Below are positions 1-32,482 of a DNA stretch of 32,482 nucleotides, piece by piece; position 1 is the stretch's first letter; each line of letters starts with the position of its first letter. Source of the DNA: Candidatus Rokuibacteriota bacterium (GTDB lineage Bacteria; Methylomirabilota; Methylomirabilia; Rokubacteriales; CSP1-6); assembly GCA_016184305.1 (NCBI GenBank), contig JACPCX010000162.1, positions 1-32,482 on the forward strand, written 5' to 3'. Made by a program: the position numbers and the translations under genes. The notes beneath the pieces are model-generated. The model was not told the origin of the DNA. It searched no databases and worked only from the letters and a program-made list of their open reading frames with translations.

Positions 1-851
1 GCCCTGATCACCAGGTCGGTCACGGAGACCTTGGGGCTGCCCTCGAGGGCGTTGAGCTCCGTGCGGAGCTCCCAGGCGCGGTCCATGGCCACATCCGAGG
101 TCACGTAGAAGTGCGGCACCGGGCCCTTGGAGAGCGGCATGCGCTTGGCGATGGCCGCGCGCATCGACGTGAGCGGAATGTCCTCGAACTCGACCGCCGG
201 CCGTGGCGGCACGGCGAATGCGGGGCGCGCGGCTGCGGGTGGAGCCGGGGGCGCCAGGGGCGTGACCGGCACGGGCGGGGCCGGGGCCGCCGCAAGCACC
301 GTCTCGACGTCGCGCCGCACGATGCGGCCGCCCGGGCCCGTCCCCTGCAACAGCCGCAGGTCGACCCCGGACTGGGCCGCGATCTTCTTCGCCAGCGGAG
401 AGGCCTTCACTCGTCCGCCGCCCGGGGCAGCCGTCACGGCCTGGCCCACCGTCTGGATGCGCGAGGGCTCGGCGCCCATGGAGATGACCGCCGTCGTCTC
501 GGGTGCGGACCTGTACGTCTCCCCGGCCGGGAGTGCAGGAGCGGGAGCCGGGGCCGCCGGCGCGGCAGCCGGGGTCTTCGGCAACTCGGCGGCGACGCCG
601 CCGATATCGTCCGCCGGTTCGGCGATGACCCCGATGAGCTGGCCCACGGGAACCTGCCCACCGTCCGGCACGATGATCTTCCGGAGCACGCCCCCGCCGA
701 ACGCCTCGATCTCGACATTGGCCTTGTCGGTCTCGATCTCGGCGATGACGTCGCCTCCCTTGACGGGCTCGCCCTCCCGCTTCAACCACTTGATGACCTT
801 GCCGCTCTCCATGGCCTCGGACAGCTTTGGCATCAGCACTTTGGTGATCAT
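1..851 (-). CDS. pdhC: Pyruvate dehydrogenase E2, dihydrolipoamide acetyltransferase (partial; 3' part runs off the window)
   Basis: Not in the ORF track; translated by hand from ATG 851: MITKVLMPKLSEAMESGKVIKWLKREGE...EIETDKANVEIE (lipoyl domain), Ala/Pro linker, RVKASPLAKKIA...GTGPGGRIVRRDV (subunit-binding domain). ATGA overlap with the pdhB stop. Confidence 0.95.
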   Translation of the reverse strand, partial: MITKVLMPKLSEAMESGKVIKWLKREGEPVKGGDVIAEIETDKANVEIEAFGGGVLRKIIVPDGGQVPVGQLIGVIAEPADDIGGVAAELPKTPAAAPAAPAPAPALPAGETYRSAPETTAVISMGAEPSRIQTVGQAVTAAPGGGRVKASPLAKKIAAQSGVDLRLLQGTGPGGRIVRRDVETVLAAAPAPPVPVTPLAPPAPPAAARPAFAVPPRPAVEFEDIPLTSMRAAIAKRMPLSKGPVPHFYVTSDVAMDRAWELRTELNALEGSPKVSVTDLVIR

Positions 852-1828
852 GCGTTGCAGACCTTTCGGATGGCGGCCGCGATCTTGGCCTTCGAGGGGG
901 TCTTGAGCAGCTCCAGGTTCCGCGCATAGGGCATCGGGGCGTTCTCCCCGGTGACCCGCTCGACGGGCGCGTCCAGATCGTCGAAGGCCTGCTCCGTGAT
1001 GAAGGAGAGGATCTCCGAGCCCATGCCGGCGAATCCGGCCCCGGCTTCGATCACCACCGCCCGGTGAGTTTTCCTGACGGAGCTGACGATCGTCTGGGTG
1101 TCCATGGGGCGCAGGGTGCGCGGGTCCACGATCTCCACGGACATCCCCTCCCGGGCGAGCTCCTCGGCGACCTCCATGGCGCGGTACATCATGCCCATGT
1201 AGGCGACGACCGTCACGTCCGTCCCCTCTCGCCTCACGATGGCCTGACCCAGCGGGATTGTGAAGTCCGGATCGTCCGGCACCTCGCCCTTGACCGCGTA
1301 GAGCGTCTCGGACTCGATGAAGATCACCGGGTTCTCGTCCCGGATCGCGGACTTGAGCAGGCCCTTGGCGTCGGCCGGCGTGGACGGGCGCACCACCTTG
1401 AGCCCGGGCACGTGATAGAAGTAGGTTTCCATGCTCTGGGAGTGCTGGGCCGCGAGCTGCGCCGCCGGGCCCCCGGGCCCGCGCACGACGAGAGGGATGT
1501 TGTACTGCCCGCCCGACATGTAGAGCATCTTGGCGGCGGTGTTGACGATCTGGTCCAGAGCCAGGATGGCGAAGTTGAACGTCATCATCTCGAGGACGGG
1601 CCGCAGCCCCAGCATGGCGGCGCCGACGCCGACGCCGGTGAAGCCCGACTCACAGATCGGCGTGTCGACGACCCGCTTCTCGCCGAACTCCTTGAGGAGC
1701 CCCTGCGTCACCCTGTAGGCCCCCTCATACAGCCCCACCTCTTCCCCCATGACGAACACCCGGGGGTCGCGGCGCATCTCCTCGCACAGCGCCAGGTTCA
1801 GGGCCTCGCGGTAGGTCATGACGGCCAT
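848..1828 (-). CDS. pdhB: Pyruvate dehydrogenase E1 beta subunit
   Basis: TYREALN..EEMRRD, DTPICESGF, AAQHSQS, DPRTLRP motifs; lies between E1 alpha and E2. Confidence 0.95.
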   Translation of the reverse strand: MAVMTYREALNLALCEEMRRDPRVFVMGEEVGLYEGAYRVTQGLLKEFGEKRVVDTPICESGFTGVGVGAAMLGLRPVLEMMTFNFAILALDQIVNTAAKMLYMSGGQYNIPLVVRGPGGPAAQLAAQHSQSMETYFYHVPGLKVVRPSTPADAKGLLKSAIRDENPVIFIESETLYAVKGEVPDDPDFTIPLGQAIVRREGTDVTVVAYMGMMYRAMEVAEELAREGMSVEIVDPRTLRPMDTQTIVSSVRKTHRAVVIEAGAGFAGMGSEILSFITEQAFDDLDAPVERVTGENAPMPYARNLELLKTPSKAKIAAAIRKVCNA

Positions 1829-1834
1829 GGCTGG

Positions 1835-2833
1835 TCAGTCCTTGTAGACGTCGGTGAAGAGGAACGAAGCCGGCGGCTCGGGAGAGGCTTCCGCGAACGC
1901 GACGGCCTCGTCCACCGCGTCGGCGACATTCTGTTCGATGGCCCTGACGTCGGCCTCGGAGAGCACCCCGTCCTTCAGGCCCCTGGCGCTGAGGAGCGCG
2001 ATGGGGTCACGCTGCTTCTCCCGCTCCACCTCCTCGCGGGTGCGGTACACCGCGCCCGCCGGATCGCGCATGGAGTGGCCCCGGAAGCGATAGGTGCGCG
2101 CCTCGATGAGCGCCGGTGTCTTGTCCCGCCGCGCCCGCTCCACCACCCGACCCACGCACTCGCGGACGGCCAGCACGTCCATCCCGTCCACGGCCTCGCC
2201 GTGGATCCCGTAGGTCTCGGCGAAGCGCCAGATCTCCGTCTGGGCCAGCGCTCGATGGATCGCGGTGCCCATGGCGTAGCGGTTGTTCTCGCAGATGTAG
2301 ATGACGGGCAGCTTCCACAGGGCCACCAGGTTCATGGCCTCGTGGAACTCTCCCTCGTGCACGGCCCCATCGCCGAAGAAGCAGAGCACGACCTGGTCTC
2401 CGCCCTGGTAGTTGATGGCGAAGCCGGCCCCCGCGGCCAGCGGCAGATGTGCGCCCACGATGCCGTGGCCGCCGAGGAAGTTGACGCTCTTGTCGAAGAG
2501 GTGCATCGAGCCGCCCTTGCCCTTGCTGAGGCCGTCGCGGCGGCCGAAGAGCTCGGCCATCATCCGCCGGGGGTCGGATCCCTTCGCGAGACAGTGACCG
2601 TGCTCGCGGTAGGAGGACACCGCGTAGTCGTCCGGGCGGAGCGTCGAGGTCGCGCCGACGGCCACCGCCTCCTGCCCGATGTAGAGGTGGAGGAAGCCCC
2701 CGATCTTGCCGAGAGCGTACATCTCGGCGGCCTTCTCCTCGAATCGGCGGATCAGCGCCATCTGGCCGAGAAGCCGCCGTGCCAGGGCCGCATCGAGTCG
2801 CGGGGAGAGGATCGTCGTCGTCGCCTGGGCCAT
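1835..2833 (-). CDS. pdhA: Pyruvate dehydrogenase E1 alpha subunit
   Basis: KIGGFLHLYIGQEA, GKGGSMH, TPP-binding GDGA...ENNRY, TYRFRGHSM. Confidence 0.95.
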   Translation of the reverse strand: MAQATTTILSPRLDAALARRLLGQMALIRRFEEKAAEMYALGKIGGFLHLYIGQEAVAVGATSTLRPDDYAVSSYREHGHCLAKGSDPRRMMAELFGRRDGLSKGKGGSMHLFDKSVNFLGGHGIVGAHLPLAAGAGFAINYQGGDQVVLCFFGDGAVHEGEFHEAMNLVALWKLPVIYICENNRYAMGTAIHRALAQTEIWRFAETYGIHGEAVDGMDVLAVRECVGRVVERARRDKTPALIEARTYRFRGHSMRDPAGAVYRTREEVEREKQRDPIALLSARGLKDGVLSEADVRAIEQNVADAVDEAVAFAEASPEPPASFLFTDVYKD

Positions 2834-2842
2834 ACAGGATGT

Positions 2843-3145
2843 CTACCAGCGCATCAGGCTCAGCTCGTCCACCGACAGACGGCGCCGCATCCGGAAGATC
2901 GACACGATGATCGCGAGCCCCACCGCCACCTCGGCGGCAGCGACGCACATGACGAAGAACACCAGCGCCTGCCCTTGGGCTGTGCCGTGGCGTTGACCGA
3001 AGGCCACGAGGGCCAGGTTGGCCGCGTTGAGCATCAGCTCGATGGACATGAAGATCACCAGTGGGTTTCGCCGGATCAGCACGCCCACCAGGCCGATGAC
3101 GAACAGCACTGCCGACAGGGCCACGTAGTGGGACTCGGGCACCAT
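2843..3145 (-). CDS. nuoK: NADH-quinone oxidoreductase subunit K
   Basis: 100 aa, three hydrophobic helices, [11 protein letters not shown] and [10 protein letters not shown] with both conserved Glu. Confidence 0.96.
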
Positions 3146-3146
3146 G

Positions 3147-3647
3147 CTAGGACGCCTTCCGCTTGGTGAGAGCCATCACGCCGATCAGGGCCGCGAGGAG
3201 GAGGAACGACGTCACCTCGAAGGGGAACAGGTAGTCCGTGAAGAGGAGCCGGCCCACCGCCTCGACGCCGCCGGGAACCGTCGCCGGGCTCCGGGGCGTG
3301 GTGAACACGGTGGAGCGGAGCACGAGGGCGATCTCCAGCGCCAGGAATCCTCCGAGCGGGACCGCGAGCCAGCGCTGGGCCCGCAGCGGATCCGGCCCCG
3401 TCTCCTCCTTGCCCGGGATCAGCACCATGATGGCGAACACGAACAGCACGGCGATGGCGCCGGCGTAGACGATGACCTGCGCCGCCGCCAGGAACTCGGC
3501 GTGCATCATCAGGTACAGCGCCGCCACGCCGCCGAGGTTGACGACCAGGAACAGCGCCCCGTGGATGGGATTCCTGCGCACCACGAGCCCCACGGCGGAG
3601 CCCACCACCAGCGCTGCCAGGATCCAGAACGCGATCACGCTGCCCAT
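3147..3647 (-). CDS. nuoJ: NADH-quinone oxidoreductase subunit J
   Basis: [42 protein letters not shown]. Confidence 0.95.
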
Positions 3648-3653
3648 GTCACA

Positions 3654-3777
3654 CCGCCTCGCTCCGCTCGGGGGATCTTCATCTCCGCTCGCCTCGCTCT
3701 CACGGCTGCGGCTCGCCGCCTCGCTCCGCTCGGGGGATCTCCATGTTCGCTCGCCTCGCTCTCACGGCTGCGGCTCG
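3654..3777. repeat. Two tandem 62-bp REP-like units between nuoI and nuoJ
   Basis: Units 3654-3715 and 3716-3777 (ccgcctcgctccgctcgggggatct...ctcacggctgcggctcg), 3 mismatches by hand alignment; the second unit contains the nuoI stop. Confidence 0.9.
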
Positions 3778-4373
3778 CCAACCTTGCGGTCCGCCGGGAT
3801 GGGGACCGGGGAGGTGGGCGCCCCGTCCGCCTGGGCGGGCTCCAGGGCCAGCAGCATCTCCTTCGTGTAGATCATCCCGGCGCGGCTGTAGGAGGCGAAC
3901 TCGAGGATCCCCGTGTCCATGCGGATGGCGTCCTCGGGACACGCCTCGACGCAATAGCCGCAGAACACGCACTTGCCGAGGTCGATGTCGAACCGCGCGG
4001 GCACCTTCTCGATGTCGGGGTTCGGGTGCTCGGTGGCCACGATGTAGATGCAGTGCGCCGGGCACACGGTCTCGCACATCATGCAGGCCACGCAGCGCGG
4101 GGAGCCGTCCTCGCGGCGCACCAGGCGGTGAAGGCTGCGGAGCCGCGGCGGGTACGGCCGCCGCTCTTCCGGGTACTGGATCGTCACGGCCCCGCGCGCG
4201 GCCTTGATTCCCACGGCGTGCAGCGTGTGACGCCACATGTTGGCGAAGAAGCGGACGCCCGTCAGCCGGAGCCCGGCCAGCACCTCGACCAGGTAGTAGC
4301 GCTGGCGGACCGTCATCCGGCTCGGGTGCCGCCGATCCATGGGCACGTTCGACTCGGCGTAGCGGTTGGCCAC
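3762..4373 (-). CDS. nuoI: NADH-quinone oxidoreductase subunit I
   Basis: TIQYPEE plus two ferredoxin motifs, CVACMMCETVCP and CVFCGYCVEACP. Confidence 0.95.
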   Translation of the reverse strand: MANRYAESNVPMDRRHPSRMTVRQRYYLVEVLAGLRLTGVRFFANMWRHTLHAVGIKAARGAVTIQYPEERRPYPPRLRSLHRLVRREDGSPRCVACMMCETVCPAHCIYIVATEHPNPDIEKVPARFDIDLGKCVFCGYCVEACPEDAIRMDTGILEFASYSRAGMIYTKEMLLALEPAQADGAPTSPVPIPADRKVGEPQP

Positions 4374-4376
4374 GGC

Positions 4377-5486
4377 TCAGCCGCTCACGACCAGGAGGAT
4401 GAACCCGGTCACCACGATGTTCAGGATCGAGAGCGGGAAGAGGCCCAGCCAGCCGAGACGCATGGCCTGGTCATACCGGAAGCGCGGCAGCGTCCAGCGG
4501 ATCAGCATGAGGATCCAGAGCATCACGACCACCTTGAACAGAAAGGTTCCGACCTGGAGCGCCACCACGGCCAGATGCGGGAGCGCCACGGTCGCGCCCC
4601 ACGGGAACACGAAGCCTCCCGCCTGCAGGTACGGCACCTGCCAGCCCCCGAGGAAGAGGGCGGTGGTCATGCCGGCCACGACCACGGTCTCGAGGAAATC
4701 GGCCATCGCGAACATGCCGAACTTCATCCCGCTGTACTCGACGAAGTAGCCGATGATCTCGGACTCGCCCTCCGGCATGTCGAAGGGAACGCGCTTGGTG
4801 GTGGCAATCCCGGCCGTGAGGAACAGGAAGAACGCCAGCGGCTGGGTGAGGAGCCCCCAGGCGGGGATCCAGCTTCCGAAGATCTGTGGCAGCAGCGGCT
4901 GGCCCTGGCCCCGGGCGATCTCCTGCATGTTGAGCGAGCCGTACACCATGACGACGCCCATGATGGAGGCGCCGATGGCGATCTCCGCGGAGATCATGAG
5001 GGCCGCGGCGCGCTGGCCGCCGAGGAGGGCGTAGTTGTTGGCCGAGGCCCAGCCGGCCATCATCAGGCCGTACACGCCGAGCGAGAGCATCGCCAGGACG
5101 TACAAGATCCCCACGTTGAGCGTCACCGCCTGCAGCTCGATCTCGCGGCCAGCGATCCGGAGGGTGTCGCCGAACGGAATGGAGGCGAAGGCCGCAAGCC
5201 CGAAGAACACGGAGACGAAGGGCGCCAGCGTGAAGAGCAGGCGATCCGCCCGCGCCGGCATGAAGTCTTCCTTCGTGAGCATCTTGATGGCGTCGGCTAG
5301 CGGATGGAGCAGGCCGAACATCCGGATGCCGAAGATGGAGGCCCGGTTGGCGCCGATCCGGTCCTGCATGATGGCCGACTGCTTGCGCTCCACCCAGGTC
5401 AGGATGCCGCCCAGGTTGAGCACGACGAACATGACGAAGGCGACGGGCCCGAAGGCCGCCGCCAGATCGCCTGCCAGCCCGTTCAC
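4377..5486 (-). CDS. nuoH: NADH-quinone oxidoreductase subunit H
   Basis: ERK..A.MQDRIG, ADAIKMLTKED, RVPFDMPEGESE, RWTLPRFRYDQ; GTG start overlaps the nuoG stop. Confidence 0.96.
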   Translation of the reverse strand: MNGLAGDLAAAFGPVAFVMFVVLNLGGILTWVERKQSAIMQDRIGANRASIFGIRMFGLLHPLADAIKMLTKEDFMPARADRLLFTLAPFVSVFFGLAAFASIPFGDTLRIAGREIELQAVTLNVGILYVLAMLSLGVYGLMMAGWASANNYALLGGQRAAALMISAEIAIGASIMGVVMVYGSLNMQEIARGQGQPLLPQIFGSWIPAWGLLTQPLAFFLFLTAGIATTKRVPFDMPEGESEIIGYFVEYSGMKFGMFAMADFLETVVVAGMTTALFLGGWQVPYLQAGGFVFPWGATVALPHLAVVALQVGTFLFKVVVMLWILMLIRWTLPRFRYDQAMRLGWLGLFPLSILNIVVTGFILLVVSG

Positions 5487-7093
5487 GACCGCACCATGAG
5501 CCCGGTATCGCCCAGCGCCCGGTAGCTGAGACCCGCGAAGGCGGGCACAGCCGCGGCGAGCCCGTTGAAGGCGTGCTCGGCGCGCTCCGCCCGGAAGACG
5601 GGATCATCCGCCTCCAGCGCCCGCCCGACCCGTGCCAGGATCTCCCACCCCGGCAGCGCCTCGCCCAGCGGCGGCAGCGCCGTCCTGAAGCGCTGCACGC
5701 GCCCCTCGAAGCTGGTGAACGTCCCGTCGCACTCGGCATAGGCCGCGCTCGGGAGGATGAGATGGGCGCGGCCGGAGATGCCGTTGGCGTTGGTCCCCTG
5801 GAAGATCACGCACTGGGCCCCCGCGAGCGCCGCCTGGACGTCGCTCTCGAGAAGTCCGGACGCCAGCAGGTCGTGCTGAAAGACCCACAGGAGCTTGATC
5901 CGCTTCCGGGCCGCCGCCTCCAGCATGCCGCGCGCGTCGAGCCCTCCGGGGCCCGACACGAGCCCCACCAGCTCCGCGCCCCGAGTATTCGGGTTCTTGT
6001 CGGCCCGGATGAGGAAGTCGTCCTCGTCACCCGGCTCGCGCGGCGGGACATGCGCGCCCCGCTGGCTCACGCCCAGATGATCCAGGAGCCTCCGCAGCAC
6101 GTAGAGGTCCTCGTTGGCCATCTGCGGCGAGGCGATCACGCCGATCTCCTCGGGCCGGTGCCCGCGGAGCGCACGGGCCGCCGCCGCCACCACCTCGTCC
6201 CACGTCGTCCCGGTGCTCCGGCCGCTCACGGACATCATGGGCGTGGTGAGCCGGCTCTCGCCGTCGATCCACGGGAAGCCGTAGCGACCCGCGTCGCAGA
6301 TCCACCACTTGTTCACGTCCGCATTGAAGCGCGGCTTGATGCGCGCGACCCGCCGCCCCCGGTTGTGGTGAGGGCGGCGCTGGCTCGTGTGGATCTCGAT
6401 GTTGCAGCCCCGCGCGCAGCCGGGGCACACCGACTTGGCTCGGTCCAGGTACCACACCCGCACCTGGAACCGGAAATCCCGGTCCGTCAGCGCGCCCACG
6501 GGGCAGATGTCGATGACGTTGCCGGAGTACTTGTTCTCCAGCGCCGCGCCCGGGAACAGGCCGATCACGGAGTGGTCGCCGCGGTTGAAGATGCCGAGCT
6601 CGCCCGTCCGCGTGATCTCGTCACAGTAGCGGACGCAGCGGGAGCAGAGGATGCAGCGCTCGGCATCCAGCATCACGTGCGGGCCCAGCGGCACGGCCTT
6701 CGGCTTGTGGACCTTGTCGTCCGTCATCCGCGGGTCGTACAGGCCGTGCTTCATGTAGTAGATCTGCAGCCAGCACTCCCCCGCCTGATCGCACACGGGG
6801 CAGTCCAGCGGGTGGTTGATCAGGTGGAACTCCATGATGGAGCGGCGGGTCTCCTTGACCCGCTCCGTCTCGGTGTTGACCACCATGCCGTCGGTGGCCA
6901 GCGTGTTGCACCCGACCTGAGGCCGCGGCACCTTCTCGATGTCCACCATGCAGAGGCGGCACTGGCCGGCCACGGACAGCCCGGGGTGATAGCAGTAGTG
7001 CGGCACCTCGGCGCCGGCGAGCCTGGCCGCCTCGATGAGGTTGGTGCCCGCGGGCACCTCGACCTCCTTGCCATTGATGGTGAGCCTAGGCAT
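5483..7093 (-). CDS. nuoG: NADH-quinone oxidoreductase subunit G (short form, 536 aa)
   Basis: CYHPGL..AGQCRLC, HPLDCPVCDQAGEC, RCILCSRC, CPVGAL, CPGCARGC...WICD Fe-S motifs. Confidence 0.93.
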   Translation of the reverse strand: MPRLTINGKEVEVPAGTNLIEAARLAGAEVPHYCYHPGLSVAGQCRLCMVDIEKVPRPQVGCNTLATDGMVVNTETERVKETRRSIMEFHLINHPLDCPVCDQAGECWLQIYYMKHGLYDPRMTDDKVHKPKAVPLGPHVMLDAERCILCSRCVRYCDEITRTGELGIFNRGDHSVIGLFPGAALENKYSGNVIDICPVGALTDRDFRFQVRVWYLDRAKSVCPGCARGCNIEIHTSQRRPHHNRGRRVARIKPRFNADVNKWWICDAGRYGFPWIDGESRLTTPMMSVSGRSTGTTWDEVVAAAARALRGHRPEEIGVIASPQMANEDLYVLRRLLDHLGVSQRGAHVPPREPGDEDDFLIRADKNPNTRGAELVGLVSGPGGLDARGMLEAAARKRIKLLWVFQHDLLASGLLESDVQAALAGAQCVIFQGTNANGISGRAHLILPSAAYAECDGTFTSFEGRVQRFRTALPPLGEALPGWEILARVGRALEADDPVFRAERAEHAFNGLAAAVPAFAGLSYRALGDTGLMVRS

Positions 7094-8342
7094 GCGCCCC
7101 GCTCCTGATCAGCGCCTCGAACTCCTCGCGGAACTTCTCGATGTAGCTGATGTACGGCCCCACGGCCCCATCGTAGAAGGCGCAGATCGTGGTGCCCGCC
7201 CCCCGCTTGGCCACATCGAGGATGGTGTCGAGGTCTTCCTTGCGGCCCTTGCCCTCGACGATCCGGTGGACCATCTTGTAGATCCAGCCCGTCGACTCGC
7301 GGCAAGGCGTGCACTGGCCGCACGACTCGTGCGCGTAGAAACGCGCCACGACCATCAAGGCATGAGGGATGGACACGGTCTCGTCCATCACGATGATGCC
7401 GGCCGAGCCCGCCATGCTCCCCGCGTTGCGGAGACCGTCCACGTCCATGGTCACGTCGATCTCGTCGGCCCGGAGCAGCGGGGCCGACGAGCCGCCCGGC
7501 ACCACCGCCTTGAGCTGCCGGCCATCGCGAATGCCGCCGCAGTGATCGTAGATGAGCTGCCGCAGCGTGACGGAACAGGACGCTTCCACCACGCCGGGCC
7601 GGGCGACGTGCCCCGACAGCGAGTAGAGGCGAGTCCCGCCCTGGGTCTTCGTCCCGAGCGCGGCGAACCACTCCGCGCCCCGGTTGATGATGTGCGGCAC
7701 ACAGGACAGCGTCTCCACGTTGTTGACGATGGTGGGCTGGCCGAAGGCCCCCTTGATGGCGGGGAAGGGCGGCTTGATCTTGGGCCACCCCTTCTTGCCC
7801 TCGAGGGATGACAGCAGGCCCGTCTCCTCGCCGCAGATATAGGCCCCCGCGCCCCGGTGGATCACGATGTCGAAGTCGAAGCCCGTCCCCTGGATGTTCT
7901 TGCCGAGGAGCCCCGCCTCGTAGGCTTCCTGCACGGCGCCGCTGAACACGCGCCATGGCTCCACGTACTCGCCACGGATGTAGACGAAGCCCAGGGGGGA
8001 GTCGATGGCTCTCGCGGCGATGAGCATCCCCTCGATCAGCGCGTGGGGATCGCGAGTGAGGAGGTACCGGTCCTTGAAGGTGCCGGGCTCCCCCTCGTCG
8101 GCATTCACCACGAGGTACTTGGGCGCGGTGGACCCCTTGGGGATGAAGCTCCACTTCATGCCCGCGGGGAACCCCGCGCCGCCGAGCCCGCGGAGGTTGG
8201 CCTTCTTGACCTCCTCGGTGATGGCCGCCGGCTCCATCGCCTTGGCCTTTTCCCAGGCCGTGTAGCCGCCGTGCTCGCGATACACGCGCAGCGTGTGCGA
8301 GTCCGGCACGTCGAAGTTGCGTGAGAGGATCTTCTCAGTCAC
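7086..8342 (-). CDS. nuoF: NADH-quinone oxidoreductase subunit F
   Basis: LRGLGGAGFP, NADEGEPGTFKDR, GAGAYICGEET, ESCGQCTPCRE. Confidence 0.96.
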   Translation of the reverse strand: MTEKILSRNFDVPDSHTLRVYREHGGYTAWEKAKAMEPAAITEEVKKANLRGLGGAGFPAGMKWSFIPKGSTAPKYLVVNADEGEPGTFKDRYLLTRDPHALIEGMLIAARAIDSPLGFVYIRGEYVEPWRVFSGAVQEAYEAGLLGKNIQGTGFDFDIVIHRGAGAYICGEETGLLSSLEGKKGWPKIKPPFPAIKGAFGQPTIVNNVETLSCVPHIINRGAEWFAALGTKTQGGTRLYSLSGHVARPGVVEASCSVTLRQLIYDHCGGIRDGRQLKAVVPGGSSAPLLRADEIDVTMDVDGLRNAGSMAGSAGIIVMDETVSIPHALMVVARFYAHESCGQCTPCRESTGWIYKMVHRIVEGKGRKEDLDTILDVAKRGAGTTICAFYDGAVGPYISYIEKFREEFEALIRSGAHA

Positions 8343-8468
8343 AGGTTAGTTCAACCGCTTCAGCCAGAGCCACAACCGGGCGGCTCACGCCCCGTACATC
8401 CAGGCTCTCCGCGCGGACCCCACTCCGGCAGGAGCCCGCGCGCTCTTCGAGTGAGCAGGTCCGCGGGA

Positions 8469-8726
8469 TCATCGCGCTGTCTTCACCGCCCTGAAGGTGA
8501 ACTGCGGGAGCGTCACCTTCCGCTTCAGTTGCGACCGCCGACGCGACACCCGGTCCATTTCCTCCACGACTTCGCCGTCGAAGTAGCGATGACCACACTG
8601 GTTACAGACATAGGCGGGCACGTTGTCCATCACCACCAGCACCCTCCGGCCGGCTCTGTACAGGTGCCGCACCCGCCGAGGTAGGAGGCGGCCGGACGAG
8701 CAGAAATCGCAGCGGTCTGCTTTCAC
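8469..8726 (-). CDS. YgiT/MqsA-type zinc-finger protein (antitoxin-like, no HTH domain)
   Basis: CDFC...VMDNVPAYVCNQCGHRYF pattern of YgiT-type zinc fingers; directly downstream of a DUF4258-like gene. Confidence 0.82.
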   Translation of the reverse strand: MKADRCDFCSSGRLLPRRVRHLYRAGRRVLVVMDNVPAYVCNQCGHRYFDGEVVEEMDRVSRRRSQLKRKVTLPQFTFRAVKTAR

Positions 8727-8729
8727 GGC

Positions 8730-9020
8730 TCAGCCCCCTCCAGCCTCATACACCGTGATCACGATGACACGTCCGCTGACATCGTCGAAGCGGCACACCG
8801 CTCGGATTCTACGGCCCCCCAGGCTGTGGCCCTCCATGGTGTAGACCCTCCGCTCCAGCGCGTCACGCTGGATCCGGACGACCCTGCCCGAGAGCAGGCC
8901 CTCCACGACCTCACGCGGACTGATCTCTTCCTCCGCCATCTCATCGAGGGCATGCACGGTGAGCCGGTAGCGGCGCGCTCGAACCCTTGACCGAATTCGC
9001 CCGGTCGGCCCATGGGTCAC
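8730..9020 (-). CDS. DUF4258-family protein (putative toxin of a DUF4258/YgiT pair)
   Basis: YRLTVHALDEM.EEEI..REV...L..G and C-terminal VIVITVYE; GTG start overlaps the nuoE stop. Confidence 0.8.
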   Translation of the reverse strand: MTHGPTGRIRSRVRARRYRLTVHALDEMAEEEISPREVVEGLLSGRVVRIQRDALERRVYTMEGHSLGGRRIRAVCRFDDVSGRVIVITVYEAGGG

Positions 9021-9502
9021 TTCAACCCGTCCAGAATGGTATCGACGCGCCCGGGCGTGAGGCCGCCCTCGTAGCGGTCGTCAACCTGCATCATGGGCGC
9101 CTGCTCGCAGGCGCAGAGACACTCGACGGTCAAGAGGGTGATCTTCCCGTCCGCCGTCGTCTCGCCCGGCTCGATGCCGAGCCGCTCCTTCATGTGCTCG
9201 ATGATCCCCTTGGCGCCCAGCAGATGGCAGGACAGGTTGTGGCACACCGCGACGACGTGGCGCCCTTTCGGCTGCTGGAAGAACATGGTGTAGAAGGTCA
9301 CGACCTCGTGGACATGCGCTGGACTGAGGCCGAAGAGCCCGGCGACGTACTCCTCCAGCGGGAGCGAGATGTAGCCGAAGGCCTCCTGCGCCATGTGGAG
9401 CACCGGCAGGAGCGCCCCGCGCGTGTCGGGGTAGAGCGCCTGAAGCCGCCGCACCTCGGCGAGCTGCTCAGCCGTGAACTCGGGACGCCCGGGATCGGGC
9501 AT
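9017..9502 (-). CDS. nuoE: NADH-quinone oxidoreductase subunit E
   Basis: Start moved to ATG 9502, just after the nuoD stop; LLPVLH.AQE, VVTFYTMF, CHNLSC, ECLCACEQAP 2Fe-2S motifs. Confidence 0.94.
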   Translation of the reverse strand: MPDPGRPEFTAEQLAEVRRLQALYPDTRGALLPVLHMAQEAFGYISLPLEEYVAGLFGLSPAHVHEVVTFYTMFFQQPKGRHVVAVCHNLSCHLLGAKGIIEHMKERLGIEPGETTADGKITLLTVECLCACEQAPMMQVDDRYEGGLTPGRVDTILDGLK

Positions 9503-9504
9503 GG

Positions 9505-10941
9505 CTAGCGGTCGAGCTCTCCGCCGATCATGTTCACCGAGCCGAAGGTCGGGATGATGTCGGCGATCATCTGCCCCTCGATCATCCGCGACATCGCGGC
9601 CACGGGCGGCAGGCATGGCGGCCGGCAGCGCACCCTGTACGGGCGATCGGAGCCGTCCGAGACGACGTAGAAGCCGAGCTCCCCGTTGGCCCCCTCCACG
9701 GCGAAGTACGCCTCGCCGACAGGCGGGCGGATCCCGTAGCCCTCCATCACGAGCATGAAGTGGTTCATCAGCCCCTCGATGGACCCATAACTGTTCTCCT
9801 TCGGGGGCAGGACGACGCGCTTGTCGGGCGCGTTGACGCGCTTCTGGGCGTCCCGACCCTGGCCCTGGAGGTTCGGCGAGAGCGCGATGGGCACGAAGAG
9901 CAGCCCCTCGGTCTTGCCCAGCTTGCCCCGGTCCACGTAGGCCGCCGGGTCGATGGCCTTCCCTTCCCAGTCCACCTGGATGGAGCCGCCCGGGAGCGCG
10001 CCCAGCGCCTGCTCGACAATCCGCATGGACTGCTCCATCTCGGCCATCCGCACCAGGTAGCGGTCGAAGTTGTCGCCGTTCTTCCCCAGCGGCATCTCGA
10101 ACTGCACCCGGTCGTAGGCCCAGTAGGGCCGCGCCTTGCGCACATCGAAGGGCACGCCCGCGGCACGGAGAAGCGGGCCCGTGATGGCCCAGGCGATGGT
10201 TTCCTCCGCAGACAAGGCTCCCACGCCGACCATCCGGTCCATGAAGATCCGGTTGCCGGTGATGAGGACGTGGACCTCCTCCAGCACCTGGCGCACCTCG
10301 ACGAAGGCCTTCTTCACCTTGTCGTCAAATCCCGCCGGGAGGTCGGCCTTCACCCCGCCCACCCGCCCGTAGGAGATGGTGAGCCGCGCTCCCGTCACGT
10401 CCTCCACCAGCTCCCAGAGGAACTCGCGGGCCTTGATCATGTACAGGAACACCGTGAAGGCGCCCAGCTCCATGGCGCTGGCGCCGACGCAGGTGAGGTG
10501 GTCACAGATCCGGGAGATCTCGCTCATGATCACCCGGATGTACGTGCACCGCTCGGTGATGTCGATGCCGAGGAGCTTCTCCACCGCCGAGCAGTAGCCG
10601 AAGTTGTTGATCAGGGGGGAGACGTAGTTCAGCCGGTCCGTGTACGGCATCGCGTTGTTCCACGGCCCGACCTCGCAGTCCTTCTCGAAGGCGCGGTGGA
10701 GATACCCGATCTCCACGTCGCTCTTGACGACGATCTCGCCGTCCAGCTCGGCCAGAATGCGGATGATGCCGTGCATCGCGGGATGGGCCGGCCCGATGTT
10801 CACCGTGAGGTTCTGAGTGCCGCCGCCTGCCCCCTCGCCGAGAAACAGCTCGCGGGTCGTGCGACCGGCTTCGCCCCTCACCATGGCACGGGCATCCGGG
10901 CTCTCGCCCGCCCGCGCCTCGCGGCTCGCGTCGTTCGTCAT
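9505..10941 (-). CDS. nuoD: NADH-quinone oxidoreductase subunit D
   Basis: NIGPAHPAMHG, GYLHR..EK, DRLNY, GELDR C-terminus; carries an internal insertion. Confidence 0.95.
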   Translation of the reverse strand: MTNDASREARAGESPDARAMVRGEAGRTTRELFLGEGAGGGTQNLTVNIGPAHPAMHGIIRILAELDGEIVVKSDVEIGYLHRAFEKDCEVGPWNNAMPYTDRLNYVSPLINNFGYCSAVEKLLGIDITERCTYIRVIMSEISRICDHLTCVGASAMELGAFTVFLYMIKAREFLWELVEDVTGARLTISYGRVGGVKADLPAGFDDKVKKAFVEVRQVLEEVHVLITGNRIFMDRMVGVGALSAEETIAWAITGPLLRAAGVPFDVRKARPYWAYDRVQFEMPLGKNGDNFDRYLVRMAEMEQSMRIVEQALGALPGGSIQVDWEGKAIDPAAYVDRGKLGKTEGLLFVPIALSPNLQGQGRDAQKRVNAPDKRVVLPPKENSYGSIEGLMNHFMLVMEGYGIRPPVGEAYFAVEGANGELGFYVVSDGSDRPYRVRCRPPCLPPVAAMSRMIEGQMIADIIPTFGSVNMIGGELDR

Positions 10942-11435
10942 ACCTTCGGCCCGATCAGCGGCTGCCGCCGCTCGATGGGGTAGTCCTTCCGGAGCGGGTG
11001 GCCCTCGAACTCCTCGTACATGAGGAGGCGCCGGAGGTCGGGGTGGTTAGCGAACCGGATGCCGAACATGTCCCACACCTCCCGCTCGAACCAGTTGGCG
11101 ATGGGCCAGAGGGAGGTGGCGGTGGGTACCACCGCGTCGTCCTGCTCCACGGGGACCTTCAGCCGCAGCCGGTGGTTGTGCGGGATCGAGTACAGGTGGT
11201 ACACGACGTCGAAGCGCGGGCCGTCCTCCCGGCCGGGGAACTTCAGATAGTCCACGGCGGTCAGGTCCATGAGCACATTGAAGCGGAGATTGGATTCGTC
11301 TCGCGAGAGGGTCAGCGCCTCGATGATGCCCTCGCGCGCGACGATGGCGGTGTGGTCGCCGCGATAGTCGTGCGTGCCGAGCAGCCGGGCGCCAAGACGC
11401 GCCTCGAGCCGCGCGAGCATGGCCTGTCCGTCCAT
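10938..11435 (-). CDS. nuoC: NADH-quinone oxidoreductase subunit C
   Basis: DLTAVDY, RFDVVYHL, WFEREVWDMFGI.F..HPDLRRLL, GHPLRKDYP. Confidence 0.96.
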   Translation of the reverse strand: MDGQAMLARLEARLGARLLGTHDYRGDHTAIVAREGIIEALTLSRDESNLRFNVLMDLTAVDYLKFPGREDGPRFDVVYHLYSIPHNHRLRLKVPVEQDDAVVPTATSLWPIANWFEREVWDMFGIRFANHPDLRRLLMYEEFEGHPLRKDYPIERRQPLIGPKV

Positions 11436-11487
11436 CCGTGTCGAGTCTCTTCTCCGGGCGAGCGTGAAGGAACGCCGCGGCCCGGCG

Positions 11488-11946
11488 CTAGTAGCGCTGG
11501 GCGCCGGTCCCGATCTTCTCCTGGAGCTTCATGAGGCCGTCGATGACGCTCTCCGGCCGCGGTGGGCAGCCGGGGATGTAGACGTCCACCGGGATGATGG
11601 TGTCGATCCCCTGGACGGTCGCGTAGTTGTTGTAGAAGCCCCCGGTGCAGGTGCAGACGCCGAAGGCCACCACCCACTTGGGCTCGCACATCTGGTCGTA
11701 GATCCGCTTCAGCACCGGGGCCATCTTGTGGCTGATGGTCCCTACCACGAACAGCACGTCCGCCTGGCGGGGCGAGAAGCGCGGCAGCCCGGCTCCGAAG
11801 CGGTCCACGTCGTAATGCGAGCACGCGGTGGCCATGTACTCCATCCCGCAGCACGCCGTGACGAAGGGGTACTGGAAAATGGAGTACTTCCGCCCCCAGC
11901 CGATGGCCTCGTCGAGCTTGGACGTGAAGAAGCTGCCTACTCCCAT
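11488..11946 (-). CDS. nuoB: NADH-quinone oxidoreductase subunit B
   Basis: ATG 11946 overlapping the nuoA end; TACCGMEY, SPRQAD, PVDVYIPGCPPRPE. Confidence 0.95.
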   Translation of the reverse strand: MGVGSFFTSKLDEAIGWGRKYSIFQYPFVTACCGMEYMATACSHYDVDRFGAGLPRFSPRQADVLFVVGTISHKMAPVLKRIYDQMCEPKWVVAFGVCTCTGGFYNNYATVQGIDTIIPVDVYIPGCPPRPESVIDGLMKLQEKIGTGAQRY

Positions 11947-12212
11947 TCCAGACCCCTCTTCTTCCAGATGTAGAGGAAGCCGAGCATGAGCACGCCGAGG
12001 AACACCATCATCTCGACGAAGCCAAACCACCCGAGCGTCCGGTAGATGGTCGCCCAGGGCCACACGAAGAGCACCGGATCCTTCCCGCACTCGAAGGGCG
12101 CCTGCTTGGCCGGCGAGGTCCGCTTCGGAGCGATCAGCAGGGGGATCCCCATGAGCGCGCCGGCCACGCCGGCCGCGACCGCGAAGACCATGAGGAGCGA
12201 GACGTACTCCAC
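11937..12212 (-). CDS. nuoA: NADH-quinone oxidoreductase subunit A with an apparent in-frame internal deletion
   Basis: K..PFECG.DP is joined directly to VLFVWPWA; C-terminal YIWKKRGLEWE; 91 aa versus the usual ~120. Confidence 0.9.
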   Translation of the reverse strand: MEYVSLLMVFAVAAGVAGALMGIPLLIAPKRTSPAKQAPFECGKDPVLFVWPWATIYRTLGWFGFVEMMVFLGVLMLGFLYIWKKRGLEWE

Positions 12213-12214
12213 GG

Positions 12215-13108
12215 TCAGAGCCCCTGGACCTGCTGCTTGGCGTGATAGGAGGAGCGGACCAGGGGCCCGGCCTCCACGTGGGCGAAGCCGAGGGCGAGCC
12301 CGATCTCGGCCAACTCCGCGAACTCCCCGGGGGCGTAGTACCGGGCCACCGGCAGATGCCGGGGCGAGGGCCGGAGGTACTGGCCCAGAGTGAGGACGTT
12401 CACGTCGGCCTCGCGCAGGTCGCGCATGGTCGCCACCAGCTCGTCCCGCTCCTCGCCGAGCCCCAGGATGATGCCCGACTTGGTCAGGAGCCCGGGCACG
12501 GCGCGCCGCGCGCGCCGGAACAGCTCCAGGGTGCGCTCGTAGCGGCCGCCGTGGCGCGCGACCTTGTAGAGCCGCGGCACGGTCTCCGTGTTGTGGTTCA
12601 GGACATCGGGCGCTGCGTCGATCACCGTCTGGAGCGCCGCGGCCTTGCCCTGGAAGTCCGGGATCAGGAGCTCCACCCGGCAGCCCGGGGCGTCTTTCCG
12701 GATCGCCCGCACCGTGGCGCCGAAGACGCTTGCGCCACCATCGGCCAGATCATCGCGGTTCACGGAGGTGATGACCACGTACTCGAGTCCCAGCTCGCCA
12801 ACGGCGCGGCCCACGCGCTCCGGCTCTTCGCGATCCTCCCACTGAGGCTTGCCGTGGGCCACCGCGCAGTAGCCGCAGTTCCGCGTGCAGACATCGCCGA
12901 GGATCATGAAGGTCGCGGTGAGGTCCTGCCAGCACTCGCCGATGTTCGGGCAATGCGCCTCCTCGCACACCGAGTGGAGGTTCCACTGGCGCATGAGCCC
13001 CTTGAGGCGGATGTAGCTCGAGCCTCCCGGCGCCCGGACCCGGAGCCAGGGCGGCTTGGGTAAGGCGACGGGCCGGTGGTCATCCAGGAGGGGGAGCGAA
13101 ATTCCCAT
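12215..13108 (-). CDS. lipA: Lipoyl synthase
   Basis: [18 protein letters not shown], radical-[25 protein letters not shown] 13108 (TTG 13111 is an alternative start). Confidence 0.96.
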
Positions 13109-13143
13109 CAACGCGTGTCCTTAGTTCCCCGTTGGCCCGAACA

Positions 13144-13172
13144 ATTATGGCACAGCTTTCACAAGCCGCCAA
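13144..13172 (-). promoter_or_regulatory. Putative sigma70 promoter of the lipA-nuo-pdh operon
   Basis: Minus strand TTGGCG-N17-CATAAT with extended TG, about 35 nt upstream of lipA. Confidence 0.6.
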
Positions 13173-13279
13173 GCCGGCGAGGAACGAGGGAACGGCCCCG
13201 CAGCCCGGGTGCCCGCGCCGAGGATGACGCCAGCTCAGACCGCGTGAGGGATCTCGCGCAGTGTGAGCTTGCGGCGGGG

Positions 13280-13349
13280 GCGGGCGCGGCGACAGCCCGG
13301 GTGCCCGCGCGATGGCGCGCGGGCGCGGCGACAGCCCGGGTGCCCGCGC
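13280..13349. repeat. Tandem 31-bp palindromic repeat downstream of tRNA-Leu
   Basis: gcgggcgcggcgacagcccgggtgcccgcgc at 13280-13310 and 13319-13349 (identical); partial copy at 13201-13218; the unit ends are complementary. Confidence 0.88.
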
Positions 13350-13353
13350 TTGG

Positions 13354-13426
<73 letters not shown>

Positions 13427-13481
13427 GCGCGCCTGTCAACGCCGCGGGCCGCCCGCCCCTAGCCCGATGCGGAAGAACCCC

Positions 13482-13671
13482 GCGGGCTGCTCAAAACGGT
13501 CCAGATGCGAGGCGGCGCCCGACGGCCGCACGCGAGGCGTACTCCGCTTGGCGAGCCGAGCCGGAGGCGAGGTGAGCGGACCCGGAGATCCGGGCGAGCG
13601 TGAGCGAGCCACGTTGAGCGTGCGGCCGAGGGCGCCGTACCTCCGCAGATGGGCCTTTTTCAGCAGCCTGC
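13482..13671. mobile_element. MITE-like non-autonomous element (~190 bp)
   Basis: Imperfect 28-bp terminal inverted repeats (22/28; gcgggctgctcaaaacggtccagatgcg versus revcomp gcaggctgctgaaaaaggcccatctgcg) and inner inverted arms at 13514-13533/13618-13636; abuts the CTAG of the oppC stop; no transposase. Confidence 0.72.
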
Positions 13672-14558
13672 TAGCGCCGCGGCCGGGCGAAGCGACCGAC
13701 GGCCTGGCGGAGGCGCGGATCGAGGGCGTCCCGGATCCCCTCACCGAGCAGGTTGTAGGAGAGGACCGTGACGAGGATCGCCAGCCCGGGGTACACGGTC
13801 ATCCACCAGGCGATTTCGATGGAGTCCTTGCCGTCGTTCAGGATATTGCCCCAGGTTGCGTACGGCGGCTGAACGCCGAGGCCGAGAAAGGACAGCCCGG
13901 ACTCGGTGAGGATCGCTGCCGGGATGCCGAGGGTCATGGCGACGAGCACAGGCGCCATGGCGTTGGGCAGGATGTGCCGGAAGATCACCCGCGAGGCGCT
14001 GGCGCCGACGGACTCGGACCAGATGACGAACTCCCGCTCCTTGAGCGTCAGGAACTCGGCGCGGACGAGCCTCGCCACGCCCATCCAGCCCGTGACCCCG
14101 ATCACCGCCATGATGGTCCAGATGGACGGTTGGAGGAACGCCAGCACGGCCAAAAGGAGGAAAAACCGCGGGAACACGAGCATCAGGTCCACCACGCGCA
14201 TGATGACGGCGTCGGCGAGCCCGCCGTGATAGCCCGCCAGGGAGCCCAGGATGATCCCGATCACCGCGGCGATTCCCACAGAGATGAAGCCCACCGCGAG
14301 AGAGATCCGCGCCCCGTAGAGCACGCGCGCGAGGACGTCGCGTCCGAGCTGGTCCGTCCCCAGCCAGTGGCTCGCCGAGGGGCCGGCCAGGATCCGGCGC
14401 GTGTCCGGCTTGTGCGGATCCCACGGCGCCAGGAGCGGGGCCATCACCGCCAGGACGACCAGGATGCCCACCACGATGCCCGCGCACACCGCCAGCCGGT
14501 TGCGCGTGAATGTGCGCCAGAAGACCCGGAACTCGCCTCGCCCCCGGAGCGCCGGCAC
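13671..14558 (-). CDS. Peptide/nickel ABC transporter permease (OppC/DppC family)
   Basis: GTG 14558 with GGAGG RBS; HWLGTDQLGRDVLARVLYGARISL, RHILPN, ESGLSFLGLG, GEGIRDALDPR. Confidence 0.92.
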   Translation of the reverse strand: MPALRGRGEFRVFWRTFTRNRLAVCAGIVVGILVVLAVMAPLLAPWDPHKPDTRRILAGPSASHWLGTDQLGRDVLARVLYGARISLAVGFISVGIAAVIGIILGSLAGYHGGLADAVIMRVVDLMLVFPRFFLLLAVLAFLQPSIWTIMAVIGVTGWMGVARLVRAEFLTLKEREFVIWSESVGASASRVIFRHILPNAMAPVLVAMTLGIPAAILTESGLSFLGLGVQPPYATWGNILNDGKDSIEIAWWMTVYPGLAILVTVLSYNLLGEGIRDALDPRLRQAVGRFARPRR

Positions 14559-14560
14559 CC

Positions 14561-15556
14561 TTATCGCCTCCGCCGGCGCGCGGCCATGCGGATGCGCGGG
14601 TCCACGATGCCATAGGCCAGGTCCGCGCAGAGGTTCGCCACCAGGGTGAGCCCGGCGACGATGACGAGGTTGCCCATGATGACCGGGTAGTCCCGCGAGA
14701 ACACGGCCTGGACCATGAGCTGGCCCATGCCGGGGATGGCGAAGATGGACTCGACGATCACGCTGCCGCCGATGAGCCCCGGCAGCGACAGGCCCAGGAT
14801 CGTCACCACCGGCAGCAGCGCGTTCCGCAGGGCGTGCTTGCCGATGACGATCTGCTCGGGCAGCCCCTTGGCCCGCGCCGTCTGGATGTAGTCCTGGCGC
14901 ACGACCTCCAGCATGCTCTGGCGCATGTAGCGCGAGAACCCGGCGAGCCCGCCGAAGGTGGCCACCGCCACCGGGAGGATCAGGTGGCTGATGAAGTCCC
15001 ACTGCTGCGGCCAGAAGGCCAGGTACTCCCAGTTCAGCGAGCGCAGCCCCGAGATGGGCAGCCAGCCGAGCTGCACCCCGAAGAGGATCATGAGGAGCAG
15101 CGCCAGCCAGAAATCAGGCGTCGCGAAGCCCACGAACACGAAGATGGTCGTGACCTTGTCGAAGAGGGAGTACTGGCGCGTGGCGGAGAGCACGCCGATG
15201 GGGACGGCGACGGCCATGATGAGGAGCATCTCCACCACGTTGAGCAGGAGCGTGATGGGGAGGCGCTCGCCGATCTTGGTGAGCACGGGCCGCCCGTCGG
15301 GCTGGAAGGAGCGGCCGAAGTCGAGCTGCACCACGCGGGTGAGCCACTTCCAGTACTGGACGTGGAAGGGCTTGTCGAGCCCGTACAGCTCGCGGAGCGC
15401 CTGCCGCGCCTGGGCCGTGCTCTGCACGCCCAGGTCGCCCGTCTGCACCTCCACGGGCTCGCCGGGAGCCAGGTGGATCACGAGGAACGACACGAAGGTG
15501 ATGCCGATCAGGAGCGGGATCGCCAGCAGGAACCGGCGGAGGGCGAAGAGGGCCAT
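14561..15556 (-). CDS. Peptide/nickel ABC transporter permease (OppB/DppB family)
   Basis: [42 protein letters not shown]. Confidence 0.93.
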
Positions 15557-17212
15557 CTAGCCGGACGTGTACCGCTGCAGCTCGCGCGGGACGAACCACT
15601 CGGCGAAGTTGTAGAAGATCCCGGCCGGCGCCGGCTCCACCCCGCGCACGCGCGCGGCCACCACCGGGAGCGCGTCCCGGAAGTAGAGGAAGATCACCGG
15701 CAGGTCCTCGGCCATGACCTCCTGGAGGCGATGGTAATGCCGGACCCGGTCGGGCTGCGCGCAGGAGGAGCGGCCTGCCTCCAGGAGCGCGTCGACTTCG
15801 GGGTTCGCGTAGGAGATGTGGTTCAGCTGGTCGGGGCCGTTCTGCGAGGAGTGCCAGACCACGTACTGGTCCGGGTCCGTGCCGACGCCCCAGCCCATCA
15901 CGATGGCCTCGAAGCGCTTCTTCTTGATGAACTCCTGGAGGAAGGACGACCACTCGAGAATCTGGATCTCGACGCCGACACCGACCTCTTTCAGCCGCTG
16001 CTGGATGATCTCGGCGACCTTCTTCCGCTCCTCGTTCCCCTGGTTGGTGCGGATGGTGAACGTGAAGGGCCGTCCCTCCTTGTCCTCCACGAGGCCGTCT
16101 CCGTCGCGGTCCTTCCACCCAGCCTCAGCCAGGAGCGCCCGGGCCTTCTCCGGGTCGTGCTCGTACCGCTTCACGCGATCCGTGTAGGCCCACGTCCCGG
16201 GCCGCAGCGGCCCCGTGGCGTCCCGCGCCATTCCCAGCACCACGCCGTCGATCAGCTCCTGCTTGTTGATGGCGTGGGCGAACGCCTGGCGCACCCGCCG
16301 GTCCGCGAAGCGCGGGTCCTTGAGGTTGAATCCGAAGTAGGTGTACCCGCTGGAGGGGTAGCGGTACTTGCGGTACGCCTTGCGGAACGCGGGGTACTCC
16401 GTCTGGCGAACATACTGGAGCGCGGTCAACGACGCCAGGTCCACCCCCCTGGCCTTCAGCTCGAGGAAGATCGTCCCCTGGCTGGGGATGATCCGGTACA
16501 CGATGCGTCCGATGTACGGCCGCCCCTCGTAGTAGTCAGGGTTCGCCACGAGCACGATCTTCTCGCCGCTCTTCCACTCCTTGAAGCGGTAGGGCCCGGT
16601 CCCAATGGGCTGGCTGTTCTGCGGGGACTCCTTGAGCTTGCCGTCGGCGACGTACCGCTCCAGGAGGTGCTTGGGCAGCATGCTCGTGCCCCAGCTCTGG
16701 AGCGCCCGGGCGTGCGGGCGGGAGTAGGTGACGCGGAAGGTGTAGGGGTCCAGCACCTCGGCGTCTTTCACCGCCAGGAAGTCGTCCTTGTAGGCGGTCG
16801 GGGTCTTGGGGTGGATCATCGTCCGGTACGTGAACAGCACGTCGGCGGCCGTGAACGGCTGGCCGTCGTGCCACCGGACATTCTGGCGAAGCTTGAACGT
16901 CAGCGTCATGCAGTCCCGGCTGAACGTCCACGACTCGGCCAGCTGGCCGGTCCAGTCGAGGTTGCGGTCGGTGCGGATGAGCCCGTCGTAGACGAGGCCG
17001 CCCACCTCGTGGGAGGCGCTGTCCGACGTGATATTCGGGATCAGGCCGGCAATGTCGCTGATGGAGGACTGGATGAACGTGTCCCCATGGGCGGGCGCCC
17101 CCGCTCCGGCCACTGGCTCGTCCGAGCGACCCTCCACGTCGATCCCGCACCCCGCGAGCGCCAGGCTCGCCAGGAGCAGGAGCCTCACCGCGCGGGGGCT
17201 GGCCCGCCTCAT
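15557..17212 (-). CDS. Peptide ABC transporter substrate-binding lipoprotein (family 5, OppA/AppA-like)
   Basis: Lipobox LAGC; LAESW, FKLRQNVRWHDGQPFTAADV, PIGTGPY, D.RVRQAF..AINK. Confidence 0.93.
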   Translation of the reverse strand: MRRASPRAVRLLLLASLALAGCGIDVEGRSDEPVAGAGAPAHGDTFIQSSISDIAGLIPNITSDSASHEVGGLVYDGLIRTDRNLDWTGQLAESWTFSRDCMTLTFKLRQNVRWHDGQPFTAADVLFTYRTMIHPKTPTAYKDDFLAVKDAEVLDPYTFRVTYSRPHARALQSWGTSMLPKHLLERYVADGKLKESPQNSQPIGTGPYRFKEWKSGEKIVLVANPDYYEGRPYIGRIVYRIIPSQGTIFLELKARGVDLASLTALQYVRQTEYPAFRKAYRKYRYPSSGYTYFGFNLKDPRFADRRVRQAFAHAINKQELIDGVVLGMARDATGPLRPGTWAYTDRVKRYEHDPEKARALLAEAGWKDRDGDGLVEDKEGRPFTFTIRTNQGNEERKKVAEIIQQRLKEVGVGVEIQILEWSSFLQEFIKKKRFEAIVMGWGVGTDPDQYVVWHSSQNGPDQLNHISYANPEVDALLEAGRSSCAQPDRVRHYHRLQEVMAEDLPVIFLYFRDALPVVAARVRGVEPAPAGIFYNFAEWFVPRELQRYTSG

Positions 17213-17216
17213 CCGG

Positions 17217-17534
17217 CTACTTGGGCGCAGGCGCGGGAGCCGGCCCGGGAGTCGTGCTCGCCGCGGGCGCCGCCGGAGGCGCGGCGGGCAGGATCGGAGC
17301 GGGGACCCTGTGCCCCTGGATGGCGAGCCAGAAGGAGGTCAGCGCGAACGCAAGCGCCACCCCGGTCGTGACCTTGCCCAGGAGCGACGGCGTCCCCATG
17401 GACCCGAACACGGCCTGACTGCCGGCGCCGCCGAAGGCCGACCCGATGTCCGCCCCCTTGCCCGCCTGGAGCAGCACCAGCGCGATGATGATCAGACTGA
17501 CGATGACGTGGATGATCACGACCAACGTGAACAC
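17217..17534 (-). CDS. secG: Preprotein translocase subunit SecG
   Basis: GTG 17534 after AAGGAG; LVLLQAGKGADIGSAFGG...LGKVT; follows tpiA as usual. Confidence 0.93.
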   Translation of the reverse strand: MFTLVVIIHVIVSLIIIALVLLQAGKGADIGSAFGGAGSQAVFGSMGTPSLLGKVTTGVALAFALTSFWLAIQGHRVPAPILPAAPPAAPAASTTPGPAPAPAPK

Positions 17535-17541
17535 GCTACGG

Positions 17542-18321
17542 TCACTCCTTTGAGGCGCCGCTCTTGGCGGCGGACTTCTTCGCGATGGTGATGAAGCTCG
17601 CGGCCTGGAGACTGGCGCCCCCGACGAGCGCTCCATCGATCTCCGGCTCCTGGGCGAACAACCCGGCGTTGTCAGGTTTCACGCTGCCGCCGTAGAGGAT
17701 GCGGATGGCCTGGGCGATCTCCTTCGACCCGACCTCAGAGAGAAGCCCGCGCAGGTAGCCGTGCACCTCGGCCGCCTGTGATGGAGTGGCGGTGAGCCCT
17801 GTGCCGATGGCCCACACGGGCTCATAGGCGATGGTGCACCGCACGAGGTCGTCCGCCGGCAGGCCGGCGAGCCCGGCGCGGAGCTGGCCCTCGACCACCG
17901 TGAACGTGAGCCCCTGGCGGCGCTCCTCGGCAGTCTCCCCCACGCACAGGACTGGCTGGAGGCGGTGGCGAAGCGCCGCGGCGACCTTGCGGCTGATCTC
18001 CTCGTCCGTCTCGCGAGAGATGTGGCGGCGCTCCGAGTGGCCGAGGACGACCAGACGGCATCCGAGCTCGGCCAGCATCACGGGGGACACCTCGCCCGTG
18101 AAGGCGCCCGACTCCTCCCAATGGCAGTTCTGCGCCCCCAGCATCAGGGGCGAGCCCGCGAGGACGTCGGCGACGGCGGCCAGCGCGGTGAACGGAGGGC
18201 AGATCGCGATCTCCACGCCGCGCGGCCGCTTGAGGCCGTCACGCACAGCCTGAGCCAGCTCCCGGGCCTCCGCCAGGCGTCCGTGCATCTTCCAGTTGGC
18301 GACGACCATCGGCGTGCGCAT
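17542..18321 (-). CDS. tpiA: Triosephosphate isomerase
   Basis: ANWKM, GHSERR, AYEPVWAIGTG, LYGGSVK, LVGGASL. Confidence 0.97.
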   Translation of the reverse strand: MRTPMVVANWKMHGRLAEARELAQAVRDGLKRPRGVEIAICPPFTALAAVADVLAGSPLMLGAQNCHWEESGAFTGEVSPVMLAELGCRLVVLGHSERRHISRETDEEISRKVAAALRHRLQPVLCVGETAEERRQGLTFTVVEGQLRAGLAGLPADDLVRCTIAYEPVWAIGTGLTATPSQAAEVHGYLRGLLSEVGSKEIAQAIRILYGGSVKPDNAGLFAQEPEIDGALVGGASLQAASFITIAKKSAAKSGASKE

Positions 18322-18334
18322 CAGCCCGTCTGCC

Positions 18335-19522
18335 TCATGGAGCGTCGTTCAGGGCGGCGATGCCCGGCAGCACGCGGCCCTCCAGGAACTCGAGGAACGC
18401 GCCGCCGGCCGTCGAGATGTACCCGACCTTGTCGGTCACCCCGGCGGCCTGGGCCGCGGCAATGGTGTCGCCGCCGCCGATCACCGAGAACGCCCCGCAT
18501 CTCACCACGGCCCGGCCGACCTCCACCGTGCCCGCGGCAAAGGGCTCCTGCTCGAACACCCCCATGGGCCCGTTCCAGACGACGGTGGCCGCTCCCTTCA
18601 GCGCTTCGCTGAACTGGAGAACCGTGGCCGGGCCGATGTCGAGCCCCATCAGATCGGCAGGGATCTCCCTGATGCCGACGGTGCGGATGCCCTCCCGGCT
18701 GTCGACCCCGCGCGCAGCGACAACGTCCACCGGGAGCCGCACCTTCACGCCGCGGGCCCGTGCGCGGTCGAGCGCGGCGCGGGCCGCCTCGATCCGATGC
18801 GGCTCCAGCAGCGACCGGCCGACCCCGTGGCCCAGCGAGGCGAGGAAGGTGAAGGCCATGCCGCCGCCGATGAGGAGGCCGTCGACCCGGTCGAGCAGGC
18901 TCTGGACCAGGGGGAGCTTGTCGGACACCTTGGCGCCGCCGAGGAGGGCAATCACCGGGCGCTGGGGCTGCTCGAAGATGCGTCCGAGCGCGGCCAGCTC
19001 GCGGCTCATGAGCAGGCCCGCGGCCGCGGGCGAGAGGAAGCGCGTGATGGCTTCGATCGAGGCGTGGGCCCGGTGGGCCGCGGCGAAGGCATCGTTGACG
19101 TAGACTGCCGCGAGGGCGGCGAGCCCGCGGGCAAACGCCTCGTCGTTTGCCTCCTCCTCGGCGTGGAAGCGCAGGTTCTCGAGGAGCAGGACCTGCCCCG
19201 GTCCGAGCGCCCGCGCCAGCGCCTCCGTCTCGGGACCGATGCAGTCCGGCGCCAGGGGCACCGGCAGTCCAAGGAGCTCTCCGAGCCGCTCTGCCACGGG
19301 CCGCAGGGAAAACGCCGGGTCCGGCTTGCCCTTGGGCCGGCCGAGATGTGACGCGAGCACGACGGCGGCGCCCGCCTTGAGGCAATGCTGCACCGTCGAC
19401 AGCGCCGCCACCATACGCGTGTCATCGCTCACGCGCCCGTCCTTCAGGGGAACATTGAAGTCCACCCGCAGGAAGACGCGCTGCCCCGCGAGGTCGAGCT
19501 GCTCGACGCCGAGCTTGGGCAC
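18335..19522 (-). CDS. pgk: Phosphoglycerate kinase
   Basis: RVDFNVP, SHLGRP, LLENLRF, GGAKVSDK, WNGPMGVFE. Confidence 0.97.
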   Translation of the reverse strand: MPKLGVEQLDLAGQRVFLRVDFNVPLKDGRVSDDTRMVAALSTVQHCLKAGAAVVLASHLGRPKGKPDPAFSLRPVAERLGELLGLPVPLAPDCIGPETEALARALGPGQVLLLENLRFHAEEEANDEAFARGLAALAAVYVNDAFAAAHRAHASIEAITRFLSPAAAGLLMSRELAALGRIFEQPQRPVIALLGGAKVSDKLPLVQSLLDRVDGLLIGGGMAFTFLASLGHGVGRSLLEPHRIEAARAALDRARARGVKVRLPVDVVAARGVDSREGIRTVGIREIPADLMGLDIGPATVLQFSEALKGAATVVWNGPMGVFEQEPFAAGTVEVGRAVVRCGAFSVIGGGDTIAAAQAAGVTDKVGYISTAGGAFLEFLEGRVLPGIAALNDAP

Positions 19523-19523
19523 G

Positions 19524-20567
<1,044 letters not shown>

Positions 20568-20594
20568 CTACTTCGGCCTTTTGCCCGGCTCACC

Positions 20595-20624
20595 ATTATA
20601 TCGGGCAGTGGCGGGCTGGCGCAA
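20595..20624 (-). promoter_or_regulatory. Putative sigma70 promoter of the gap operon
   Basis: Minus strand TTGCGC-N18-TATAAT (perfect -10) in the comF-gap spacer. Confidence 0.65.
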
Positions 20625-20653
20625 GGTCGCGGGCTGCGCCCTGCCGGCCCCCG

Positions 20654-21448
20654 CTACACCACCCGGGCGACCGTCACCACCCCGACGGTGGCTGCGCCGG
20701 CATCCCTCAGCAGGGCCGCGCATTCGCCTGCGGTGGCCCCGGTGGTCATGATGTCGTCGACCAGCAGCACATGGCGCCCGACGACGACGTCCGGCCGCCC
20801 GAGCGTGAAGGCCCCTCGCACATTGGCGCGCCGATCCTCCGCGCCCAGATCGGTCTGAGGCAAGGTGGCCGCGGCTCGGGCGAGCACGTCGTCGCGAACC
20901 GGAACGCCCCAGGCGGTCCCCACCCGCCGGGCCAGCAACCGCGACTGGTTGAAGCCGCGCTCACGCTCCCGCCGGCGATGGAGCGGGACCGGCAGGAGCA
21001 GGTCCACCCCCGGGACAGGAAGCACGGCCGCCGTCTCGGCCAGCAGGTCGCCCAGCGGCGCAGCAAGCGCCCGCCGCCCGCCAAACTTGAACGCGAGGAT
21101 GGCCTCGCGGACCACATCCCCGTAGCGTGCCGCCGCCCGCGCATACGAGTAGGAGGGAGGGTGCGCCCGGCAGGGGCCGCAGAGGGGGACAGCAGGCAGT
21201 CCACCCATGCGCCCCGGCCCTTCGGGGAAGACCCCGAAGGGCCTCCCGCACACCCGGCACACCGGTGGCGGGATACGCTCCAGGTGCTCCCAGCAGGCCC
21301 CGCAGAGCGGGTCACGGCGGCCGGCGTCGAGCCGGACCCGGCACACGGGGCAGAATGGGGGAAAGAGCAGGTCGACGGCGGTGATGATCCAGCCGCGCCA
21401 GCCCGCGCGCGTGCCGAAGAGAGTCGCTACGGCCTGAGGGTGTTCCAC
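20654..21448 (-). CDS. comF: ComF family protein (double zinc ribbon plus PRTase domain); start uncertain (GTG 21448 or 21520)
   Basis: LLFPPFCPVC, LCGAC, CRVCG, PVPLH..R.RERGFNQS, LLVDDIMTTGAT. Confidence 0.88.
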   Translation of the reverse strand: MEHPQAVATLFGTRAGWRGWIITAVDLLFPPFCPVCRVRLDAGRRDPLCGACWEHLERIPPPVCRVCGRPFGVFPEGPGRMGGLPAVPLCGPCRAHPPSYSYARAAARYGDVVREAILAFKFGGRRALAAPLGDLLAETAAVLPVPGVDLLLPVPLHRRRERERGFNQSRLLARRVGTAWGVPVRDDVLARAAATLPQTDLGAEDRRANVRGAFTLGRPDVVVGRHVLLVDDIMTTGATAGECAALLRDAGAATVGVVTVARVV

Positions 21449-22713
21449 TGGCGGCACGCTGGGCACCGGTCCACCCACCGGACGCTCGTGGTGCCGCAGG
21501 CTCCGCAACGATGTGGCCACTCGAAGCTCGCCGTCGAGCGGAGCGCCCGCCGGTACTCCTCGAAGGCCTCCGGCACCTGCCCGCGCCGCTCGAAGACCGC
21601 TCCCAGGTAGGCATGGATGGTGGGCAGGTCAGGGGCCCGCACCTCGATCTTCTGGAACTGGTCGGCCGCCTCATCGAGCATGGACAGCTCGAAGTACACG
21701 CGCGCGAGACTGAGCGCCACCGCAAGATTGTCGGGGACCCGCGCCGCCACCTGCTGGTACAGGGCAATCATCTTCGTGGGGCGGCCGTCGGCGCGGTAGC
21801 GCTGCTCGACCCGGGCGAGCAGCGGCAGAGCGGGCTGCCGCTCGAGCCCGCGCTCCCAGACGCGAAGGGCTTGGGCGGAGTCCCCCGCCCTGAGGTGCGC
21901 GTCGCCAAGCGCCAGGAGCGCCGGGAGGAAATCGGGCTGGCCCCGAAGAGCCTCGCGGAATTCCACCACGGCGGCCGGCACGTCCCCCTCGGCCAGCCGG
22001 GACTGTCCCTGCTCGTAGTGGATGCCCGCCAATCGCGTCTGCTCCTCTTGCCGCTCCTCGCCCGCCACGTGACGGAGCAGCCGCTCCTGGGCGGGAAGGG
22101 CGTCGGCCCAGCGGCCGAGCTCCACGCTGAGATCACGAAGAGCGCGGAGCGCCGTCAGGTGGTCTGGGTCACGTGCGAGCACGTCGCGGTGGATCTCCAG
22201 GGCGTCGTCGGGCCGGCCAGCCCGGCGATACGCCTCCGCAGCGGCCAGGAGGGTCTCGGGTCGCTCATCCGCCCTGAGGGCCTGCAGCTGATGCGCGAGC
22301 GCGCCCTGCTCGTCCCCGCGCCGCCGTGCGAGCTCGGCCAGCCGCGCGTGGACCTCGGCGTAGCCGGGCTCCCTGCGCAAGAGCTCCTCGTAGGCGGCCT
22401 GCGCCTCGACCCACCTCCCCGCGAGCTGGGCATCGAGGCCCTCATGATAGCGCTCGCTGAGCGTGGCGTCCCGCCGGGCGTCCCGGGCGGTCTCGTGGTC
22501 CCGGTAGGCGCGACTCAGGTCGCGCACGACGCCGAGGATGATGGCCAGCGCCGCCCCCAGGAGGAACGCCCCGAGGACCAGCGCCATGAGGGGGACGTCG
22601 TAGCCCCACTCGGGCCCGAGAGTGAGATGGGCCCGGGGGGTGTTGAGCGAGGTCCAATACGCGACGAGAACTCCGAACAGCAGGAGGAGGACGAGACCGA
22701 GGCGGATCGGCAC
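21427..22713 (-). CDS. LapA/LapB(YciM)-like membrane TPR protein with C-terminal rubredoxin-like domain
   Basis: Two N-terminal hydrophobic segments, many TPR-like helices, C-terminal CGACG...W..RCPACRQWNT. Confidence 0.78.
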   Translation of the reverse strand: MPIRLGLVLLLLFGVLVAYWTSLNTPRAHLTLGPEWGYDVPLMALVLGAFLLGAALAIILGVVRDLSRAYRDHETARDARRDATLSERYHEGLDAQLAGRWVEAQAAYEELLRREPGYAEVHARLAELARRRGDEQGALAHQLQALRADERPETLLAAAEAYRRAGRPDDALEIHRDVLARDPDHLTALRALRDLSVELGRWADALPAQERLLRHVAGEERQEEQTRLAGIHYEQGQSRLAEGDVPAAVVEFREALRGQPDFLPALLALGDAHLRAGDSAQALRVWERGLERQPALPLLARVEQRYRADGRPTKMIALYQQVAARVPDNLAVALSLARVYFELSMLDEAADQFQKIEVRAPDLPTIHAYLGAVFERRGQVPEAFEEYRRALRSTASFEWPHRCGACGTTSVRWVDRCPACRQWNTLRP

Positions 22714-22737
22714 GGAAGCGACGCCTTGCTGCGCGTC

Positions 22738-23103
22738 CTAGCCTGCCGCAGTCCGTTCTTCTTCCTCGACCGCCCGCTGACAGGTGATGCAGTAGCGGGC
22801 AAAGGGCAGGGCCTCGAGCCGCTTCTCGGCGACGACCTCCCCGCACCGCTCGCAGGACCCGAACCCGCCCTCGTCGAGCTTCTGAAGAGCCGAGACCACC
22901 TCTTTCAGCAGTCGCCGGTCGCCGTTGCCCAGCTCGAACAAAAACTCGCGGTTGTACGCGCTCGAGGCCTGGTCCCCCAGGTCCTTGGTGGAGTCGTCGT
23001 CGGGACCCTTGGCGTAGAGCACGGTCTTCCCGACCCCCTCGACGAGCTGGCGATGCTTCTCCTCCAGCTTCTTCCGGAAATGGGCCAGACGTTCCTTCCT
23101 CAT
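22738..23103 (-). CDS. dksA: DksA/TraR family C4 zinc-finger protein
   Basis: ATG 23103 after AAGGAGG; coiled-coil tip DLGDQA (DxxDxA), CERCGE...RLEALP.ARYCITC. Confidence 0.87.
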   Translation of the reverse strand: MRKERLAHFRKKLEEKHRQLVEGVGKTVLYAKGPDDDSTKDLGDQASSAYNREFLFELGNGDRRLLKEVVSALQKLDEGGFGSCERCGEVVAEKRLEALPFARYCITCQRAVEEEERTAAG

Positions 23104-23158
23104 CTCCGCCTCCTTGAAAAACCTGACAATACCGCGGGCGGTCCCGCGATAGTGGCGC

Positions 23159-23187
23159 AGGCTACCATGGCTCCCAAAGGAACGCAA
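23159..23187 (-). promoter_or_regulatory. Possible sigma70 promoter for the dksA-like gene
   Basis: Minus strand TTGCGT-N17-TAGCCT with extended TG. Confidence 0.4.
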
Positions 23188-23209
23188 CCCGGTCGAAGCC
23201 GCCCCGGGC

Positions 23210-23566
23210 TCAGGAGCCTTCGACGGAGAGCAGGGGGGCGTCGCCCCACAGGCGCTCGAGCGCGTAGAACTCGCGTGTCGCCTCGGCGAAGACGTGCACG
23301 ACCACGTCGCCGTAGTCCAGGAGGAGCCAGCCGCTTTTCGCGGTGCCCTCCCGGTGGCGCGCCCGCACTCCAGCCGCCTTGAGCGCCGCCTGGATGGCGT
23401 CGGCGATGGTGTCGATCTGTATGCTCGACTGCGCGCTGCAGACCAGGAAAAAGTCGGCGACACCGGAGATGCCCTGGAGGTCGAGGACCGCGACACCCGC
23501 GGCCTTCTTCTCGAGGGCGGCGCGAGCAGCGAGACGGACGGTGTGCTCGGACGAGGTGGAAGCCAT
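23210..23566 (-). CDS. rsfS: Ribosome silencing factor RsfS
   Basis: EKKA..V.VLDL, ADFFLVCS, WLLLDYGDVVVHVF...REFYALERLWGDA; follows nadD. Confidence 0.95.
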   Translation of the reverse strand: MASTSSEHTVRLAARAALEKKAAGVAVLDLQGISGVADFFLVCSAQSSIQIDTIADAIQAALKAAGVRARHREGTAKSGWLLLDYGDVVVHVFAEATREFYALERLWGDAPLLSVEGS

Positions 23567-24210
23567 CAACCCTCCTGGCGGTACAGTCGGTGGTCACGGA
23601 TGTAGGCGGCCACGGAGGCCGGCATGCGGAAGGCGAGACTCCGGCCCTCGCAGGCGCGGCGCCTCAGGTCCGAGGCCGAGATCGGCAGGGAGGCCGCCTC
23701 CACGAGCACCGGCGCCTCGGGACACCCCGGCGCCGCTTCCGGACGGACGAATCCCTCGAGCCCCAGCTCGCGCAGCACTTTCTGCGAGGCCGGGGCGTCG
23801 GGATCGAACGCCTTCCCACTCCGCGGCACCACCACCAGCCGGGCCAGCTCCGCCACGGTCCGCGGATCCTTCCAGGTGAGCAAGTCGAGGAACGTCTCCG
23901 ACCCGATGACGAGACAGAGATCGCCGCGGGGCCCGAGCGCCTGGAGCGTATCCACCGTGTAGGACGGGCCGCGCCGCCGGAACTCCACGTCGGAGACCTC
24001 GAACTGCGGGTGCTCGCGCACCGCGAGCTCGGTCATGGCGAAGCGATCGGCGGCCGGGGCCAGCTCCCCGGCGGGCTTATGCGGGGGCACGGAGGCCGGG
24101 ACGAAGAGCATGCGGTCCAGCTCGAGGAACTCGCAGATCTCGTCGGCGATGAGCAGGTGGCCGAAGTGGATGGGGTTGAAGGTGCCCCCGAACACCCCGA
24201 CGCGAGGCAA
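23566..24210 (-). CDS. nadD: Nicotinate-nucleotide adenylyltransferase
   Basis: TTG 24210; GVFGGTFNPIHFGHL, PPHK, PSYTVDTL, ISASDLR. Confidence 0.93.
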   Translation of the reverse strand: MPRVGVFGGTFNPIHFGHLLIADEICEFLELDRMLFVPASVPPHKPAGELAPAADRFAMTELAVREHPQFEVSDVEFRRRGPSYTVDTLQALGPRGDLCLVIGSETFLDLLTWKDPRTVAELARLVVVPRSGKAFDPDAPASQKVLRELGLEGFVRPEAAPGCPEAPVLVEAASLPISASDLRRRACEGRSLAFRMPASVAAYIRDHRLYRQEG

Positions 24211-24217
24211 CGCCCGG

Positions 24218-25421
24218 CTACTCCCGAGTCTGCCCGTCGCCGAACACGACGAACTTCGTAGTGGTGAGCTCGCGAACGCCCACCGGGCCCCGCGCGTGGA
24301 GCCTGGACGTGGAGATACCCATCTCCGCTCCCATGCCGAACTGAGATCCGTCCACAAGCGCGCGCTCGGCGGAGGTCGGAGGTCACGATGGCTTCCGCGA
24401 GCCCCGAGCCGTGACGGCGGATATGCGCCATGGCCTCATCGAGGCTGTCGACCACCTTCACGGCGACGATCGAGTCGAGGTACTCCGTGTCCCAGTCGGA
24501 CTCCTCGGCCACTCGGGCCGCCGGCACGAAGGCTCGCGTGCGCTCGTCGCCGCGTATCTCCACACCCGCCTCCCCGAGCCGCGCCGCCACCACCGGCAGG
24601 TAGCGGGGCGCGATCGCCGCGTGCACGAGCAGCGTCTCCATGGCGTTGCAGACGCTCACGCGGTGGGCCTTGGCGTTGACGGCGATGGCCACGGCCATGT
24701 CGAGATCGGCGCCCTCGTCCACGAACACATGGCACAGGCCCTTGTCGTGCTTGAGCACGGGCACCGTCGCGCGCTCGTTCACGACCCGGACGAGCTCCTC
24801 CCCGCCCCGGGGGATGATGAGGTCCACGTAGCGGTCGAGCGTCAGCAGCGCCATGACGGCCGCGCGGTCCGGCGTGTCCACGTACTGGATCACGTCGGCC
24901 GGCAGGCCCGCCTTCTCCACGGATTTGGCGAGGAGCTGAGCAATCACCGTGTTGGACTCGATCGCCTCGCTGCCGCCGCGCAGCACCACGGCGTTGCCCG
25001 ACTTGAGGCAGAGCGCCGCCGCGTCGGCAGTCACGTTCGGGCGGGACTCGTAGATGAAGCCGATCACGCCCAGCGGCACCCGCACGCGCGAGATCTCCAG
25101 GCCATTGGGCCGGCGCCACGTCTCCACCACCTCGCCCACGGGGTCGGGGAGTGCGGCGACCTGGCGGACACCGGTGGCCATCTCCTCGATGCGGCCGTCC
25201 GTCAGCGTGAGGCGGTCCACGAAGGCCCGCGTGAGGCCCTTGGAGCGGGCGTGGGCAAGGTCGGCCCGGTTGGCCTCGAGGATCGTGGCAGCCTTCTCCT
25301 CCAGCCCCCGGGCCATCTGGGTCAGGACCTCGTTCTTGGTCCGTGTTGGAGCCAGCGCGAGCACCCGCGACGCCTCCTTGGCGGCGCGCGCCTTGGCTTG
25401 CACCCTTGCCGCGATGTCCAT
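24218..25421 (-). pseudogene. proA: Gamma-glutamyl phosphate reductase, frameshifted by an internal deletion near 24360
   Basis: VPLGVIGFIYESRPNVT and CNAMETLL in one frame up to TSDLRRAR. The conserved tail [46 protein letters not shown] is in another frame, ending TAG at 24218. Confidence 0.88.
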
Positions 25422-25444
25422 GCTGTGTCCTCCCGCGCGCCCGC

Positions 25445-26569
25445 TCAGAGCACCACCAGGTTGTCCCGGTGGATCACCTCACCGACGCCCTTGTAGCCCA
25501 GCGTCTTCTCGATCTCCGCGGTCTTGACCCCGCGGAGCTTCCGCAGCTCCGTGGCATCGTAGTTCACGAGCCCTCGCGCGAACTCCCCTGAGCCGACTTC
25601 GCCGAGACTGACGACATCACCGGCCTGGAACTCGCCGGTCACGCCGACCAGCCCCGAGGGCAGGAGGCTCTTGCCCCTCTCAGTTAAGGCCTTCTTCGCT
25701 CCCGCGTCAACCGTCAGACACCCCTGCGGCGGCACGGCGAAGGCGATCCACCGTTTCCGCGCCGCCAGCCGGTCACCGCGCGGCTGGAAGTAGGTGCCGA
25801 GCGCTTCGCCGCCGAGGAGCCGCCCGAGTACTCCGGGCTCCCGCCCACTGGCGATGACCATCGCGATGCCCGAGGCAACCGCCTTCTGGGCGGCCTCGAG
25901 CTTCGTGCTCATGCCGCCCACGGAGACGCCCGCTGTCCCGTCGTAGACGAGGCGCTGGATGCCCTCCGTGATCGCCTCCACGGTCTCCACCCGCCGCGCC
26001 GTGGGATCGCGCCGCGGATCCGCCGTGTAGAGCCCATCCACGTCCGTGAGAAGCACCAGGAGATCGGCGTCGATCAGGTGGGCCACCAGGGCGGCGAGAT
26101 TGTCATTGTCGCCCACCTTGATCTCGTCCACGGCGACCGTGTCGTTCTCGTTCACGATGGGCACGACCCCGAAGCTGAGGAGCGTCAAGAGCGTGTTCCG
26201 CGCGTTGAGGTAGCGCGAGCGGTCGCTGATGTCCTGGCCCGTCAGGAGCACCTGGCCCACGTGCAGGCCGTGCTTCTTGAACGCGTGCTCGTAGTGCCAC
26301 ATGAGCGCGGACTGCCCGACGGCCGCCGCCGCCTGCTTCTCGGGGATACTGCGCGGGCGCGCCGGGAGCCCGAGGCGGGCCATGCCCGTCACGATGGCGC
26401 CGGAGGTGACCAGGGCGACCTCGCGGCGGCCCGCCACCACGCTGGCGATGTCAGCGGCCAGCGTCGCGATCCGCCGGCCGTCGGGGCCCTGCCCGGGAAC
26501 GGTGATGAGCCCGCTGCCGACCTTGACCACCAGCCGCCGCGTACGGGTCAGGGTGCGGCGGGCACCCAC
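25445..26569 (-). CDS. proB: Glutamate 5-kinase
   Basis: VVKVGSG, KQAAAAVGQ, PIVNENDTV, GDNDNLAA, GGMSTKL, C-terminal PUA domain. Confidence 0.96.
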   Translation of the reverse strand: MGARRTLTRTRRLVVKVGSGLITVPGQGPDGRRIATLAADIASVVAGRREVALVTSGAIVTGMARLGLPARPRSIPEKQAAAAVGQSALMWHYEHAFKKHGLHVGQVLLTGQDISDRSRYLNARNTLLTLLSFGVVPIVNENDTVAVDEIKVGDNDNLAALVAHLIDADLLVLLTDVDGLYTADPRRDPTARRVETVEAITEGIQRLVYDGTAGVSVGGMSTKLEAAQKAVASGIAMVIASGREPGVLGRLLGGEALGTYFQPRGDRLAARKRWIAFAVPPQGCLTVDAGAKKALTERGKSLLPSGLVGVTGEFQAGDVVSLGEVGSGEFARGLVNYDATELRKLRGVKTAEIEKTLGYKGVGEVIHRDNLVVL

Positions 26570-27567
26570 TCGGCGCTCCTGAGCCGTGCCGCCAGGTCGC
26601 GAACCAGGGCCTCGAGGCCGAGCCCCGTCACGGACGAGATGGCGTGAAACACGATGCCGCGCTCCTTGCAGAACCGCTCGAGGACCTGTCGGCGGTCCTC
26701 GGCCCCGGGGAGCTCGGCCTTGCTGCCGGCGACCACCTGCGGCCGCGTCGCCAGCGCCTCGGAGTAGGCGCGAAGCTCGTGCTGGATGGCGTGGTAATCG
26801 TCGACGGGATCCCGCCCGTTGGAGGGGTCGAGGTCGATCAGGTGGATCAGGAGCCGCGTGCGCTCCGTGTGCCGGAGGAAGCGGATCCCGAGCCCCTTGC
26901 CCTCCGCGGCCCCGGGGATGAGCCCGGGGAGGTCGGCGATCACGAAGGCCGCGCCCTCGCCCACGCGGACGATGCCGAGGTTGGGCTGGAGCGTCGTGAA
27001 GGGATAGTCGGCGATCTTCGGTGTGGCGGCAGACAGCCGGGACACGAGCGTGGACTTGCCGGCGTTCGGGAATCCGATCACTCCCACATCGGCCAGCAGC
27101 TTGAGCTCCATGTGGATCCAGCGCTCGTCGCCGGCGCGTCCGAGATCGGCCCGGCGTGGCGCCCGGTTGGTCGAGGTGACGAAGCGGGCGTTCCCGCGGC
27201 CGCCGCGCGCCCCGCGCGCAACGATCAGATGCTGCCCCGGCGCGGTCAGGTCGCCGAGCCGCTCGCCGGTGTCCCGGTCGGATACGACGGTGCCGAGCGG
27301 AACGCGCAGCACGATGTCCTCTCCGCTCTTCCCGTGGCGGTTCGCGCCCTTGCCGTGCAGGCCGCGCTGGGCGTAGTAGTGGCGCTGGTAGTGAAAGTCC
27401 AGGAGAGTGGTGATGGAGGGGTCGGCGTCGAGGACCACGCTGCCCCCGTCGCCCCCGTCGCCGCCGTCAGGGCCGCCCCGGGGAACGAACTTCTCGCGGC
27501 GGAAGCTCACACACCCGGCGCCTCCGTCGCCGCCCTTGACGAATACGTCGACTTCGTCAACGAACAT
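26548..27567 (-). CDS. obg: GTPase Obg/CgtA
   Basis: MFVDEV, FRREKFVPRGGPDGGDGG, GFPNAGKSTL, YPFTT, DLPGL. Confidence 0.97.
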   Translation of the reverse strand: MFVDEVDVFVKGGDGGAGCVSFRREKFVPRGGPDGGDGGDGGSVVLDADPSITTLLDFHYQRHYYAQRGLHGKGANRHGKSGEDIVLRVPLGTVVSDRDTGERLGDLTAPGQHLIVARGARGGRGNARFVTSTNRAPRRADLGRAGDERWIHMELKLLADVGVIGFPNAGKSTLVSRLSAATPKIADYPFTTLQPNLGIVRVGEGAAFVIADLPGLIPGAAEGKGLGIRFLRHTERTRLLIHLIDLDPSNGRDPVDDYHAIQHELRAYSEALATRPQVVAGSKAELPGAEDRRQVLERFCKERGIVFHAISSVTGLGLEALVRDLAARLRSAEWVPAAP

Positions 27568-27594
27568 GGCGTGCCCCGGAGGCCCCGGGGTGGA

Positions 27595-27852
27595 TCAGGC
27601 GGGCTGCTGGGCAATGCTGACGAACTTGTCGTCGCGCCTGCGCCCGAAGCGAACGTAGCCGTCGGTCTTCGCGAACAGGGTGTGATCCACGCCGAGGCCG
27701 ACGTTCTCGCCCGGCTTGAAGCGCGTGCCACGCTGCCGGACCAGAATGCTGCCGGCCGTCACGAACTGACCGCCGAAGCGTTTCACCCCCAGCATCTGGG
27801 GGTTCGAGTCGCGACCGTTCCTCGAGCTGCCGACACCCTTCTTGTGCGCCAT
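27595..27852 (-). CDS. rpmA: 50S ribosomal protein L27
   Basis: [16 protein letters not shown]...RQRGT. Confidence 0.98.
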
Positions 27853-27856
27853 GAGC

Positions 27857-28168
27857 CTAGACCTCGATCTTCGTGATGCGGACGGCCGTCAGGATCTGCC
27901 GGTGTCCGCGTTTCCGCCGGTAGTTCTTCCGCCGCTTGAACTTGACCACGAGCACCTTGGCGCCCTTCTTCTCCTCCACCACTTCCCCTGTGACCTTCGC
28001 TGACTTGAGCGCCTTGGGCTCCAGGGTGACCTGGCCGTCCTGGGTGACGAGCAGGACGTCCCTGAACTCCACCGCCGTCCCCTTCGTCTGGCCGAGCCGC
28101 TCTACCTTGATGACCTGGCCCGGGGCCACCCGGTACTGCTTCCCGCCCGTCGCGATAACCGCTTCCAT
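27857..28168 (-). CDS. rplU: 50S ribosomal protein L21
   Basis: [24 protein letters not shown]. Confidence 0.98.
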
Positions 28169-28192
28169 CGAGTCTTTTCCCTTCCCGCGGCC

Positions 28193-29056
28193 TTAGGTGT
28201 AGGCGCCCTCCGTCAGCGGCTTGCCTCGCCACATGACCGGGTCGGCCTCCCATCGGTACGGTAGCTCCACCGACCCACCGGGCGAGGAGATCGTCCGCAG
28301 GGCGTCGAGGGCGTCCCCGAGGACGCGGAGATGCTTGTCCCGGTTCCCCGGCTCCCCGAGCATGCTGCCCCGGGGGAAATGCACCCGCGCCCACCGCGGC
28401 ACCATCAGGCGGCGCGTGGCGCCCGGGTTGTTCGACAGCGAGACGGTGGGAATGCCCCAGGCCTCGATCTCCCGCTGGACCAGTCCGCCGGACTGGTGGC
28501 AGACAGGTCAGACGGGTATGACGAGGGCGGCGTCCACCCCCTCGGCCTGAAGGCTCGCGGCGATGGCGGGGGCGGTCTCCTCGGCCAGATCCGCCGCCCG
28601 CGGACAGTAGCCCATGATGCTGTAATGGGTCGGGGCCAGACCCCCGATGACGCCGGCCGCCTCGAGCTCGCGCAGCCGGTCCAGCGGGAAGATCGTGTTC
28701 ATGTCCTCCCGCGCTACGTCGTGAGCGAAGTGGTCGTGGGCGATCCCGAGGGCCCGGATCGGCAACCCCGCGGGAATGGCGCGCCACGTCCAGTCGCCGT
28801 CCCCCGATGTCGCGTCGAAGGGAAGATCCTCCCCGGGACGATAGAGGCCTCCCGTGCTCACCACCGCGATACGGCTCCGGGCCAGTGGTGTCGTGACCGG
28901 CGCCCACGGCGATTCGGTGAAGGCCGGCCACGGGTAGCCCTTGAAGGCGGCGCCGTAGTCGTGCCGCTCGATCAAGGGCAGGGCCTCCGGCCACCAGGCC
29001 GCGTACTTGTCCCTGAACTCCGCGATCCAGCGTGAATCGCTTCTCACCGGGGGCAT
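28193..29056 (-). CDS. PrdB/GrdB-family (proline/glycine reductase selenoprotein B-like) selenoprotein, 287 aa, Sec at codon 183 (TGA 28508-28510)
   Basis: ATG 29056 after AGGAGA. Family motifs IAVVSTGG, D.N..FPLDRLREL...GVIG, EGVDAAL. Read-through of the TGA gives PV-U-PVCHQSGGLVQREIEAWGIPTV and continues in frame into the 28193-28405 ORF. Confidence 0.88.
28479..28497 (-). promoter_or_regulatory. Putative bacterial SECIS hairpin
   Basis: ACCAGUCC-GGC-GGACUGGU: perfect 8-bp stem starting 11 nt after the UGA, with G at the start of the apical loop. Confidence 0.75.
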
Positions 29057-29245
29057 GGGTTCTCCTGGAACACGGGGCCGAGACAGGGGAGCCGCTCGGC
29101 CCACCGCACCCGGCGGTTCTGACAGCGCGCCGGCCCGGGGTCCCGTCCGCACTCCACCTCGGGCCCGTCCGGCAGCTGCGGAGGCCGGTCGGCGAATCCC
29201 AGCGGGAAGAGGATCGTGAAATAGTCGGCTGTCATGCTGTCTTCC

Positions 29246-29890
29246 CTAGGCCGTTCCGAGGTAGCGGGACAACCGCTGCCGGAGGAACAGGCGTGAGCGG
29301 TGCACTCGCGACTTCACCGCGGGCAGGCTGATCCCGAGCGCCTCGGCGATCTCGGGGTTCGAGAGCCCTTCCACGTCATGCATCAGGAAGGCAGTCTTGT
29401 AGTCCGGTGGCAGCTCGTCGATGGCCGTCGTCAGCACGGTCCTGAGCTCCGTCTGCAGGGCCGGCTCCTCCACCTTGCCTGACCAGTCCCCCACGGGATC
29501 GGCGTGCTTCCCCAGGTCGTCGAACGCGGGAAGCAGATCCTCCCAGGACACCTCGTTCCGCTTGCTCTGCCGGCTCCGGAGCTTCTGGTAGGCCGCATTG
29601 GCCGTGATCCGGTAGAGCCAGCTCCCGAAGGCCGACTCCCCTTTGAAGGTGTGAATCTTCCGCGCCGCCGTCCAGAGGGCGTCCTGAACCACCTCTTCCG
29701 CGTCCTGCTCGTTGCTCGTGATGCGGATCGCGAGCCGGTAGACACGGTCGCCATAGGTGGCGACGAGCTGCTCGGCGGCCTCGGGATCCTCGCGGCGCAA
29801 CCGTTCGAGAAGGGCCGCGTCCGGATCCACCCGTCCCGCGCCCCCACGGCTCTGGCCCTGCCGCTCCACGTCGCTTGGCCTGGATACCAT
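29246..29890 (-). CDS. ECF (sigma70 group 4) RNA polymerase sigma factor
   Basis: DAEEVVQD, F..WLYRI..N, region 4 L.DVEGLS..EIAEALGIS..AVKSRVHRSR. Confidence 0.93.
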   Translation of the reverse strand: MVSRPSDVERQGQSRGGAGRVDPDAALLERLRREDPEAAEQLVATYGDRVYRLAIRITSNEQDAEEVVQDALWTAARKIHTFKGESAFGSWLYRITANAAYQKLRSRQSKRNEVSWEDLLPAFDDLGKHADPVGDWSGKVEEPALQTELRTVLTTAIDELPPDYKTAFLMHDVEGLSNPEIAEALGISLPAVKSRVHRSRLFLRQRLSRYLGTA

Positions 29891-29891
29891 G

Positions 29892-30509
29892 TCAGCGAGC
29901 CTCGTACAGGGTCAAATGCTGCTTGAGCTCGGTCACGCACCGCTCCATGACCGAGATGTCGCGCGTGACCTTGGTCAGGAGGATCGCGCCCTCGAGGGCG
30001 GCCACGAGGAACTCTGCCGCGCTCGCCGGGTCCAGGCCTGATCGGAGGCGCCCGCTCTCCTGGCCGCGCGCCAGCACCTCGGCCAGCGTCACCCGCCACT
30101 GGAGGAACATGCCGGCCAGCCGCTGGCGGAACCCCTCATGCACGTCCGACAGCTCGGAGGCCAGATTCCCGATGGGGCAGCCGCCGATGCAGCTGCGCTG
30201 CCGCTGGTTGTCGAGCACACTGTCCAGGAACTCCTGGATCTGCACGACAGGGTCGGCAACGGAATTGGCGAAGGCGGGCTCGAGCGTCCTCTCGACGAAG
30301 GCCTGGAGCATCCGATCGAGGATCGCGTAGCCGAGATCCTCCTTGCTCTTGAAGTAGTAGTAGAAGTTCCCCTTGCCGACACCGCTCTCCTTGAGGACGT
30401 CGTCAAGGGACGTTGCGTGGTACCCGCGCAGGTGGATCAGTTTGCCGGCCACGTCCAGGATCTGATCCCGGGTCGCCGCGCCCTTGGCGCTCCTGACCTC
30501 TACCGCCAT
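29892..30509 (-). CDS. TetR/AcrR family regulator, NemR/LmrA/YxaF-like
   Basis: ATG 30509 after GGAGAG; HTH GYHATSLDDV...GVGKGNFYYYFKSKEDL; GCPIGNLASELS. Confidence 0.92.
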   Translation of the reverse strand: MAVEVRSAKGAATRDQILDVAGKLIHLRGYHATSLDDVLKESGVGKGNFYYYFKSKEDLGYAILDRMLQAFVERTLEPAFANSVADPVVQIQEFLDSVLDNQRQRSCIGGCPIGNLASELSDVHEGFRQRLAGMFLQWRVTLAEVLARGQESGRLRSGLDPASAAEFLVAALEGAILLTKVTRDISVMERCVTELKQHLTLYEAR

Positions 30510-30543
30510 GACATGCTCTCCCCGCCTTCTATTGCCATGCTTC

Positions 30544-30563
30544 TGTACCAACCGGTCGGTACA
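30544..30563. promoter_or_regulatory. Putative TetR operator palindrome
   Basis: TGTACCAACC|GGTCGGTACA, 9 of 10 pairs, immediately downstream of the -10 box. Confidence 0.75.
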
Positions 30564-30592
30564 AACATACATGAGGAGCCTGATCCTGGCAA
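30564..30592 (-). promoter_or_regulatory. Putative sigma70 promoter of the TetR-ECF operon
   Basis: Minus strand TTGCCA-N17-TATGTT, preceded by an A-rich UP-like tract (about 30596-30620). Confidence 0.6.
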
Positions 30593-30635
30593 GGCAAAGT
30601 TTCTATCCTTTTGTTTTCCCTCAGTTTCCGCCAAG

Positions 30636-30863
30636 CCGTGGCAGCGCTTCCTCGGGTTCAACTGCGCGGGCGCCGCTCTGTGGGCGGTAGCCACCGGCCT
30701 GGCGGGATATGGCCTGGGGCGCCAGGTCACCTGGGTACGGATGGTCACCGACAGCGTCGGGCTCGCGGTCACCGCGGCCTCGGCACTCTTCGGGCTGGTG
30801 CTGCTGGTCCAGTACCTCGCGGCTCGCCGCCTCGATCGCGGGGCGCTCCGGGCCGGCGAGTAA
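30636..30863 (+). pseudogene. C-terminal fragment of a DedA-family membrane protein
   Basis: PWQRFLGFNCAGAALWA...LAGYGLG matches the DedA C-terminal motif; no N-terminal half and no nearby in-frame start. Confidence 0.65.
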
Positions 30864-30877
30864 GCCTCAGCGGACAG

Positions 30878-31318
30878 TCAGTCGCCGCCGCCGACGTCCA
30901 CGTACAGCGCGTCGATGAGGAGCTCGTTCTCCCGGGCCTCGTGCTCCTGAGTCCGCCGCGCGAATTCTCTCGCCTGCCTGAGGACCTCCGCGACGGGGCC
31001 GGCCAGGCAGGCCCGCGCCCCCTCGGCCAGCCTGTCCATTTCGGCCAGAAGCACTTCATGCTCCCTCTCGAGCCGCCGGACGGCGCCGAGATGCCGTGAG
31101 GCCTGAGTGCGGACGACGTCGAAGAAGCCGCCCTGAGCCTCCTCGTCCGTGAAGTGGGGCACCATGAGCAACCGGAGCTCCTGCAGCCGTCGCAGCAGAT
31201 CCACGAGGCTCTGCGCGTGGCCGAGCCGCTCGGTCAGCTCCCGGATCTTCCGATGCTCCTCGATGGCCTGGGCATTCGCGTTGGAGATAGACTCCCCACC
31301 GCCCGGTTCGGTCATCAT
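30878..31318 (-). CDS. Hemerythrin-like (HHE cation-binding) protein
   Basis: EEH, HFTDEE, EH, HEARE ligand spacing in a four-helix protein; GAGGAGG RBS. Confidence 0.78.
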   Translation of the reverse strand: MMTEPGGGESISNANAQAIEEHRKIRELTERLGHAQSLVDLLRRLQELRLLMVPHFTDEEAQGGFFDVVRTQASRHLGAVRRLEREHEVLLAEMDRLAEGARACLAGPVAEVLRQAREFARRTQEHEARENELLIDALYVDVGGGD

Positions 31319-31397
31319 GTCGGCGCCTCCTCTGTGACTTCCTCAGCAGTAGCTGGTGGGCGGCGGCGTTCGCGGGAGGAACGTAGGCCGACCCATC

Positions 31398-32408
31398 TCA
31401 CACCTCCCCCGCGATCACGCTGACAATGCGCGCGCCGGGCGCGCGGGTCCGCAGCAGCCGCTCCGCGCGCTCCGGCGCCATCCCGTAGACGGCCGTCGCC
31501 GCCGCGTCGGCGGCAAGACAGGTGCTCGCGGCCACCGTGACGCTGTGGACCGCCGTGCGCCTGGGGGCGGCCGTCGTCGGGTCGAGGAGGTGATGGTACC
31601 GGCGGCCCCGGTGACTGAAGTACTGCAGGTAGTCGCCGGACGTCGCCACCGCCCCGTCGCTGACGGCAACCTCGCCGGCCAGCCGGCTCGGGTGTTGCGG
31701 CGACCGGACTCCGACCCGCCAGGGCCCGCCGGCCTCGGACTCGCCGAGGGCGTAGAGGTCGCCGCCGACATTCACGATGGCCTGCGTGATACCCCGGCGC
31801 CGCAGCGCCTGGACCGCGGCATCGACCCCGTAGCCCTTCGCGATGCCGCCGAGATCCACCTCCACACCCGGGTCCCTGAACCGGACGACGGGGCTGCCGC
31901 GCCACGTGTCGAGGTCCAACCCCCGGTAGAGGCCCCGCCCGGCCAAGCGCCGTACCGCATCCCCCGGCGGTGGGGTGCGGCGGTGGCCCACGTCCCAGAG
32001 ACGGATCGCCTCCCCGAGGCACGGATCGAAGGCACCGTTACTCGCCTCGGCCCACGCCAGGGCCTCCCGGAGCACCGTCGCGGTCTCCACACTCACGGCG
32101 ATTGGCCACGTGGCCGCAAGGCGGTTGGCGCGGCCGATGTCGGAGGTCGCCGAGAAGCGCGTCATGAGCCGCTCGACAGCCTGGAGCTCCTCGATCGCGG
32201 CGTCGATGGCGGCATGCGCCTGGCGCGGGTCCCGGTGGACCACGGCGAACTCGGCGATCGTGCCCATCACGGGGACGGCTCGGCGCACGAGCGTTTGCCG
32301 GCGGTGGGCGGCGATGGGGATGCTGGCCACCACGAAGGCGCCGACCCCCAGCGCCAAGACGCCCCGCCGGGTGAGCGTGAGGGACGGGCCTCGATCAGCG
32401 TTGCGCAT
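31398..32408 (-). CDS. apbE: FAD:protein FMN transferase ApbE with twin-arginine-like signal
   Basis: ATG 32408 after GGAG; TRRGVL plus hydrophobic stretch; VMGT, GAFDP, DLGGIAKGY.VD, VNVGGD, ATSGDY, YHHLLDP. Confidence 0.93.
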   Translation of the reverse strand: MRNADRGPSLTLTRRGVLALGVGAFVVASIPIAAHRRQTLVRRAVPVMGTIAEFAVVHRDPRQAHAAIDAAIEELQAVERLMTRFSATSDIGRANRLAATWPIAVSVETATVLREALAWAEASNGAFDPCLGEAIRLWDVGHRRTPPPGDAVRRLAGRGLYRGLDLDTWRGSPVVRFRDPGVEVDLGGIAKGYGVDAAVQALRRRGITQAIVNVGGDLYALGESEAGGPWRVGVRSPQHPSRLAGEVAVSDGAVATSGDYLQYFSHRGRRYHHLLDPTTAAPRRTAVHSVTVAASTCLAADAAATAVYGMAPERAERLLRTRAPGARIVSVIAGEV

Positions 32409-32482
32409 GCTCTGACTCCATTTCTCCGCCGGGCTTCGCGTCGCAGCCGCCACAGCCCCCCGTCGCCGCCGTGCACGAGCCG
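32395..32482 (-). CDS. C-terminal end of an upstream Cys-rich protein (partial)
   Basis: Open frame ...GSCTAATGGCGGCDAKPGGEMESEHAQR* whose stop overlaps the apbE start. Confidence 0.45.
   Translation of the reverse strand, partial: GSCTAATGGCGGCDAKPGGEMESEHAQR

Follow-up and report, generated by a model that had tools for sequence, protein, structure and literature searches.

The contig analysed here (32,482 nt in full, hereafter the window), from a Candidatus Rokuibacteriota MAG, encodes a PrdB-like protein of 287 residues whose internal UGA, on comparative evidence, almost certainly specifies selenocysteine (Sec) within a single gene product, and which very probably stands alone at the level of both the locus and the genome. 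Proteins of this kind have been catalogued since 2005 as non-clostridial 'PrdB', and the gene adds a member to that set rather than a new principle. Plain ORF calling cuts the gene at the UGA, as an earlier sequence-only reading had noted of its ORF track. That reading left the strand unstated; the gene lies on the minus strand, and the plus frame of 28193-29056 is non-coding. With TGA translated as U, positions 29056→28193 form one 287-aa frame with a single UGA at codon 183 (28510-28508), which is followed, as had been claimed, by 104 further sense codons up to the TAA (PVCHQSGGLVQREIEAWGIPTV...PR...VHFPRGSMLGEP in the read-through translation). The Sec context is ALVIPV-U-PVCHQSGG. The features of the gene and its immediate surroundings are:

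28193..29056, minus strand: complete coding sequence of the PrdB-like selenoprotein, 287 aa by read-through translation, with ATG at 29056 and TAA at 28195-28193
29062..29066, minus strand: Shine-Dalgarno-like AGGAG, seen in the sequence 5 nt ahead of the ATG
28922..29056, minus strand: N-terminal two-helix aromatic extension, approximately residues 1-45 (F14, Y18, W21, Y41-P42), from model and alignment
28508..28510, minus strand: in-frame UGA, read as Sec183, the U of UxxC; the UGA is kept in relatives and the U aligns with that of PrdB
28499..28501, minus strand: Cys186, second residue of UxxC and putative resolving cysteine, followed by His187
28479..28497, minus strand: SECIS-type apical stem-loop with an 8-bp stem and GGC loop, from covariation
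27857..28168, minus strand: rplU (L21), by Pfam, 24 nt past the stop of the gene; context only
29246-29890, minus strand: ECF sigma factor, by Pfam; context only
29892-30572, minus strand: TetR, by Pfam; context only

The start site is kept in orthologs (MPPVKSD). In the AlphaFold model (pLDDT 96, pTM 0.94) the protein forms an α/β domain in which U183 opens helix 184-199, with two N-terminal helices (10-30 and 34-37) ahead of it. The aromatic N-terminal motif was present in 42 of 76 aligned loci (four short loci were left out) and in 0/3 canonical PrdB proteins, and the extension is missing in members from the Chloroflexota and Actinomycetota. C186 and H187 are invariant across all 76 aligned loci and 3/3 canonical PrdB sequences, as are F80, D88, H107, D118, R195, E198, T204, P220, R221, G230 and G234, indicating that more than the redox motif has been kept in common with canonical PrdB. 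RNA-Seq contigs from one run, mostly 95-99% alike, span 28403-29231 including the UGA site, though contigs of this kind cannot prove transcription. A promoter and terminator scan returned one sigma-70-like site ahead of tetR and no terminator, and was uninformative, while modelling P0003, the natural Cys ortholog, as a homodimer gave a score of 0.00, which is evidence neither way.

The assignment of Sec draws together the conservation of the UGA, the existence of Cys homologs, covariation in the SECIS-type element and the alignment of U on U with true PrdB. Homologs occur in 43 of 61 genomes of the order. TGA occupies the Sec column in 31/31 distinct relative loci examined (one duplicate row dropped) and in all of 80 GTDB loci spanning Rokubacteria, Methylomirabilota, deltaproteobacterial lineages, Tectomicrobia, Acidobacteriota, Chloroflexota, Actinomycetota and Bacillota. 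These are the best 80 of 87 confirmed loci; part of the peptide encoded over the stem was prescribed by the search pattern, and some loci recur among the order-level homologs, so the two sets are not fully independent. At the same column of 268 homologous proteins, 177 end, 53 carry Cys (including an ortholog 60% identical), 14 carry Ser, 17 another residue and 7 were unscorable; Thr was found in 2 of the 268. The sequence past the UGA is conserved, with 69-98% identity to nine orthologs compared with 58-96% ahead of it, and with synonymous changes. On these grounds the selenoprotein proposed by the sequence-only reading holds up well. Several full-length members of the same clade (P0007-P0010 and P0012) replace Sec by Ser or Thr (S/T-P-x-C), and are possibly proteins of altered chemistry or non-catalytic copies. 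Two family members also lie close together at L114:3265-4987 (a Sec copy with a Cys copy after it) and at L125:618-6726 (both Sec, on opposite strands).

An 8-bp hairpin with a G-first loop had been noted 11 nt downstream of the UGA, and the same element was recovered here as the stem ACCAGUCC/GGACUGGU with loop GGC, starting at the 11th base past the UGA; a lower stem may reach over 28507-28471. By energy alone the hairpin is mildly unusual (-20.9 kcal/mol, z -2.16, 5/200 shuffles equally good). Eight pairs with a loop G in the same register, which was defined from this gene, occur at 15 of 69,600 genomic TGA triplets. Across a 35-row alignment, 93.6% of cells were paired and 4/8 pairs showed two-sided changes, with 0/500 shuffles matching either the pairing or the covariation score and slid controls reaching 18-36%, while two measures that count pairs or types did not go beyond the shuffles (81 and 198 of 500). 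All eight pairs were intact in 74 of the 80 GTDB loci and seven of eight in the other 6, the loop beginning with G in every case. In contrast, the two Cys-codon homologs with available DNA retain just 5 and 4 of the eight pairs.

A scan of the genome for hairpins of the same geometry gave 16 candidates. Approximately ten of these had motifs resembling those of selenoproteins; SelD, redoxin- and AhpD-like genes and two UGSC-like proteins were among them. Apart from the gene described here, likely selenoproteins with this SECIS geometry were seen on contigs C10, C52, C68, C70, C121, C200 and C215, comprising a UGC redoxin, a UQHC protein, a TlpA-like UPNC protein, two AhpD/CMD-like proteins and two UGSC-like proteins, one of them 555 aa as read owing to a long C-terminal fusion. 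In the literature, a Methylomirabilota MAG with 63 predicted selenoproteins is cited in a 2026 review (PMC13188914).

Of the Sec machinery, selD is present in the MAG (88.8% completeness) and itself carries an in-frame TGA, but selA, selB and tRNA-Sec (selC) were not found in the assembly, a shortfall that weighs against Sec recoding and goes halfway to the refuting condition of missing Sec machinery set by the sequence-only reading. Their absence, together with the 177/268 database proteins that finish at the UGA, is what would be seen if the codon were a real stop (leaving a split gene or pseudogene) or were read as Trp. Such an explanation is scarcely credible, as identity to orthologs is as high past the UGA as ahead of it and accompanied by synonymous changes, the same codon recurs in 80/80 loci, selD has an in-frame UGA of its own, and UGA terminates other genes in this genome as well as the 104-codon tail in some orthologs. 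Elsewhere in the order selA scored above cut-off in 54/61 genomes. Five close relatives encode selB (5/5) and tRNA-Sec (4/5) clustered with selA, and the three congeners have selA (3/3), selB (3/3) and tRNA-Sec (2/3). In two congeners the selCAB block continues to a gene that we take from its sequence to be ileS, and the MAG assembly contains no ortholog of this gene or of most genes in between (best match 27-28%). Isoleucyl-tRNA synthetase is essential, and its loss along with the selCAB block suggests that the missing selA, selB and selC probably reflect an assembly gap.

Matched to family models, the read-through product hit the Pfam GRDB family (PF07355) as anticipated, at 46.1 bits against a gathering cut-off of 22, over profile positions 205-343 of 347. 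The earlier label of 'PrdB/GrdB-like' is thus retained in its first half: the best NCBIfam match is PrdB (TIGR04483), whereas the GrdB-like architecture falls away, only the C-terminal part of PF07355 being matched. Scores remained below the equivalog cut-off for PrdB (152.4 versus 300 bits) and below those of the GrdB, GrdF and GrdH models (51-58 bits versus cut-offs of 65-800). Named database matches came from Ca. Rokubacteria, Methylomirabilota and NC10, and the family as a whole comprises 1,705 representatives at 50% identity. Compared with annotated PrdB proteins of prd operons (34-39% identity, U183 falling on PrdB's U), such as those of Clostridioides, Terrisporobacter and Enterococcus, the protein shares the domain, the Sec position, UxxCH and the invariant core, but differs in its motif (PVUPVCHQ rather than AGUGTCHR), its length (287 rather than 241 aa), its SECIS register, its separate clade and the lack of prdA, prdH, prdD, prdE and prdF. 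GrdB, GrdF and GrdH (TIGR01917, TIGR01918, NF040794, NF040795) likewise have a homologous C-terminal catalytic region with UxxC, but are approximately 430 aa long with an N-terminal domain, whereas the protein here lacks the first ~200 profile positions; no GrdE or GrdA accompanies it in this genome, whereas both types occur elsewhere in the order.

Phylogenetically, the gene falls outside the canonical PrdB clade. In a 101-row tree its own 17-row clade and the 4-row canonical clade each received 100/100 support and lay among many solitary clades. An AU test with the two clades constrained to group rejected that arrangement on 36 rows (p-AU 0.003) but not on 101 rows (p-AU 0.13), and neither a sister relation nor a donor is claimed. 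Several divergent paralog clades occur within the one order, with up to 7 matches per genome. Among solitary relatives, the Roseomonas and Haematobacter RefSeq proteins named 'glycine/sarcosine/betaine reductase selenoprotein B family protein' are also of PF07355 type with no partner among their listed neighbours, but have CxxC at the same column (Cys for Sec) and belong to a different clade at ~30% identity. The proteins catalogued as 'Proline reductase PrdB' far from clostridia (PMC1088965, PMC2398784, PMC1794560) are plainly called PrdB there and resemble the present one by description (PF07355 plus UxxC); the clade here differs in having the N-terminal extension. Searches for solved relatives gave none by phmmer, only weak unrelated matches by profile search, and no Foldseek match at E ≤ 0.001. 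The best VIA-align hit (Z 8.1, rmsd 3.1, 134 aligned, LacI-type) was tied with SDR and other Rossmann-like folds and is uninformative; weak matches of this sort do not demonstrate a new fold. For the UGSC family (NF041046), a possible remote homolog, 1 of 105 members matches at E 4e-4; the hhalign comparison was not significant (probability 1%, E 0.054), though it aligns the UxxC registers. By eye, two UGSC proteins of this genome (C52:1384 and C200:5450) resemble the PrdB catalytic half (window 28420-28510) in having U-x-x-C followed by E..GIP.

Non-clostridial PrdB has a substantial record in surveys of selenoproteins. For example, the Sargasso Sea data yielded 42 PrdB against 1 GrdA (PMC1088965), GOS yielded 235 PrdB and 110 Cys homologs (PMC2398784, Table 2), PrdB is listed for Anaeromyxobacter and Geobacter (PMC1794560) and 'Proline reductase' ranks among the top families (PMC5029168). 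The preprint of Haft and Gwadz deals, in its available portion, with clostridial proteins. Among the publications found, none concerned solitary PrdB-like proteins or tested one outside Stickland systems; supplements may list the clade.

The stand-alone status of the protein is predicted from the absence of partner genes, using tblastn and HMMs. The sequence-only reading had reported no adjacent PrdA/GrdE, GrdA or thioredoxin gene, and none was found beside the gene, which is followed by rplU and preceded by genes for an ECF sigma factor, TetR, hemerythrin and ApbE. The genome-wide search that it had proposed for prdA and grdE was also negative: tblastn found no PrdA, PrdH, PrdD, PrdE or proline racemase in the genome, with PrdA queries capable of picking up distant GrdE in control loci, and a PrdC query matched only RnfC and NuoF. 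A prd or grd partner was found at 0/80 loci, 51 of which extend for at least 3 kb on both sides. The PrdA model TIGR04480 was found in 0/5 genomes, but that search lacked a responding positive control, and PF09338, for which true PrdA was detected as a positive control, was therefore used instead. PF09338 occurred in 5 of 50 carrier genomes examined (from the 80 carriers), versus selA in 44/50, and in 0/4 genomes of the genus; three chromosome-level carriers were likewise without it. Order-wide, GrdE-type PF09338 was present in 23/61 genomes and GrdA in 20/61, while among the 11 genomes with a true ortholog PF09338 occurred in one, beside its own GrdB, and GrdA in none. Approximately one third of the genomes of the order have GrdE- and GrdB-type genes plus GrdA, some in multiple copies (L043-L048, L081, L082). 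To our knowledge the lineage that holds these glycine-reductase-like systems is not known for Stickland chemistry. In the plasmid of Peptoclostridium acidaminophilum, whose table shows no prdA ahead of prdB, PF09338 finds a PrdA-like frame (L087:4700-5900).

These data bear on two explanations in which a partner exists. A true Stickland-type D-proline reductase subunit whose prdA was lost from the assembly would agree with PrdB being the best NCBIfam match, with 39% identity to annotated PrdB, with the label 'D-proline reductase PrdB' that JGI gives to many matches, with proB and proA lying 1.6-4 kb downstream and with a sister relation to PrdB that the 101-row tree does not reject. It is nevertheless very improbable given the score of 152 bits against a cut-off of 300, the separate clades at 100/100 each, the lack of a racemase or PrdH in the genome, PF09338 missing from 45/50 carriers, PrdA not found in 5/5 genomes with TIGR04480 (where no control responded) and the membership of proBA in the rplU-obgE block. 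Improbable to a lesser degree is a B subunit that pairs with a substrate-binding subunit encoded at another site, unrelated to PrdA and GrdE or too distant from them. Canonical PrdB does bind PrdA, both being required for catalysis (PMC11229817), most carrier genomes are incomplete MAGs, and in this genus a few genes separate it from an upstream Rnf cluster, which encodes the PrdC relative RnfC; however, no family is co-located with the gene over the 80 loci, the Rnf cluster is genus-specific with nuo genes in its place in other genera, and the three chromosome-level carriers lack PF09338.

The flanking genes form an ancestral locus and are not partners of the selenoprotein, as judged from gene order. 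In Rokubacteria the order sigma-gene-rplU is constant (sigma in 16/16, tetR in 15/16 and rplU in 15/16), yet in 23 of 36 genomes of the same family the sigma gene sits directly beside rplU with the gene absent; it is carried as a passenger by an older locus. A TetR/ECF regulon was rejected because the sigma-rplU gap of 95-301 bp in these 23 genomes leaves no room for the gene. A link to proBA was also rejected, as proB and proA belong to the minus-strand block headed by rplU (rplU-rpmA-obgE-proB-proA), in which rpmA and obgE are presumably what their sequences suggest. Similarly, a link to Rnf or PrdC does not apply as a general feature, Rnf lying upstream in this genus only. No neighbour family recurs across phyla in the 80 loci and no transporter or pathway is linked to the gene, its flanks varying by lineage; redox neighbours (CMD/AhpD, C-GCAxxG-C-C, SelR, SUF/Rrf2) are scattered, each in a single lineage. 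These neighbour counts are lower bounds, the GC-based gene finder having at times taken shadow frames. The window also holds genes for PDH E1, NuoF, proA and proB. PDH and complex I had been cited in favour of a non-Stickland role, and while PDH E1 and NuoF are indeed encoded in the window, the argument is weak in view of the GrdE-type (23/61) and GrdA (20/61) genes within the order. The window closes with apbE and hemerythrin genes (30878-32482 and G000:C114; L049, L079), which in a congener form the tail of a genus-specific ferredoxin-oxidoreductase and Rnf cluster (rnfC, rnfE and rnfA by NCBIfam; we take the remaining genes to belong to it from their sequences). Other genera have a second nuo operon in place of the Rnf cluster.

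With the partners absent, the predicted chemistry, to which we give somewhat less than an even chance, is that of a solitary Sec/Cys enzyme performing reductive cleavage of a C–X bond that has been activated beforehand. In D-proline reductase the substrate is held on the pyruvoyl group of PrdA and the Sec of PrdB attacks its α-carbon, a Cys variant being inactive (PMC11229817), although the steps are still hypothetical according to a review (PMC10298544). As no iminium would form without PrdA, the present enzyme would require a pre-activated substrate, and the betaine GrdI and fluoroacetate FarE proteins, which are not proproteins (PMC10838667), offer a precedent for pyruvoyl-free attack by Sec. 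In the proposed sequence of events, SelB·Sec-tRNA would bind the stem-loop 11 nt past the UGA, leading to insertion of Sec at position 183, a step that is well supported. The product would be an α/β protein of one domain that has the catalytic core of PrdB and needs no pyruvoyl partner, a point well supported genomically. The Sec183 selenolate may then attack an electrophilic carbon of a small molecule, expelling a heteroatom leaving group, after which Cys186 would resolve the selenoether to a selenenylsulfide and set the product free in reduced form; recycling of the enzyme may fall to a general cellular reductant (thioredoxin/TlpA-type or a small thiol). Candidate substrates would carry an onium leaving group (quaternary ammonium or sulfonium) or be α-substituted carbonyl compounds. 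More speculatively, the aromatic N-terminal extension could cap the site in place of PrdA.

Several observations count against cleavage of a C–X bond. The pyruvoyl-free precedents GrdI and FarE retain a GrdE-like partner, the Ser and Thr homologs (14 and 2 of 268) are unexplained by a strict Sec/Cys cycle, the flanking genes give no clue to a substrate, the extension is missing in the Chloroflexota and Actinomycetota members, and selA, selB and selC were not found in the assembly. A possible but rather unlikely alternative is a general redox-maintenance enzyme, with a thioredoxin-type UxxC acting on disulfides, sulfoxides, N-oxides or peroxides and no C–N or C–S cleavage. The solitary gene, its housekeeping contexts and the scattered redox neighbours of single lineages suit such a role, as do several other UxxC/CxxU redoxin-like candidates in the genome, and the Sargasso Sea paper, in whose available text 'PrdA' does not occur, places PrdB among thiol-dependent redox selenoproteins (PMC1088965). 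In contrast, no thioredoxin-fold or clear structural match was obtained (a weak match excludes nothing), the many invariant non-redox residues in common with PrdB suggest a shaped small-molecule pocket, and the divergent paralog clades, with up to 7 matches per genome, fit substrate diversification.

A broader extension of the C–X cleavage reading is doubtful and is put forward as conjecture: the clade might constitute pyruvoyl-free selenoenzymes of facultative bacteria from soil and groundwater, cleaving C–N or C–S bonds of onium or α-substituted carbonyl compounds and using aromatic helices instead of PrdA, and canonical PrdB might be one offshoot of a larger solitary radiation with an unsolved fold. 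Both aerobic and anaerobic respiration have been predicted for Rokubacteria (PMC5712423). If the conjecture is true, selenium chemistry of the Stickland type would extend to a hidden, widespread catabolic or detoxifying activity. For annotation, 177/268 homologs are truncated at the UGA, and the name D-proline reductase is given to many whose genomes lack PrdA, with the result that proline reduction is over-called in metagenomes. A compact protein that has a confident model and natural Cys and Ser variants offers a practical handle on the function of solitary PrdB-like proteins.

Two further members of the family were noted in the same genome. A second solitary PrdB-like selenoprotein (G000:C224:6574-7500, plus strand; L008) is 41% identical to the first and has the same PVUPVCHQS and stem, but belongs to another clade. 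Genes for a Zn-dependent dehydrogenase, a HisD-like protein, an MttB-like methyltransferase and a corrinoid protein lie close to it both here and in a congener, and CoA-transferase genes do so in other genomes, a weak hint that this second clade may act in the catabolism of methylated amines or acyl-CoA. In addition, a 104-aa ORF (G000:C80:612-926, plus strand; L170) resembles the two termini of a protein from a third PrdB-like clade (L021 type) with the catalytic middle gone, and would be an internal deletion or a misassembly.
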